In this document: in pieces, positions 1 through 64,000 of the stretch | Layout: each line of letters begins with the position of its first letter | How positions within the stretch are numbered: position 1 is the stretch's first letter | Assembly (NCBI GenBank): GCA_024637225.1 | Contig: JAGXFP010000074.1 | Coordinates: 6,704 to 70,703 of the forward strand | Length of the DNA: 64,000 bases | Source of the DNA: Desulfobacterales bacterium | GTDB lineage: Bacteria > Desulfobacterota > Desulfobulbia > Desulfobulbales > JAGXFP01 | Direction: 5' to 3' | Program-made: the position numbers and the translations under genes | The notes under the pieces: generated by a model | The model's database searches: none | The model's input: the letters and a program-made list of their open reading frames with translations, nothing else | What the model was told of the DNA's origin: nothing

Positions 1-31
1 GCGAGCCTGAAGGCCGCCAGGGAGCGGAAAA

Positions 32-865
32 GTGCCTGAAAAAAACAAAGGATATCGCGGTTCGCCGGGTGCTTTCTGGTCCGGCGCCATCACCTTCGGA
101 CTGGTAACCATCCCGGTCGATCTCTATTCCGCCCACCGCCCCAAGGCGGTTGCCCTCCGTATGGTCGATCGTGACGGCACTGCCCTGCGCCGGCAGTATT
201 TTTGCCCTCGGGACCATAAGGCTATCGCCGGAGATGAAATCGTCCGCGGCTACGAGATCGAAAAGGGCAAGTACATCGTGATCGACGACCGGGAGCTGGA
301 GGGGCTGGAACCTAAAAAGTCCCGGGAAATCGATCTGCGCTCTTTCGTCGATCTTGCCGAACTGGATCCGGTTTATTTCCAGCGTGCCTATTTCCTCCTG
401 CCGGCAGGCGCCGTCGACAAGGCCTACCGCCTGCTCGCCGAGATCATGGAGCGGAGCGGCAGGGCCGGGATCGCCACCTTTGTCCTGAGAGCCCGGGAAC
501 ATGTGGTGGCGATCATCGCCGAAGGCGGCATCCTGAGGGCGGAAACCCTGCTGTTCGCCGATGAGATCCGGTCGCCTGAAGACCTCGGCCTGCCGCCTCC
601 GGCAAAAGCGCCGGCGGCAAAGGCCAAGGAATTGCGCCGGGAGATCAAAAAACTCCACCGGCAGCAACTCGATCCGGACCTGCTGCACGACCGCCATGCC
701 CAGCGGATTCTCGATCTGGCAGAGCAAAAGCTCAAGGCGGGAGAGGATGTCATGGAGAAGCCGGAGGAGGCCGAAGGGGCCGAAGGGGCCGAAGTGACTG
801 AAGGGGCCGAGATCATCGATCTGATAATTATCAAAGAGCGGTTTAAGGGACCCGGCAAATCGTAA
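32..865 (+). CDS. ku: Ku protein (non-homologous end joining)
   Basis: N-terminal WSGAITFGLVTIPV, EIVRGYE, EIDLRSFV and YFLLP motifs of prokaryotic Ku; next to ligD. Confidence 0.95.
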   Translation: MPEKNKGYRGSPGAFWSGAITFGLVTIPVDLYSAHRPKAVALRMVDRDGTALRRQYFCPRDHKAIAGDEIVRGYEIEKGKYIVIDDRELEGLEPKKSREIDLRSFVDLAELDPVYFQRAYFLLPAGAVDKAYRLLAEIMERSGRAGIATFVLRAREHVVAIIAEGGILRAETLLFADEIRSPEDLGLPPPAKAPAAKAKELRREIKKLHRQQLDPDLLHDRHAQRILDLAEQKLKAGEDVMEKPEEAEGAEGAEVTEGAEIIDLIIIKERFKGPGKS

Positions 866-968
866 TATACCATCATGCATCACGGCCTGCGGTTTTACTC
901 AATCGGCGCAACCCAATACCTCGGTATATAGCCCTGCAATTGCAACATCGCCGTCGATATTTTTGAGT

Positions 969-1052
969 CGTCATTCCGGCACATTTTTAGCCGGAATCCA
1001 GTGTTGTGCCCTCACCAGGCTTTCTGGATGCCGGATCAGGTCCGGCATGACG
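969..1052. repeat. CGTC-type REP-like palindrome pair
   Basis: cgtcattccggc..gccggaatccag ... ctggatgccggatcaggtccggcatgacg; related copies at 9308-9379, 18227-18308 and 35980-36062. Confidence 0.8.
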
Positions 1053-1140
1053 AATCGACAATTGCATCGTTTGCGTAATTGATTGAAATATCGAATAGAA
1101 ATACAACTAAGAAAGTTGAGTTAGTAATTACCGACTCCCT

Positions 1141-3702
1141 TTAAGGAAGGTTGAGTTCCTTCCGCATCGATTTGGTTATCGATTGGCGGACCTGGAAAAA
1201 ATCCTGCCAGGGATCTTTTTTCAGGGCCGCGAGTCTTCTGGGGAGGTTGTCGATCCGGTAGCGGCCCGGCGCCATTGCGGAGTTCAATTCATCCCAGCGG
1301 ATCGGGGTGGAAACCGGCGCCCCGCTGCCGGCCCTGGTTGAATAGGCGGCAACCGTGGTCGCCCCCCGGTCGTTGCGAAGATAATCGATCAGGATTTTGC
1401 CCCGCCGTTTCGCCTTCTTCATCTCCAGGGTGAAAAGTTCGGGACGAAGCCGGACCAGATCGGCGGAGACCGCCCTGGCGAAGGATTTGGCCTCGGCCCA
1501 CCCGATCCAGGGCCGGATCGGCGCGACCAGATGCACCCCCTTGCCTCCCGAAGTCTTGACAAACGATTCCAGGCCAAGCTCCCGCAACCGGTGCCGCAGG
1601 GCCCTGGCCCCTTCGACCACCTCAGCCCAGCCGAGGTCGGGTCCCGGATCGAGATCGAAGGTGAGGATATCCGGCCTCTCCAGGTCGGTTTCACTGCTTC
1701 CCCAGGGATGAATTTCCAGGACCCCGAGCTGGACCAGCGAGATCAGCCCCTTGATATCGTCAATAACGATGTACGGCGCGGTCGTATCCTTTTCCCTGAT
1801 CGGGATGGTGCGAAGGGGATCCGGAATCGATTCGCCGGGATGTTTCTGGAAAAAGCATTCCCCCTGGCGTCCATCCGGGCAGCGGAGCAGGGTCAGGGGC
1901 CGGTGAACGATATGGGGCAGGATGAAGTCGGCAATGGCGGCATAAAAATAGGCCAGCGCCGATTTGGTGATGCCTTGATCGGGGTAGAGGATCTTGTCAG
2001 GATGGGTAATTTTCACCCCGGCAAGCACGGCACTATCTTTTGATCTTTTCACCATGGCCGACGCCCCCCTTCCCGGTTCACCACCTGGCTTTTTGTCGCC
2101 ATCCTCACGAACCGGGACTTCCCTGACAATTTCCCCGGGAGACTTATCTTCCCGCAGCCCCTTGAAGGAAGCCTGGCGCAAGATATTGTCCCTGGTCCAT
2201 TCCCGGAATTCCACTTCCGCGACCAGTTCCGGCCTGACCCAGTGAATCCCGCGCGCCTCGGAACCGGAGGGAGGGTTGCGAAAAGGGGGATCGGACTGTT
2301 CGATTTTGCCGAGGATTCCGGCCAGGCGGCCGAGGGTGCTCCCGGTAAAACCGCTCCCCACCCTGCCGGCATAAATCAGATCCCCCGCGTCATAATAGCC
2401 CAGCAGCAAGGCGCCGAACCCGGACCTGGAGCCGGCGGGTTCCGTCCATCCTCCGACAACAAATTCCTGTCTTTCCAGGCACTTTGTTTTCAGCCAGCGG
2501 CGCGATCTTTTCCGCTCATAACCGCCGGCGCCGTCCTTGGAGACGATGCCCTCCGCCGCCAGGCGGCAGGCCTGCCGAAAAACCTCTCTGCCGCCGCTTT
2601 TGATATGATCGCTGAACCGGATGATTTCCCGGACCGGCGCCATCCGGCCAATCAGGGCTTGCAGCAGTTGCTTCCTTTCCAGCAAGGGAGTCCCGGTAAG
2701 ATCGAAACCGCTGCAATGGGGCAGATCGAACAGGTAATATACCGTTTTTGCCGTCCGCCCGCCCCGGAGCAGGTTTTGCAAGGCCTGAAAATCCGAGGTC
2801 CCGTCCGGCCGCAAAACCACTATTTCACCGTCCAGAATCGCCTCCTCTACCGGCAGGGTCCGCAGGGCCTCGGCAATGGCGGGGAATTTCCCGGTCCACT
2901 CCTTGCCGTTCCGCGACATCAGCCTGATCCGGCCGGCCTTGATCACCGCCAGGATCCGGTAGCCGTCGAGCTTGACCTCGTGGATCCAGCTCTTCCCGGC
3001 CGGCGGTTCGTCAACCAGGGTTGCCAACTGGGGTTGGATAAATTCGGGCTGCGGCGCCTTACGGGCCTTGGTCAACCGGGAAGGATCTGGGAGTGGCCCG
3101 GAATCGTCGGGCCGAACGGAACCGCCCTTTTCGTTGTCGGCAATTTCCGCCATGGTGCGGTCGGTGAGGGCGCTGCGCGGCAGTTCCTCGACCACGCTGT
3201 ATTCCCTTTCCGCTGCCGAGGCCGTATCCTTATGCTTGATCAGCAGCCAGTTTTTTCCTGGTTTGCCGTCGCTCTCCTTCATCAGGACCAGGGCCCAGGA
3301 GCCGCGCAACTTTTCGCCGTGCAGCCGGAAGGCAAGTTTTCCATCGGGAAGGTCTTTATCGGGATCGGCTTCCGGTTCCCAGGTCCCGCGATCCCAGAGC
3401 ATGACCGTGCCGCCGCCGTACTCGCCTTGGGGAATAGTGCCCTCGAAAGTACCGTACTCCAGGGGATGGTCCTCCACCTGAACCGCCAGCCGTTTTTCCG
3501 CCGGGTCCAGGCTGGGTCCCTTCGGTACCGCCCAGCTTTTCAGAACCCCATCGACTTCCAGGCGCAGATCGTAATGCAACCTGGTGGCCGCATGCTTCTG
3601 AATTACATAAAGATTGCCGGACTCCCCGGCCCCGGCTTCCTGTCCACGGGGCTCACGGCTTCTGGAAAAATCACGCTTCTTGCGATAGTCTTTTAATCCC
3701 AT
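1141..3702 (-). CDS. ligD: DNA ligase D (phosphoesterase-ligase-polymerase order)
   Basis: QKHAATRLHYDLRLE phosphoesterase motif, EVKLDGYR ligase lysine, DLDPG and KTSGGKG primase-polymerase motifs; start placed at ATG 3702 (ORF runs to 3717). Confidence 0.96.
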   Translation of the reverse strand: MGLKDYRKKRDFSRSREPRGQEAGAGESGNLYVIQKHAATRLHYDLRLEVDGVLKSWAVPKGPSLDPAEKRLAVQVEDHPLEYGTFEGTIPQGEYGGGTVMLWDRGTWEPEADPDKDLPDGKLAFRLHGEKLRGSWALVLMKESDGKPGKNWLLIKHKDTASAAEREYSVVEELPRSALTDRTMAEIADNEKGGSVRPDDSGPLPDPSRLTKARKAPQPEFIQPQLATLVDEPPAGKSWIHEVKLDGYRILAVIKAGRIRLMSRNGKEWTGKFPAIAEALRTLPVEEAILDGEIVVLRPDGTSDFQALQNLLRGGRTAKTVYYLFDLPHCSGFDLTGTPLLERKQLLQALIGRMAPVREIIRFSDHIKSGGREVFRQACRLAAEGIVSKDGAGGYERKRSRRWLKTKCLERQEFVVGGWTEPAGSRSGFGALLLGYYDAGDLIYAGRVGSGFTGSTLGRLAGILGKIEQSDPPFRNPPSGSEARGIHWVRPELVAEVEFREWTRDNILRQASFKGLREDKSPGEIVREVPVREDGDKKPGGEPGRGASAMVKRSKDSAVLAGVKITHPDKILYPDQGITKSALAYFYAAIADFILPHIVHRPLTLLRCPDGRQGECFFQKHPGESIPDPLRTIPIREKDTTAPYIVIDDIKGLISLVQLGVLEIHPWGSSETDLERPDILTFDLDPGPDLGWAEVVEGARALRHRLRELGLESFVKTSGGKGVHLVAPIRPWIGWAEAKSFARAVSADLVRLRPELFTLEMKKAKRRGKILIDYLRNDRGATTVAAYSTRAGSGAPVSTPIRWDELNSAMAPGRYRIDNLPRRLAALKKDPWQDFFQVRQSITKSMRKELNLP

Positions 3703-3812
3703 GACTTCGCCGCTCAATTTACAACGGTAAACGATTTATGAGGTCGACAGGGTTCCGGGCGCCGTAGCCGGTGTTTTGCAACCGGCCGGAAGTCAAAAAG
3801 GCAATCGGTCCG

Positions 3813-4523
3813 TTACTTTGCCTGCTCGGCGGCGAGCTCGTGAAAACGCGTCGCCATCTCGGCTCCCACACCCCTTTCCTCGTGCTTAAAAAAGACGAAA
3901 ACCCTCCGCCATTTCCGGGCAAGGACCCTTTCCAGCCATATCTCAAGATCGGCTTCGGTGTAATCGGAACGCCGGAGGCGCAGGTAGCCCCATGGCGCCG
4001 TGGCGATGATCTCGGCTGGCGGCTCCCCATCCACATCCGGGGTGCACAAGCAGAATTTCCTCTTGCGAAGCAGGTCGAAAATTTCAGGAACGAGCCAGGA
4101 GGGGCTGCGGAACTCGAAGGCGCAGAGGACATCGAGCGGGATCAGTTCGAGGAAACCCTCAAACAGGGGGAGGTCAATCCGAAAACTTTTGGGAAACTGG
4201 AAAAGGACCGCTCCCATTTTTTTGCCCGGAACCGCCAGGGTGCGGAAGAAGTAGTCGGTCTCGTTGTCCACATCCCGCAAGCGCTTAATATGGGTTATGA
4301 CCCGCGGCGCCTTGAACGCGAAAGAAAAGTCCTCGGGAACCTGGCCAGACCATGAGGCGAGGAGCTTCTCTGCGGGCATGTGATAGAAGGTGTAATTGAT
4401 CTCCACCGCACCGAGACGTTCGGAGTAGAAGCGCAGCATTTCATGGTCCGGGATCTTTTCGGGATAGAATAGTCCTTTCCATTCCTTAAAGGCGAAGCCG
4501 CTGGTGCCGACATGGATTTTCAT
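3813..4523 (-). CDS. DUF72 family protein
   Basis: VGTSGF, VEINYTFY, FKAPRVITH, LFQFP and EFRSPSW motifs. Confidence 0.9.
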   Translation of the reverse strand: MKIHVGTSGFAFKEWKGLFYPEKIPDHEMLRFYSERLGAVEINYTFYHMPAEKLLASWSGQVPEDFSFAFKAPRVITHIKRLRDVDNETDYFFRTLAVPGKKMGAVLFQFPKSFRIDLPLFEGFLELIPLDVLCAFEFRSPSWLVPEIFDLLRKRKFCLCTPDVDGEPPAEIIATAPWGYLRLRRSDYTEADLEIWLERVLARKWRRVFVFFKHEERGVGAEMATRFHELAAEQAK

Positions 4524-4620
4524 ATTTCATGCCCCTTCCCGTAGTGAAGGTTCGGCGGCCGATTTTGATGACCTCGGAAAAGTCGCAACCACGTCAGGGA
4601 AAAGGAATAGCTCCTCAGCT

Positions 4621-4998
4621 CTATTCATTGCAGCAGTAACGGTCAAAACTGATCGCCATCCCGTCTTTGTAAGATCGCACGATTCTGGCCTTGAGCTTGA
4701 CAATCGACATCGACTGCGATGAGATCGCTTCAGTTTCGCAGATCGGAGGGAAAAGCCCATGCCCTTCCGGATTGTTTTCATCCGGCAATTGTTCCTTATA
4801 CAGGGTCATAAGGACTTCGGTACCTTCCGGGCTGGTCCGGTCGGTCCTGAAGAAAGCGCCGCCAGCGGAAATATTGGCGGTTTTGAGGTCCAGAGTAGGA
4901 GCATTACTGAAGGACAACAGTGCCCGCACGGGAATATCGTAGCGCCGATCCACTCTCTTTTCCATTCTATTCCATCTCATTCCCATGACCATCACCAA
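4621..4998 (-). CDS. PilZ domain protein
   Basis: RVDRR (RxxxR) and NISAGG (NxSxxG) motifs; exact start uncertain. Confidence 0.75.
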   Translation of the reverse strand: MVMVMGMRWNRMEKRVDRRYDIPVRALLSFSNAPTLDLKTANISAGGAFFRTDRTSPEGTEVLMTLYKEQLPDENNPEGHGLFPPICETEAISSQSMSIVKLKARIVRSYKDGMAISFDRYCCNE

Positions 4999-5164
4999 TG
5001 GCTTTTTCTCGTTTCACCCCCTTTTAACTTAATTTTCGCCACAAAAAAGCAGGAAATACAAGGACCTTTTTCCGCTAATTTTTGATCCGCCACTTCAAAT
5101 ATTCCATCTACATGTCAGTTTGATTTTTGCCGTTAAACTTCCCGCTCGATAATAACAAAAAGCG

Positions 5165-6223
5165 CTAATCGGTGAGGCGCGGGCAAGAGGTTTTCAGCCA
5201 TTCCGTGGTGCGCCGCATTCCTTCCGGAGTGCTGACCCCAGGCTCATAACCGAGATCGCGGCGGGCAGCGGCAATGGAGAACCAGTGGGAGTGGGCCAGT
5301 TGCTCGGCCAGGAAACGGGTCATCAGGGGCTCTTCTTCAATTTTAAAAAGCCGGTAGAAGCCTTCCATCAGCAGCCCGGCCATTCTCGCTTTTTTGAAAC
5401 CCACCTTCTTCCCGACCGAGGGGAGGCCGACCATGGCGAAGAAGCTGTCGATCCATTCCCAGAGCTTGACCGGCTCCCCCTGGGAAATGAAATAGGCCCG
5501 GCCCGCCGCCGCGCCGCCTTTGGCAAGAGTGTCGGCCGCCAATAAATGGGCCGCCACGACATTGTCGATATAGGAGATGTCGACCAGATTTTCGCCGTCC
5601 CCCACCCTCTTCAGCTGCCCCTGCCGGCCCCTTTCGACCAACCGGGGAATAAGGTTGGTATCGCCGGGTCCCCAGATCAAGTGGGGGCGCAGGGCCGTGG
5701 TTTTGAGGTCTTCGGAGTTGGCGGCCAGCACACCCTTTTCGGCCATGGTCTTGGTCTCGGCATAGGCGCAGAGAAAGCGCTCGGCATAGGGGGTCGACTC
5801 GTCAACCCCGCGGAGGCTGCCGCCCCTGAATACCACGCTGGGCGTGGAGGTGTAGACCAGCCGCGGGATGCGGTTGGTTCGGCAGGCAGCGATGACATTC
5901 TCGGTGCCGGTCACGTTGATCGAGTAATACTCTTCGTGGCTGCCCCAGATCCCCGCCTTGGCGGCCACATGAAAAACCGTGTCGCAGCCCCGGGAAGCCG
6001 AGACCAGAAAGTCGCGGTCCCGGATATCGCCTTTCTTCTGGGTGAGATTGGCTTTATCTAAATCATGGTAATGGTTGCGGCCGACCACCACCACCTCCAG
6101 GCCGCAATCGAGGAGGAGGTTGGTCAGGGCCCGGCCGACGAAGCCGCCGCCGCCGGTGACCAGCGCCTTTCTGATGCCCCCTTCGGCCAGTCCCGGTGAA
6201 TCGATTTCGCCTGCCGGATTCAT
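5165..6223 (-). CDS. oleD: OleD, 2-alkyl-3-oxoalkanoate reductase (3-beta-HSD-like SDR)
   Basis: TGGGGFVG, HVAAKAG, TSTPSVV, YAETK and LRPHLIWGPGD motifs; overlaps oleC. Confidence 0.9.
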   Translation of the reverse strand: MNPAGEIDSPGLAEGGIRKALVTGGGGFVGRALTNLLLDCGLEVVVVGRNHYHDLDKANLTQKKGDIRDRDFLVSASRGCDTVFHVAAKAGIWGSHEEYYSINVTGTENVIAACRTNRIPRLVYTSTPSVVFRGGSLRGVDESTPYAERFLCAYAETKTMAEKGVLAANSEDLKTTALRPHLIWGPGDTNLIPRLVERGRQGQLKRVGDGENLVDISYIDNVVAAHLLAADTLAKGGAAAGRAYFISQGEPVKLWEWIDSFFAMVGLPSVGKKVGFKKARMAGLLMEGFYRLFKIEEEPLMTRFLAEQLAHSHWFSIAAARRDLGYEPGVSTPEGMRRTTEWLKTSCPRLTD

Positions 6224-7854
6224 GAGCGATTCCAGCCCAGTTCCTTCCCGGCCCAGACCGCGAGCTTTTCCCGGAATATCTTGGCGTTGTGGCGGATATC
6301 GACCGGAAAATCATGGTTAATCAGGAAATGCTTGATCTCCCTGGTCTGCTCATTGGCCGCGGCCAATCTTTTCAGGTCCTCGATAAGTTTGCGGCGATCG
6401 CAGCTTTTCGCCGGTTCGACAATCAGCACCGGAGTCACCCTGCCGCCGGCCCTCTGCACTCCGACCAGGGCCGAGCGATAGACCTCGGGATGTTCGTTGA
6501 AAAGAGCCTCGCAGGGAATGGTCAGCATCACCCGGTCGGCGGTCTCGACCCGATGGGCCTTGCGGCCGCAGAACCAGAGGCGGTTCTTTTCATCGAAATA
6601 GCCGAGATCGCCGATCCGGTGCCAGAAGGTGCAGCCGTCGGTGATCTTGGCCAATACATTGTCGCTGACATTATTGTAGTAGGAGGCGGTGACTACACCC
6701 CCCCTGACCACGACCTCACCGACCTCGCCGACCGGCAGCATCTCCACCTCGGACCAGTCGCCAAGAGGCGCGTCGCTCATTTTGATGATCGCGACCTCGA
6801 TGCCCGGCAGGGGGCGGCCGACGCAGGTGCCTTTGCCCTGGCGGCTCAGCGGCCAGGTTTCGGCCAGGATTTCGGCACCGCTGATCGAGGTGACCGGCAG
6901 GGATTCAGTGGCTCCGTAGGGGGTCTGGATCTCGCCCTCTTCGGAGATTATCCTGCGGACCCGGTCGATCAGTTCGCCGGATACCGGGGCGCCTGCCATC
7001 AGGACCAGCCGCAGCGAATCGAGGCGGATGCCCTGGTCGAGGCAGTAGCGGCTGACCACGTTCCAGATCGCCGGCGAGCCGAAGGAATAGGTGACCCGGC
7101 GTTCGATAATCGATTTAACGAACAGTTCCGGATCGACCCGGGCCGGATGGGCGGCATCCATCTCCGGAATCACCGCGCAGGCCCCGAGTGCGGCGGAGAA
7201 CAGGGCGAAGAGCGGAAAGGCGGGCTGATCGATATCGTCGGGGGTGATCCGGTAGTAGTACCTGATCAGATCAAGTTGGGCCCTGAAATTGCCGTGGCTG
7301 TACTGGACGCCTTTCGGGGGGCCGGTACTGCCGGTGGTGAAGATTATGGCGGCCGGATCATCCTGCCCGGTTTGCCGGTAGGGGAAAGACCCGGCGGCAA
7401 AATCGGCCAGTCCTTCCAGTTGGGAACCCAGGAGCCCCAAACCTGGCCCGACACAGACATTTCGGTTAACCGGATAAAAGTCGAGATAGTTGAGCAGTCT
7501 GAACAGATGCGCCTTCGGGGTACCGATAAAGGCGGTGGGCTTCACCGAGTGGATGCAGCGCAGGAGGTTGCGATAGCCCATGCCGGGATCGATCAGGATA
7601 ACCGGTGAGCCGAGGCGGAACAGGGCAAAGGTCAGGCAGATGAAGTCCCTGGAAGGTGGAACCATCAGGACAACGCGGTCCCGTTCCGTAAGACCGGCCG
7701 CCTTCAGGCCATGGGCATAGGCCGAGGCATGGTCGTCCAGTTCCTTGAAGGTCCAGCTTCGATAGCCGCCGAACACCTTCTCGATCAAGGCGGTCCGGCC
7801 CGGCTGCCTGGCGGCCACCTGGCTGAGCGTATGGGCGATATTAGAATCTTCCAT
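6220..7854 (-). CDS. oleC: OleC, olefin beta-lactone synthetase (AMP-binding)
   Basis: FTTGSTGPPKG, YGATE, WHRIGD and FPVDIRHNAKI motifs; ole context. Confidence 0.9.
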   Translation of the reverse strand: MEDSNIAHTLSQVAARQPGRTALIEKVFGGYRSWTFKELDDHASAYAHGLKAAGLTERDRVVLMVPPSRDFICLTFALFRLGSPVILIDPGMGYRNLLRCIHSVKPTAFIGTPKAHLFRLLNYLDFYPVNRNVCVGPGLGLLGSQLEGLADFAAGSFPYRQTGQDDPAAIIFTTGSTGPPKGVQYSHGNFRAQLDLIRYYYRITPDDIDQPAFPLFALFSAALGACAVIPEMDAAHPARVDPELFVKSIIERRVTYSFGSPAIWNVVSRYCLDQGIRLDSLRLVLMAGAPVSGELIDRVRRIISEEGEIQTPYGATESLPVTSISGAEILAETWPLSRQGKGTCVGRPLPGIEVAIIKMSDAPLGDWSEVEMLPVGEVGEVVVRGGVVTASYYNNVSDNVLAKITDGCTFWHRIGDLGYFDEKNRLWFCGRKAHRVETADRVMLTIPCEALFNEHPEVYRSALVGVQRAGGRVTPVLIVEPAKSCDRRKLIEDLKRLAAANEQTREIKHFLINHDFPVDIRHNAKIFREKLAVWAGKELGWNRS

Positions 7855-7904
7855 TTCCTGGCTTTACTCACTATTCATCAAACAGATATTTCTATCCTGG
7901 TGTC

Positions 7905-8052
7905 ACGTCAACTCTGAACCGTCGCATCTTTCACGCCCTTTTTCGTGCCCGCTGCGTTACGGATTGAGTAACATAGCGCTGCTATGCGCCTCAATCCGTG
8001 CCTTGCCGGCCCAAAAAACGACGAAGAAATATTGCGACATTTCATCCTTGAC
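7905..8052. repeat. MITE-like element with imperfect terminal inverted repeats and a long internal hairpin
   Basis: Ends cgtcaactctgaaccgtcgca / tgcgacatttcatccttgacg; internal stem acggattgag..ctcaatccgt. Confidence 0.5.
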
Positions 8053-8205
8053 GAATTCGCAAAAAGTCCAAAAAGGGATGGCTAAGCTAAAATCGTCAGA
8101 TCCAAGGCGCGCGAATTTCGAGGAATGAAGCGTACTTCAGTACGCTGCAATGACGAGACAATTCGCAGCAACGCAGGAGCTGGCGACTTTTTGCGACGCC
8201 ATCAT
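8048..8205 (+). mobile_element. MITE-like element, family B
   Basis: TIR-like ends ttgacgaattcgcaaaaag / ctttttgcgacgccatca; body recurs at 19369-19550, 42445-42566 and (partial, reversed) 63459-63538. Confidence 0.75.
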
Positions 8206-9077
8206 CCTTGACGCGACTCTAGATACTCGTCGAGAAAACCGGAGATCAGATGATCGACTTCTCCGTTGGCGTCTTCGAGAAGATAGTGGCCGGCGCTCTC
8301 CAGATAGATCGAGCGGGCATTCGGAAAGCGTCTCTTCCACTCGTGGAAAAAGCTGTCATTAAAGCAGAAATCCTTTCTACCCCAAAGAATCAAGGTCGGA
8401 TTGTCCACAAAGTAGTCCAGAGCGCCTTCCGCTTTCAGCAATGACTCCCAGGAGGGGTGATGGATATCGAGGGGAATATCCTCGATAAAGCGCATGATGG
8501 CGATTCTGTTCCGCCAGTTGTCGTAGGGAGCCAGGAAACCTTTGCGGACATGTCTGGGCAAGTGTTTTTTGGCCGCCATCAGCAGAGCCATCCGGGCGAA
8601 CAGATTAAGCCCCCGGACCAGAAAAGGACCCAGCAGTTTAAACCGGCACAGGGCGATGCGCCAGGGCAGCCGCTTCGAGCGGAAGGCGGCGGAGTTCATG
8701 ATCACCAGCGCCTCGATGCGCTCATGATGTTCGGCGGCATAACCCATGCCGATGGTGCCGCCCCAGTCGTGCACGACCAGGGAATGCTTGTCGATCTCGA
8801 GATGATCGATCAGCTTTTCCAGATTGGCGACATGATCGGCCAGCCGATAGGGATAATCCTGGGGTTTATCGGAAAGACCGCAGCCCATATGATCTGGAGC
8901 GATAACCCGGTACCGGGTCCTTAGCAGTTTGATCAGGTTGCGATAGAAGAAGGACCAGGTCGGATTGCCGTGGAGCATGACAATCACCCTGCCCTCTCCC
9001 TCATCGACATAGGAAAGTTTGTGGCCGTCGATCGAAAATTTTTTGGTTTTGAAGGGATACTGGCTATGAATTGACAT
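8202..9077 (-). CDS. oleB: OleB, beta-lactone decarboxylase (haloalkane dehalogenase-like alpha/beta hydrolase)
   Basis: HGNPTW, VHDWGG and AGHY motifs; lies between oleA and oleC. Confidence 0.88.
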   Translation of the reverse strand: MSIHSQYPFKTKKFSIDGHKLSYVDEGEGRVIVMLHGNPTWSFFYRNLIKLLRTRYRVIAPDHMGCGLSDKPQDYPYRLADHVANLEKLIDHLEIDKHSLVVHDWGGTIGMGYAAEHHERIEALVIMNSAAFRSKRLPWRIALCRFKLLGPFLVRGLNLFARMALLMAAKKHLPRHVRKGFLAPYDNWRNRIAIMRFIEDIPLDIHHPSWESLLKAEGALDYFVDNPTLILWGRKDFCFNDSFFHEWKRRFPNARSIYLESAGHYLLEDANGEVDHLISGFLDEYLESRQG

Positions 9078-9142
9078 TTGATGACCCGGGTACTTAACTT
9101 AAGATGAATTACGAATCTATATCGAGGAACTTTTTATATTTA

Positions 9143-9270
9143 GAAGCCAGGAGCCGGGGAGCCGGGAGCCAGGAGAAAAACTCTAAGAAGTCACTTCTAA
9201 CCCTCATCGCCCCTTACAGCTGTCCTTAAGTCCCTACCCTTGCAGCTTGCAGCTTGAACCTGTCCTTAAG
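9143..9270. repeat. Degenerate heptamer arrays (GAGCCRG arm, then CTTGCAG/CCTTAAG arm)
   Basis: gagccag gagccggg gagccgg gagccag followed by cttgcag cttgcag cttgaac ctgtccttaa. Confidence 0.7.
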
Positions 9271-9307
9271 AAACATGGAAATTATAAAAATGCCGTTTTA
9301 TATTTGT

Positions 9308-9379
9308 CGTCATTCCGGCATGCTTTTAGCCGCATCCGCGTATGAACTGGATTCCGGCTTAAAACCTGCCGGAATGACG
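9308..9379. repeat. CGTC-type REP-like palindrome pair
   Basis: cgtcattccggca ... tgccggaatgacg. Confidence 0.8.
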
Positions 9380-9436
9380 GACTTTTCGATGCGTGGTAAA
9401 CCGGCATATCAACCATTTCTGAGTCACAAAGTCTTT

Positions 9437-9490
9437 AACCTTGAACCTTGTAGCTTGCACCTGTCTTAACCTTGTACCTGTCCTTACCCG
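9437..9490. repeat. Heptamer array next to the oleA stop
   Basis: aaccttg aaccttg tagcttg cacctgtctt aaccttg tacctgtcctt. Confidence 0.7.
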
Positions 9491-9491
9491 T

Positions 9492-10526
9492 TCACCATTC
9501 TATACCGAGCATCAGACAGTTGATGCCGCTGCCGATGCCGAGCACCGCCGCCTTTTCACCTGCTTTGAGCCGGCCCTCTTCGATGCCCAGGGCCATGGTA
9601 ATCGGGGCTGAAACCGAGCCTACATTGCCGAGCCGGGCCAGGGTCTCATAATTGCGGCTCTGATCGAGCCCGAGGCTTTCGAAAAGAAGACGGGCATGGG
9701 CCGAGCCCACCTGATGACAGAAAAAACTGGTAATGGCCTCGGCACTCCATTCTGATTCGGCCAGGAAATCCCGCCAGGTTTCAGAGGCCGTTTCAACCCC
9801 TCGTTTAAGGAGCTCCTCGGAATCGGTGGCCATCAGGGTTCCGGAGGCGGAAACCTGGCCGCCTTGACAGAGGTCATTGAACGAGGTTTTGGCGCGATAA
9901 GTCGCGTTGATCAGGCGATGCCCGTGGTCCGGGTGTCCGGCACCGCCCATCACCAGAGCCACAGCGCCGGAGCCGATCGTCAACGAGGCAAAACTGTTTT
10001 TGATGCTTTTCCGGGTCACGGTCGGATTGTCCAGCAGGTCGGCAATGGTCGATTCGACCAGTTCCTCGGCGGTCTCGCCGGAAACGATCAGACCATTGGC
10101 GACCACCCCAAGTTCGATCATCCCGCCCAGGGTCACCATCCCGTTCAAAAAACCGAGGCAGGCGTTGGAAATATCGTAAACCAGACATTTTTCTGGCAGC
10201 CCCAGCTGGCGGTGGACAAAGGTGGCAGTGGCCGGTTCCATCATATTCCGGCTGACTCCGGTAAAAAAAAGGCACTCAAGCTCGGCCGGATCGATCCCCG
10301 CTGCCGCGATCGCCTTTCTGCCGGCCAGAACCGCCCCGTCGCTGGGCCGCATGCCTTCATCCCAGAAGCGCCGTTCCTTGATTCCGGACATCATTTCAAG
10401 ACGGCCGGGGGGCAGCTTCAGACGTTGGTAAAGCGGGGACAGCCGCTCTTCGAGCTGCGCCGAAGTTACCACCCGGGGCGGCAGTTCGTAACCGAAACCA
10501 TGGAGCCGGACCTTGTTGAACTTCAT
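9492..10526 (-). CDS. oleA: OleA, acyl-CoA:acyl-CoA condensing enzyme (FabH/thiolase fold)
   Basis: MEPATA (catalytic Glu), NACLG (Cys), HQVG (His), GNVGS and LGIGSGINC motifs. Confidence 0.9.
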   Translation of the reverse strand: MKFNKVRLHGFGYELPPRVVTSAQLEERLSPLYQRLKLPPGRLEMMSGIKERRFWDEGMRPSDGAVLAGRKAIAAAGIDPAELECLFFTGVSRNMMEPATATFVHRQLGLPEKCLVYDISNACLGFLNGMVTLGGMIELGVVANGLIVSGETAEELVESTIADLLDNPTVTRKSIKNSFASLTIGSGAVALVMGGAGHPDHGHRLINATYRAKTSFNDLCQGGQVSASGTLMATDSEELLKRGVETASETWRDFLAESEWSAEAITSFFCHQVGSAHARLLFESLGLDQSRNYETLARLGNVGSVSAPITMALGIEEGRLKAGEKAAVLGIGSGINCLMLGIEW

Positions 10527-11329
10527 CAGCCGATAGTCCCGCTGACGATCTCGGAATCGAAATAGTTAACCGCCATCCCGGCGTCAATCACAATGGCCTG
10601 GGTGTTGATTCCGGAGGAGCGTTCCGAGAGCAGGAAGGCGGCCGCGTCGGCCACTTCAGTGGTTTCCAGGGCCCGTTTCCGTAAAGTGGCCTTCTCGGCG
10701 TAAAGATAACTGTCGACATAACCGGGGATGCCGGCCGAGGCCGAGGTCTTGAGCAGTCCCGGGCAGACCGCGTTAAATCTCACGTTGGAAAAGGCGGCGA
10801 AGCTTTTCGCCAAGAAACACAGCGAAGATTCGAGAGCCGCCTTGACCGGCGCCATGTAACCGTAGTTTTCGGAAGCCATCCTGGTAGTGGAGATGGAAAT
10901 GGTGATTATGGAGGCGTTGCCGGCAAGCAGATTCTTGAAATGGTTAGCAATGGAGATAAAGGAAAAACAGGAGATGTCCATGGCCTGGAGAAAATCTTTC
11001 TTCACCGTTTCGTGAAAGGGTTTGATTCCTTCCGAATAATTGGCGAAGGCGATGGAATGGACGATGCCCGCCAGTTTTCGACCGTCAAGAAAACTCTTGA
11101 TCTCTTTACTCAGCTGGACAATGTTTTCTTCCCGCTCGACATCGCAGATAAATACCCTGGAGTCCGGGAAAAGCTTGTCGGCGGCGGCGAGACGCTGCTC
11201 GGAGCGGACCACATGGATAACCTCCGCCCCCTCCTCGACCAGAACCCTGCCGATCGCGCAGGCCACCGACTTGCGATTAGCCAGGCCGAAAACCACGAAT
11301 GTTTTACCTGCAAGTCCTAGAAAACCCAA
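10526..11329 (-). CDS. fabI: Enoyl-ACP reductase (FabI-like)
   Basis: [28 protein letters not shown] and KTSASAGI motifs; stop overlaps the oleA start. Confidence 0.85.
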
Positions 11330-11371
11330 TGCGCTGCTCCTTGGTCTTGTCCGCTCAAATCCATGTCCGTT

Positions 11372-12778
11372 TCAGCTCCGCAGATAGGCGTCGGCGTCGT
11401 TGGCGACGATGACCCCGTAATTGATGGCGCCGAGCCAGCCGGACATGATGATCCCGACCGAACCAACATGAAAAAGGCCCTTGACGTCGTTAAACAGGGA
11501 GCGGGACACCTCGAGCCCTTCGAATTTGGTGCCGAAGGAAGTGCCCTTGGTGTGGAGGGTATAGCGCTGAAAAGTCTTGGGGGTCGCCGCCTCCAGCCAG
11601 TCGCATTTTTGGCGGATATCGGGGATATATCTTTCCAGATCGACGAGACTCCGCTCGATCATCTTCTCCTTTTCTTTCTGATAGCGTTCCTCCGGCAGAC
11701 CGGCCCAGTCGTCGTAGCGGGCGTTCATCGAGGCGACCACCGTATAGCGGTCATGGCCCGGCCTGGTCTTCGGATAATAGAGGGAAAAGGTCCGGCTGCG
11801 AGTTTCCATGTCGAGCATCTCGTCGACATCGTAGGCCGGGGCCGTCGAGGTGAAGAGGAGATCGCCGATATCGTTGAGCCTCTCCCCTTCCCTGATCCCC
11901 ATGTAGACCTGACAGCTGGAATTATTGACCTGGACCGGCTTGATCTTTTCGAGGAATTCGGCGGAGAACGATGCGCGCCCGGCCAGGTCGTCGATCGTAT
12001 TGAGGATGCCGGCGTTCGAGACCACGCAGGCCGTTTCGATAAAGCGGCCGTCGATCTCGACTCCCCGGACCCGCCCCTGGTCGATGACGATCCGTTCCGC
12101 CCGGGAATTCGTGCAGATGGTCACCCCGTTCTTTTCCAGTTCCTCGACCATCATCTCGATAAGCTTGTCGGTGCCGCCGCTGAAGGTGAAGACCCCCTTG
12201 TTCATGAAGTTGGAGAAGACGATGCCGTAGGTGATCGCCGGATCGTTGAAATTTGAGCCGTTGGCATAGCTGATCGGCTCCATCAGCAGCCGATGGACAT
12301 CGCTGCGGCCAGGGAAAAACTGCTCGAAAAGTTCCCGGGTCGTCATGGTCCGGTCGTCATAGAAATTCATCCCGGCCACGGTGTTGAAAAAATCGTCGAC
12401 CGAGGCGCGGGCTACCTTGAACCGGTTGGTAAGGATCGAGGTGAAGTCCACCTTGTCGAAGGTGGTCCTGATGGTGAACTGGGGGTTGTCGAAAACGATA
12501 TTGTTCAACTGGACGATCGAATCCATGATCGCCCGGTTCCAGTACTTGCGGCAGGTCTTTATCATCCCGTGGGGAAAGCCGTGCAGGGAGATATCGAAGA
12601 TATGACCCCGGCGCTTGAACCAGGTGGCCAGGCCGCCTAGGCGGTGATGATGTTCGGTCAGCAGGACCCGGTGGCCGGCGTTGGCCAGGCGATTGGCGGT
12701 GGTGAGGCCGCCCAGGCCGGAGCCGATTACCACCACATCGTATTTGTCGGCGGCATTTTCGATGGATTTATAAGGCAT
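11372..12778 (-). CDS. Phytoene desaturase (CrtI)-like FAD-dependent oxidoreductase
   Basis: [11 protein letters not shown]...LGG dinucleotide fold, [10 protein letters not shown]-terminal GWLGAINYG. Confidence 0.8.
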
Positions 12779-12781
12779 GTT

Positions 12782-14179
12782 TCAATTTTCTTTGAAGATA
12801 TGTTTGTTTACCATGGTCACTCCGGAAAGCATCGCGCCGACTATGCCCAGATACCCCTGATCGGTCCCGGCCACAAAGAGGTTGGAGAGTGGTGTGGTCC
12901 CTTCCTTGAGCTTAACGGGGCTGCCATAGATCGCCCCGTTGACCTTGCCGGTGAATTTCTCGATAGTGGTCGGCGTGAAGACATCCTGATATACTACTTT
13001 TTCCCGATAATTCCCAATGATTTCCCCGACCCTTTCGGAAGAGCGATCCGCCCAGAATTGCTTCTTTGCCGCGTATTTTACCGGGTCGAACGATTTCCAG
13101 ACCTCGTAGTTGGCCGGATGGGTGACCCGGAGCTGGAACTCGGCCCCCGGTTCGAGGTCCCGGAAGTTTTCCGGAAAGCAGATGACCCCGCAGTCGACAT
13201 TGACCGCCTGCTCGGGGCGCCGGTAATCGAAGGGCTCATCGAGGTTGTAGAAAATGATGGTCTCATCGCCGCGCAGATCCTTCCGGCACTCGGCAGGCAG
13301 GACATTGATGATCTCTACAAAACTCATCCGGCCGCCGTACCGGGCCGCCTCTTCGGCCGGAGCATTATCCCCGGCCATAAACCCGAGAGTGGCGGGATAG
13401 CCGGCGGTTGAAATAACCTGCCGACAGGCAATCTCCTCACCCGATTCGAGGAGAACCGCGCCGACCAGGCCACCGCTGATCCAGAAGCGCTTGACCGGGG
13501 CGCGGAATCTGATCTCGCCGCCCAAGGCCCGATAATGGTCGAGCAGGGTATCCAGGAAATCCTTGATGGTCCCGGCCGGCCGGAAAAATCCTTCCAGGTA
13601 AACCGCCTGGAACATGATGACGAACTGGTCGAAATCCATGTCATGTTCGTTGCAGCTGCCGTACATCATCAGGGGCCAGAGCAGCATGTTCGTCAGGCGC
13701 TCGTTGTCGAGAATCGCCGCCAGGCGGTCCCTGGCCGAGGCCCAGGGCCGGTCGACGAAGGGATCATGGCTGCTGACCAGTTCGACCAGAGCATTGAAGC
13801 GGTCGAGCGATTCAGGGAACAATCGCTTCACTTCGCGGCGCAGAAGATCAAGGTCGTTGGAAAAGGACAGAGTATGGTGGTCGGGAAAGTAAATGGTGGA
13901 ACGCAGCTGCTGGTGGGTGGGAAATTTCTTGCGGGAAAGCTTCAGCTGGCGGAACAGGCGGTTTAAAGGCGCCGATTTACTGCCTGGCGGCGCGTAATTT
14001 GTCATGGCGTGGAGGCCGGTTTCGAGGAGGCGGCCCTGCCGGAAGTAATAGGAATTAAGGCCGCCGGGGATCGTGTGTTTTTCGAGGATCAGGACCTTGA
14101 AGCCGAAGCGGGCCAAGCGAATACCGGCGGCAAGACCGGAAAGACCACCGCCGATGATTATCTGATCGTAGGAGACCAA
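12782..14179 (-). CDS. Phytoene desaturase (CrtI)-like FAD-dependent oxidoreductase
   Basis: IIGGGLSGL..EKHTIPGG, TPTTIEKFT..NGAIYG and GIVGAMLSG motifs; TTG start. Confidence 0.8.
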   Translation of the reverse strand: MVSYDQIIIGGGLSGLAAGIRLARFGFKVLILEKHTIPGGLNSYYFRQGRLLETGLHAMTNYAPPGSKSAPLNRLFRQLKLSRKKFPTHQQLRSTIYFPDHHTLSFSNDLDLLRREVKRLFPESLDRFNALVELVSSHDPFVDRPWASARDRLAAILDNERLTNMLLWPLMMYGSCNEHDMDFDQFVIMFQAVYLEGFFRPAGTIKDFLDTLLDHYRALGGEIRFRAPVKRFWISGGLVGAVLLESGEEIACRQVISTAGYPATLGFMAGDNAPAEEAARYGGRMSFVEIINVLPAECRKDLRGDETIIFYNLDEPFDYRRPEQAVNVDCGVICFPENFRDLEPGAEFQLRVTHPANYEVWKSFDPVKYAAKKQFWADRSSERVGEIIGNYREKVVYQDVFTPTTIEKFTGKVNGAIYGSPVKLKEGTTPLSNLFVAGTDQGYLGIVGAMLSGVTMVNKHIFKEN

Positions 14180-14184
14180 GTGCT

Positions 14185-14436
14185 TTAAACGTCCTTCAGG
14201 CGGGGCTCCAGATAATTTACGCAGCTGGAAAGGGAAGCAAGTTCGGGATAGTCGCCTTCCGGAATCTGAAGCTGATAACGTTTTCGAAGCTCCATGACTA
14301 TATCAAGAAAATCCATGGAGTCAAGATCGAGCTGGTCTCGCAACGGTGCATCAGCATTGAGGTTTTCGACTTCGCCATCCTCGTCAATATCCTGGATAAT
14401 CTCCAGAACAACGTCCTTGATCTCGTCCCTTGTCAT
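14185..14436 (-). CDS. Acyl carrier protein
   Basis: 83 aa, acidic, LDLDSMD phosphopantetheine site. Confidence 0.93.
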   Translation of the reverse strand: MTRDEIKDVVLEIIQDIDEDGEVENLNADAPLRDQLDLDSMDFLDIVMELRKRYQLQIPEGDYPELASLSSCVNYLEPRLKDV

Positions 14437-14695
14437 TAAATATTCCCCAAGAATCGGAAACGGCCGCTTGAGTACGACCGGATCTAAACCGTAAATTAAA
14501 CCTGATTACAACTCATCTTAGCTGATCACCGGCATGTTCCCAAACAGCGAACAACTAACCTGAGCAATTACAGGGTGAGGCAGATGCACCCATAAAGGGC
14601 ATAAGTTTTAAAGGCTCATCAATTATCGCAACAAAGCGTCCTGAGCCACTTACACCCGGTATCTTTTACAAATCTTTGACTTACAAAAGCGGGAT

Positions 14696-14723
14696 ATAAT
14701 AGCACAAATAAATAATTTGTAAA
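14696..14723 (-). promoter_or_regulatory. Putative sigma70 promoter for acp and downstream genes
   Basis: Minus strand TTTACA-16 nt-TATTAT with an extended -10 TG. Confidence 0.4.
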
Positions 14724-14736
14724 TCAGAGTGTTGCT

Positions 14737-15981
14737 CTATTCGTATTTTTTTATAATGACCACGGAGTTGATCCCCACCATGCCGAAGGAATTGTTGAGA
14801 ATAGCCTTGACCGCTTTAAGCTCGACCGGCCGGTTGGCGACGATGTTGGGCAGCTCGCACTCGGGATCGGGATCGTCGAGATTGATGGTGGGATGGACCA
14901 GATTGTCTTCAAAGGCAGGCAGGTTGCCGGCCAGTTCCAAAACCCCGGCCGCCCCCATGGCATGTCCGATGATGGACTTGGTGTTGTTTATATAGGTAGA
15001 GGGTGAATTGCCGAACACCTCGCGGATCGCCCGGCACTCCTCGATGTCGCCCTGCCTGGTACCGGTGGCATGGGTATTGACGATATCGATATCGTCGGGA
15101 TTGAGACCACCCTTGGCCAAAGCCTTGCGCATGCACTCCGATTGCCGGGGGCCGTAAGGGAGGACGAAGTCGCGGGCGTCGGAATTCATCGCGTAACCTG
15201 CAATCTCACCATAAATTCTGGCGCCGCGCCCCTTGGCCCGGTCCAGGCGCTCCAGGGTGTAGATGCAGCCGCCCTCGGAGATGACAATACCGTTTCTGGC
15301 CATATCGAAGGGACGGCTCGCCTTGGTGGGATCAACATGTTGGGCGAGGGCGCCCTGGGCCTTGAAGCTGGCGAAGATCCCGAAAGAGCCGACGCACTCG
15401 GAAATGCCGCCGCAGAGGGCCAGATCGACCTCGCCAAGCAGCAACATCTGGGCTCCCTGGATAAGGGCGGCGTTGCCGGCCGCGCAGGCTGCGCCCACCG
15501 AATAATGGGGTCCGGTGATCCCCAGGCTCATGGTCACCTCGCCGGCCGGATTGTTGAGGACGGTCCGGGGATTGTGGTGATGAGTCCAGTAGTCGGTGTT
15601 GTAATCGAACTGACTTATATTGTAGACCTCGTTTTCGGTCTCCACCGTGCCGTGCTCGGTCAGGCCGAGATAAACCCCGGTTTTATCCTTGTCATACTCG
15701 CTGAAATCGATCCCGGCATCATTAACGGCCTCGTGGGCGCAGTAGACGCTGATGCAACCCGCCCTGGTTCCCCGCTTATTTTCCTTTTTCTTGCGGTATC
15801 TGGTTTCGGCAAAGGTACAGACCCCGGCCGGCGCCGGATCCATATAACGCAAATCGATGGTGGTAATTTCGCTTTGCCCCTTGAGAAGCTTTTCGCGATA
15901 TTCGGTCAGATTCGAAGCATTCGGTGCGGCAAGGCCGACCCCGGTGATCACGATTCTTTGATTGTCAGGTTTTCCTGTCAT
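14737..15981 (-). CDS. fabF: Beta-ketoacyl-ACP synthase (FabF/FabB family)
   Basis: GAACAAG (Cys), HATGT, KSIIGHAMGAAG and NNSFG motifs. Confidence 0.88.
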   Translation of the reverse strand: MTGKPDNQRIVITGVGLAAPNASNLTEYREKLLKGQSEITTIDLRYMDPAPAGVCTFAETRYRKKKENKRGTRAGCISVYCAHEAVNDAGIDFSEYDKDKTGVYLGLTEHGTVETENEVYNISQFDYNTDYWTHHHNPRTVLNNPAGEVTMSLGITGPHYSVGAACAAGNAALIQGAQMLLLGEVDLALCGGISECVGSFGIFASFKAQGALAQHVDPTKASRPFDMARNGIVISEGGCIYTLERLDRAKGRGARIYGEIAGYAMNSDARDFVLPYGPRQSECMRKALAKGGLNPDDIDIVNTHATGTRQGDIEECRAIREVFGNSPSTYINNTKSIIGHAMGAAGVLELAGNLPAFEDNLVHPTINLDDPDPECELPNIVANRPVELKAVKAILNNSFGMVGINSVVIIKKYE

Positions 15982-16014
15982 CTTGAATATCCTGTTCTAG
16001 TTTAAAAATGAGGG

Positions 16015-16043
16015 AATATAGCGAAGTTAAAAGGTTATGTCGA
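16015..16043 (-). promoter_or_regulatory. Putative sigma70 promoter for fabF
   Basis: Minus strand TCGACA-17 nt-TATATT, ending about 33 bp upstream of the start. Confidence 0.5.
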
Positions 16044-16074
16044 TAACAAGATCAAAACGGCCGCTCAAATGATC

Positions 16075-16294
16075 CCAGAATCCGTGACGGCTTAGCGGGA
16101 AATTTTGTTTTATTCGTCTGTTGTTACGTAAAATAATCGTTTTTCCCCGGGTTGCCTCAATTCACCCAGCCGCCCTGCGGGGCGCCCTATAACGGCGCAT
16201 CTGCCGCGTTGGCAACTCGTTGATATACCATTAGTATTATCAACATCGTTGCCGCCTTGCATCTGCACCGTTCTCGAACGCTCACGGATTCAGG
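16075..16294 (-). mobile_element. MITE-like element, family D (about 220 bp)
   Basis: 13-bp TIR-like ends cc(a/t)gaatccgtga / tcacggattcagg; close copy at 57795-58070. Confidence 0.8.
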
Positions 16295-18138
16295 CGATCG
16301 CCTTGGTACTCGGGGACGATTTGCCGGAGATGCTCGATCAGGGCGGAAATATCCCTGCTCGAGGCGGAGCGGTGCAGGGCGGCAAGCTCTTCCTGCAACC
16401 ATTGCCAGTCGACCTCCCGGCTGCTGGCCAGGAAGAGTTTCGGGTGGTTGGTTTTTTGCAGATTTTCCCGTTCATGGAAGATCTCCTCGAAGAGCTTCTC
16501 CCCGGGGCGCAGGCCGGTATAAATAATTTCGATATCCTGGCCCGGCACCAGTCCGGAGAGCCTGATCATCTCCTCGGCCAGTTCGCGAATCAGCATGGGC
16601 TCGCCCATATCGAGGACGAAGATCTCGCCACCCCGGCCCATCGCGCCGGCCTGGAGGATCAGACCGACCGATTCCGGAATGGTCATGAAGTAGCGGGTAA
16701 TATCCGGATGGGTGACGGTTAGCGGGCCGCCGGCCAGGATCTGCTTTTCGAAGAGCGGCACAACCGAGCCGGCCGAGCCGAGAACATTACCGAAGCGGGT
16801 CGTGATAAACCGGGTTTGCGAGCGCTTGGCCAGATTCTGGCAGTAGATCTCGGCGATCCGCTTGGTGGTCCCCATCACGTTGGCGGGATTGACTGCCTTG
16901 TCGGTGGAAACCAGGACAAAGGTCTCGGCCCGGTAAAGATGGGCGGCATCGGCGACCACCTTGGAACCTGTAACGTTATTGATCACCCCCTCGGCGGGAT
17001 TGAGCTCGATCATCGGCACATGTTTATAGGCCGCGGCATGAAAAACCACCTGGGGCGCGAACTCCTTGAAGAGCCAATCCACCCTGTCCGGATTTTTCAC
17101 GTCGCCGAGCACCGTGGCAATCTTAAGATCGGGAAAGGAGCTCCGCAACTCGTGGTCGATGGTGTAGATATTAAATTCGCCATGATCCAGAATGATCAGC
17201 CTGGATGGCTGTTGCCCGGCAATCTGCCGGCATAGTTCCGAACCGATCGAGCCGCCGGCCCCGGTCACCAGGACCGCTTTGCCTTCAAGATAATTGGCGA
17301 TGGCCCGGTAATCGAGCTCGACCGCGTCCCTGCCCAGCAGGTCCTCCAGGGTCACCGCCCGCAGCTGATCGGCCTGGACCGTATCGCCGGACAGTTCGGC
17401 CAGGGACGGCAGGGTTTTACACCTAACCCCGATCCGGCTGCACTCGCCGACCAGTTTCTTGATCGTAGCGGGATCGGCCGAGGGGATGGCGAGAAGCACC
17501 AGTCCGATCTCGTAGAGCAGGACAACTTCCTCGATCCGGTCCAGGCCGCCGTAAACCCGCACCCCGTGCAGCTCCCGTTTATGCTTATGCGGATCGTCAT
17601 CGACCAGGGCGACCGGTTGAAATTCCGGTTTATGGAGCAGGTCGCGAAGCAGCAGTTCGGCCGCCTGACCGGCGCCAACCACCAGGGTACGCACCCCTTC
17701 CTGTTTGTTGAGCCGAAGCTTGCGGTCTTTCAACAATCGATAGCACAGGCGGGTGCCGGCCAGACCGATGATCAGAAAGAGCGGGCTCAGGAGCAGAACC
17801 GTCCTGGGAATTCCCTGCAGGCGGAAGAAGATAAAGGCGAAGAGATTGACGATCAGGCCGCCAAGCAGAACCGCCTTGACGATCCTGATCAGATCCGGCA
17901 GAGAGGCGTATCGCCAGATCCCCCTGTACAGGCTGAACAACCGGAAAATAACGGCATGAACCAATAACGACAGCGGCAGCAGACGGTAGAAGCCGTTCAG
18001 GAACTCGGCGGGGATTTCCTGGAGATTGAAGCGGAACCAGAAGGCCAGAAACAAGGTCGCCGGCACCCAGAATAAATCGTGCAGAAACGCGGCCCAACGA
18101 TTGAATATTAATTTTGAAAGGTAACTCTTGATCACCAA
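16282..18138 (-). CDS. Membrane-bound UDP-GlcNAc 4,6-dehydratase (PglF/WbpM/CapD family)
   Basis: N-terminal transmembrane segments; TGAGGSIGSE, HAAAYKHVP, STDKAV and RFGNVLGS motifs. Confidence 0.92.
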   Translation of the reverse strand: MVIKSYLSKLIFNRWAAFLHDLFWVPATLFLAFWFRFNLQEIPAEFLNGFYRLLPLSLLVHAVIFRLFSLYRGIWRYASLPDLIRIVKAVLLGGLIVNLFAFIFFRLQGIPRTVLLLSPLFLIIGLAGTRLCYRLLKDRKLRLNKQEGVRTLVVGAGQAAELLLRDLLHKPEFQPVALVDDDPHKHKRELHGVRVYGGLDRIEEVVLLYEIGLVLLAIPSADPATIKKLVGECSRIGVRCKTLPSLAELSGDTVQADQLRAVTLEDLLGRDAVELDYRAIANYLEGKAVLVTGAGGSIGSELCRQIAGQQPSRLIILDHGEFNIYTIDHELRSSFPDLKIATVLGDVKNPDRVDWLFKEFAPQVVFHAAAYKHVPMIELNPAEGVINNVTGSKVVADAAHLYRAETFVLVSTDKAVNPANVMGTTKRIAEIYCQNLAKRSQTRFITTRFGNVLGSAGSVVPLFEKQILAGGPLTVTHPDITRYFMTIPESVGLILQAGAMGRGGEIFVLDMGEPMLIRELAEEMIRLSGLVPGQDIEIIYTGLRPGEKLFEEIFHERENLQKTNHPKLFLASSREVDWQWLQEELAALHRSASSRDISALIEHLRQIVPEYQGDRLNP

Positions 18139-18166
18139 CGCTACTCCGTTCCGATATGATTTTTAT

Positions 18167-18328
18167 ATGGCTATGAATCAGACTTAGCTAAAAATTAGAT
18201 TTTTCACGGTGCTCCGTTGATGGGCACTGGATTCCGGCTTACAAAATACCGGAATGACATTTAATACGCCGGGGCCGTCATTCCCGCACGTTTTCAGCGG
18301 GAATCCAGAAGTTGAAGCTGAGTTTAAT
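18167..18328 (+). repeat. About 160-bp composite repeat containing CGTC palindromes
   Basis: Reverse complement of 35960-36121. Confidence 0.8.
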
Positions 18329-18389
18329 ATTGAGCCCACTTATTTTTATAGCGTCACCACGAGGAGCGACAAGACGGGAATTCCGGTCT

Positions 18390-18536
18390 CCCCCCTCACT
18401 CCTAACCCCTCATCTATCCTTAAACCTTGAACCTTGCAGCTGAAATTAACCTGTCCTCAACCGCGGTTAGAAGTTGTCTTATAACTTGAGGCTTTCAGCT
18501 TGAAGCTTGCGGCTGTCCTCAACCTTGAACCTGTCC
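18390..18536. repeat. Heptamer arrays (CCTCACT and AACCTTG types)
   Basis: cctcactcctaacccctca is identical to 60843-60861; aaccttg/gcttgaa units run up to the stop at 18537. Confidence 0.7.
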
Positions 18537-19097
18537 TTAATGCGAAACCCCTTCCCGCGCCACTATCTTCAAAAAGGTGCGCCACAATATCCGCAGATCA
18601 AAGCACAATGAGCGCCGGTGCAGATACTCCGCATCGAGCTGCACCTTCTCGGGGATCGGCAGTTCGTCCCGCCCGTTAATCTGGGCCCAGCCGGTCAAGC
18701 CCGGCATCAGTTGATCCACGCCGTATCGGGTGCGCAAGGCAATCAGATCTTCCTGATTGAACAGGGCCGGCCGCGGGCCGACAAAGCTCATGTCGCCCCT
18801 GAAGATGCTCCATAACTGGGGCAGTTCGTCCAGGCTGGACCTGCGGAGAAAGGTGCCTATCGGAGTGAGGTGCGCAGCCGGATCGGCAAGCAGATGCGTC
18901 GCCACCGCCGGGGTACCCACCCGCATGCTGCGAAACTTGGGCATCCTGAAAATCCGGTTATGCCGCCCGACCCGGTTGGACCAGTATAAAACCGGCCCCG
19001 CGGAGGTCAGCTTAACCAGCAAGGCCACCAGGACAAGCGGCAGCGCCAGGACCAACGCGGCCGGAACGGCCAGAATAAGATCAAAGACTCTTTTCAT
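18537..19097 (-). CDS. Initiating sugar-1-phosphate transferase (bacterial sugar transferase family)
   Basis: KRVFD, KFRSM, SLDELPQL, GDMSFVGPRP and PGLTGWAQ motifs; start at ATG 19097. Confidence 0.92.
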   Translation of the reverse strand: MKRVFDLILAVPAALVLALPLVLVALLVKLTSAGPVLYWSNRVGRHNRIFRMPKFRSMRVGTPAVATHLLADPAAHLTPIGTFLRRSSLDELPQLWSIFRGDMSFVGPRPALFNQEDLIALRTRYGVDQLMPGLTGWAQINGRDELPIPEKVQLDAEYLHRRSLCFDLRILWRTFLKIVAREGVSH

Positions 19098-19218
19098 GCA
19101 AAACCTGTTATCCGCGACGCAATCCTTCGTCACCAGAAGACAACTTCAAACCGAGCTATGTCCGGGGTCCTGAAAATAAGCTCAATAACATCCCGATTTT
19201 CTATAAAAGTCGCCAAAG

Positions 19219-19366
19219 ACTTGATAAACTCGCAAAAAATGATTTGCTACGTCATTGCGAGGAGCAAAGCGACGAAGCAATCCAGTGTTTTCAGCTTATT
19301 ACATCTTTCTGGATTGCTTCGCTACGCTCGCAATGACTAGATTTTCGACTTTTTGCGAATCATCAT
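19219..19366. mobile_element. MITE-like element with family B ends carrying a gtcattgcgagg palindrome
   Basis: ttgataaactcgcaaaaa ... gtcattgcgaggagc..gctcgcaatgac ... ctttttgcgaatcatca; similar to 62138-62282. Confidence 0.7.
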
Positions 19367-19368
19367 TT

Positions 19369-19550
19369 TTGACAAGTTCGCAAAAAGTCAAAATGCCATA
19401 CCTATTGCCGGGTGAAAATCGTCATATCCAAGGCGCGCATTTCGAGAAATGAAGCATACTCAGGTACACGCTGCAATGACACGACAATTTACAGCAACAC
19501 AGGAGCTGGCGATTTATGCCCTTCAGGGTGCTTTTTGCTTAGCCATCATT
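19369..19550 (+). mobile_element. MITE-like element, family B (diverged)
   Basis: Aligns by eye with 8048-8205. Confidence 0.7.
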
Positions 19551-20519
19551 TTGAAAGGCGCGAACCATTTCCGGTAGCGCCTTTTTTAAACTTTTTTCGG
19601 GTTCAAACTTCAAGATTTCCTGAATTTTAATGGAGGAATAACAGTCATCTCCCAACAATTTATTATACCGACAGGTATCGAAGGGAACCTTGCCTAATCG
19701 ACCGAGCAAATCACCCATCCCGGCCAGAATCAAAAAAAATGTTTCAGGCACGGACCAATTCGGAATTTTTCTTCCTACAGCTAGGCGTATTTCATTAAAT
19801 ATCTCGCGGGATGAATAACGATTTCCATCGGTTACGATAAAGATCTCGCCATTCGCCTCCTTTTTTTCGGCGGCTAAAACCAGAGCCTTCACCAGATCAT
19901 AAACATGGACCATGGTCCGAATGTTGCCGGTATCGGGAAGGGGTGGAAACCAGCCCTTATCGATATAGCGGAGCATCATGCCGAGATTACCCTTGACCCT
20001 CGTTCCATAGACTAGCGCGGGACGGATAATCGAGACATGCATCCCCGTTGCCCGGCCGATCGCCAATATTTTGATCTCGGCCTCCCTCTTGGTCAGCCCG
20101 TAGCTTCCGTCAGGTTCACCCGAATATTCCTCATCAGCGCAGATTCCATCGGGCGGAGAACCGCCGGCCTTGACGCTGCTTGCGAAAACAAACCGCTTCA
20201 CCCCTTGTCGGGCGGCAATTTCGGCAAGCTCAACGGTGGCATCGGCATTTACTTTTTTATATAAGGAATCGATTTTCGGCCCGATCCTGAAATCATGGGC
20301 AATGCCGGCCAGATGAAAAATCGTGTCGACTCCGGCCAATTCCGCGGCAGGCAGGACACCGTTCTCAAAATCCCAACGGAAATGACTGTCCCAGCACCCT
20401 TCGGCCGAATGGCGAGAAACCGCCTTGATTTTGACGTTCTTCCTTTCGCGAAGAAAACGGCACAACTCACGGCCGACAAAGCCGGTAGCGCCTGTGACCA
20501 AACAATTGTTCATTATCAC
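19539..20519 (-). CDS. NAD-dependent epimerase/reductase (WbpV/WbpK-like)
   Basis: TGATGFVG, SSVKA, YGLTK and RPALVYG..VKGN motifs. Confidence 0.8.
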   Translation of the reverse strand: MIMNNCLVTGATGFVGRELCRFLRERKNVKIKAVSRHSAEGCWDSHFRWDFENGVLPAAELAGVDTIFHLAGIAHDFRIGPKIDSLYKKVNADATVELAEIAARQGVKRFVFASSVKAGGSPPDGICADEEYSGEPDGSYGLTKREAEIKILAIGRATGMHVSIIRPALVYGTRVKGNLGMMLRYIDKGWFPPLPDTGNIRTMVHVYDLVKALVLAAEKKEANGEIFIVTDGNRYSSREIFNEIRLAVGRKIPNWSVPETFFLILAGMGDLLGRLGKVPFDTCRYNKLLGDDCYSSIKIQEILKFEPEKSLKKALPEMVRAFQNDG

Positions 20520-21637
20520 CTATGCCAGACGGTCCTGTTCACGTAGTCGGTATAGCTGAGCACTATACGGACCACTTTTTTCGAGACATTTGCAACGTCA
20601 TAGTCCCCGATTATTCTAAAAGGCATGTCGCCGGCCAATTGGGATACAACCACCTCTATCGCCGCAATTACCTCTTCCGACTTCAAGCCGCACATGATCA
20701 ACGTGCCCTCATCCATCCCCTCGGGGCGTTCATGGGTATTCCGGATAGTAACCGCGGGGAAATTTAGAATCGAGGCCTCCTCGGTAATTGTGCCGCTGTC
20801 CGAGATCACGCAACGAGCCTCCTGCTGCAATTTAATGTAGTCGCTGAAACCAAAGGGTTTGAGGAATTGCACTTTGGAATTTATCGGGTATGACGACAAG
20901 GTTTCAAGTCGTTTTTTAGTGCGCGGGTGGGTCGAAACGATTACCGGCAGTTGCCACTTTTCCGCCAGGGCATTAAAAGTAGCCACCAGATCCAGAAGAT
21001 TATTCGGAGTGTCGACATTTTCTTCCCGATGGGCGCTGACCAGAAAATACCCGCCTTTCTCCAAGTTCAACCGGGTGAGAATGTCGGATTTATTTATCTT
21101 CGGCAGATAATGATCCAGAACCTCCCGCATATGGGAACCGGTTTTAATAATGGTCTCCGGTTTGATGCCTTCGGCGATCAGATAGCGCCGGGCATGTTCG
21201 GTTAGGACAAGATTGATATCGCTAAGATGATCAAGAACCTTGCGGTTCAGCTCCTCGGGGACACGCTGATCGAAACAGCGATTCCCCGCCTCCATATGGA
21301 AGACCGGGATTTTCCGGCGCTTGGCGGCGATCACTCCCAGGCACGAATTGGTATCGCCGTAGAGCAGAACCGCATCGGGCTCTTCCTTTGCCAGCACCTC
21401 GTCAACCTTCATGATCACCTGAGCGATGGTCTGGGCCCCGTTCTCGCCGACCGCGCCCAGAAAATAATCCGGCTTTCTTATCTCCAGGTCCTCGAAGAAG
21501 ACCTGGTTGAGCTCGAAATCGAAATTCTGCCCGGTATGGACCAGGAGATGTTCGGTATGACGGTCGAACTCGGCAATCACCCGGCTCATCTTGATCAGCT
21601 CGGGCCGGGTACCGACGATGGTCATCACCTTAAGCAT
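20516..21637 (-). CDS. UDP-sugar 2-epimerase (FnlC/WbjD/CapG type)
   Basis: GTRPE, HTGQN, GDTNS, HMEAGNRCFD and SDSGTITEE motifs. Confidence 0.9.
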   Translation of the reverse strand: MLKVMTIVGTRPELIKMSRVIAEFDRHTEHLLVHTGQNFDFELNQVFFEDLEIRKPDYFLGAVGENGAQTIAQVIMKVDEVLAKEEPDAVLLYGDTNSCLGVIAAKRRKIPVFHMEAGNRCFDQRVPEELNRKVLDHLSDINLVLTEHARRYLIAEGIKPETIIKTGSHMREVLDHYLPKINKSDILTRLNLEKGGYFLVSAHREENVDTPNNLLDLVATFNALAEKWQLPVIVSTHPRTKKRLETLSSYPINSKVQFLKPFGFSDYIKLQQEARCVISDSGTITEEASILNFPAVTIRNTHERPEGMDEGTLIMCGLKSEEVIAAIEVVVSQLAGDMPFRIIGDYDVANVSKKVVRIVLSYTDYVNRTVWHR

Positions 21638-22640
21638 CGAGTTCCTCCCGGATAAAATCAAGTTTCAGAAGCAGGGTCTTCACCTGTTCGATATCGAGCC
21701 GCTCGGTATTGTGGGAGGTATAGTCATCGAATCGGGAGATTTTCTCCTCGCCGTCGCTGAAAAATTTCGCGTAATTAAGATCCCGGTTGTCGGCCGGGAT
21801 CCTGAAGTAATCTCCAAGGTCGTCGGCTCTCGCCATCTCCTCCCGGGAGATCAGGGATTCGAAAAGCTTCTCGCCGTGCCGGGTCCCGATAATCCTGACC
21901 GGGTTATCCTTGCCGAACAACTCCTTAAGGGCCCGGGCCAGGACTTCGACCGTCGAAGCGGGGGCCTTTTGGACAAAGATATCTCCCTGGGCGCCGTGTT
22001 CGAAGGCATATAGGACCAGATCGACGGAATCCTCCAGGGACATCAGAAAACGGGTCATCTTGGGATCGGTAACCGTCAAGGCTTTGCCCTCCTTCAACTG
22101 GGAAACGAAGAGAGGAATCACAGAGCCCCGGGAAGCCATGACATTGCCGTATCTGGTCGCACAGATCACCGTTTCGCCCTCCCCCTGCATCCGGGCCTTG
22201 GCGACCATCAGCTTTTCCATCATCGCCTTGGACACCCCCATGGCGTTAATGGGATAAACCGCCTTATCGGTACTCAGCACCACCACCCTTTTAACCCCCT
22301 GGGCGATCGCGGCGGCCATCATGTTCTCGGTGCCGATAATATTGGTCCGCACCGCCTCCATGGGATAAAATTCGCAGGACGGCACCTGCTTCAGGGCGGC
22401 GGCATGGAAGACGTAATCCACCCCCTTCATCGCCTGATAGATGCTGTCGTATTCGCGGACATCGCCGATATAGAACTTCAATTTATCGTTGTTCAGGGCG
22501 ATCCGCATCTCTTCCTGTTTTTTCTCGTCACGGCTGAAGATCCGGATTTCGCGAACATCCGTCGACAGGAACCGCTTGAGGACGGTATTGCCGAATGAAC
22601 CGGTGCCGCCGGTAATCATCAAGGTTTTATTGTTAAACAT
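21630..22640 (-). CDS. fnlA: UDP-GlcNAc 4,6-dehydratase/5-epimerase (FnlA/WbjB/CapE)
   Basis: TGGTGSFG, SRDEKKQ, AALKQVPSCEF and RYGNVMASRGS motifs. Confidence 0.92.
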   Translation of the reverse strand: MFNNKTLMITGGTGSFGNTVLKRFLSTDVREIRIFSRDEKKQEEMRIALNNDKLKFYIGDVREYDSIYQAMKGVDYVFHAAALKQVPSCEFYPMEAVRTNIIGTENMMAAAIAQGVKRVVVLSTDKAVYPINAMGVSKAMMEKLMVAKARMQGEGETVICATRYGNVMASRGSVIPLFVSQLKEGKALTVTDPKMTRFLMSLEDSVDLVLYAFEHGAQGDIFVQKAPASTVEVLARALKELFGKDNPVRIIGTRHGEKLFESLISREEMARADDLGDYFRIPADNRDLNYAKFFSDGEEKISRFDDYTSHNTERLDIEQVKTLLLKLDFIREELDA

Positions 22641-22652
22641 GATCTGAAACTC

Positions 22653-22760
22653 CTAACTGGTCTTATGTTCCCTTACCCTCTTGACAGGATTCGAGGTCAC
22701 GCCAAGATAAAGCGTTCCGTTTCTTTTGCCTGCGAGAATATACACAGCTGGTTATTTATT
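22653..22760 (-). pseudogene. Remnant of a small GIY-YIG nuclease gene
   Basis: Hand translation NK*PAVYILAGKRNGTLYLGVTSNPVKRVREHKTS* shows VYIL..LYxG..R..EH, with an in-frame stop and no start. Confidence 0.8.
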
Positions 22761-22820
22761 AGCAAATTCCGCCGCTCCGGATTGCCAACAATTACAGCGG
22801 CTTGCATTCACCCTGTCGGA

Positions 22821-23690
22821 TCAGGCCTCTCTTTCCCGGACCTGCCCGGCCAGCTCCGCCAGCATCTCATCCCATGCGGGCGCCTGATAACCTGTTTTTT
22901 TATTGAATCGGGAGCCGTCGAGGCTGCGTTCGCAGAAGAAGCCGGAATCGGGAAGCAGCTTGAGATCTTCCCTGCCCAGATAAGCCGATAACCGTTTAAG
23001 GAGCTCATACTTGTTGATCGGAGCGCTGGCCACGTGCCAGAGCCCCGCGAGATCCGTATCCACGGTCAGCACCCTTTCGATAATCCGGGCCATCTCCAGG
23101 GTGGTAAAACCGCTGTAGATCGCCCGGGTAAAGCCCTTCGCTTCCCCTTTTTGGGCGAGAAACCATTCGACCAGGCTCTTCCTGCGCACAAGCTCCAGAC
23201 CGATAATCGAGGTGCGCAGGGTCACCGCCTGGGGATCATGGACCTCGCCCAGGAGTTTGGAGCGGCCATAGAGATCCCTGGCATCCTCAAGATCGTCCTC
23301 GGCATACATCCCCTTCGCGCCGGAGAAAACGCAATCCGTACTGATCTGGATCAACCTGGCGCCGATCTCGCCGCATAACCGGCTTAAACGATGGGGCAGC
23401 AAGGAATTGACCTCCAGGCTGACGATGGCGTCATGGGCCTCGGAACGCTGTTTGACGATGCCCACCGCATTGACGATGGCCTCCGGTTTAAAGTCGGCGG
23501 CAACGGCGGCAATCCGGGCGAAGTCGCGGACATCGACCCCGTAACAGCTGTTGGCCTCATCAAACAGGCCGTATCGGTCGTAGTGGTTTGCCTCGCCGCG
23601 CAGGGTAACACAAACCTCATGGTTTGACTGCCACGACTTAAGCAGCTGGTGGCCCAGCATGCCGTCTCCGCCCAGAATCAGGATTCGCAC
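22821..23690 (-). CDS. RmlD-like NDP-4-keto-sugar reductase (WbvR/QnlA type)
   Basis: LGGDGMLG, ISTDCVFSG and YGRSKLLGE motifs. Confidence 0.82.
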   Translation of the reverse strand: MRILILGGDGMLGHQLLKSWQSNHEVCVTLRGEANHYDRYGLFDEANSCYGVDVRDFARIAAVAADFKPEAIVNAVGIVKQRSEAHDAIVSLEVNSLLPHRLSRLCGEIGARLIQISTDCVFSGAKGMYAEDDLEDARDLYGRSKLLGEVHDPQAVTLRTSIIGLELVRRKSLVEWFLAQKGEAKGFTRAIYSGFTTLEMARIIERVLTVDTDLAGLWHVASAPINKYELLKRLSAYLGREDLKLLPDSGFFCERSLDGSRFNKKTGYQAPAWDEMLAELAGQVREREA

Positions 23691-24916
23691 CGCCCCTCCT
23701 CTACCACATGCCGCATCCAGCCCTCAAGGCGGCCGATCAGCATATCCCTCTCAAATTCGGCTCTATAATAATCGCGGCCACGGCTTCCCATCTTCCCGCG
23801 GTCCGATTCATTCATCCCATAGAGCTTCCGAACCGTGGCAGCCAGTCCCTCATCATCTCCGGCGCCGACGGACATCCCGGCATTCGCCTCGGAAATCACC
23901 CGGGCGCCCTCGCCATTTAAGGCGGCGACAATCGGTTTTCCGCAGGCCATATAGGTTTGCACCTTACTGGGGATGGTCCGGTCGAAAACCGGATCGTCTT
24001 TCAAGGTTACCAGCAAGACATCGGAAGCAGCAAATAGAGCGGGCATCCGTTCGGCCGGGAAACTGCCCATAAAATGGACCCGCTCTCCGACCCCGAGACG
24101 TTCGGCTTCCTGTCGCATCCACTCTTTCCTTCGTCCGTCCCCGACAATAAGCCAATGTATCGACGACTCATCACCCAATCGGGCCGCCGCCGAAATAATC
24201 GTCCCCAGCGACTGGGCTTCTCCCAGGTTACCGGCAAACATGACCCGAAAGCCATCCGGTATTGCCAGACCGGCCGGCAAGGCTTCATTTTTCACCGGCC
24301 GATAAAACGATTCGGCCCAATTAGGGAAGTATTCGATCCGTTCGGCGGGCGCTCCGGCCGCAACCGCCGGCTGGATAAAAGCCCTGGACTGAACGAGGAC
24401 CAGATCCATGTGCCGGTAAATCCACTTCACCAGACCGCCGACCGTCTTTAAAACCGCGGGCGACTTGACGGCTCCGGCCGCCTCAAGGCTTTCCGGCCAG
24501 AGATCCTGAACCCAGAAAAGCATCGGCGCCTTTTTCAGCCGGCGCATCAGGATGGCCGGAATGCCGACGGTAAAAGGCGACGGTTCATAGACGAAGATCA
24601 AGTCGAACTCCTGTTTGCGCAACAACCAGGGTCCGAGCAAACAGCCGGAAAAGACAAAGGACAGATAATTAAGGGCCAGCTGCCATCCCCTGGCCCGGCG
24701 CCTTAGAAACAGGGGCAGCCGGAAAATCGGCACACCCTCCATATTGTCGCGCCGCTTTTTCCACCAGCCGTAACCTTCGAACAACCGGCCGGTCGGATAA
24801 TTGGGTACCCCGGTCAGTACCGTCACCTCATGCCCCCGAACTTTCAGGGTCAGGACAAGATCGTTGATCCGGAACTGTTCCGGCCAGAAATACTGGCTGA
24901 CGACCAGGATCTTCAA
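23678..24916 (-). CDS. Glycosyltransferase family 4 (WbuB/WbjE-like)
   Basis: SQYFWPE, PNYP, QDLWPES, FAGNLGEAQ and IPSK motifs. Confidence 0.88.
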   Translation of the reverse strand: MKILVVSQYFWPEQFRINDLVLTLKVRGHEVTVLTGVPNYPTGRLFEGYGWWKKRRDNMEGVPIFRLPLFLRRRARGWQLALNYLSFVFSGCLLGPWLLRKQEFDLIFVYEPSPFTVGIPAILMRRLKKAPMLFWVQDLWPESLEAAGAVKSPAVLKTVGGLVKWIYRHMDLVLVQSRAFIQPAVAAGAPAERIEYFPNWAESFYRPVKNEALPAGLAIPDGFRVMFAGNLGEAQSLGTIISAAARLGDESSIHWLIVGDGRRKEWMRQEAERLGVGERVHFMGSFPAERMPALFAASDVLLVTLKDDPVFDRTIPSKVQTYMACGKPIVAALNGEGARVISEANAGMSVGAGDDEGLAATVRKLYGMNESDRGKMGSRGRDYYRAEFERDMLIGRLEGWMRHVVEEGRCES

Positions 24917-26049
24917 GTTTTCATACCATAAACACAGCGTTTGAACAATTTCAGATGTCTTTCGGCAGCGATATCCCAGGTGTAGGAAGCGGCCGCTAGC
25001 CGCCGTCCCTTCCCGCCCATTTCATTACGTAAATCCGGATCGGTCATCAGCCCGCCTACCACCTTCGCCAACTCCGAGGAATCGGCCCCGGAAAGCCTGG
25101 CCGCCCCGGCCTCGGCAAGGGCATCGAAGCCGCAGCGATCGGTCAGCACCACCGGAACTCCGCAAACCGCGCCTTCCAGGGCGACGATCGACATCGCCTC
25201 CTGTCTGGAAGGCACCACCAGCAAGGAAGCGCCGTGATAGGCCGAAGACTTCAATTCACCTCCGACATAGCCGGCAAAATGGACGCGGTCGACCAAACCC
25301 TCCTCCCTGGCCCGCTTTTTCAGTAATTCACCCATTCCGCCATCCGGGCCCGCAAAGACCAGGTGGAGTTCGGGAAAATCCGCCGATAATTTAATAAACG
25401 CATCGAGGAGAAGATCCGGCCCCTTGATTTCGTTCAGGCGTCCCACGAAAAGCAGGTAATCCGCATCCCCTAGGCCGGCATGCTTACGAAACGGATCTTC
25501 ATCTTCGCAGGCAAAGTCTTCGAGCCGGACCCCGTTCGGGATATGTTCAATCCGCTCCGCCGAAACGCCGTGCCGCCTTAACGTCTCAACCTCATCTTCC
25601 GTAATCGCTATGGCCGCGACCGCATTGCCGATCAGGGCGCGGCCGACCAGCCTGTTATAGCAAAGCTTAAACATCTTTGACCGGCCAAAAATCGACAACG
25701 CTCCGGCTGGACTTACGACATGAGGCTTTTTCGCCAGGCGGGCGATCCAGTAGACGATGGCGTTAATAATGGTCCAGTGGTTCATCAGATGAATGATATC
25801 CGCCCGGCAAACCATGCGGTAGATAGCAAGCAATTTCGGAGCGGGCAAATACCAGCGCCGGTTCCAACAGGGCAACAGAACGACATCCGCGGATTCGGGC
25901 AAAGCGGATGAAGCGGCCACGGAGACGGAAAGGATCCGGGAAGCGGTCCCTTCCATCTTACGCATACTCTCGTGCAGTTGCCGAATTCGCTCGACGGTGC
26001 CGCCGCCGGAAACGGGATCGAGGCTCATATTGACATGGAGGATATTCAT
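24913..26049 (-). CDS. Glycosyltransferase family 4
   Basis: IPNG, FVGRL..KG and PSRQE..LEG motifs. Confidence 0.88.
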   Translation of the reverse strand: MNILHVNMSLDPVSGGGTVERIRQLHESMRKMEGTASRILSVSVAASSALPESADVVLLPCWNRRWYLPAPKLLAIYRMVCRADIIHLMNHWTIINAIVYWIARLAKKPHVVSPAGALSIFGRSKMFKLCYNRLVGRALIGNAVAAIAITEDEVETLRRHGVSAERIEHIPNGVRLEDFACEDEDPFRKHAGLGDADYLLFVGRLNEIKGPDLLLDAFIKLSADFPELHLVFAGPDGGMGELLKKRAREEGLVDRVHFAGYVGGELKSSAYHGASLLVVPSRQEAMSIVALEGAVCGVPVVLTDRCGFDALAEAGAARLSGADSSELAKVVGGLMTDPDLRNEMGGKGRRLAAASYTWDIAAERHLKLFKRCVYGMKT

Positions 26050-26957
26050 CGATTCCGGTCTTTTGCAATATCCTCGATTGCGCCGCGAAAACCGAGGGGC
26101 AGTTTAAATCCAAGCCGTTGTATCTTGGCTGACGAAAATCTTGTCCGGCCATGGAGGCTTGGTCCGCGAAACGCCCTCCTGATAAGATGGGGCACAAATC
26201 GAGGCAGGGAGCAGGGCAGCTTCAGCTCACCTTGTCCGCCGTCCCGGAGAAAAAGGTAATAAGCGGCAATACCGGCGACCGTATTAAGCTCTTCCTCGTC
26301 GCAGGCAACAAAGAAATACTCTGGTTTTGGTAAAGGATGGTCCAAAAAAAACATGGCGGCGGAGGCAATATCCCCGGCATGAACAATGTGGGCGTGTTCC
26401 CTGCCCTTCAAAAGCACCTTCAGCCTGTCCATAAAATTGTTTCTGATCGGATACTCAATGAAGCCCGGCCGACTACTGCTGACTACGAATACCGGGCGAA
26501 GTACACAAGTTTTTGCGTCAAGTCCGGACGACAAAACCAGCTGTTCCGCGGCGTATTTGCTTTTTTCATAAGTATCGCGAGGATGGCAAGGAGTATCCTC
26601 ATCGACCCATTCAGAGCTGTTCGCCCCCAGTACGCCTGCGGAACTGATATAGCAAAAGTAATCCAGGGATGATTTTTTTGCGATTTCCAGGATCTTCTCA
26701 GTTGCCTTGACATTGATCTCCCAAATCAGATCCTGTTGAGCAAATTCTGCGGCGCAATGAAAAAAAGCGGAAGAGCCGCTTATCAATTTGTCTAAAACCT
26801 TCTCGTCGCGGATATCGCCCCTGATCACCTCAAGGGCCGGATCTTCCAGGGCAAGGCCGGACCTGGTCAAGGCCCGGACCTTCCAACCTTTTTCGATCAG
26901 CATCGACAACAGATATCCGCCGATCGGGCTTGAAGCACCTGTGATTGAGGCAATCAT
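26046..26957 (-). CDS. NAD-dependent epimerase/dehydratase
   Basis: TGASSPIG, YISS, YEKSK and LRP motifs. Confidence 0.8.
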   Translation of the reverse strand: MIASITGASSPIGGYLLSMLIEKGWKVRALTRSGLALEDPALEVIRGDIRDEKVLDKLISGSSAFFHCAAEFAQQDLIWEINVKATEKILEIAKKSSLDYFCYISSAGVLGANSSEWVDEDTPCHPRDTYEKSKYAAEQLVLSSGLDAKTCVLRPVFVVSSSRPGFIEYPIRNNFMDRLKVLLKGREHAHIVHAGDIASAAMFFLDHPLPKPEYFFVACDEEELNTVAGIAAYYLFLRDGGQGELKLPCSLPRFVPHLIRRAFRGPSLHGRTRFSSAKIQRLGFKLPLGFRGAIEDIAKDRNR

Positions 26958-27005
26958 CGATAATAACTTTGAAATTCGATATAAATTAATCTTTGAATTG
27001 TTTTT

Positions 27006-27926
27006 TTACACATCATTTAAAAAATCTCTAATAATGAGCTTTGACATCTTCCATTTATTGATATTTTTAATTAAATTCCGTTTTGATTTTATTGTCATTG
27101 TCCTTATAAATTTTTCCTTGTTACTTTTATGAGCATCTTCAGTTGATCGGCCATCCTTATGTAAAATCTTGATATTGGGTAAATACAGTCTTTTCAACCC
27201 ATTCAGCTCACAATTCCATGCCATTATATCTTCTTCACCGTACATGAAGAAACTTTCATCCAGCAATCCGACTTTATCGAGATATTGTTTTGTAAGATAT
27301 AAAAAACAGCCATGCAGCATATAGACGGATTGTTGCCCGGAACCAGAGTTGGAACTCGATTCCTCCAATTTAGTTGCTACCGACGATCTTCTACTATGTT
27401 CTATTGCAGGAAATTTTCTGTATAATTGCGTTCTGATCCCGACCATAAACTCATACAGATATAAATTCAAAAAATATAAAAAATTTAGCCGATATAACGG
27501 TGGATTTTGATGAACGCCCCCCGGAGTCAGTACATCCGTTCCCACAATACCCACATCACTCAAATCTAATTTATCGAATTCATCCAGTATATTATGAGAA
27601 ATAATCTCCGTGTCATTGGTTGCGATGATAACTTGAGAAATGCCATTTTCGCGGAGGATTCGAATGCCGGTATTGTTGCCGGCCGAATAACCGTTGTTTT
27701 GATCGTTGAAAGCCAGGGTGATTTTCGGATGCCCCTCGAATTTGGACTTTAGCTTCTCGAACGAGTCGTTGGGTGAAGAATTGTCAACGATAACGATACA
27801 ATAATCGTCTCTATCGGTTATCCGCAATATCGATTCAACACATGCGATAGTATCGGTGTAATTATTATAGTTCAGAACCACAAAACCATATCGAGGTTTA
27901 AGCCCGGGGGAAGCTGACATATGCAC
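27006..27926 (-). CDS. Glycosyltransferase family 2 (AT-rich)
   Basis: VLNYN, VDNSS, NNGYSAGNN and FMYGEE motifs. Confidence 0.88.
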   Translation of the reverse strand: MHMSASPGLKPRYGFVVLNYNNYTDTIACVESILRITDRDDYCIVIVDNSSPNDSFEKLKSKFEGHPKITLAFNDQNNGYSAGNNTGIRILRENGISQVIIATNDTEIISHNILDEFDKLDLSDVGIVGTDVLTPGGVHQNPPLYRLNFLYFLNLYLYEFMVGIRTQLYRKFPAIEHSRRSSVATKLEESSSNSGSGQQSVYMLHGCFLYLTKQYLDKVGLLDESFFMYGEEDIMAWNCELNGLKRLYLPNIKILHKDGRSTEDAHKSNKEKFIRTMTIKSKRNLIKNINKWKMSKLIIRDFLNDV

Positions 27927-27977
27927 TCCGCTGCCGACAGAATTCCGGCAAAGTATAAAAAAAATCCGATTTTTTGA

Positions 27978-29015
27978 TTATTTCTTTTCGGCCCTTACTG
28001 TAACGAATTCCCGTGCTTCCAAGTCATACCTGGCCCGAAACGATGGAATAACGCACTTTAGGCGCTGCAGTAAAGTGGGCCTGCAATTCGTGGGATCAAG
28101 GCCCTGGCGGATCGCTTCGCATGCAGCATTAATATTGCAGTACTGTTCCCTGTAGGGCATGTCGACGAAATTTCGGAAACCCGCGGCTTTAAAACTTCTC
28201 AGCAGAGAAGAACGTGTAAACAACACCAGGTGCCGCGGCGGTTCAAGACCACGCCAGTTTTTTCCGAAACGTCTGCTGCCAAGCGAGTCGATATTCGGCG
28301 TCTCTACCCATAACCACCCTCCCGGTTTCAAAAGTTTATGGCATTCGCGTAACAAGCCTTGAGGATCGTGGATATGTTCAATCACATGGCTCAGGGTGAT
28401 TCCATCAAAACTTCCGTATTGACCCTTAAGCGCGTCCGGCAGATCCAAATGCACGACCACCCCCCGTTTGCGTGCAACTTCCACGGCTTTACGGTCGGTC
28501 TCAACCCCCTGCACTTCCCAGCCGGCATTTTTAGCGCGAGCCAAAAAATCACCATTGCCGCAACCGATATCGAGCAACCTGTTTCCCGCTTTCGATAGAG
28601 GGAGATGGCGCATTAAAGCGTCCACCGTTGCCCGTTGACCCGGCAACATGTGAGCCAACCAATACCCCCAGGATAAAGCGGGGAACTCCTTGGTACCGTA
28701 TTTCCGATTCCGATAGCCGTTGACCACGGCGCGACGCAATCGCCGGAATGGACTTTTCGCCTTGGAAGATTCTTGGTCATGGGTGTAATAATTGGCATAG
28801 GCCCTGCCGATCGTCTCCGGAGTCGGGCGGGGATCCAAGTAGGCAGAACCGCATTCACTGCATTTATAAAGTTGCCATTGACCCGGAGCACAAAAAAAGA
28901 TCAGATCGGTCAGACCGTCATAGAGCAGATATCTATGATTTGATCCACAAACCGGGCATGCGGAAACCGCTTCCCGATCCTCTACCGGCCATTCGCGTGA
29001 GTTAATTTCAGTCAT
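27978..29015 (-). CDS. Class I SAM methyltransferase with N-terminal CxxC..CxxC
   Basis: CPVC, CSEC, LDIGCGNG, SHVIEH, TPN and PRH motifs. Confidence 0.88.
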   Translation of the reverse strand: MTEINSREWPVEDREAVSACPVCGSNHRYLLYDGLTDLIFFCAPGQWQLYKCSECGSAYLDPRPTPETIGRAYANYYTHDQESSKAKSPFRRLRRAVVNGYRNRKYGTKEFPALSWGYWLAHMLPGQRATVDALMRHLPLSKAGNRLLDIGCGNGDFLARAKNAGWEVQGVETDRKAVEVARKRGVVVHLDLPDALKGQYGSFDGITLSHVIEHIHDPQGLLRECHKLLKPGGWLWVETPNIDSLGSRRFGKNWRGLEPPRHLVLFTRSSLLRSFKAAGFRNFVDMPYREQYCNINAACEAIRQGLDPTNCRPTLLQRLKCVIPSFRARYDLEAREFVTVRAEKK

Positions 29016-29051
29016 GGATAATTATATTTTACAGACATCGATTTCCTTAAT

Positions 29052-30539
29052 TTAAGGAGCAGTCACTTGGTTTCGCCGCCGTAAGTGTTTGGTAAGCGGC
29101 CAGAGCAATATCCCTGAAACTACCATTATTACGACCAATAAAATCATTCGCACCAAAAGGGAATCCAACAGCCAGGCGAATAAAAAACCGGCCGATATCA
29201 TCAAAAGCGCGATATGGGTTTGCACTACTACCCGACCAAGGTCGGCTAATTTCAAACGGGCGAATTCATTTAAAACCACGGTGTCCACCACAACCCGGAT
29301 AGTCCAGGTTGCCGCGGTCCCGGCAATACCAAATTTGTGGGTTAAAAACCATAATAAAAGCAAATAGGGAACAAGCTCCGCCAAATGGATTTTGGCAACA
29401 ATATCCGGCCTTCCGGCACTTTGCAGAACCGTGAAGGCAGGTAAGGCGAGAACATTTATCATAGTACCCATAGCCAGCCAATGCACCACCGGCGTCGCGG
29501 CAATGCGAAAATCATTTCCCAGCCAGATATCCAAGGCCTCGGGGGCAAATAAAAATATTGCGCCGATGATGGGCAACATCAACAATAGCAGCAATCTCGC
29601 GCTGTGACTGTAAATTGTTGCCAAAACCTCGCGGTCGCCGCTAAAGGCGGTAGACATGGCTGGGAATATCACCCCCATAATGGATTGCGGCAGCAACTGA
29701 AGACGCGACAGGACCTCATATGGAGTCACATAATAGGTTACAGCCGTCATGCTTAGCACGGCACCTAGAAAAAAACGGTCCAGATAAGTCATCAGGGGAC
29801 CGATAATATTGGAAACCGTCAACCATCCGCCAAACCGAAACAACGGGAGCGCATGGATCATTTGCGGCCGAATGGGAGTTCTCAATTCCGGACGAACCGA
29901 TGAGGAAACGCCAAAATAAGCAAACAATGCGACCATCCGGCTGACAAGCAAGGCGGTTGTTGCCCAAACAAGACTTGGAGTAAACTGGAGCGTTAAAAGC
30001 GGTCCGGCGAAAGTCAAAACACCCAAGGGAATACGAATGGAGGTAACAGTTGCAAAGCGTTGATGGGCTTCCAATAAACCCACCAGGGCTGTTGTTGCAA
30101 CCACCACCGGTAAGCCTAAAGACAAAATACGGAATGCGGCAATCGCCTCGTTCTGAAATTGGGCTTTTACATTCAGCACATAGTGAACCAAAGGTCCTGC
30201 CAGCACAAAAACCACGACGGCGCCCAATATCCCGAATGCAACCAGAAGGGACAAAGCAGTCCAGATAAGCGGGCCAAGATCGTCGAGACGGCCGCTGCCA
30301 AGGCGCTCGGCTACCAGTTTAGTCAGTGCTCGACCAAGTCCTAGATCAAAGAGACTGAAATAGCCGACGCCCATCCAGATAATAGCAAGAAGACCAAATC
30401 GTTCCTTGCCCATACCTTCAATAAGCAAGGGGATGGCGATAAGAGCAACCAACATGGGTGCGGCCAGACCGATAAAATTCCACAAGGCGCTGCGCGCCAG
30501 AATCCGCCCCGAGGTAAGACTTTTCGCATCATTAATCAT
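29052..30539 (-). CDS. wzx: Wzx-type flippase
   Basis: 495 aa polytopic protein; FDLGL, YLDRF and FGIAGTA motifs. Confidence 0.88.
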   Translation of the reverse strand: MINDAKSLTSGRILARSALWNFIGLAAPMLVALIAIPLLIEGMGKERFGLLAIIWMGVGYFSLFDLGLGRALTKLVAERLGSGRLDDLGPLIWTALSLLVAFGILGAVVVFVLAGPLVHYVLNVKAQFQNEAIAAFRILSLGLPVVVATTALVGLLEAHQRFATVTSIRIPLGVLTFAGPLLTLQFTPSLVWATTALLVSRMVALFAYFGVSSSVRPELRTPIRPQMIHALPLFRFGGWLTVSNIIGPLMTYLDRFFLGAVLSMTAVTYYVTPYEVLSRLQLLPQSIMGVIFPAMSTAFSGDREVLATIYSHSARLLLLLMLPIIGAIFLFAPEALDIWLGNDFRIAATPVVHWLAMGTMINVLALPAFTVLQSAGRPDIVAKIHLAELVPYLLLLWFLTHKFGIAGTAATWTIRVVVDTVVLNEFARLKLADLGRVVVQTHIALLMISAGFLFAWLLDSLLVRMILLVVIMVVSGILLWPLTKHLRRRNQVTAP

Positions 30540-31229
30540 TGCAGTAAATCTCTTTCGAATCGCGAATCATGTGAACAATTTTTTTTCATCACTATTAATT
30601 AGGAAATAGTCATATAAATTAGTGCCGGTAGTGGCGAATATAAATCTCCTGGCGCCAAACGGCCAGGACCGGGCGAGACCTGAAACATCCCGGCACACGC
30701 GTCTTGCTAGTCGCAGTTTGAGTTTCCCGGAGCTGATGAACTTTGAGGTGCAAATGCGCCCGGTACAAACGCGCGCCAACAAAAAACAGGATGACAGAAG
30801 CATAGCTGTAAGCGGCCATTTTGGGGCTAAAACAGGTTGATCAAGCATAGGCCAGCACCGCAACCAAAATCAAGCGGCTCAAGAGGGAAGAGGCTGTCAG
30901 AAAGCCAAATTGGGGTAAAGTTCTTCGAGTTGCAGCTTGGAGCTCACTAACTCAAAGGCGAGCTGGCCCAGCACATGGAAAGACAATATCAATAAAAATG
31001 CCGCCGATAGTGATCAAGCGGACTAGCAGTAACAGCAATACGGTTGCAGTACTGCAAAACCTATAAAACGGAACGAGCCATTAAGCCAGCGCATGACCCG
31101 CCAGCCTTTGTCCGAAGCCTTTCAGCCAATATTGCGAAATGCCGAATTCTGCCAAAGGTAGTAAACCGCTCTGACCAGCCTTTTTTAGCTGTCATAATTA
31201 CATAAGGGAAAGAGGCCTGATATCCCCTT

Positions 31230-31528
31230 GGCAGATTCGGTTCAAATTGGTCCACATATCTAAAAAATACCGCCCCGTCCATGACCCAGCTTTTATCAAG
31301 GTGGCAGGCTGGCCCCTGACATGGCTCTCCCAGTGGAAGAGATCTGTCGGGTTAACTCTTCAGAATTTCACAAGTATTATCGGTCGATCCATCATCCCGG
31401 ATGATAAGCTCAACCCGCGGGTAGTCCTGGGCAAGAACGCTGTCGATGGATTCCCGAAAGTAACCAGCGGCATTGAAGACGGGGATTACGATGGAGACTA
31501 GGGTCTGGTCGTCGGCGGCACTGTTCAT
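31230..31528 (-). pseudogene. Disrupted glycosyltransferase family 2
   Basis: ATG 31528 reads MNSAADDQTLVSIVIPVFNAAGYFRESIDSVLAQDYPRVELIIRDDGSTDNTCEILKS*, stop at 31352-31354; GT2-like text continues in shifted frames. Confidence 0.8.
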
Positions 31529-31617
31529 ATGTTTCTCAAGAGTTATTCTTTAAACTAAAACTTAAAGCTTGAAGCTTCCCCCTTGAAGCTGTCTTTACCT
31601 TGGCAGTCCTTATACCC

Positions 31618-32241
31618 TTAGAAAGAATACCTCATGCCGGCATAGATGTTATGTGATGCATATTCCACTTCCCCGTTTGCAAATTCGGCATTGGTGGTGG
31701 CGAAATAGCGATACTTGCCTTCAAGGGTGATTTCCTCGTTGACGGCGTAGCCAAGTCCGGCGCCGAACTGATAGGCAAAAACAGTGGCGGAATCGTTACC
31801 CAGGTAAGCGGTATTGTCATCGACATTGATCAATGCTGCGCCCAGACCGGCGCTCAAATACGGGGTCCAAAAGGACCTGTTGGTAAAATCCCAGTACCCG
31901 TTCACCAGAAAAGCAAGACTGTCGATGTTGTCGTGCAAAGATACATTCCCAACGGTTGTACTGACCTTATCCAATGCATTGTTCTGGTAGGCGATTTCAG
32001 CCTCTATCCTGGGGAAACCATAAAAATCATATCCCAATGCCGCCCCAACCGCAAAACCGGTATCCGCTTCGACTGTAAAATCCGTGGTCGAGGCTTTCGA
32101 GTTAGAGACCTCGGCATCGCTGAAGAGGCCAAGGCCAAAAAAGCTGGCACTTAGATAGGTCTTCTCTTCGGCGCCATAGGCACTGGTTGTGAGAGAAAGC
32201 AGCATGATGCATCCGGAAATAATAAATATATTTCTCTTCAT
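31618..32241 (-). CDS. Outer membrane beta-barrel protein
   Basis: Signal peptide, NGYWDF, PYLSAGLG, FAYQ, C-terminal RYSF. Confidence 0.88.
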   Translation of the reverse strand: MKRNIFIISGCIMLLSLTTSAYGAEEKTYLSASFFGLGLFSDAEVSNSKASTTDFTVEADTGFAVGAALGYDFYGFPRIEAEIAYQNNALDKVSTTVGNVSLHDNIDSLAFLVNGYWDFTNRSFWTPYLSAGLGAALINVDDNTAYLGNDSATVFAYQFGAGLGYAVNEEITLEGKYRYFATTNAEFANGEVEYASHNIYAGMRYSF

Positions 32242-32409
32242 AATGTCTCCTGTTTTTTTGATCGCCTTGCCAGATATTCTGATGGGATTTTCCTTGAGCA
32301 CAGTGCCAAGCTTCCCCTGTAAAAATCAGAGAGTATAGCATGTTACGTCTGGTCAGTCCAGAATAGTGTAGCGGTCTTAGATCAACTCAACTTTCCGGGT
32401 TGTGATATT

Positions 32410-32543
32410 AGCTTGAAAGCTGCAAGCTGAAAGGTACCAAGTGGCAAACGGGCAAGCCGCAAGTCAAAAGTTAAAATCGCCCCTCGTACAGCTATCCTTC
32501 CTTGCCTTAACCTTGAAGCTTGAGGCTTGAAGCTGCTCTTAAC
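32410..32543. repeat. Two-armed heptamer array
   Basis: Purine-rich arm (aagctgc aagctga) then pyrimidine-rich arm (aaccttg aagcttg aggcttg). Confidence 0.6.
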
Positions 32544-33158
32544 CTAAAAAGAATACCTGACGCCGGCATAGACGTTATGGGTTCGATATTCGGTTTCTCC
32601 GCTATCGAATTCAGGATTGGTGGTGGCAAAATAGCGATACCTGCAGTCAACGGTAATCACTTCGTTGACGGCGTAAGCGATACCGGTGCTGATCTGAAAG
32701 GCAAAAACCGTGGCTGAATCGTCGCCCAGGTAAGCGGTATCGTCATCGACATTGATCATGGCCAGGCCGAGACCGCCACCCAGAAACGGGGTCCACCGGG
32801 AATCGTTTGCAAAATCCCGATAGCCGTTTATCAGGACAGCAAAACTGTCAATATCGTCGGACAAAGCTGCATCGCCACCGGCTGTAGTTGCCTGGTCCAA
32901 GGTATTGTTGTGGTAGACGAATTCACTCTCTATCCTGGTGTTATCAAACTCATAACCCACTGCCGCGCCGAGGCCGTAGCCGGTGTTCGCCTCGATATCA
33001 TAATTAGCGGCGGAGGCGTCCGAGCCGGTGACTTCGGCATCACTGAAGAAGCCAACACCCAGATTAGCGCTTAAATAGAGGGTGTCGGTGGCACTGTAGG
33101 CGCTGGTGGATAGCGAAAGTAGCATGACGCACACGGCAATAGATATCTTTTTCTTCAC
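32544..33158 (-). CDS. Outer membrane beta-barrel protein (paralogue of 31618-32241)
   Basis: Signal peptide, shared INVDD.TAYLG.DSATVFA segment, C-terminal RYSF. Confidence 0.88.
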   Translation of the reverse strand: MKKKISIAVCVMLLSLSTSAYSATDTLYLSANLGVGFFSDAEVTGSDASAANYDIEANTGYGLGAAVGYEFDNTRIESEFVYHNNTLDQATTAGGDAALSDDIDSFAVLINGYRDFANDSRWTPFLGGGLGLAMINVDDDTAYLGDDSATVFAFQISTGIAYAVNEVITVDCRYRYFATTNPEFDSGETEYRTHNVYAGVRYSF

Positions 33159-34166
33159 AAAAGTTCTCCCGCTTCTTTCGGCGGCTGGCCGAATATTTTC
33201 AAGGAAATTATCCCTAAACAGAATGGCTTGCCTGCCTTTTCGATTACCGCATCATCACACTTTATTTTTTACAATTTCGCTATAAAATTTTTCTGATACC
33301 GCGTGAAGGGGCAAGCTGAAAGCCGCCAGTCAAAAGTCAAAAGTTAAAGTCGTAAACAAAACGGCTCCTCCTATTTCAGGTTGTCCGGCCAGATCGGACC
33401 GTCTTTCAATTTAACGATATCACCATGAATGCGAACCCTTTTCGCGAGCACGATAATCGGTCTTAGGAGGGATGGGAAAGTCCGAAACCATTCCCGAAAT
33501 TTACTTCATCGCTATTCGGAATATAGCTGGAGCCGCTGGCGGGTAGGGGGAACCCTACTTTTAGCTGCCTTGAATGGGGGGTAACCCCTACCGAATATCC
33601 CGCTTCATGATTTTGTTTTATTTTATGGTTGCGAGGCCGTTTTTTATTGGCTATAAACAATAGTCATTACTGTTTTTCTTACGCAGCCCTGAAGCATGCT
33701 TTAATGTTCGCTCTCATCCGCTGTTTTCGGGTTTCCTCGCGTTTACTTGCAGTTCAGAATTTTCAATCTCAAGTTTGTTCACACTTTCATATATTCCACC
33801 GGGTCAAAGTTCCCGTTAGAGGGATCCTGCGCCCGAAAAGAAATTCTAGGCACTTTAACCGGCAGGGAACAGGCAACCGCGTGCCATCCCTTACTCTTCG
33901 CCCCGCCTCGGATGGCCTGGTCTTGCAGGGGTTTTCCCGGCCAAGTTTTATCTTAATGGCGTCGCCATCTCCAGATTTTTGCGAGTTTGTTATATTTTGC
34001 CGAATTGGCAAAAACTGACTTTGTACATCATTGTGAGGAGCGAGGCGACAAGACAATCCAGTAAATAATTCGATGTTTTCGGATTTGTTCGCCAGCCTCG
34101 CAATGAGCTATAGCCGTCACGGATTCAGGAATAATCAAGAGGAGAACCCTTTACCGGGGGGTAATA

Positions 34167-35699
34167 ATGGAAAATCTGTCTGTTCAAGCGGTTTTAACTT
34201 TTCTTCTGGCTCTGCTCCTGACCGGTCTGGCCCTGCCCAAGCTGGTCAGGATTGCCGGGCGCGTCGGCCTGGTTGACCTCCCCTGCCGGAGAAAAATCCA
34301 TACAACCCCCAAACCCCTGATCGGCGGAGTGGCGATTTTGACCGGGGTGCTGTTCAGCAGCTTGGTGTTCATCCCCTTTACCAATCTCAGGGGCTATTTC
34401 CTCGGCCTTGCCATTTTACTGATAGTCGGCTTCCTCGATGATTTCCGGGAACTCAATCACCGCTTGAAGTTCGTTGCCCAGTTCCTGGCCGTAGGCACGA
34501 TTATTTTCTGGAGTGGAGCCAGGCTCGAGACTTTCGGGGAGATCCTGCCCGGCCTCCAGGTCCATCTCGGCTACCTGGCCATGCCGATAACATTTCTGGC
34601 CGGGATCGGGGTAATCAACGCGTTAAACATGGCTGACGGCCTTGATGGCCTGGCCGGCGGTCTGGCCCTCGCCGCTTTTGCTTCATTTTCGTATCTCGCC
34701 CACCTGAACGGCCAGCCCAACCTGATGCTGCTCAGTCTTGCCTTCTGCGGCGCCCTGATCGTTTTCCTGAGGTACAACTGGCATCCTGCCTCGCTCTTCA
34801 TGGGCGACGCCGGCAGCCTCACCCTCGGCTTCTCCCTGGTCTTCCTCGGCATTGTTCTTTCGCAATCGGGCCGGGGTCTGGTGCCTCCCGTCACCGTTTT
34901 GCTGATTATGGCGGTACCGGTGACTGATACCCTGACGGTGATGACCAAGAGGATGACCAGACAGAAAAGTCCCTTCCATGCAGACAAGACCCATTTCCAC
35001 CACCTGCTCCTTCGCTTCGGCTTCACCAAAAGGCATTCGGCCTATACGATTATCACCATCTCCCTGTTCCTTTCGATCATCGGGTTGGCCGGGGCGGTTC
35101 TGCGAATCCCCCATTACTACATGATGGTGGTCTTCCTTGCTTACGCGGCGCTCTACACCCTCTTCGTTTTCCGGGCCACGGCGATACTCAGGGTCAAACT
35201 CAGGATAACCAACGGCAAGAGTCATTTTTCCGGTGGAGTCGCCCTGGGCCTTGCCAAGCTGATGGAAGGCGCCGAAAGGCTGGTGAAAATACGGTGGGAA
35301 GGCTATCATTTCAGTGTCGCCACCCCGATGCCGTGTTTGTTGATCAGGGGAAACGAGCGTTATGCCGGAATCATCCGGAGCATCAGCACCAGGGGCTTCG
35401 CCGCGACCACCACCGAACGGTTGCCCGTCGGGGAAGTGGTGAAAGCAGGATTGTGCCTGCTTGACGAAAAAAAGCACGGCAAGGCAGGAAAGGTTAATCT
35501 GCGCATCCCGGCCATGGTCTCCGGAATCAGGGAAAAAGTTGACACCATTGAATACGACTTTCGCTTCGTGAAGAAAAAAAGAAGCGATTCCAGGGAGCTC
35601 GCCAATTTTCTGTGCCTGGACCATAACCTGACCGGCAACTTTCGCCGTCCCTTCCCGGTCCGCGCCACTACAAGCGAGAAACATATAATTACCGGGTAA
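34167..35699 (+). CDS. wecA: WecA/MraY-family GlcNAc-1-phosphate transferase with a C-terminal PilZ-like extension
   Basis: RKIH..P..GG, LDD, NALNMADGLDGL, FMGDAGS and HFHH motifs; about 150-aa soluble tail with SISTRG. Confidence 0.82.
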   Translation: MENLSVQAVLTFLLALLLTGLALPKLVRIAGRVGLVDLPCRRKIHTTPKPLIGGVAILTGVLFSSLVFIPFTNLRGYFLGLAILLIVGFLDDFRELNHRLKFVAQFLAVGTIIFWSGARLETFGEILPGLQVHLGYLAMPITFLAGIGVINALNMADGLDGLAGGLALAAFASFSYLAHLNGQPNLMLLSLAFCGALIVFLRYNWHPASLFMGDAGSLTLGFSLVFLGIVLSQSGRGLVPPVTVLLIMAVPVTDTLTVMTKRMTRQKSPFHADKTHFHHLLLRFGFTKRHSAYTIITISLFLSIIGLAGAVLRIPHYYMMVVFLAYAALYTLFVFRATAILRVKLRITNGKSHFSGGVALGLAKLMEGAERLVKIRWEGYHFSVATPMPCLLIRGNERYAGIIRSISTRGFAATTTERLPVGEVVKAGLCLLDEKKHGKAGKVNLRIPAMVSGIREKVDTIEYDFRFVKKKRSDSRELANFLCLDHNLTGNFRRPFPVRATTSEKHIITG

Positions 35700-35703
35700 A
35701 AAA

Positions 35704-35743
35704 CCTTAATCCGTGAGCGTTCTCGAACGCTCACGGATTAAGG
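35704..35743. repeat. Perfect 19-bp inverted repeat made of two family D left ends
   Basis: ccttaatccgtgagcgttc-tc-gaacgctcacggattaagg. Confidence 0.85.
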
Positions 35744-35892
35744 ATAATCCAAGAGAAAAGCTTTAAAACCGGTCATTCCGGCTTTTGGCTTCTGGCTCCC
35801 GGCTTCTCTAAATCCGGCCCCCTCTTCAAGCCATTCCCATCCCTCACAAGATCCCGCCTGTAATTTCCCCCGATTTTAAAGGGAAAAGCCGA

Positions 35893-35921
35893 TTGACAAG
35901 CGGTTCGTGCCTGCCTATATT
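35893..35921 (+). promoter_or_regulatory. Putative sigma70 promoter for cooC
   Basis: TTGACA-17 nt-TATATT. Confidence 0.6.
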
Positions 35922-35959
35922 TTTGAACTTGCGCCCAACATTTAATAAAGTGGCTCTGT

Positions 35960-36121
35960 ATGAAACTCAGCTTCAACTTCTGAATTCCCGCTAAAAACGT
36001 GCGGGAATGACGGCCCCGGCGTATTGAATGTCATTTCTGCAAGTTGTAAGCCGGAATCCAGTACCCATCAACGGAGCACCGGAAAAAACCGGATTTTTAG
36101 CTGAGTCTGATTCATTGCCAT
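35960..36121 (-). repeat. About 160-bp composite repeat containing CGTC palindromes
   Basis: Reverse complement of 18167-18328. Confidence 0.8.
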
Positions 36122-36156
36122 TTTAATTATTAATTTTCATACAAGAGGAACCCCGG

Positions 36157-36921
36157 ATGACCAGGATTATCGCCATGGCCGGCAAGGGAGGGACCGGCAA
36201 GACCACCCTCTCCGCCCTGCTGATCAAGTACCTTACCGAAAAGAATCTCACTCCGGTGCTGGCAGTCGACGCCGATTCGAACGCCAACCTCAACGAGCTC
36301 CTAAACCTTGAGGTCGGGCTGACCATCGGCCAGATCAGGAAGGAACTGAAGGGGGAACTGCCGCCGAATATCACCAGGGACCAGTATATGGAGATGAAGG
36401 TCCACCAGGCCCTGGTCGAGGAGAAGGGTTTCGACCTGATGGCCATGGGCCAGCCCGACGGGCCCGGCTGCTACTGCGCCGCCAACCAGCACCTGGCGAT
36501 GACCATGGAGCATCTGGCCGGCAACTACAAGTATATCATCGTCGACAACGAGGCCGGCATGGAGCACCTGAGCCGGATGAACATGCGGCAGATCGATTAC
36601 CTGTTCGTCACCTCCGACCCCTCGGCCCGCGGCATCCTTACCGCCCGGCGGATCGCCGAACTGACAGGCCCCCTAGGCATCGAGGTCAGACAGCAATGCC
36701 TGGTGGTCACCCGGGTCCCGAATCCCGCCTCCGCCGAACTGCTCGCCAAGATCGAGGAGGCGGCAAGGGAAAGCGACCTGCCCCTGGGCGGCCTGATTCA
36801 CTCCAGCGACAAGCTGATCGAGCAGGAGATCACCGGCGGCTCCTATATCGAGATCGACAGCGACGAAGCGGTGATCAGGGAGGCTTATGGGATCTTCGAC
36901 GCAGTTCTCGGCCAGAAGTGA
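36157..36921 (+). CDS. cooC: CooC/AcsF-type nickel-insertion ATPase
   Basis: GKGGTGKTT, DADSNANL, GPGCYC and DNEAGMEHLSR motifs. Confidence 0.88.
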   Translation: MTRIIAMAGKGGTGKTTLSALLIKYLTEKNLTPVLAVDADSNANLNELLNLEVGLTIGQIRKELKGELPPNITRDQYMEMKVHQALVEEKGFDLMAMGQPDGPGCYCAANQHLAMTMEHLAGNYKYIIVDNEAGMEHLSRMNMRQIDYLFVTSDPSARGILTARRIAELTGPLGIEVRQQCLVVTRVPNPASAELLAKIEEAARESDLPLGGLIHSSDKLIEQEITGGSYIEIDSDEAVIREAYGIFDAVLGQK

Positions 36922-36930
36922 TTATCGGGA

Positions 36931-37011
36931 ACTCAACTTTCTGACTTGTCTTATGGTATTGGTTTGCCAAAAACCATTATCGCGAGATTAACCAAACTCA
37001 GAAAGTTGAGT
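36931..37011. mobile_element. 81-bp MITE-like element, family E
   Basis: Perfect 14-bp TIR actcaactttctga / tcagaaagttgagt; lone ends at 1110-1121, 32385-32395 and 62017-62030. Confidence 0.7.
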
Positions 37012-37185
37012 CTGGAACAACCCTGCCCGGCGCCGACGCCCTTGAATCGGCAATGGACAAATAGAATGTCATTTTCTTCCAATATGTTATACAGTTAGCC
37101 GTTCGGAGTGCCGGGAGTGGTGGATAACGGATCTACCCCGGCCGGATCGATCCCGCGCAATAATCAGAAACCGGTACTTATAAAG

Positions 37186-37905
<720 letters not shown>

Positions 37906-37962
37906 GAGAACCTCAAACTACCTTGGCACCACCAGAACAGTTGAGCGGGAGATAATTTAAAG

Positions 37963-38853
37963 ATGGGTCACAAAACCTACTTCCATATCAAACAAACCGG
38001 CCGCAACCTCCGCCATAACTGGCCGACCCAGTTGATGACGGTGATGACCATCAGCCTCTCCGTGCTGATCTTCAGTTTTTTCCTGCTGATCTACCTGAAT
38101 ATCGTCAACGCAGGCAGCAGACTGGGCGACGAACTGCGGCTGATCGTCTATCTGAACGAAGAGGTCCAGCCCGAAGCCCGGCCGATGTACGAAAACAAGA
38201 TCAGGGATTTCGGCAAGGTCGAGAGGATAGAATTCATCTCCAGGGCCGAGGCCTTTGAGCGCCTCGGCCGCCAGCTCGATTCCGAAAAGGACGTTCTGGC
38301 CGATCTGGGTCCGGACTTTCTGCCGCCCTCCATCGAGGTTTACCCCCAGCGGAACATGCGGAACCTGACCGGCCTCAAGCAGTTTTCCGACTACCTGACC
38401 ACCCTGCCCTCCGCCGACAAGGTCCAGTATGGCCAGAGCTGGATGGAGAAGTTCGGATATTTTATCGAACTGCTGCGGGTAATCGTCATCCTCAGCGGGG
38501 TTCTGCTGATCATGGCCACCGTCTTCATGGTCTCCTCGACGATCAGGCTGACCGTGGTGGCCAAGGAGGCCGAGCTCGAAGTGCTGCGGCTGGTCGGCGC
38601 CGACAATAAATTCATTCAGACCCCGCTGCTTATCGAAGGGATCATGCAGGGCATCATCGGCTCTGCCTGCGGCCTTCTGCTGCTCTACCTGATCTTTCAG
38701 TGGACCACGGGACACCTGAGCGGCCCCGGCTTTCTCAACATGCTCGACTTCTCCTTTTTTCCGCCGAAAACCACGGCGATCATCGCCGCGAGTTCGGTCC
38801 TGTTGTGCGTCGGCGGCAGCATGATTTCGATTCGAAAACACATGCGGATCTGA
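37963..38853 (+). CDS. ftsX: Cell division permease FtsX
   Basis: One plus three transmembrane topology; TIRLTV..ELEVLRLVGA..FI..P..IEG motif. Confidence 0.9.
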   Translation: MGHKTYFHIKQTGRNLRHNWPTQLMTVMTISLSVLIFSFFLLIYLNIVNAGSRLGDELRLIVYLNEEVQPEARPMYENKIRDFGKVERIEFISRAEAFERLGRQLDSEKDVLADLGPDFLPPSIEVYPQRNMRNLTGLKQFSDYLTTLPSADKVQYGQSWMEKFGYFIELLRVIVILSGVLLIMATVFMVSSTIRLTVVAKEAELEVLRLVGADNKFIQTPLLIEGIMQGIIGSACGLLLLYLIFQWTTGHLSGPGFLNMLDFSFFPPKTTAIIAASSVLLCVGGSMISIRKHMRI

Positions 38854-38866
38854 TTCGTAACCTGAT

Positions 38867-40150
38867 ATGTCAAAACATCCGATCTTCAGCATAGCTTTGT
38901 TTCTTTTACTCCTCAGCGTGAGCCCGGGCTACGCCGACCGGGGTCCCGCCGATCTTTCCAAAGAGATTGAAAGTCAGCAAAAGAAAATAAAGCGGGTGCG
39001 GGAAGAGATCGAAGACCACCACGACCGGGTCCTTAAGGCGCGGGCCAAGGAGAGCAACCTCTTCGGTCAGCTCGAAGTAATCGAACAGGCCTTAAGGGAT
39101 GCCCGGAAAAAACTGGCCCGGCTGAACGAAGAAACGGCAAGGCACGAGAAGCTGATCGAGGAAAAGGTCACCGAGGTCGGCCGCCGGAGCGCCGAAAAGG
39201 AAGTGGTCAAGAAGCATGTGGAGGAGAGGCTGGCCGCCTATTACCGGATGGGCGATCTCGGCATGATGAATGCGACCTTCTCGGCCGGAAGCCTCCCCGA
39301 TCTCTTGAACTTCAATGAATATTTCAAGGCCCTGATCAAATACGACAAGCAGGTGATTGACGATTACCGCTTGAAAATTGAAATGCTCACCGAGACCAGG
39401 AAGAGTCTGGAGGAGGAACGGGCCGAACTCCTGAGGGCTATCGCTACCGCCGAGAATCAGGCGGTGGAGATGGAGAGCGTTCGCCAGGAACGGATGGCGC
39501 TGCTCGCCCGGGTCAATACAGAGAAAAAGCTTTACCGCCGCGCTATTGAAGAGATGGAGCAGGCCTCGACCGGACTCACCGAAACCCTGGCCGAACTTCG
39601 GGGGAAATTCATGGCCAGCCGGGAATCCCAGCAACGATACTACTCATCGCCCAAAAAGAGGCGGCCGGGATCGGAGCGATCATTCTCCACGAAAAAAGGT
39701 GAGCTGCCCCCGCCGGTACGCGGTTCGGTAACGACCTTCTTCGGTAAAAACAAACAGGGCAAATTCGGGATCACTACCCACGCAGACGGTATTGACATCA
39801 AAACCGTGGCCGGCAGCGAAATCAAGGCGATCCACAGCGGCAAGGTGGTCTACGCCGGTCAATTGAAAGGCTACGGCAACCTGATCATTATCGACCACGG
39901 CCATCAATATTACAGCCTGATCTCCCGGGCGGCCGAACTATACAAAAAAGAGGGAGAAGTGGTCAGCACCGGCGAAGCGATCGGCATCATGCACGATGGC
40001 GGCGGCCTGCTCGGCGAAGGGCTCCATTTTGAAATCAGGCACGGCACCGAACCGTTGGACCCGCTCGACTGGCTTAACCGGAAAATGCTCAGCATCAGTT
40101 CCACCCACGCCGCTATCGGTGCGGAGAACGAAATGACGAGGAATAATTGA
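38867..40150 (+). CDS. envC: EnvC-like murein hydrolase activator (coiled coil plus M23 domain)
   Basis: Signal peptide, long coiled coil, GIDI, GYGNLIIIDHG and LHFEIR motifs; follows ftsEX. Confidence 0.85.
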   Translation: MSKHPIFSIALFLLLLSVSPGYADRGPADLSKEIESQQKKIKRVREEIEDHHDRVLKARAKESNLFGQLEVIEQALRDARKKLARLNEETARHEKLIEEKVTEVGRRSAEKEVVKKHVEERLAAYYRMGDLGMMNATFSAGSLPDLLNFNEYFKALIKYDKQVIDDYRLKIEMLTETRKSLEEERAELLRAIATAENQAVEMESVRQERMALLARVNTEKKLYRRAIEEMEQASTGLTETLAELRGKFMASRESQQRYYSSPKKRRPGSERSFSTKKGELPPPVRGSVTTFFGKNKQGKFGITTHADGIDIKTVAGSEIKAIHSGKVVYAGQLKGYGNLIIIDHGHQYYSLISRAAELYKKEGEVVSTGEAIGIMHDGGGLLGEGLHFEIRHGTEPLDPLDWLNRKMLSISSTHAAIGAENEMTRNN

Positions 40151-40260
40151 TTGTTCGGTGGCCCCCGAAATGATAGTGTATTAGAGTATTAAGGTGAAAT
40201 TTTCGCTAGCGGCCAACTGTTCGCGAAAATTCGAAAAACACGATATACCGGACAACCGAT

Positions 40261-40337
40261 TTTTACACCCACAGGGCATAAGTTTCGTTTGCACCCAAAA
40301 GGGCATATAAAGCAGACAAGCTGCTTAACTCAGCTTT
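40261..40337 (-). repeat. Family C repeat, long variant
   Basis: Reverse complement of 41762-41840. Confidence 0.8.
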
Positions 40338-40372
40338 AACCAATATTTTTTATATTTAAAGGGATTATCAGA

Positions 40373-41764
40373 ATGCGCTTAAAAAGGATGTCAACCTTCA
40401 AGAAAACTTTATTAACCGTCATCATCGTCACACCGATGCTGGCCGTGACCATGTGGCCCAACGGCAGCGACGCCGACGCCAAACCACACGACACTTACAA
40501 GAGCCTTGAAATTTTCTCGAACGTCTTGAGCCTCATCCAGAAAAACTATGTCGAAAGCGTCGATGTAACCGAAGTTCTCCAGGGCGCGATCAAGGGGATG
40601 CTCACCTCCCTCGATCCCCATTCCTCCTATATGAAACCTGACGACTTCAGGGAACTCAAACTGGAAACCAAGGGCAGCTTCACCGGCATCGGTATCGAGA
40701 TCACAATCCGGGATTCGGCCCTCACCGTAGTTTCACCGATCGAGGATACTCCCGGCGACCGCGCCGGTCTTAAGGCGGGAGACAAGATCGTCAAGATCGA
40801 GGGCGAGCTTACCAAGGACATGACCCTGATGGAGGCCGTCAAAAAGATGCGCGGCCCCAAGGGAACCACGGTCAATATCTCGGTTTATCGCGATGGGTGG
40901 ACCGATCTGGAGGATTACGCCATCGTCCGGGACGTGATCCCGCTGTTAAGCGTTCGCCACAAGATTCTGGCCCCTGGATACGCCTACATCCGCATAACCA
41001 ACTTCCAGAGCAAGACTTCAAGCGATTTCCAGAAGGCCCTTGAGGAGATCAGCGGACAAGGCAGGATATCCGGTCTGATCCTTGATCTACGCAACAATCC
41101 GGGCGGGCTCCTCTCCCAGTCCGTAAAGGTTTCGGATGTCTTCATCGATGAAGGGGTTATCGTCTCTACCAAGGGACGCATTGAAGACCAGAACACCACC
41201 TATGAAGCGCGGTCGAGCTGGACCAAATACGAATTCCCGATAGTGGTACTGGTCAATGAAGGCAGCGCCAGCGCTTCGGAGATCGTCGCCGGCGCCCTCC
41301 AGGATCACAAAAGGGCACTGGTCGTCGGCACCCAGACCTTCGGCAAAGGCTCGGTTCAGACCATTATTCCGATGAGTAACGGCGCCGGTCTGCGTTTAAC
41401 AACCGCTCGTTATTATACGCCGAGCGGTCGTTCCATCCAGGCCAAGGGTATCGAACCGGACATTCTGGTCGAGAAAATCACCCCGCCCGAAAAAGATGAA
41501 GACAAGAAGTCCCCGTCATTTCTGCGGGAAATTGACCTCAGGCATCATATAGAAAACGGTGACGAGAAGAAGAAAGTCGAAGAAGAAAAGAGTGAGGTCA
41601 ACGACACGGATATAAACAAAACCACCAAGGAAAAGGCGGACGAGGAAGCCAGGGAAATCGAAGAACAACTCTTCCAGGACAACCAGCTGCGAACCGCCCT
41701 GATGTTGCTGAGAGGGTTGAACGTCTACTCCGATTTCAAACCAGCTGCCGCCGAGGCCGAATAA
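40373..41764 (+). CDS. ctpA: S41 carboxyl-terminal processing protease
   Basis: LDPHS, PDZ GIGIEI, DLRNNPGG, SASASE and FGKGSVQ motifs. Confidence 0.93.
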   Translation: MRLKRMSTFKKTLLTVIIVTPMLAVTMWPNGSDADAKPHDTYKSLEIFSNVLSLIQKNYVESVDVTEVLQGAIKGMLTSLDPHSSYMKPDDFRELKLETKGSFTGIGIEITIRDSALTVVSPIEDTPGDRAGLKAGDKIVKIEGELTKDMTLMEAVKKMRGPKGTTVNISVYRDGWTDLEDYAIVRDVIPLLSVRHKILAPGYAYIRITNFQSKTSSDFQKALEEISGQGRISGLILDLRNNPGGLLSQSVKVSDVFIDEGVIVSTKGRIEDQNTTYEARSSWTKYEFPIVVLVNEGSASASEIVAGALQDHKRALVVGTQTFGKGSVQTIIPMSNGAGLRLTTARYYTPSGRSIQAKGIEPDILVEKITPPEKDEDKKSPSFLREIDLRHHIENGDEKKKVEEEKSEVNDTDINKTTKEKADEEAREIEEQLFQDNQLRTALMLLRGLNVYSDFKPAAAEAE

Positions 41765-41840
41765 AGCTGAGTTGAGCAGCTTGTCTGCTTTAATATGCCC
41801 TTTTAGGGTGCGAACGAAACTTATGCCCTATGGGTATAAA
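41762..41840 (+). repeat. Family C repeat, long variant
   Basis: taaagctgagttgagcagcttgtctgct...gaaacttatgccctatgggtataaa; begins in the ctpA stop codon. Confidence 0.8.
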
Positions 41841-41872
41841 CACCGGTTCTGTAGATTGGGTCCATAAGCAGC

Positions 41873-41905
41873 AAGGCCGCCTCCGGCAATGGAGGCGGCC
41901 TTTTT
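41873..41905 (+). terminator. Rho-independent terminator after ctpA
   Basis: aaggccgcctcc-ggcaat-ggaggcggcctt followed by a T run. Confidence 0.8.
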
Positions 41906-42031
41906 ATTACTCAACCATTCCGATTCAGCTTAGCTTTTAATAAAGGACATTAATCGGCCACGAAGCAACAGGCTTCAGTTGTTACGACGCATCATTATTA
42001 TTCACAAGACAAAAAAAGGGGGGGGGCTCCA

Positions 42032-42241
42032 ATGTTGTTTCTGGTAACGGGAATTATTCTGATCCTGACCGGCGGTCTGGTCTCGGTGCTGTTCTGGGTG
42101 CCGAGTCTGGTTAACCGGCAGAAGCTCAAGGAGTTGCTCGGCTCACGATATCCCTTGGTGTACCTGGTCTATTCCGCCAACGGTCCGGTCCTTTTCCTGG
42201 CCGGAATCATGCTGGTCATGAAGTATTTCGCTATTTACTGA
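42032..42241 (+). CDS. Small two-TM membrane protein
   Basis: 69 aa, two hydrophobic segments, G-rich RBS. Confidence 0.65.
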   Translation: MLFLVTGIILILTGGLVSVLFWVPSLVNRQKLKELLGSRYPLVYLVYSANGPVLFLAGIMLVMKYFAIY

Positions 42242-42355
42242 CAGGCTTCCCTCCTCTCCAGACTATCAGTTGCGCTTAGAAGTGAGCCAGTGGTTGTGCA
42301 GCGGCCTACCACGGTCCGCAAACGGCTGTTCGAGTACTGGTCACCGGCGTCAAAG

Positions 42356-42566
42356 ATGACGGCGTCGCAAAAATTGCTTCGCCACCTCATTGCGAGGAGC
42401 GAAGCGACAAAGCAATCCGATGTTTTCAAGTAGTTAGATCTTCCCGGATCCAAGGCGCGCAAACTTCGAGGAATGCAGCGTACTTCAGTACGCTGCAATG
42501 ACCGAGACAATTTGCAGTTAACGCCGGAACTGGCGATTTCTGCTTAGTCATCTGCGACGCCATCAT
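42356..42566 (+). mobile_element. Composite family B MITE-like element
   Basis: TIR atgacggcgtcgca / tgcgacgccatcat; left part is a cattgcgaggagcgaagcga half-palindrome, right part is the family B body. Confidence 0.75.
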
Positions 42567-42825
42567 TGAAGAATAGTATACGGCCCTCCCCTCTGATTTA
42601 ATAATATTCGCCAAAAAGATAATTCGGGCGCAGCATCTTGCGCAGGCAGGACACCGCCCGGAATCCCTGAGGGTTCAAGAACGGTCCGGATTCAGGACCG
42701 TTAACGACCGAATGGCAGCGGGAGTAGATTAACCCGGCATAATGGCATGATTGTTGTATTACAGTGTGGTATAAAGATTAACTTGATTTGAATAATAAAT
42801 TTTACTTGAGCCAAGGAGTTTTGGT

Positions 42826-43293
42826 ATGAAAATTTCAATCAGATTGTTCCTCTTAATCGCTTTTCTGGTCACATTTGCTTATGCTTGTTCTTCAACGGAA
42901 AGCGATGCCGGCGGTGCGGATCTGATCAAGCCGGTCGACAGTCAGCTGCAGATTCCGGTCTCGGCGATAAACGACGGCAAGGCCCACCATTACCAGGTAA
43001 AAGCGGATGACGGCACCATGGTCACTTTCTTCGTCCTGAAGAGCAAGGACGGGGTAATCAGGGCGGCAATCGATGCCTGCGATGTCTGTTACAAGGCCGG
43101 CAAGGGTTATTACCAGGAAGAAGATTTTATGGTCTGTGTGAATTGTGGTCAGCGCTTTGCTTCGAACCGGATCAATATCGTGAAGGGTGGATGCAACCCT
43201 GCTCCCCTGGACCGGGTGGTCCAAGGCGACAATCTGCTTATTGACATGAAAGATATTAATGCCAACAAATGGTACATGAAGTACCGGCAATAA
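42826..43293 (+). CDS. DUF2318 family (FtrD-like Fe-S) exported protein
   Basis: DACDVC, VCVNCG and GGCNP cysteine pattern; signal peptide; AGGAG RBS. Confidence 0.82.
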   Translation: MKISIRLFLLIAFLVTFAYACSSTESDAGGADLIKPVDSQLQIPVSAINDGKAHHYQVKADDGTMVTFFVLKSKDGVIRAAIDACDVCYKAGKGYYQEEDFMVCVNCGQRFASNRINIVKGGCNPAPLDRVVQGDNLLIDMKDINANKWYMKYRQ

Positions 43294-43399
43294 CCAGAAG
43301 CCCTTTTAAAAACAAAAACCCTTACAGCCCCGCCGCAAAGGGGCTTCAGCCGCGAAATCCCAAAATGCCTCCATGTCCAGGTCGCAGGCATTCGCAACT

Positions 43400-43630
43400 G
43401 AAGCCCTGTCCTAACCTTGAAGCTTTTCCCCTCGCAGCTATCTTAACCTGCCCTTAAGTCCTTAAAGTCCTTAAAGTCCTTAAAGTCCTTAACCTTGCCT
43501 CTTGCAGCTGTACTTATGTCCTTAACCTTGCAGGCTTGAACCTTGCCTCTTGCGCTGTACTTATATCCTTAACCTTGAATCTTGCAGCTTGAACCTTTTA
43601 CCTGCCCTTAACCCCTTGAACCTGTCCAAC
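43400..43630. repeat. Long heptamer array including four tandem gtccttaa(a/c) 9-mers
   Basis: aaccttg/gcttgaa units; 9-mers at 43458-43493; overlaps the 3' end of the vanZ-like gene. Confidence 0.8.
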
Positions 43631-43951
43631 CCCCCAGCCCAGCATCAACCCCAGAATGTTGGCGATCAGGTCGGTCCCGTCAGCGGCACGGCTTGGGATG
43701 AAGATCTGCATGATTTCAACCATGGCGCCATAGGCGAACAAACCGACAAGTACCGCCGCCGCGTGCCGGGGATAAGCCTTGAGACCCAGCCAGGCCAGGA
43801 CCCCAAAGGCGAGGAGATGGTTGGTTTTGTTCCAGCCTGTGGTGGCAATCCGGGAAGCAGTCGGGGTTAGGGCCAAAACCAGCACGGCGAGAGCGGCGAT
43901 AAAAAAGGCCCAGGTCCATCGAGTAGACGGACTATTGTCGTTCTTGCCCAT
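43598..43951 (-). CDS. VanZ family membrane protein
   Basis: NKTNHLLAF, YG..VEIMQ..IPSR and DLIAN..G motifs. Confidence 0.82.
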   Translation of the reverse strand: MGKNDNSPSTRWTWAFFIAALAVLVLALTPTASRIATTGWNKTNHLLAFGVLAWLGLKAYPRHAAAVLVGLFAYGAMVEIMQIFIPSRAADGTDLIANILGLMLGWGVGQVQGVKGR

Positions 43952-44084
43952 ATTGTTCCTTTAATCCGAAATGACTTTTTATCCTGAATCCGTGAGCGTC
44001 CGTTATATCAAGTATCGCCGACGCAGCAGGTCGCCCGTCGAAAGACAACGGCCTGAAATTCCTCCACCACGATGACGGATATCT

Positions 44085-44360
44085 AAAGCTGAGTTTCCTG
44101 CTCATACGAAACTTGTGCCCTTTGTGGTATAACCAGATTACAGGCCGCTAAGGGCAATCCTCCCAACCGACGTCCCGGATTTAAGTTTTTTGACAAACTC
44201 TGTTTTTTGGAGAGGCAATCCGTTCATCATTGGGAATGATAAAGCTGAGGTGAGCAGCTCGAATGCTCATCCGAAACTTATGCCCTGTGGGAATAGCTGA
44301 GTTGAGCAGCTCGTCTGTCATCCGAATCTTAATACCCTTGCGGTATAATACCAGATTAAC
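44085..44360 (+). repeat. Cluster of diverged family C repeats (one at 44085-44132, tandem pair at 44240-44350)
   Basis: gctgagttgagcag...gaaacttatgccctgtggg. Confidence 0.7.
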
Positions 44361-44597
44361 GGGCCGGGAAAGAAGGTTTAATCCGCCGTCTGCATGATCC
44401 AACGACAATCAAACAGGGAGTCCAAGACGAAAAGAAGGTTAATCCATCGCCCACATATTGCCCGATAGGCGATTTCACGGTGTGAAACATGGAATGGTTA
44501 CCGAGAACATCAAGATATCACGCCTGACTCCGGATCCCTCCGGAGTCTCGGATTGAACAGTTAAATCGGTTTTTTTGCGACGCCGCCAGGAAGGCCG

Positions 44598-44885
44598 CTA
44601 ATCTAAATCTAGATCCACGTACATCATGCCCATCCGAAAACGGTTGGTTCCTATCGGGGCAATCCATTTGACTTCCATTCGCCGAAATCCCCCCTCTCTT
44701 TCAACCGTATAGACATGACCTGCCCGCGGTGGGGTCGCGCCGCTGTATATGCAACCGAGACCGGATTCGCTCTCATCGACGGGAACTACGAAATAAAGAT
44801 CGTCGTCGCTGCCGTTTAGCTTGATAGGATTGATCTGATTAACCTTGTACCGTTCATGCCTTCTACGCGACTTGCCTTTATACAT
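44598..44885 (-). CDS. Small PilZ-like protein
   Basis: RRRHER (RxxxR) and DESESG (DxSxxG) motifs. Confidence 0.6.
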   Translation of the reverse strand: MYKGKSRRRHERYKVNQINPIKLNGSDDDLYFVVPVDESESGLGCIYSGATPPRAGHVYTVEREGGFRRMEVKWIAPIGTNRFRMGMMYVDLDLD

Positions 44886-45217
44886 ACCTGCTCCCAGTAA
44901 AACCGGTTGATTAATTGCGATATGAGGGCATGCACTGACTCAAGTCCATACCATATATTGGGGTCTTCAGTTTGGTCGTATAATTGCCGCCGGGCCAGCT
45001 TTTTGCCCATGGATTTCTTGATACTATATTTAGAGTACACCTGAGTCAAGCACTACCTACACATAATATGAGATGGGAAGCGCGGGTACTAAAAACTCAT
45101 TTGAGTAGCCTTCAGCCTCCTCTCCTGCGAAATTCGCACTGCACTTTGAATTCACCAGATAAGTTGCATTTGTACCAGCGTCCCCTGGACACACACATGC
45201 CCTATCAACAAATTGCT

Positions 45218-46207
45218 CTATTCAGTAAAGAATTCTGTTTCGCAACTGTGGTCTTCGAGGAATTCGTGACGAAGGGTTCGCTCCAAACCTTCGGACAAGG
45301 TAACCGGAGGCACAAAGCCCGTCTTGCTTATGGAAGTGGCAAATTGTGTGGTGGCAGTGAATTTTTTTACCCGGATGCTGCTCACCGGCAATGATTTACC
45401 AGTAAGCAAGGCAATAGCGTCACAAAGGTAGCCTCCCGTAAGACCTAGCAGGTAAGGGAGACGAGGACCAACCCCGGAGCCACGACCGAGCTTTTGTCGG
45501 ACGCTAGCAACCATGGTGTTCATGTCTAAATCCGGCTTGTCAATGTAATTATATATATGCAACCCAGGGGCAAATTTCAGAGAGAACTCAAGAAAAGCTG
45601 CGATATTTTCTACATAAGCCATAGATTTACGGTTTTTACCGCTACCGATCATCACAAATCTTCCGCTGGAGATCTGGCGCAGTAAGTTATAGACATTCCC
45701 TCGGTTTTGTTCCCCGAAAGCCACCGTGGGCCGGACAATCACCAAGGTACGATTTTCTGGATCTTCCGATTGCCACCTCTTATAGACTTCTTCCGCCTGC
45801 CATTTGGTTCGTCCATATTCGTTGAAGTAATTAATTTCGCCGGACTCATCTGTGTCGGGGTGTGCAAAGCCGTACACCGCAACAGTGCTGGTAAAGATGA
45901 TATTGTTGATTTTTTTTTGGCGAGCTACCTCACAAAGGTTTCTGGCGCCCTGAACATTGACTTCGCCGTACAGGCTTTTGGGCCGGACGTCATCACGATG
46001 TTCGGCGGCAAGATTGATTATAACCTCTCCATCTACCGCTTTCCTCAAGCCCTCTATGTCTCTTACATCCGCAAGTACCGTCTTGTCTGGAAATGTCTTG
46101 CTTATGATCTTGTCAATTACTGCAAATTCAGCATTGGCAATTTTGAGCCGCCTGCCGAGTCGCGTGCCAATAAACCCAGACCCACCTACAATAATTGTTT
46201 TTTGCAT
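45218..46207 (-). CDS. NAD-dependent epimerase, Gnu-like (GlcNAc-PP-undecaprenol 4-epimerase)
   Basis: GGSGFIG, LAAEHRDDV, YGRTK, FGEQNRGNVYNL and KSMAYVEN motifs. Confidence 0.75.
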   Translation of the reverse strand: MQKTIIVGGSGFIGTRLGRRLKIANAEFAVIDKIISKTFPDKTVLADVRDIEGLRKAVDGEVIINLAAEHRDDVRPKSLYGEVNVQGARNLCEVARQKKINNIIFTSTVAVYGFAHPDTDESGEINYFNEYGRTKWQAEEVYKRWQSEDPENRTLVIVRPTVAFGEQNRGNVYNLLRQISSGRFVMIGSGKNRKSMAYVENIAAFLEFSLKFAPGLHIYNYIDKPDLDMNTMVASVRQKLGRGSGVGPRLPYLLGLTGGYLCDAIALLTGKSLPVSSIRVKKFTATTQFATSISKTGFVPPVTLSEGLERTLRHEFLEDHSCETEFFTE

Positions 46208-46345
46208 GTTAGCACCTTACGCCGCCCGTGGCGGCGATTGTCAGCAAGAAATCTTTTTTGACCAAAAACACGATATTTCAGGTAGTTGGCAAGAACCTAC
46301 TTGGTAGACACCTTATGTTGTCCATACAGGCCACCTCGAGGCTCG

Positions 46346-47206
46346 TCAGGAACTCACAATTCTCTGTCGTAAAAACCATTCATAAAACAAACGGCGTAAA
46401 AAAGGAGGGGCGATAAAAACGCTGGAACGCGCAATGCCGTGCAAAACACCGCGCATTCGCGTCTTCAACCCTAACCGAACCATCATGGTCTGCAATTCAT
46501 ACTCCCCCTTGGTATATCGCCACCCGCCCCGTCGTTTATACATATCTCGACCTGCAGTAGCATGAACCAGAACTTCAGGCAGATTGGCACAACGCGCCCC
46601 TGCCATGATCATATTGATCCACAATGCGTAATCTTCCCTCAAATAAATATCAGGATAGCCGCCGCAGAGTGTAACCAAGGACCGCCGATAGGCTACCGTC
46701 ATGTGGTTGAATGGATTTCGCCGAACAATGAACTCGCGTACCTGCTCGTGACTCGCCGGCATCACACGACGTGCCACAGGGGTGCCGTTACGTTCACATT
46801 CCAGTATCGCACTGCCAATCAAATCCAGATCAGGATGTTCTTGAAGCAACTCGGAAATCCGCCTGAACCGGTTGGACAGATTCAAATCATCCGAGTCGGC
46901 CCTTACCACCCACTCGGTGCGAACCTGCGCAAGTCCGGCGTTCAATGCCTTCGCAAGTCCTTGGTTTCTCTCAAGGCGAACAACTTCCAGACCATACCGT
47001 TGTTCGGCAGCAATAATTTTCTCTTCCAGATGCCACGGAACCATCCCATCAACGACCAAGACCATATAGTCTGCTTTGAGATCGTTCTCGTAAACACTCT
47101 CGACAGCCTTGGCAAACAACTCCGGTTCATCCTTGCCATACACGGCCATTAAAACGGTAAACCCGCCCGGAAAGCCGGGACCAAAATATTTCACATCAAA
47201 CCTCAT
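46346..47206 (-). CDS. Glycosyltransferase family 2 (AmsE-like)
   Basis: VLMAVY, GLAKALN, RADSDD, FNHMTV and EDYALW motifs; ATGA overlap with the GT11 stop. Confidence 0.88.
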   Translation of the reverse strand: MRFDVKYFGPGFPGGFTVLMAVYGKDEPELFAKAVESVYENDLKADYMVLVVDGMVPWHLEEKIIAAEQRYGLEVVRLERNQGLAKALNAGLAQVRTEWVVRADSDDLNLSNRFRRISELLQEHPDLDLIGSAILECERNGTPVARRVMPASHEQVREFIVRRNPFNHMTVAYRRSLVTLCGGYPDIYLREDYALWINMIMAGARCANLPEVLVHATAGRDMYKRRGGWRYTKGEYELQTMMVRLGLKTRMRGVLHGIARSSVFIAPPFLRRLFYEWFLRQRIVSS

Positions 47207-48117
47207 ATCCGAATCCATGTATGGGGAATCAGGTCTGTGGTATCCGTACCAGTGGCAAACCATGTGCGAGGGGCAATAACGATTTTACCAGGATCAGGAT
47301 TCAGCCAGGCCCCCCACCAACTGAAGGAACTGTTCGCGATGACATGGTGGCGGCACAACGACATCAGCCGCATATCGTTATAGCTGTCATCGCCCTGGTT
47401 ATGATCTACTACTACGATTTCCGGATATCTCGGCTTCAATACCGCAGCCACCCATTCGGGCTCATCTGAAAACGCAAATAGGCGCAACTCGGAGAGACGC
47501 TGCTGCAGCAAGTCTACAGCGTTGAAATAGTAATCTGGTAAGCATGTTCCGTGCATCACGTGAGTTTTTGCATCGCTTACATAGTCTCCACGCCGCACAT
47601 GAATGCTGACTGAATTGCAACCAAGTATTTCGTTCTGCAGTTCAGCATTCCGGCCGCTTGGCGCGTGTCTGAAGGTGAAGTCTTTCCTCAGTGTTGCAGC
47701 ATGGTTCACAAAGTAGCGCTCGCTTTGCCAATAGCCTTGCAGATATCCCCCATTCCGGACCCTTGCTGCAAGACCATCCCAGTAGCGATAATGCGGCTCA
47801 AGGACAAAGTTCCTTCCCCTGAAGATGGCTAGAGCCTTGACGACCAGCAACTTGCGCACAAGCGGTTTGGCATGCAACGCACCAATCATCTCTCGCAGCT
47901 CTGATCGCGAAGCCATATCAATATCCAGCCGGAACACCCGCTCAAGCTCCAGGCCATAGTGAAAAATATTATATACTCCGAACATATCGAGCATAACCTT
48001 CAGCGGAAGGTGCAGTTCCAGGGCCAACGCTCTTGCGCAAGCATACTGAAACATCTGATTACCAAGTCCTCCGACAATATTGGTGATAATCATTTTTGGA
48101 CTAAATTTAGCTTTCAT
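47203..48117 (-). CDS. Alpha-1,2-fucosyltransferase (GT11)
   Basis: GGLGNQMFQYA, GYWQSERYF, HVRRGDY and NSSFSWWGA motifs. Confidence 0.93.
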   Translation of the reverse strand: MKAKFSPKMIITNIVGGLGNQMFQYACARALALELHLPLKVMLDMFGVYNIFHYGLELERVFRLDIDMASRSELREMIGALHAKPLVRKLLVVKALAIFRGRNFVLEPHYRYWDGLAARVRNGGYLQGYWQSERYFVNHAATLRKDFTFRHAPSGRNAELQNEILGCNSVSIHVRRGDYVSDAKTHVMHGTCLPDYYFNAVDLLQQRLSELRLFAFSDEPEWVAAVLKPRYPEIVVVDHNQGDDSYNDMRLMSLCRHHVIANSSFSWWGAWLNPDPGKIVIAPRTWFATGTDTTDLIPHTWIRI

Positions 48118-49036
48118 GAGTGGAACGCACTGTAATTGCTTGCCGAGCTATCGATCTGGGCACTGGCCCAAAACAGAAAGCCGCCTTAATGCGACCTATT
48201 CCCCGGAGGCTGTTCCAGCATACCGACTCACAGATGAGTATCATAGAGCGCAATCTTAGTCTGCACTGTAAAGGCTCAAGCCAAAGGGTGGTGGTTTGAT
48301 GAACATCTCTCAAGTAGGTTCGCTCCTCGCGTGCAATTTGCGTTATAGAAGACCTGAGACCCGCAGTGATTGAACCGGAGCGGCCCACAACCGAACCAAT
48401 CTTGATTTCGGGGCAAAGCCGTAGATTTTTTACAACCTTAAACAAGCGTACATAAAGGTCCACGTCAATAAACCACCGCAGTCGAGTATCGAATCGAGGA
48501 AATAATGTACGCCGGACCACCATTGTGGATGTTGGGCCAATGACATTACGCCGAAACAGGTACTGAGGAAACCGATTTACTACAAGAGCCCGCAGCCAAG
48601 TTGGTAAATGTCGTCGGTTATAGCCATTACTGGGCAAAACAAGGATGCAGTCTAGTATCAAAACATCTATGAATCGATCATAGCGTAAGGCCTCTATCAC
48701 ATTGCCGATAAAATCATCCACTAATGGGAACTCATCGTGATGCAACAACAAGCAGTACTCACCTTGTGCAGCATCAAGAAGCGCATTCCAATTAGCCGCC
48801 GCACCAAACGGTGGATGATTGTGCTGGTAGGTAACCTGAGAACCTGTAGCTTCACACCAATTCCTGACAACCTCATCTACAGCATTGTCAACTGAATCAT
48901 CAAAAATAATTATTTCGCAGTCACCTATAGGCAGCTGATGCAGACGTGTGAGGATACGATGCACCCCATCAGCGTAATTGTACGCCGGCACTAAGATACT
49001 AAGGAATGGAGTGTTTATGTAAGAGCTTTCGTTCAT
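48107..49036 (-). CDS. Glycosyltransferase family 2
   Basis: SILVPAYN, DDS, NWN and LHHDE motifs. Confidence 0.82.
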   Translation of the reverse strand: MNESSYINTPFLSILVPAYNYADGVHRILTRLHQLPIGDCEIIIFDDSVDNAVDEVVRNWCEATGSQVTYQHNHPPFGAAANWNALLDAAQGEYCLLLHHDEFPLVDDFIGNVIEALRYDRFIDVLILDCILVLPSNGYNRRHLPTWLRALVVNRFPQYLFRRNVIGPTSTMVVRRTLFPRFDTRLRWFIDVDLYVRLFKVVKNLRLCPEIKIGSVVGRSGSITAGLRSSITQIAREERTYLRDVHQTTTLWLEPLQCRLRLRSMILICESVCWNSLRGIGRIKAAFCFGPVPRSIARQAITVRSTHES

Positions 49037-49044
49037 AGCAGTTT

Positions 49045-50268
49045 TTATGCCGAATGAAAGTCAGATCTGTATGAGACAAAGCCACGTTCCGCCATTGCAT
49101 TAACGTGGTTCTGGACTCTGGTAGGTTCTAGTACACCAAGAAGCGCACCGATGATAAGCGCGCCAAAAAGAGAAGGGAGAATTCCACCAAACAGAAGCTC
49201 TAGGACCAAAGCGCAATACAACGCAAAATGGGCAGACCAGAGCTGCAAACTAAAAGCCTTGGGTCGAATAATACGTACGAGCGGTGACTTAATCACAGGC
49301 CAAATCATCGCAATAATGAAAAATAGCATTGCAGGTACACCAGCCCACACTCCGACACTAAGAAAGAATGACTCTGTCAAAAACTTGTCTTCGAAATCGA
49401 AGGTATCCACCATTGTCCCAGGCATATTGAAACCAATTCCGAACCAAGGGTGATCAAAAATTGAAAGGAATGAACGTGTCCATATCATCGCCCGTAGTTG
49501 GTTACCTTCATCTGTTCCGATAAATATGATTTCGTAGCCGAAAACTGCGAGGACTAAAGCAAGCCCCGCCGCGAAACCAAGCCGAGGCCAACCCATCCGA
49601 GCATTTATAAATATTCCAGCAGTAATTGCTATAAGAAGTATATGGCGACGAGAGCCAGCAAGGTCTGCATTCAGTATAGCTAGTGCAGCACCTACAATCA
49701 TCACTGCACCAGCTAAGACACCACGGCGTGGCAGCTTTGAAAGTAAAAATGTAAAAGCAAAGAGTGATATAATCCCAGAAACAAATGAATGCCGAAATAA
49801 ACCACCAAAACGTTCGACTAACTCACCGGATCGCATAGTTATTTCAACATCACGCGCTATCCAATTCAATTTCAACGACAAGTTGAATAGTAAATCAGGA
49901 ATAAACAATAAGGCACAACCACCTGTCGCCACCGCAAGAATTGTAACTGCATTTCGATGAGCTAAAATAGCTAATGGTATTAGAGCAGTCACACCAAACA
50001 CAAGAAGATGTTGTTGCTCAAACCTACCGTCACCAATACTGACTATAAGCGACAGAAAACAGGCGATCATAACCAATATATAAGGACTGTGCATGACTCG
50101 TGACAATCTGTACGCAGGCCAAGTAAGAAATAGCCCAACAATCACAGCGGCCGCAGTTTTGAAGGCAGATTCTAAAGGAGCCATAAGCAAAAAGGAAAAA
50201 ACGACCAATACTATCGATAGGACATAACCCCTTATAGTTCTTCTAGTTACAGTTAGTCGTGATCTCAT
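49045..50268 (-). CDS. Wzy polymerase / O-antigen ligase family membrane protein
   Basis: Polytopic; RFGGLF, GSRR and R..IW..HPWFGIG motifs; AT-rich. Confidence 0.7.
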   Translation of the reverse strand: MRSRLTVTRRTIRGYVLSIVLVVFSFLLMAPLESAFKTAAAVIVGLFLTWPAYRLSRVMHSPYILVMIACFLSLIVSIGDGRFEQQHLLVFGVTALIPLAILAHRNAVTILAVATGGCALLFIPDLLFNLSLKLNWIARDVEITMRSGELVERFGGLFRHSFVSGIISLFAFTFLLSKLPRRGVLAGAVMIVGAALAILNADLAGSRRHILLIAITAGIFINARMGWPRLGFAAGLALVLAVFGYEIIFIGTDEGNQLRAMIWTRSFLSIFDHPWFGIGFNMPGTMVDTFDFEDKFLTESFFLSVGVWAGVPAMLFFIIAMIWPVIKSPLVRIIRPKAFSLQLWSAHFALYCALVLELLFGGILPSLFGALIIGALLGVLEPTRVQNHVNAMAERGFVSYRSDFHSA

Positions 50269-50390
50269 TCAAATACTCTTCGTGGTTATCTTTCATTCAA
50301 AGTCATGTTGTTCACAAAATAAAAATAGGTTTAAAGCTTATAATCGATAAAATTCCTTAAAATGATTGACTATCCAAAATATCCAAACAC

Positions 50391-51299
50391 TTATGTCGAC
50401 TTCCTGCATATAACAACAAGCTCAGTCGCTTCTAAATCCGATAAATGCCTAGGAAGAAACATGTGTTTAATTAATCGCCACAGTGCTTTCGATAAAATCC
50501 TCAATCGCAACCATGAAGAAACGCTGGTATCCCCTAATAGGTTTTTTGCACAAGAGCCAAAGTTAATTACTGAGTTGATTCTGTCCTCACGCTGAATTTC
50601 AATCTCTAGACCACAGCTACTAAGGAGTTCATGCAAACCACTGCCGGAAAATACCTGACGATGGCGCGGGAAATCGACATCTCTAGCCCAGCCTTTAAAA
50701 CAATCGATCAAAAATGAGTTCGCATTAGGTGTTGCAATCCAGATTGCACCACCTTCCATGAGGCAAGAAGTTAAGCGAGTAACGATTTGTTTTGGATTTG
50801 ATACATGCTCTAGAACATGACACATTGTTAGCCAGTCGAACTGATTGCCCTTACCGTCAAACACCTTCACAGGTAACCATTGGAATGGAAAACCATCTTC
50901 CGACTCAGGCCTGACAGGATCGTATCCGAATAGCTTCCCATTGTGATCTGAATTGTTAAGAGTTTGTAAATACTCTCCGGATCCACAGCCATAATCACAA
51001 ATTGCACAAGCGTCTAGCGGTGTATTACGGAATGTTGTTGTTTTTTGTGATTTTCTCAACAACCAACGAAATACTTTACGAAGTTTGGATCTTTTTTTCC
51101 CTGATGTATAATAGTTAACATAAACTTGCTCCAAGCACTTATCTGTTGGAAATTTATCAGGATATAAAGAGCCACACTCTTTGCATGAAAAGATAAGGCC
51201 CGAGGCATTGGTCGTATTAAAATTATAATCCTTAGTTTCAAACAACACCTCCCGATAGGCTTCAGGATGACAAGCACAATTATTGTCTTGAAGGTTCAT
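50391..51299 (-). CDS. Class I SAM methyltransferase with N-terminal Cys cluster
   Basis: CACH, CKEC, DYGCGSG, HVLEH, TPN and PRH motifs. Confidence 0.85.
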   Translation of the reverse strand: MNLQDNNCACHPEAYREVLFETKDYNFNTTNASGLIFSCKECGSLYPDKFPTDKCLEQVYVNYYTSGKKRSKLRKVFRWLLRKSQKTTTFRNTPLDACAICDYGCGSGEYLQTLNNSDHNGKLFGYDPVRPESEDGFPFQWLPVKVFDGKGNQFDWLTMCHVLEHVSNPKQIVTRLTSCLMEGGAIWIATPNANSFLIDCFKGWARDVDFPRHRQVFSGSGLHELLSSCGLEIEIQREDRINSVINFGSCAKNLLGDTSVSSWLRLRILSKALWRLIKHMFLPRHLSDLEATELVVICRKST

Positions 51300-52600
51300 A
51301 GTGCACGACTCTCGTTACAAATATAAAATAAAAAAGCACATTCAATCGTTGTTTTTATAACCCAAGCTGAATATAGACCTTGAAGAGAAAAAATCTGGAT
51401 ACAGAAGTAAAAAAGTGGCACCGATAAGATTGTTATAAGTAGAAACACATTTACAACCTGTTTAGCAAGTCCCCTACCCTGCAGTTCAGCTGCCAAAATC
51501 TGCGATGAACTTACTATAACTATAGCCATTGAAAATAGGACTATTCCATAAACATCGAAGGCTTCACCCAAAATATTACGTATATAATGGGGATATATAT
51601 AAACGGCAAAAGCAACGATAGTCACAAAAGTAACACCCACAGCAACAATTATATTATGCGCACCTCGTGTAAAGGATTTCCCGTCTGCACCAGTTGCCCA
51701 TTTAGCAAATACTATTGGGCCAAGGACGTAAGGTAGCAGCCAGAATTTTGTTAAAAGTTCAGAAATGACAAAAAAAGAACTTGCTTCTGCTGCAGGCAAA
51801 TAACGAAAGGCTAGTATCCTATCAATAGAGCCACTTAAAGCTGCCAATACTGACGTTAAAGCCAAATCTAACCAGCGCCGTTGTTCAACCCTTATCAACG
51901 GCTCGATGACTGAAGTCCCAGTAGGCCCGAAATGGTGGCGTTCCAATAGAAGAAAAACCACGAGCCAAAGTAAACGTGTGAACAATGCAACACCAATCGC
52001 GGCATCAAGGGACATGCCTGCTATGTAAGCGGAAGCTAGAACGAGCATACCTAACGAGAGACTCCCTTGCTTCAACCAGACAGCATGGGTGTATCGTTCA
52101 CCAACATCAACTAGGACACGTAGATCAGTAGTAATGAAACCGATGATTACTAATATAGGTGTCCAGGCAATATATAGAAGAACATTTGTATCACCCGAAT
52201 TGGTGGCAAACCAAACTAGGGCAAAAAATGGGGAAGCCAGAAGAGCCTTGATTGTGTTAACAATCAGCATACTCATTAGCCCAATATTTACTTTATCAAC
52301 ACGTGCGTTTTGGGCAAGCAAATGTGCTTTTGTTGTTCCTGGTTCGATACCGCTAGCAACTGCTGAAATAAAAAAGAAACTGAGAACATCTTGTAGTACT
52401 GTTGCTGATATTTGATATCGTAGCCACTGGAATGCCACAAACAGGACTAAAGCCGTTAGTAAATATGCCAGCGTCGCGTTTACAAATCGAACTGCATTGG
52501 TAGACTGAAAGTAAAGTAATTTTATTTTTACCAAATCATTATACATGTATATATAATTGTATATTAGTTGCAGTGTGGATAAAAGAAAAACTAGGGACAC
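51296..52600 (-). CDS. Putative Wzx-like flippase
   Basis: Polytopic, SIDRI motif, position in the EPS cluster; start uncertain. Confidence 0.6.
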   Translation of the reverse strand: MSLVFLLSTLQLIYNYIYMYNDLVKIKLLYFQSTNAVRFVNATLAYLLTALVLFVAFQWLRYQISATVLQDVLSFFFISAVASGIEPGTTKAHLLAQNARVDKVNIGLMSMLIVNTIKALLASPFFALVWFATNSGDTNVLLYIAWTPILVIIGFITTDLRVLVDVGERYTHAVWLKQGSLSLGMLVLASAYIAGMSLDAAIGVALFTRLLWLVVFLLLERHHFGPTGTSVIEPLIRVEQRRWLDLALTSVLAALSGSIDRILAFRYLPAAEASSFFVISELLTKFWLLPYVLGPIVFAKWATGADGKSFTRGAHNIIVAVGVTFVTIVAFAVYIYPHYIRNILGEAFDVYGIVLFSMAIVIVSSSQILAAELQGRGLAKQVVNVFLLITILSVPLFYFCIQIFSLQGLYSAWVIKTTIECAFLFYICNESRAL

Positions 52601-52800
52601 TCCCCAGTTTCATTTAATTATAATGAAAAAAGAGTTCATGAGGACCGGGGGGCAGGGTCGGGGGTCTCAGGACCGGGGGTGCGAATGCCCCGTGGGGAAC
52701 ACCGGCCGTCAATTGCTCGATACCACTTATTACCCTGGAACGCTTTTCCTTGCCTCTTGGATCTCGGATCTATCTTTTCCTTTGTTGCCGAAGGGAAGTT

Positions 52801-53118
52801 TTATTCCGATCTACTGAAAAATACCTGGCCGACCCGTTGAATATGGTCCACGAGCTCCTTATTATCAATCCGGCTAAAGAGTGAAAGATCGAAGGTCCAT
52901 GGGAGGAGTAAATCGTCGAGTTCGTTTTCGATCCGGATGAGGATCGTTTTGTTTAAGTCCGGTCCGAGCAAGGTCAAGTCAATATCCGAGCCTGCGGAAT
53001 AATTCCCTTTGGCCCGTGAGCCATAGAGGATCACCTTCTCTACTTGGGGGTATCCGGTGAAAACTGCGCGGATTCGGGCCAGTGCCTCGGTCGGAAGGCC
53101 GAACTGGCTGTCAATCAC
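52801..53118 (-). CDS. Minimal nucleotidyltransferase (MntA-type antitoxin)
   Basis: LYGSRAKG....SDIDL motif; GTG start at 53118 overlapping the HEPN gene. Confidence 0.88.
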   Translation of the reverse strand: MIDSQFGLPTEALARIRAVFTGYPQVEKVILYGSRAKGNYSAGSDIDLTLLGPDLNKTILIRIENELDDLLLPWTFDLSLFSRIDNKELVDHIQRVGQVFFSRSE

Positions 53119-53533
53119 CTTCGGCCTCTTTCTCGCGGTTGAGGTGTTCTTCCAACAAGACGAATTCATGAAAGTATCTTTCTCGAATATCATTGACAAT
53201 ATCATCGGCGGTTTTTTCATCATAGGTATGGGATGAAAGATTTCTGCTTCTGATCATGTCCATCCAGGCTTCTCCGGAGGTGATCAATCCCCGCCGGAAG
53301 GCGAGACGCGCCGCATCCCGGCTCCCCTGGATGCCCGACTCTCCCTGGAATTCGTAAAAATCCTTCATGGTGTTCCAGGCCAGTTCATGAGTGAATTCGA
53401 ATGCCTGGATCATGCCTTGTTTTTCGAGATCGGTCAAAGGACGTACGGCGGCAAGTGCCATGGCTTCCTTCAACCTTTGCAAGGCCTTGGAGTAGTTTGC
53501 CAGCCTTTGGAGCCACCGGATGTCTGCCGTCAT
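53111..53533 (-). CDS. HEPN / nucleotidyltransferase substrate-binding protein (HepT-type toxin)
   Basis: IQAFEFTHELAW and RNLSSHTY (R-x4-H) motifs; start at ATG 53533. Confidence 0.88.
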   Translation of the reverse strand: MTADIRWLQRLANYSKALQRLKEAMALAAVRPLTDLEKQGMIQAFEFTHELAWNTMKDFYEFQGESGIQGSRDAARLAFRRGLITSGEAWMDMIRSRNLSSHTYDEKTADDIVNDIRERYFHEFVLLEEHLNREKEAEGD

Positions 53534-53673
53534 AACCTTAATCCTTTGCCAGCCTGCGACCGGAACAGCAAGGTCGGACTGTGACTGAGATTTAAGATGC
53601 AACAAAGCCGGGGATTATCAGGTCTTGAAACATCAGTTTTATACTTTATTCCGCTTGTAGCTTACAGCTGTCT

Positions 53674-55884
53674 TTATTTATACGAATATTGATAATTATA
53701 TCGATAGCCGTTGCCCGATTGCTGAATTGGAATATCGTTGAAGATGAAGCCGTTGGGGTGGATGTTGTTCTGGGTGTAGCGCTTCAGGGCCTGCTGGATC
53801 TCCGCCATCGGATGCTGACCGGATTTCAGGATGATGAAATTGAGGCCGCAGAGGCGGGCGATGATGGTGGCGTCGGTGACGGCCAGGATCGGCGGAGTAT
53901 CGATGATCACCAGGTCGTAACCTTCGGCCAGGTCATGGAGGATTTTCTGGAACCGCTCGTTCATCAGGAGTTCGGAGGGATTGGGGGGGATGATCCCGCA
54001 GGGGATGAGATCCAGGTGCTCATGGCTGGTCCGATGGATTGCGTTATCCTGCAAGACCTCGCCGCTGATCAGGCCGGAGAGGCCGCCGGTGCGGGTCATC
54101 CCGAAATATTCGTGGAGATGGCCCTTGCGCATGTCGCCGTCGATCAGGAGGATGCGCTTGCCGCTGTCGGCCAGGATGGCGGCGAGATTGGCGGCAACGA
54201 AGCTCTTGCCGATATTCGGAGCGGGGCCGCCGAAACTGACGATATTGTTGGGGGCGTCGAGCATGGCGAACTGGAGACTGGTCCGCAGACTGCGCAGGCT
54301 TTCCACGGCGATATCATTGTTGTCGACCCTGGCCAGGAGGAAGTCATCGCCGGTCCCGCCCTTTTTCTTCCGGGCCAGGGCTTCCAGCTCTTCCTGTTTT
54401 TTACTGTGTGAAATCGTGGCATAGACCGGCAGGCCGAGGGCCGTTTCAACAAGATTGGGGTCTTCGACCCCGCGCCGGAAAGATTGCCGGATAAAAACGG
54501 CCGCGATCCCGCCCATCAGGCCGAGGAGAAAACCCAGGACCAGGATCATCTTTTTATTGGGTTTGGCGGCCCGGCCCGGCAGAACCGGCGGATCGATGAT
54601 CCGGACATTGCCGGTGGTGCCCGCCTTGACCACCTTCATCTCCTGGGCCTTGTTGAGCAGGAGGATATAGAGCTCGTTGGCCACCTTGACGTCCCGCTGC
54701 AGGCGGACCGCCTCCAGGATCTCGACCGGCATCTCCCGGATCTGCTCGTTCAGCTCGGCAAGCTTGGCCTCCAGCTGCTGCTGCTGCTGGCGCAGGGTGA
54801 CCATGGCCGGGTGACTGGCGGTAAATTTCTCGGCCAGGGTGGCCTGTTGAAGTCTGAGCTCGGAGAGCTGCTTTTCAACCTCGGCGTTCGCTTCAAGAAT
54901 ACTCTGGGTTTCCAAAGAAAGGTCGATGCTGCCCTTCTCGGATTTATAGGCCTTGAGCCGGGTTTCTGCTGCGTCCAGGTCGGCTTTCAGGCTGGGCAGC
55001 TGGCGATTGAGGAATTCCAGGGTCTTTTCCGCCTCGGCAGAGCGTTTCTCGATATCCTGGCGCAGATAGCTGGTGGCGATGGACTGGAGAATGCGGGTCA
55101 ACTTTTCCGGTTCCGGACTTTCCAGACTGATTTCGATAATGCCGGTCTGCTTGCCCTGCTCGGCCACATGGAGATTCTCCTGCAATGCGCCGATTACGCT
55201 CCCCCGCGGCAGAAGCGAAACCAAAAAACCGGTTTCCGGCCGGGCCGTCAGCGCCGCGACGAAGATCTCCACCCCATGCTCACCACTGGCGGCGGTAACC
55301 CCGACTTGACCGGTCAGCACGACGGTATTCTCGGGAGAATAAAGGGTGAAACTTCCCTCCTCGCCGGCGACCAGAGCAAGCGGCTCTCCCTCCCAGCTCC
55401 CGGGAACGACCAACCGTTGAACCAGGATCTCCTCACCGCCCCAGGCGAAACTATCGAGCCCGAACAGGGCCGGGTGCGGTCCTTCTTCGGGGTCATTGGT
55501 CAGGCGGCGGGCCAGGGGCCTGCCCAGCAGCGGGAAATAAGCCGGTTCTGCCACAAGATTCAACTGCAATTCATCCACCGCCGCCCCGATCACCGAACGG
55601 GACTTGATGATCTCAATCTCGGTCGCCGCTTCGCTTGCCGTATTCATCAGGCCGGAGAGCGCATCCAAGCCGGTGATGCCGCCGCCCTTGGTCTCAACCT
55701 GAATCAGGGTATCGCCCCGGTAGATCGGGGGAGCGAGAAAGATATAGATCAGGGCTCCGATCACGGCCAACAGAGTAATGGCGGCGACCAACCATTTAGA
55801 GTTTAAAAGGATGGCCACCATCTGATCGAGGTCGATTTCATCGTCGGCTGGAGCCGGGGTTGTATTGATATTATGTTCTGGCAT
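53674..55884 (-). CDS. wzc: Wzc tyrosine autokinase
   Basis: Two TM segments, ESLRSLRT, PNIGKS, IDGDMR, IDTPP, C-terminal YRYNYQYSY. Confidence 0.93.
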   Translation of the reverse strand: MPEHNINTTPAPADDEIDLDQMVAILLNSKWLVAAITLLAVIGALIYIFLAPPIYRGDTLIQVETKGGGITGLDALSGLMNTASEAATEIEIIKSRSVIGAAVDELQLNLVAEPAYFPLLGRPLARRLTNDPEEGPHPALFGLDSFAWGGEEILVQRLVVPGSWEGEPLALVAGEEGSFTLYSPENTVVLTGQVGVTAASGEHGVEIFVAALTARPETGFLVSLLPRGSVIGALQENLHVAEQGKQTGIIEISLESPEPEKLTRILQSIATSYLRQDIEKRSAEAEKTLEFLNRQLPSLKADLDAAETRLKAYKSEKGSIDLSLETQSILEANAEVEKQLSELRLQQATLAEKFTASHPAMVTLRQQQQQLEAKLAELNEQIREMPVEILEAVRLQRDVKVANELYILLLNKAQEMKVVKAGTTGNVRIIDPPVLPGRAAKPNKKMILVLGFLLGLMGGIAAVFIRQSFRRGVEDPNLVETALGLPVYATISHSKKQEELEALARKKKGGTGDDFLLARVDNNDIAVESLRSLRTSLQFAMLDAPNNIVSFGGPAPNIGKSFVAANLAAILADSGKRILLIDGDMRKGHLHEYFGMTRTGGLSGLISGEVLQDNAIHRTSHEHLDLIPCGIIPPNPSELLMNERFQKILHDLAEGYDLVIIDTPPILAVTDATIIARLCGLNFIILKSGQHPMAEIQQALKRYTQNNIHPNGFIFNDIPIQQSGNGYRYNYQYSYK

Positions 55885-56026
55885 GTTTTTTTAAGGATAG
55901 ATTAAAAATTCAAGGTTCAAGGTTAAGGACAGGTACAAGGGACATAGCAATTCAGTGCTTTTAACCAGTTACAGACTTCTGGATTGCTTTGCTTCACTCG
56001 CAATGACAACTCCTGGTTTATTTTAC

Positions 56027-56083
56027 TTATACCCACAGGTCATGAGTTTCGTACGAGTAGACAAACTGCTCAACCCGGCTTTA
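56027..56083 (-). repeat. Family C repeat (diverged)
   Basis: ttatacccacaggtcatgagtttcgtacgagtagacaaactgctcaacccggcttta. Confidence 0.7.
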
Positions 56084-56219
56084 TTTAAGCTTGCACATAT
56101 TTAGCTTAGGACACAAAGCTTGCAATGTCATTTATATTTAAACTCAATTTTCAGAGTTGCGTTTAATTCGAATCTCATCCTTCAACTTGAATCTTGCCCC
56201 TTGAACCTTGAATCTGCCC

Positions 56220-57341
56220 TTAATCCGTCCAGTCGTCGATCAGGGAATTGGTCTGCCAGATGGTCTGAACCGTGGGCAGGATCTTGCCGACAATCCGGTT
56301 CCAGACGGTCAGGCCGGTCGGGGCGACGTAGACGACATCGTGTTTTTCCAGGTTGAAAGTCGTGGCCAGGAGCAGGGCGTCTGCCGAGTTGGCGTCGAGC
56401 CGGTAGGCCATGGCCTGGCCGTCCTCGTTTCGGAAGACGAAGATCTGGCCGGCGTCGGCGTTGTCGCTGCTGATCCCGCCACTTCGGCTGAGGGCGTCGG
56501 CCAGGCTGAGGCGTTGATGGACCATCGGCACCGCCATCGACTCGCTGACCTCGCCCATGACATAGACGTTATTATCGGTATTGTCCGGGACGTAGAGCTG
56601 ATCGCCGGCCTGAAGGACCATCGGGGCCGGATTACCCTGCCGGTAAAAGGAGAGGAGATCGATCCGGAAGACCTCCCCTCCCCGGCTTAGCCTGAGCTCG
56701 CGCAGATCGGCAAGCTCAGTGGGACCGCCGGCCAGGTTGATCGCCTCCAGGAGGGTCAGGGGCCGATCGGTCAGGGCGATGATATTGGGGCTTTTGACCT
56801 CGCCGGCAACCACTATTTTTTTGCTGCGGAAATCGGCGACCCGCAGGTCGATCTGGGGATTCTTGATGTACTGGCTCAGCTTTTCGGCCAACAGGGCGCG
56901 GAGCTCGGCCACGGTCAGGCCGGCCACCTCGATCTCGCCGACATATGGATAGAAAATTTTGCCCCGGGCATCAACCAGATTTCCGGCCAACTCAGGAGAA
57001 CGGAACTCACCGGCCGGGATGGTCAGTTCGGGATGGTCCCAGACGGTGACGGTCAGGATGTCGCCTGGGCCGATGATGTATTCCCCGGCAATCGCCGGTT
57101 CAGACGAGAAGGCCGAAGCGGGGGCAGTGCGAGTCAAGCGTTCGGCCTGCTGCCGGGCGACCAGCTCGGCAGTGATCGGAATCAAAGGGGTGATTTCGCT
57201 TTTCTTTTCCGCCGCCTCCACCGGGGCTTTACCCAGGTCGCCTTCGTTAAGCCGGTGGCCGGGGGCCCAGGCGCAGCCGGACAGGGAAGAGAGCGTGGAG
57301 GCGAGCAGCAACAGTCCGGCAACAAAAAAGATCCGCTTCAT
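56220..57341 (-). CDS. wza: Wza polysaccharide export lipoprotein
   Basis: LSGC lipobox, YIIGPGD..TVWDHPEL, PYVG and VMGEV motifs; ATGA overlap with wzb. Confidence 0.93.
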   Translation of the reverse strand: MKRIFFVAGLLLLASTLSSLSGCAWAPGHRLNEGDLGKAPVEAAEKKSEITPLIPITAELVARQQAERLTRTAPASAFSSEPAIAGEYIIGPGDILTVTVWDHPELTIPAGEFRSPELAGNLVDARGKIFYPYVGEIEVAGLTVAELRALLAEKLSQYIKNPQIDLRVADFRSKKIVVAGEVKSPNIIALTDRPLTLLEAINLAGGPTELADLRELRLSRGGEVFRIDLLSFYRQGNPAPMVLQAGDQLYVPDNTDNNVYVMGEVSESMAVPMVHQRLSLADALSRSGGISSDNADAGQIFVFRNEDGQAMAYRLDANSADALLLATTFNLEKHDVVYVAPTGLTVWNRIVGKILPTVQTIWQTNSLIDDWTD

Positions 57342-57769
57342 AGTACTTCTATCCAATTATTAATGCCCCGGTCGATGGCGGCCAGCGCCTCCGCGAAGCT
57401 TTCCCGGCCCTTTCGATAGGGGTCAATGATGTCAAATTTCCGCCAATGGCCGAGCCGGAAGACCCTGCCCTTGACCTGGGGGATGCTCTTTTCGAGGTCC
57501 CGCTGCTGCCAAAGTTCCATGACCAGGATCAGTTCGGCCCCGATCGCTATTTCAGTAGTGATCTGCCGGGCTCGATGGCCGGTGGCGTCCAGGCCGCGCT
57601 CGGCCAGCAGGGCTATCGCCAGGGGATCGGCCGGTTGCCCGACCAGGGCCATCAACCCGGCCGAGGAGACCTCGACCTCTTCTTCCTTCAGACGCTCCCG
57701 AAGGAGAATTTCCGCCATCGGGCTCCGGCAGATATTGCCGGTGCAGACCGTTAATATGGAAGAGAGCAT
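57338..57769 (-). CDS. wzb: Wzb low-molecular-weight tyrosine phosphatase
   Basis: CTGNICRS and DPY motifs. Confidence 0.93.
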   Translation of the reverse strand: MLSSILTVCTGNICRSPMAEILLRERLKEEEVEVSSAGLMALVGQPADPLAIALLAERGLDATGHRARQITTEIAIGAELILVMELWQQRDLEKSIPQVKGRVFRLGHWRKFDIIDPYRKGRESFAEALAAIDRGINNWIEVL

Positions 57770-57794
57770 CGTTGGAAAACCTTTTTATCACCAC

Positions 57795-58070
57795 CCTAAA
57801 TCCGTGAGCGTTCGAGAACAGTGCAGATGCAAGGCGGCAACGATGTTGATAATAATGATGGTATATCAACGAGTTGCCAACACCGCAGATGCGCCGTTAT
57901 CGGGCGCCCCGCAGGGCGGCGGGATGAATCGAAATGACTCAGTGAAAAAATTTATTATTTTACGTAACAACAACGAATAAAGACTGAGTTGAGCAGCTTG
58001 TCTGCTCGTACGAAACTTATGCCCTGTGGGTATAAAGCAAAATCCCCAAAGAAGCCGTCACGGATTCAGG
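57795..58070 (+). mobile_element. Family D MITE-like element with a nested family C unit at 57983-58037
   Basis: Matches the reverse complement of 16075-16294 apart from a 55-bp insert. Confidence 0.82.
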
Positions 58071-58152
58071 ATCAAGATCTTATGGCTTGGGGCCGTAAAA
58101 AAATGAAAAAGTACCCGATTTAAGCCGACAATGCACTTGCTATTATTAAGGA

Positions 58153-58380
58153 GAGGTTCAAGGTGGAAAGACAGGTGCAAGGTTCAAGCTGCAAGGTTAA
58201 AGATTAAGGGCAGGTTCAAGTAAAGACAGGTTTAAGGTTCAAGATTAAGGACAGTTACAAGCCTCAAGCCTAAAGCTACAAGTCAACTGCGGTTGTGGCT
58301 TACATATTTAGTAGCTTGCCGCTGTCTTTCATTTAACTTTCCGTTTATAGCTTGCAGCTATAGCTTGAACCTGTCTTTAG
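58153..58380. repeat. Two-armed heptamer array overlapping the galE 3' end
   Basis: aaggttc/aagctgc arm followed by agcttgc agctat agcttga acctgtcttt arm. Confidence 0.75.
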
Positions 58381-59341
58381 CCATCCACGACCAGGCAGTA
58401 CGAATAATCTCCTCCTGGTCGAGATACTCCGGCTGCCAGCCGAGGGTTTTCCGAGCCAGGGTGCTGTCCGCCACCAGGACCGGCGGATCACCCGGGCGGC
58501 GCGGGGCATAGGTGAAGGGAATGGATTTACCCACTACTTTTTCAGCGGCCCGAATAATCTCCAGAATGGAAAAGCCCTTGCCGATCCCGAGGTTGAAGAC
58601 GTGGGCGCCCGGCTTCTTTTCCATATACTCCAGGGCCAGGAGATGGGCCCGGCAGAGATCGTTGACATGGATATAATCCCGGATGCAGGTGCCGTCCGGG
58701 GTGCTGTAATCGTTGCCGAAGACCTGCAGGGCGCACTCCCCTTTTGCCGCTCTGAGCACATTGGGAATTAAATGAGTTTCCGGGTTATGGAGCTCGCCGG
58801 TTTCGCCTTGGGGGTCGGCGCCGGCCGCGTTGAAATAGCGCAGGCTCACCGAATTCAGGCCGTGTTCGGCAGCCCGGCTTTGCAGGATTTCCTCCACCCG
58901 CAGTTTGGTTTCACCATAGGGATTGATCGGCTTGGTGGGATGGGCCTCGTCAATCAGCCCCTTGGCCGGGTTGCCGTATACCGCGGCTGACGAGGAAAAG
59001 ACAAAGCGTTGCAGTCCTGCCTCGCGCATGGCCCGCAGCAGGTTCTCGGTGCCCGTCACATTGTTCTGGAAATAAAGGTCCGGATCACGGATCGATTCGC
59101 CTACCAGGGAACGGGCGGAAAAATGCATGACCCCGTCAAAGCGTTCTCGATCGAACAAGGCCTTCAAATCGGCAGGCCGCAGCAGGTCGCCTTCGACCAG
59201 GCGCCCCCATTTCACCAACTGCCGATGCCCTGTTGAGAGATTATCAAAAACGGTGACTGAATGGCCAAGGCCAACCAGCATCTTCGCCATATGGGAACCG
59301 ATATAGCCGGCCCCGCCGCACACCAGGATATGCAAAGTCAA
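58358..59341 (-). CDS. galE: UDP-glucose 4-epimerase
   Basis: GGAGYIGSH, YGETK, LRYFNAAGA and DGTCIRDYIHV motifs. Confidence 0.93.
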   Translation of the reverse strand: MTLHILVCGGAGYIGSHMAKMLVGLGHSVTVFDNLSTGHRQLVKWGRLVEGDLLRPADLKALFDRERFDGVMHFSARSLVGESIRDPDLYFQNNVTGTENLLRAMREAGLQRFVFSSSAAVYGNPAKGLIDEAHPTKPINPYGETKLRVEEILQSRAAEHGLNSVSLRYFNAAGADPQGETGELHNPETHLIPNVLRAAKGECALQVFGNDYSTPDGTCIRDYIHVNDLCRAHLLALEYMEKKPGAHVFNLGIGKGFSILEIIRAAEKVVGKSIPFTYAPRRPGDPPVLVADSTLARKTLGWQPEYLDQEEIIRTAWSWMAKDRFKL

Positions 59342-59346
59342 GCTCC

Positions 59347-60438
59347 TTATGCCTTGGCCCGGTAGTTGGCATAAACGGCCGAGATTCCGTCCCGCAGACC
59401 GGTCGTCGCCTTCCAGCCCAACTCGTTGATTTTATCCACCGCCAGAAGCTTCCGCATCGTTCCATCGGGTTTGGTTGGATCAAAAGTGAGCTTTCCCCCA
59501 AAACCGACCACATCCTTAACCAGTAAGGCCAACTCCCGGATGGTCAGATCCTCGCCGCAACCGATATTTATAAGCGGTGAGGAGTGAGGCGTAAGGAGTG
59601 AGGAGAATTTGTCGGATGTCAAACCTGCCAGGAAAACCGTGGCATCGGCCATATCGTCGCTGTAGAGAAATTCGCGTCGCGGAGCGCCGGTGCCCCATAG
59701 CACTACTTTGGGTGAGGAGTGAGGGGTGAGGAGTGAGGAGTCTGGGCTGAGACCGATGGCTTCTTTTATATCTAGTGGAATGGTTCCGTTGGTAGCTTCC
59801 TCTATTTGGATCGCTTCTAAATTTTCTTCCATGGCTAATTTGGCGAGGTGAAATTTGCGGATCATCGCAGGCAGGACGTGGGAGTTTTCCAGATCGTAGT
59901 TGTCGCCCGGTCCGTAGAGATTGGTCGGCATCACCGCCAGATATTGGGTGCCGTACTGCCGGTTGTAGGCCCAGCACATCTCGATCCCAGCAATCTTGGC
60001 CACCGCATAGGGCCGGTTGGTCGCTTCCAGCGGCCCGGTCAGGAGATACTCCTCCTTCATGGGCTGGGGGCAGTCGCGGGGATAGATGCAGGAGGAACCC
60101 AGAAACAGCAGGCGTTTGACCCCTGACCGATAAGCTTCATGGATAAGGTTGGTCTGAATGGCCAGGTTCTGGTGGATAAATTCGGCCGGATAGGTGTTAT
60201 TGGCCACGATGCCGCCGACTTTGGCGGCGGCCAGGAAGACATATTCCGGACGCTGCCCGGAGAAAAACTCCCGAACCGCCGCCTGATCGGTCAGATCCAG
60301 CTCCGCATGGCTCCGGGTAATGATCCCCGTATAACCCTTTGCCAGGAGGTTGCGCATCAAGGCGCTGCCCACCAGGCCACGGTGGCCGGCGATGTAAATG
60401 CGGGAGTGAGGAGTGAGGGGTGAGGGGTCAGGAGTCAT
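59347..60438 (-). CDS. fcl: GDP-L-fucose synthase
   Basis: [26 protein letters not shown] and [11 protein letters not shown] motifs. Confidence 0.95.
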
Positions 60439-60815
60439 TTTTTGTCTATCTCTTTTCTCAAGGAATTTATCAGGCCGGCAAGAAGTCTAAAAACTTTATC
60501 CACTTTATCAAGAAGGATTTTTTTCACGGAAAGATAACCCAAATTATCACTTATTAATATTTGTGTTTCCAATTCGCTTAAAGACCCACGAGCAATCGAG
60601 AGAAATTGCAGGAATTCCTTTTGGCCGGTGCGCCCTGCCCCTTCAGCAATATTACTGGGAATAGAGACGGCGGCGCGGCGCATCTGGCTTGTTAAGGCAT
60701 ATAATTCTTCTTGCGGAAAACGTGCCGTAACCTGATAAATCTCTTGAACCAGCAACATAGCCTCCTTCCAGACAAGCAAATTATGATGTTTTCTCTTCAC
60801 CCATCCCTCACTCAT
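60435..60815 (-). CDS. Four-helix-bundle protein (23S rRNA IVP / Avd-like family)
   Basis: [30 protein letters not shown] and [12 protein letters not shown] motifs. Confidence 0.92.
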
Positions 60816-60891
60816 TTACCCTCACCTATCGCAAGTCAAAAGCCTCACTCCTAACCCCTCACTAATCTTTTCCTAATCCCTCACCGCCCTT

Positions 60892-61977
60892 CTATTCATG
60901 ATGATTAAAAACAGCATAACCCTTGCGCTTGACCAGTTCGTCGCGTTCGGCGGCTTTCAGGTCTTCCCGAACCATCTCCGCTACCAGTTCCGGAAAGGTT
61001 ATTTTGGTTGTCCAGCCCAGTTTTTCCCTGGCCTTGCTGGGGTCGCCGAGGAGTGTATCGACCTCGGTGGGCCGAAAATAACGGGGGTCGACCTGGACGA
61101 TGCAGTTGCCCTTGGCGTCATAACCCTTCTCATCAAGCCCTTTGCCTTTCCAGGTAATGGAGAGACCGATTTCATCCGCGGCGGCGTCGACAAAGTCACG
61201 GACGCTGTAATGCTCACCACTGGCGATGACAAAATCATCGGGCTCGTCCTGCTGGAGCATCAGCCACTGCATCTCGACGTAATCCCTGGCATGGCCCCAA
61301 TCGCGTTTCGCATCGAGGTTTCCGAGATAGAGACAATCCTGGAGGCCAAGTTTGATTCTGGACAGGGCCCTGGTAATCTTTCTGGTAACGAAGGTTTCGC
61401 CCCGGACCGGCGACTCATGATTGAAAAGGATGCCGTTGCAGGCATAAATCCCGTAAGCCTCACGATAGTTCACCGTAATCCAGTAGGCATAAATTTTGGC
61501 GACGGCGTAGGGAGAACGCGGATAGAACGGGGTGGTTTCAGTTTGCGGGGTTTCCTGGACCTTGCCGTAAAGTTCCGAGGTCGAGGCCTGATAGAATCTG
61601 GTTTTCTTTTCGAGCCCCAGGATCTTGATGGCCTCAAGCAGGCGCAGAGTGCCCAGGGCATCCGAATTGGCGGTGTACTCCGGCTCTTCAAAGGAAACCG
61701 CTACATGGCTCTGGGCCGCCAGATTGTAAAGTTCGTCGGGTTGAATCGCCTGAATAACCCGGACCAGACTGCTCGAATCGGTCATATCGCCGTAATGCAG
61801 AATAAACTCACGCCCCTTCTCATGGGGATCCTGATAAAGATGGTCTATCCGCTCGGTATTAAAAGATGAGGATCGCCGTTTAAGACCGTGGACTTCATAA
61901 CCCTTTGCCAAGAGGAACTCGGCCAGATATGATCCATCCTGGCCGGTAACCCCGGTAATTAACGCCTTCTTTTTCAT
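60892..61977 (-). CDS. gmd: GDP-mannose 4,6-dehydratase
   Basis: [28 protein letters not shown] and FVTRKI motifs. Confidence 0.96.
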
Positions 61978-62137
61978 TCCTGAATTTCTCCCTCTAGATA
62001 CTTTCTTAAATTATAAACTCAACTTTCTGACTTGATTAATAGCTTTATTTTACCTTGTTTATCGATGCCGAAGCCATGTGTAATACTACGCATCGGCAAA
62101 TAAGGAGCGAGGAATGCCGTAAACAATCCGGGGCAAG

Positions 62138-62282
62138 CTTGATGGCGTCGCAAAAAGGCATAAATTCAGTCATTGCGAGCGCAGCGAAGCAATCGATAAA
62201 CATTTACTAGTTGAAGTACTGGATTGCTTGTCGCTTCGCTCCTCGCAATGACGCGGCAGATCAGTATTGCGAATTCATCAAG
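62138..62282. mobile_element. MITE-like element with family B ends carrying a gtcattgcgag palindrome
   Basis: TIR cttgatggcgtcgcaa / ttgcgaattcatcaag. Confidence 0.75.
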
Positions 62283-62362
62283 TTTATCGGTAACCAATCA
62301 CGAGATAAGCCACCGGGATTGGCCTTGACCATATCCCATCCGGTACCCGTGATCGCTTACTT

Positions 62363-63289
62363 TTATTGTGGCAGATCCTCAGTCTCCAGCCGAAACGGTC
62401 TGGGTGAAAAACCGAGATCGGCTGCCGCCTCGGCATGGGTGAAAACCATATCACGGTTCATCCGCTCCGCCATTTCCGCCGACCAGTGGCGGTATCTCGG
62501 CAACAGCCGCAGGCAGCCCACCGACACGCGGAAAGCCGCCAGGGGGATCATCACCGATCGTCGCCGGCGATGCAGGGCGGCAAAGACACGATCCACCATA
62601 TCCCGGTAAGGCAGGATTTCGCCACCGGAAATGTTATAGGACCGGTTTGCCGCTATAGGATTTCTCAGGGCTGAAACACAGGCGGCAGCGACATCTTCGA
62701 CGTGGATCGGCTGACGCAGTCCTCCGGCTTTGCCGAAGAAAGGGAAAAATCGAAAGCGGCGAATAAAGCGGGCAATCTCACTGACATTCCTGTCGCGGCC
62801 CAAACCGTAAATCAAGGTGGGCCGGAGGATCACCCACTCAACCCCTTTACTTTCTGCCCATGCCTTCAAACGCTCTTCGCCTTCGGCCAGACTTGCGGCA
62901 TCAGCCTTTTCAGCCGGGTCCGATGAGGCGGTCTTGGTGAAGCGGCTGGTTGATGAAAGGGCTACGACTCGACGGACCCCGGCGGCTTCGAGCATCGGAA
63001 AATAATAGGGCAAGACCCGAATTGGGACCAAGCACAGCCATTCCTCAATGGCAGACACTTCTGAAGAGTCGCGCCCGAGTACGGCAAGCCGCCTCCAGCT
63101 CACTCCAGCCTCTGCTTTGGCGACCGGAGCTTTTCTGGAAAAGGCAAACACGTGCCGACCTTGATTAAGCAAAAGCGGGATCAGGCTTTCACCGACCATG
63201 CTTGCCGCGCCGAGCACACCGGCAGCCGTCCCCGCATTCCCATTTTTGCATCCCCAGGGCACCCAAAGGGCATTTGCTTCGCGGCACAT
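62363..63289 (-). CDS. NAD-dependent epimerase/dehydratase family protein
   Basis: GVLGAASMVG, LSSTSRF, LRPTLIYG and RQPIHVED motifs; true start unclear because the upstream part is repeat-derived. Confidence 0.75.
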   Translation of the reverse strand: MCREANALWVPWGCKNGNAGTAAGVLGAASMVGESLIPLLLNQGRHVFAFSRKAPVAKAEAGVSWRRLAVLGRDSSEVSAIEEWLCLVPIRVLPYYFPMLEAAGVRRVVALSSTSRFTKTASSDPAEKADAASLAEGEERLKAWAESKGVEWVILRPTLIYGLGRDRNVSEIARFIRRFRFFPFFGKAGGLRQPIHVEDVAAACVSALRNPIAANRSYNISGGEILPYRDMVDRVFAALHRRRRSVMIPLAAFRVSVGCLRLLPRYRHWSAEMAERMNRDMVFTHAEAAADLGFSPRPFRLETEDLPQ

Positions 63290-63383
63290 AAGTTTCGTTT
63301 GAGCAGACAAGCTGCTCAACTCAGCTTTATACCCATAGGGCATAAGTTTCGTTTGAGTAGACAAGCTGCTCAACTCAGCTTTA
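63287..63383 (-). repeat. Tandem family C units, 54-bp period
   Basis: cataagtttcgtttgag at 63287 and 63341. Confidence 0.85.
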
Positions 63384-63458
63384 ACTTTTTGCGATTTTGT
63401 CAATCTTGAACCTTTTAGCTGCCCAAACTTGCAGCTTTTAGCTTGAAGCTTTTAGCTT

Positions 63459-64000
63459 TCATTCCTCGAGATTCGCGCGCCTTGGATCTGACGAATTTTG
63501 CTTAGCTATCCCATTTTTGAGTTGTTGCGAATTCATCGTATAATGCCCAACTATCAATGATGACGATTTGGCGACTGCTACCAAACCGAAACGGAGCCAG
63601 ACTCCTAAAGCAACCAGACCCATCAGAACTCCGGGATATTGATGCCGGAAAAACTTGCGATAAAAACGCATCATGCCCTTGTGTTTGTGCCACTCGACAA
63701 AAAACGGCCGGGCATGGCTGCAATGGCACTGGTGGTGAAGCACCGGCGCGTCGGGAACGAAAAGGATCTTCCAGCCTCGCTGCCTGAAGCGCATGCACCA
63801 ATCCAGATCTTCACAGTGCAGGAAATATGCCTCGTCCCAGATACCGACATCATCGATCGCCGCCTTCCTCACCAGCATCAGCGCCCCGGAAACAGCTTCA
63901 ACTTCAATGGGAGAATCGGGCAGCGGTTGGGTGTGGAGATGAAAATCGAAAAAGAGCTTTGGCCACCTTTCGGACCAGCGGGACAAACCGAAGGCCCGCA
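63459..64000 (-). CDS. Glycosyltransferase family 2 (WbbL-like), 5' end outside the window
   Basis: VSGALML, DEAYFLHCEDLDWC and HKHKGM motifs. Confidence 0.85.
   Translation of the reverse strand, partial: RAFGLSRWSERWPKLFFDFHLHTQPLPDSPIEVEAVSGALMLVRKAAIDDVGIWDEAYFLHCEDLDWCMRFRQRGWKILFVPDAPVLHHQCHCSHARPFFVEWHKHKGMMRFYRKFFRHQYPGVLMGLVALGVWLRFGLVAVAKSSSLIVGHYTMNSQQLKNGIAKQNSSDPRRANLEE

Follow-up and report, generated by a model that had tools for sequence, protein, structure and literature searches.

The four-helix-bundle gene between gmd and fcl and the inverted heptamer arrays on either side of it belong together: our comparison of gmd-fcl junctions indicates that gene and arms were, with high probability, acquired as one unit. 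The explanation that we favour, and regard as somewhat probable, is that this unit is a cassette of the intervening-sequence (IVS) type, in which a long hairpin with GTGAGGR arms carries the gene of a ring-forming PF05635 protein in its loop. The evidence comes from the window (the whole stretch of 64,000 nucleotides that was analyzed), from the rest of this genome, from the corresponding junctions in related genomes, and from family members in many phyla.

Results

The three genes at the locus are all on the minus strand, with the four-helix-bundle gene between gmd and fcl (Table 1). Its 126-aa product is a member of PF05635 by profile search (127.1 bits, cut-off 33.8), and also scores above the cut-offs of TIGR02436 (124.2 bits, cut-off 24) and NF008911 (144 bits, cut-off 137). 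Residues 7-121 match PDB entry 2gsc (XCC0516) with an E-value of 8.6e-31; the entry holds five chains, and the accessible text of PMC4990558 describes this solved four-helix-bundle protein as a homopentamer. The profile score, a size within about 110-130 aa, and the similarity to a solved pentamer all place the protein in the family. A GAGG stands just 5' of the ATG of the gene, and the stop codon shares bases with the fcl ATG in an ATGA overlap. There is no alternative in-frame fcl start before the Rossmann motif, either in the sequence or in an alignment of Fcl with ten relatives.

Table 1. Genes, arms, and internal arrays at the gmd-fcl locus, in positions of the window
Feature	Coordinates	Strand	Evidence and remarks
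gmd (GDP-mannose 4,6-dehydratase)	60892..61977	-	PF16363, 529.3 bits; junctions of relatives compared; only a few bases separate its stop from the 5' arm
5' arm	60795..60891	-	sequence reading; pattern match 60849-60862; pairs with 3' arm in folds
Four-helix-bundle gene (23S rRNA IVS protein / S23p), 126 aa	60435..60815	-	PF05635, 127.1 bits
3' arm	60403..60436	-	TRF period 7, 4.7 copies (60403-60435); pattern matches; folds
fcl (GDP-fucose synthase), 363 aa	59347..60438	-	profile match; aligned with 10 relatives
Internal fcl array, GTGAGGR	59712..59741	-	TRF, 4.3 copies; encodes 10 residues
Second internal fcl array, GTGAGGR	59577..59605	-	TRF, 4.1 copies; encodes 10 residues

The 5' arm takes up the whole gap from the gmd stop to the start of the four-helix-bundle gene plus its first seven codons (MSEGWVK), and its heptamers, six GTGAGGR and three of the TTAGGA type, stand in blocks split by spacers; this falls short of a clean tandem array, and TRF at a score of 30 gives no call there. 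The 3' arm consists of five complementary heptamers of the TGACTCC/TCACCCC type, the coding strand of which encodes 12 residues and supplies the fcl start codon and fcl codons 2-12. Both arms had been described in a sequence-only reading of this DNA, as GTGAGGR/TTAGGAG-type heptamers running from the gmd stop into the MSEGWVK codons and as five complementary units that follow the gene and also encode the Fcl N-terminus, and both descriptions hold. Two further arrays with the unit and orientation of the arms are found inside fcl. One falls in a hypervariable loop and is present only in this genome (G000) and G002 among the 11 Fcl proteins aligned, while the second precedes the conserved LINIGCG and is common to G000, G002, and G003 in the same alignment; thus, the arrays do more than flank the four-helix-bundle gene. 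A heptamer-dimer pattern with at most one mismatch is found 10 times in the window, where 0.09 matches would be expected; a count of 10 is reached in 0 of 100 shuffles, and nine of the ten fall within 59577-60862. Period 7 accounts for 17 of the 34 TRF rows of the window.

The gmd-fcl junctions of relatives separate cleanly by the presence of the gene. Period-7 arrays, with run scores of 15-23, are found at all seven junctions that carry a four-helix-bundle gene or its remnant, as opposed to none of the 20 junctions without the gene, where the period-7 run score is at most 6 and junction lengths range from -4 to 218 nt. This bears out the earlier proposal that gene and inverted arrays form one unit placed between the normally adjacent gmd and fcl, and goes against the possibility, raised with it, that the same arrays would be found where the gene is missing. 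The comparison shows that the cassette entered as one block right after the gmd stop codon and that the original fcl start was replaced; no target-site duplication is visible when this junction is set against the clean ones. The junction is an insertion hotspot, holding three different cassette types in the relatives: GTGAGGR in G000, G003, G008, and G020, CAAGRTT in G015, and AAGGCTA in G017. The cassette proteins found there are only 37-57% identical, whereas the flanking gmd genes are 71-78% identical.

The arrangement is not confined to this junction. Each of the three PF05635 genes in this genome has arrays on both sides, built from its own unit (GTGAGGR, AGCCAGG, or AGTTATA), and among 2793 crude genes scored for inverted flanks the three come in at ranks 8, 13, and 29. 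To look at the family more broadly we used 106 loci that proved usable, of which relatives contributed 29 and a wide search over many phyla 77; that search took the best 80 of 592 matches to a five-protein alignment of one subfamily, and therefore PF05635 is not sampled as a whole. Across these 106 loci, with the wide part being the best 80 of 592 matches, the median inverted flank score within a locus is 32, against 16 for permuted pairs (n = 522) and 16 in direct orientation, with 49 loci above the 99th percentile of permuted pairs and 57 not, and period-7 runs occur in both flanks at 31 loci compared to 6 of the 2793 genes from this genome that serve as controls, while 34 loci, about one third, have no period-7 or period-8 run of at least 10 in either flank. 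Inverted period-7 flanks are thus enriched in the family, as the sequence-only reading required. Of the flanks in this set that score at least 10 (wide part again the best 80 of 592), 47 lie upstream and 65 downstream; the top-scoring tandem period is 7 for 36 and 55 of these, and 8 for 8 and 9, respectively. Both neighbors are co-directional with the cassette gene at 60 of 91 loci, so that arrays mostly lie between genes of one operon, and no example of an rRNA-borne cassette was seen, as no locus among 112 had both flanks free of a long ORF (both counts with the wide part limited to the best 80 of 592).

Unit and protein also vary together across loci. The mean cyclic unit distance falls from 3.4 for protein pairs below 40% identity to 1.36 for those at 60-70% and to 0.62 for those above 70% (Spearman rho -0.32, reached by 0 of 500 permutations), and there are cross-phylum pairs of loci with common units. 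Plain co-inheritance of the cassette predicts this co-variation equally well.

Many arrays stand apart from any cassette gene. This genome has 35 GTGAGGR-type arrays of at least two units, arrays of this unit stand at about 30 gene-less places away from the locus, and TRF gives 228 period-7 arrays in it. Heptamer arrays form 22 inverted pairs at distances within 2 kb, of which 16 have spacers of at most 160 nt, and at least seven AGAAGCC-type hairpins have a common loop motif; alignments of the hairpin loops to the leader of the cassette at L002, the second four-helix-bundle copy of this genome, are dominated by the arrays themselves. The RAYT-like genes of this genome have different, non-heptamer flanks. 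As tandem 7-nt units in about 2-6 copies, often in convergent pairs, the arrays are of the dispersed heptanucleotide-repeat type. Their units match the cassette resident in the same genome: array counts are 10, 148, and 98 where the genome's own cassette has the unit in question and 0-5 where it does not, except for a single value of 37. In related genomes, GTG-period-7 arrays with at least five hits are found in 18 of 29 with PF05635 compared to 1 of 12 without, although genome-level tests of this kind overstate the association, since the genomes are related and not independent. The reversed pattern is uninformative as a control for such counts because it is the same repeat in another register. 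Arrays also occur where no cognate gene is detectable, as in G035, with 37 hits to the GTGAGGR-array pattern, and G037, with 9 hits and zero PF05635 matches. In 100-kb samples of eight genomes, including a biased one from G036, whose contigs were chosen from pattern hits, period-7 arrays number 1-3 per 100 kb both with the gene and without it, and the samples do not discriminate between the two groups.

In predicted RNA folds the 5' arm pairs with the 3' arm in the MFE structure and likewise in the centroid structure, for the window as well as for L002, so that in both copies the complementary termini are predicted to make a stem that encloses the ORF; this agrees with the earlier suggestion that the arms could pair and loop out the gene. 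The z-scores of the folds are modest (-1.94 and -2.23), and the imperfect, interrupted 5' arm of the window counts against a stem. In the orthologous cassettes of G000 and G003 the 3' arm is identical while the 5' arm differs, and the stem therefore has no support from covariation. The polarity of the arms is strict, with the G/T-rich arm always 5', and a plain double-stranded stem does not explain this.

Discussion

If the IVS-type cassette is the right explanation, the transcript of gmd, the four-helix-bundle gene, and fcl would contain an imperfect stem of about 35-40 bp, predicted to form from the two arms, which would enclose the entire four-helix-bundle ORF and cover the first 11 fcl codons. 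If the Coxiella 23S IVS is a guide, this stem could be a point of RNA-level control or processing, and we give the RNA stem as the working form of the element nearly, if not quite, an even chance. An RNase III cut within the stem would remove the fcl start, so the Coxiella analogy cannot be transferred unchanged, and for the same reason we judge it likelier that fcl is translated by ribosomes reading through the cassette gene. Such ribosomes would traverse the gene, open the stem, and restart at the ATGA. The four-helix-bundle protein may in turn recognize its own heptamers, both in its own arms and in the approximately 30 gene-less arrays elsewhere in the genome; binding of the protein to its own repeats is a tentative candidate function, which we place somewhat below even. 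For the earlier suggestion that the protein may bind, process, or spread the repeats, the co-variation of unit and protein and the co-occurrence of arrays and cassette genes across genomes give indirect support. A broader hypothesis, which we regard as somewhat unlikely, is that PF05635 rings read their own heptamer and that protein and repeat propagate themselves without a recognizable transposase or reverse transcriptase, seeding and maintaining heptanucleotide families (STRR, GGGAATC, and the Geobacter metallireducens sites), including the in-frame arrays of Fcl. Under this ring-reader hypothesis one protomer would read one 7-nt unit, and a pentamer would therefore span a typical array of 4-5 units, while the fixed polarity, in which the G/T-rich strand with its AGT/GTG core always points 5' to 3' at the gene, would be a trace left by the making or reading of arrays in single-stranded form.

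Several of these observations could instead reflect a mobile cassette acting at the DNA level, in which the element would insert and excise through its arms, perhaps in the form of DNA hairpins, the protein would be a mobility or copying factor, the gene-less hairpins would be MITE-like non-autonomous copies, and the RNA stem a by-product. The sharing of one junction by different cassette types, with protein identities below those of gmd, fits such a scenario, as do the clean junctions where no cassette resides, the inverted array pairs and AGAAGCC hairpins with their common loop motif, the genome-specific abundance of units, and the idea of mobility for the IVS ORF by Ralph and McClelland, quoted in the accessible text of PMC4990558. 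However, the protein has no recognizable nuclease, recombinase, or polymerase fold, no reverse transcriptase adjoins any of the three copies, no target-site duplication is seen, arm lengths and units vary in the manner of slippage and unlike fixed transposon ends, and no excision or insertion event is seen directly; we therefore consider a DNA-level cassette unlikely. A transposon with its own transposase is rejected, given that there is no transposase fold, no fixed ends, and no target-site duplication. Another hypothesis treats the protein as a trans-acting global regulator that binds DNA or RNA, with the dispersed arrays as its operators and its own arms serving autoregulation. It would account for the match of genome-specific units to the resident cassette and for the location of arrays mostly within operons (the co-directional neighbors above, from a set whose wide part is the best 80 of 592), and the inverted paired sites of G. 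metallireducens have been read as sites of global regulators (PMC2700814, in its accessible text). We find it quite unlikely, since the genes adjacent to arrays have no common theme, arrays are found within coding sequences such as fcl, their copy number is highly variable, G035 and G037 retain them with no detectable gene, and the same text names IHF/HU and not PF05635.

The remaining explanations fare worse. A slippage-prone, heptamer-rich genome could have placed the gene between two arrays by chance, and the number of period-7 arrays in this genome, together with their half share of the TRF rows in the window, would allow for it. However, the flank ranks of all three family genes, the scarcity of control genes with period-7 runs in both flanks, the recurrence over 106 loci in many phyla, where an arm matches its partner at the same locus and not those of other loci (wide part being the best 80 of 592), and the array-free state of all 20 gene-less junctions point the other way, and with the inverted-flank, control-gene, permuted-pair, and junction controls all contradicting it we reject coincidence as very improbable. 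We also reject, as extremely improbable, a role of the gene as the Avd of a diversity-generating retroelement. The fold superfamily is shared, and PF22296 and NF033474 match weakly, but at 24.5 and 21.6 bits they stay under their respective cut-offs of 40 and 80 bits, the genome's four matches to the reverse-transcriptase profile PF00078 are on other contigs (C5, C45, C65, and C14) than the three four-helix-bundle genes (C30, C44, and C6), and no pair of template and variable repeats is seen.

No function has been assigned to the very large PF05635 family since its sighting in rRNA intervening sequences in 1993, and the excess of heptanucleotide repeats in bacterial genomes is equally unexplained. 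If the IVS-type cassette reading is true, the two would be each other's candidate partner. For annotation, it matters that an array gives the enzyme Fcl its start codon and N-terminus and puts ten-residue stretches into two of its loops. For operon expression, it matters that the cassette sits between co-transcribed genes, with a predicted stem covering the downstream start. The gmd-fcl junction offers a natural system for cassette gain and replacement.

With MITE and REP-RAYT systems the element shares one gene-bearing hairpin and many gene-less hairpins of matching arm sequence in one genome, as well as genome-specific repeat families. It differs from them, and from transposons, in that its sole ORF encodes a four-helix bundle with no transposase-like fold, its arms are tandem arrays of variable length, and target-site duplications are missing. 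Avd (bAvd) of diversity-generating retroelements is likewise a pentameric four-helix bundle of the same superfamily, and binds nucleic acid as the partner of a reverse transcriptase; unlike in Avd systems, no reverse transcriptase or template/variable repeats lie near the cassette, and the Avd models stay below cut-off.

The closest likeness is to the ORF-bearing 23S IVS of Coxiella burnetii and Leptospira, in which, as far as the accessible descriptions go, an S23p/PF05635 ORF lies in the loop of a stem of terminal inverted repeats and the element is part of a longer host transcript. The Coxiella IVS, at helix 45, has an S23p ORF, a 28-bp stem, and tandem GACAGAT heptamers in variable number, and RNase III cuts it within the heptamer stem in vitro (Warrier et al. 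2016, PMC4990558, accessible text). The same text cites a 1993 idea of Ralph and McClelland that the IVS ORF serves mobility. Tandem heptamers directly 5' of the ORF are common to both elements, the copy number varying between strains in Coxiella, the one system for which this text establishes RNase III cleavage. Unlike the 23S IVS, the element here is hosted by a protein-coding operon and not by rRNA, and is not located at a 23S helix (25, 45, or 9). Heptamers make up its ORF-adjacent arm. Its 3' arm also supplies downstream fcl with a start and 11 initial codons, and its unit, GTGAGGR, differs from that of Coxiella and is present inside fcl and at about 30 other genome sites as well. No Rfam match is found in 58000-63000 at E-values up to 1, and this assembly contains no 23S gene. 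The sequence-only reading had put forward an undescribed element, which stands in part: the layout is known from the ORF-bearing 23S IVS, while neither a cassette in an mRNA operon nor the tie to dispersed heptamers, or any link between PF05635 and heptamer arrays outside rRNA, was found in print.

Cyanobacterial STRR form another family of dispersed heptanucleotide repeats. Our arrays resemble such repeats, as the accessible texts portray them, in having tandem 7-nt units, about four per array, mostly between co-directional genes and often in convergent pairs. Known examples include the GGGAATC repeats of Xanthomonas with 70-75 convergent pairs (Rehm et al. 2015, PMC4692102), the 24, 21, and 8 pairs (53 in total) of inverted tandem octa- or heptanucleotide sites in G. 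metallireducens, for which unidentified global regulators were proposed (Aklujkar et al. 2009, PMC2700814), and TAACTGA in Beggiatoaceae (MacGregor 2015, PMC4679880). The proposals made for these repeats in the accessible parts of the three papers are G-quadruplexes, translational control, and IHF/HU sites. A link to PF05635 is absent from their searchable text, though supplementary tables might list such neighbors. In our dataset, Xanthomonadales cassettes (L062, L082, and L098) carry GGGAAT-like units, comparable to the GGGAATC of Xanthomonas.

The cassette between gmd and fcl

The sequence-only reading placed the four-helix-bundle gene of the window between two inverted heptamer arrays, and arrays are confirmed on both sides. 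On the coding strand, the 3' arm consists of the units tgactcc, tgacccc, tcacccc, tcactcc and tcactcc and encodes the Fcl start (12 residues). The fcl ATG overlaps the stop codon of the four-helix-bundle gene (ATGA), and fcl has no other in-frame start codon ahead of its Rossmann motif. The 5' arm drew no TRF call at the window locus, and comprises six GTGAGGR and three TTAGGA-type units, spread over the 76 nt between the gmd stop and the four-helix-bundle gene and over that gene's first seven codons; since these units stand in blocks split by spacers, the arm is real but degenerate. A heptamer-dimer pattern (up to one mismatch) has 10 matches in the window against 0.09 expected, a count reached by none of 100 shuffles, and nine of the ten fall in 59577-60862. 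The suggestion that the arms could pair and loop out the gene is borne out in predicted folds: over 501 nt from the gmd stop into fcl, the MFE and centroid structures alike join the 5' arm to the 3' arm around the whole ORF (-153.3 kcal/mol, z = -1.94, with 2 of 100 shuffles folding equally well). The same arm pairing is predicted at L002, another PF05635 locus of this genome (z = -2.23).

Features of the gmd-fcl locus, the three cassettes of the genome and its small hairpins (window positions, or contig and position)
Feature	Position	Strand	Description
gmd	60892-61977	minus	PF16363, 529 bits
Four-helix-bundle gene	60435-60815	minus	126 aa; PF05635 (23S rRNA intervening-sequence protein), 127.1 bits, cut-off 33.8
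fcl	59347-60438	minus	
3' arm	60403-60435		Period-7 array, 4.7 copies (TRF), downstream of four-helix-bundle gene
Internal fcl array	59577-59605		Same unit and orientation; encodes 10 residues
Internal fcl array	59712-59741		Same unit and orientation; encodes 10 residues
Window cassette			GTGAGGR unit; gmd-fcl junction
L002 cassette			AGCCAGG unit, about nine complementary copies downstream; between two membrane-subunit genes
L003 cassette			AGTTATA/AGTTGGA units; between ligase gene and aminotransferase gene
AGAAGCC/AGCCAGG hairpin	C1:73957-74037		
AGAAGCC/AGCCAGG hairpin	C16:69490-69567		
AGAAGCC/AGCCAGG hairpin	C42:10447-10545		
AGAAGCC/AGCCAGG hairpin	C43:58809-58901		
AGAAGCC/AGCCAGG hairpin	C44:59009-59194		
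AGAAGCC/AGCCAGG hairpin	C51:14262-14387		
AGAAGCC/AGCCAGG hairpin	C4:117469-117693		

The 126-aa protein also matches the NCBIfam models TIGR02436, "four helix bundle protein" (124.2 bits), and NF008911 (144 bits, cut-off 137). Its nearest solved relative is XCC0516 from Xanthomonas campestris (PDB 2gsc, E 8.6e-31, five chains in the entry), described as a toroidal homopentamer (PMC4990558). A role as Avd, the accessory protein of diversity-generating retroelements (DGRs), is unlikely, because Avd models stay under their cut-offs (21.6 bits against 80 for the Avd model) and none of the genome's four reverse-transcriptase matches shares a contig with a PF05635 gene.

Inverted flanks in the genome and across phyla

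The genome of the window (G000; 3.28 Mb, 74 contigs) holds three PF05635 genes, all bracketed by inverted heptamer arrays and each with its own unit. Inverted-flank scores, comparing 200 nt upstream with the reverse-complemented downstream flank, have a median of 16 and a 99th percentile of 27 over 2793 crude G000 genes. Those of the three PF05635 genes are 51, 32 and 27 (ranks 8, 13 and 29). Other top-ranked genes have unrelated, non-heptamer flanks (REP-like repeats, RAYT-like genes, a GIY-YIG gene), and only six of the 2793 have a period-7 run of at least 10 in both flanks.

Several non-heptamer repeats were observed alongside. The highest score of the genome (122) belongs to a 464-aa gene at window 40372-41764 (G000:C30:47075-48467), between 82-nt inverted REP-like copies; this repeat also flanks the rplM-like C60:24014-24443 and is present in one relative's gmd-fcl junction (L126). 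Window 62120-62250, downstream of gmd, contains a "cattgcgag...gcaatc"-type inverted repeat whose arms resemble those flanking C44:25035-26103, and a 100-aa GIY-YIG-like gene (G000:C43:36796-37096) sits within a 33-nt inverted repeat that looks perfect and lacks heptamer structure.

For a broader view, 29 further PF05635 loci were taken from forty relatives, and a five-protein alignment searched against one genome per species gave a wide set of 80 loci, which, being the best 80 of 592 matches, represents one subfamily. Its members come from Proteobacteria, Acidobacteriota, Bacteroidota, Planctomycetota, Verrucomicrobiota, Chloroflexota, Clostridia, Actinomycetota, Nitrospirota, Patescibacteria and others. 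Checked against controls, flanks of family members are enriched in inverted arrays: across the 106 loci with at least 100 nt on each side (relatives plus the best 80 of 592), the median inverted score is 32 versus 16 for 522 permuted pairs and 16 in direct orientation, and 49 loci exceed the permuted-pair 99th percentile in inverted orientation versus only 12 in direct. In these 106 loci, flanks with a run of at least 10 favour period 7, which is the best period in 36 of the 47 such flanks upstream and 55 of the 65 downstream; period 8 is best in 8 upstream and 9 downstream flanks, mostly Bacteroidota. Period-7 runs occupy both flanks in 31 of the 106 loci (versus the 6 of 2793 genes) and at least one flank in 63, while 34 lack a period-7 or period-8 run, so this packaging is common in the family as sampled by the best 80 of 592, not universal. 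Both neighbours run in the same direction as the PF05635 gene in 60 of the 91 loci in which both are clear (wide set again the best 80 of 592).

Insertion at the gmd-fcl junction

We took fcl loci from 40 relatives; gmd adjoins fcl in 27, and three more loci were left out (L115 runs into a contig end; L123 and L142 lack a gmd match). Seven of the 27 junctions hold a PF05635 gene or remnant. The gene is intact in G000, G003, G008, G015 and G017, has six stop codons in G020, and in G002 (L114, G002:C437:4614-8207) retains only residues 80-126, its missing 5' part replaced by expanded GTGAGGR and CTTGAAG/CTTGTGA arrays; L114 looks like an intermediate in the decay of a cassette into a gene-less hairpin. 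Period-7 run scores are 15-23 in all seven and at most 6 in all 20 others (junction length -4 to 218 nt), so the arrays come and go together with the gene, and array-bearing junctions that never held it, which would have counted against a joint insertion, number 0 of 20 among the relatives. These junctions, the bracketing of all three G000 genes and the inverted-flank scores support the proposal of the sequence-only reading that gene and arms form one inserted unit.

The unit is GTGAGGR in G000, G003, G008 and G020, CAAGRTT in G015 and AAGGCTA in G017, and the junction cassette proteins are only 37-57% identical to that of the window, the flanking gmd being 71-78% identical; the junction looks like an insertion hotspot. 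In G001, of the same genus, the junction is clean and 27 nt long and the Fcl N-terminus differs, which indicates that the cassette replaced the original fcl start.

Arrays also occur inside fcl, where coding is possible only in the orientation seen, because at least three tandem GTGAGGA units have TGA in every frame. In an alignment of 11 Fcl proteins, the N-terminal array is common to G000, G002, G003 and G008. The first internal array falls in a hypervariable loop and is found only in G000 and G002, with unrelated residues of similar length at that site in G003; the second is shared by G000, G002 and G003, and cassette-free relatives have a similar native motif at its site (G001: LSLLTNH). 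This distribution indicates that repeats of the adjacent cassette's array family entered neighbouring coding sequence, on at least one recent occasion. Separately, the ORF at 62363-63403 has two copies of a ~17-aa segment in its N-terminus (KAELSSLS.QTKLM; window 63290-63403), a similar peptide is encoded at window 57989-58123, and period-7 and period-14 arrays lie at window 63428-63459; the segment is another dispersed repeat written into an ORF.

Arrays beyond the cassettes

G000 contains 228 period-7 arrays (TRF) and 35 GTGAGGR-type arrays of at least two units, and three of its four commonest unit families are those flanking its cassettes. Inverted period-7 pairs within 2 kb number 22, of which 16, with spacers up to 160 nt, are gene-less hairpins, several nested. 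At least seven small hairpins with AGAAGCC/AGCCAGG arms share a loop motif of ~21 nt and look like candidate non-autonomous copies of the L002-type cassette; in an alignment to that cassette, the arrays themselves dominated. The window has a gene-less hairpin at 55909-56212 (TTCAAGG units left, CTTGAAC units right), whose 258-nt loop holds REP-like repeats also found elsewhere in the genome.

When 14-mers of cassette-flanking units were counted in five related genomes, AAGGCTA gave 10 matches in G017 and 0-3 elsewhere, AGCTGAA 148 in G036, 37 in G017 and 1-2 elsewhere, and AGGCAGA 98 in G020 and 1-5 elsewhere. Read backwards (AGACGGA units), the last has 40 matches in G032, which suggests that G032 has another genome-specific heptamer family. 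A pattern of four GTGs spaced at period 7 occurs at least five times in 18 of 29 genomes with PF05635 (median 11) versus one of 12 without (median 0; one-sided Mann-Whitney p 5e-4, overstated since the genomes are kin). Counts of GTGAGGR arrays (20-mer, up to one mismatch) split the genomes into eight with 9-90 and 33 with 0-1. Of the eight, six have a gene of the window's type with GTGAGGR flanks, and in two of these six it is broken. The cognate gene was not found in G035 (37 array matches) or G037 (9, with no PF05635 match at all), so either arrays can persist after the gene is lost or the gene is missing from the assembly, contig ends being a frequent site of cassette loci.

Unit, polarity and protein

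The unit differs from locus to locus, yet is non-random. Among 73 sense-strand period-7 units of upstream arms (relatives plus the best 80 of 592), AGT occurs in 36 and GTG in 40, with ~8 expected per trinucleotide, and the complements ACT and CAC in 0 and 2, so the G/T-rich arm is always the 5' arm. Seventeen of 18 gene-less hairpins inspected in G000 share this polarity. The one inverted heptamer pair with reversed polarity, at G000:C61:41140-41569 (CTTGAAT arm first), encloses a small ORF with CxxC pairs, beginning MPIYEYKC.

In the same loci, mean unit distance is 3.4 below 40% protein identity, 1.36 at 60-70%, where 62% of pairs have units at most one base apart, and 0.62 above 70% (Spearman rho -0.32, reached by 0 of 500 label permutations). 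Sharing crosses phyla: a Chloroflexota and a Terriglobia protein, 71% identical, both have AGTGGGY, and GTGAGGG is common to the window's protein, a gammaproteobacterial MAG and an uncultured Geobacter, with proteins 64-66% identical. This co-variation fits a cassette that moves as a block and a protein that reads its own repeat alike, and does not separate them.

Relation to known systems

Heptamer repeats are known in Xanthomonas and Nostoc (PMC4692102), Beggiatoaceae (PMC4679880) and G. metallireducens (PMC2700814), with 70-75 convergent pairs in Xanthomonas (PMC4692102) and 53 repeat pairs in G. metallireducens (PMC2700814). The terms 23S, S23 and helix bundle are absent from the texts of these three papers, and the literature under the PF05635 family names consists of DGR work, a paper on the Coxiella intervening sequence (IVS) and gene lists; in the main texts of freely readable papers, we thus found nothing that ties PF05635 genes to heptamer arrays outside rRNA.

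The stem would more likely mask fcl than serve as a cleavage site, and ribosomes finishing the four-helix-bundle gene at ATGA would open it; any role for the four-helix-bundle protein is a hypothesis. In the 23S IVS of Coxiella burnetii, the S23p ORF (PF05635) lies in the loop of a 28-bp stem, three tandem GACAGAT heptamers, strain-variable in number, precede the ORF, and RNase III cleaves at the first repeat in vitro (PMC4990558). The window element has the same parts, but within an mRNA, where cleavage of the stem would cost fcl its start; the analogy is thus not transferable unchanged. We class the element as a variant of the ORF-bearing IVS that resides in an mRNA operon and is linked to a heptamer family found genome-wide.
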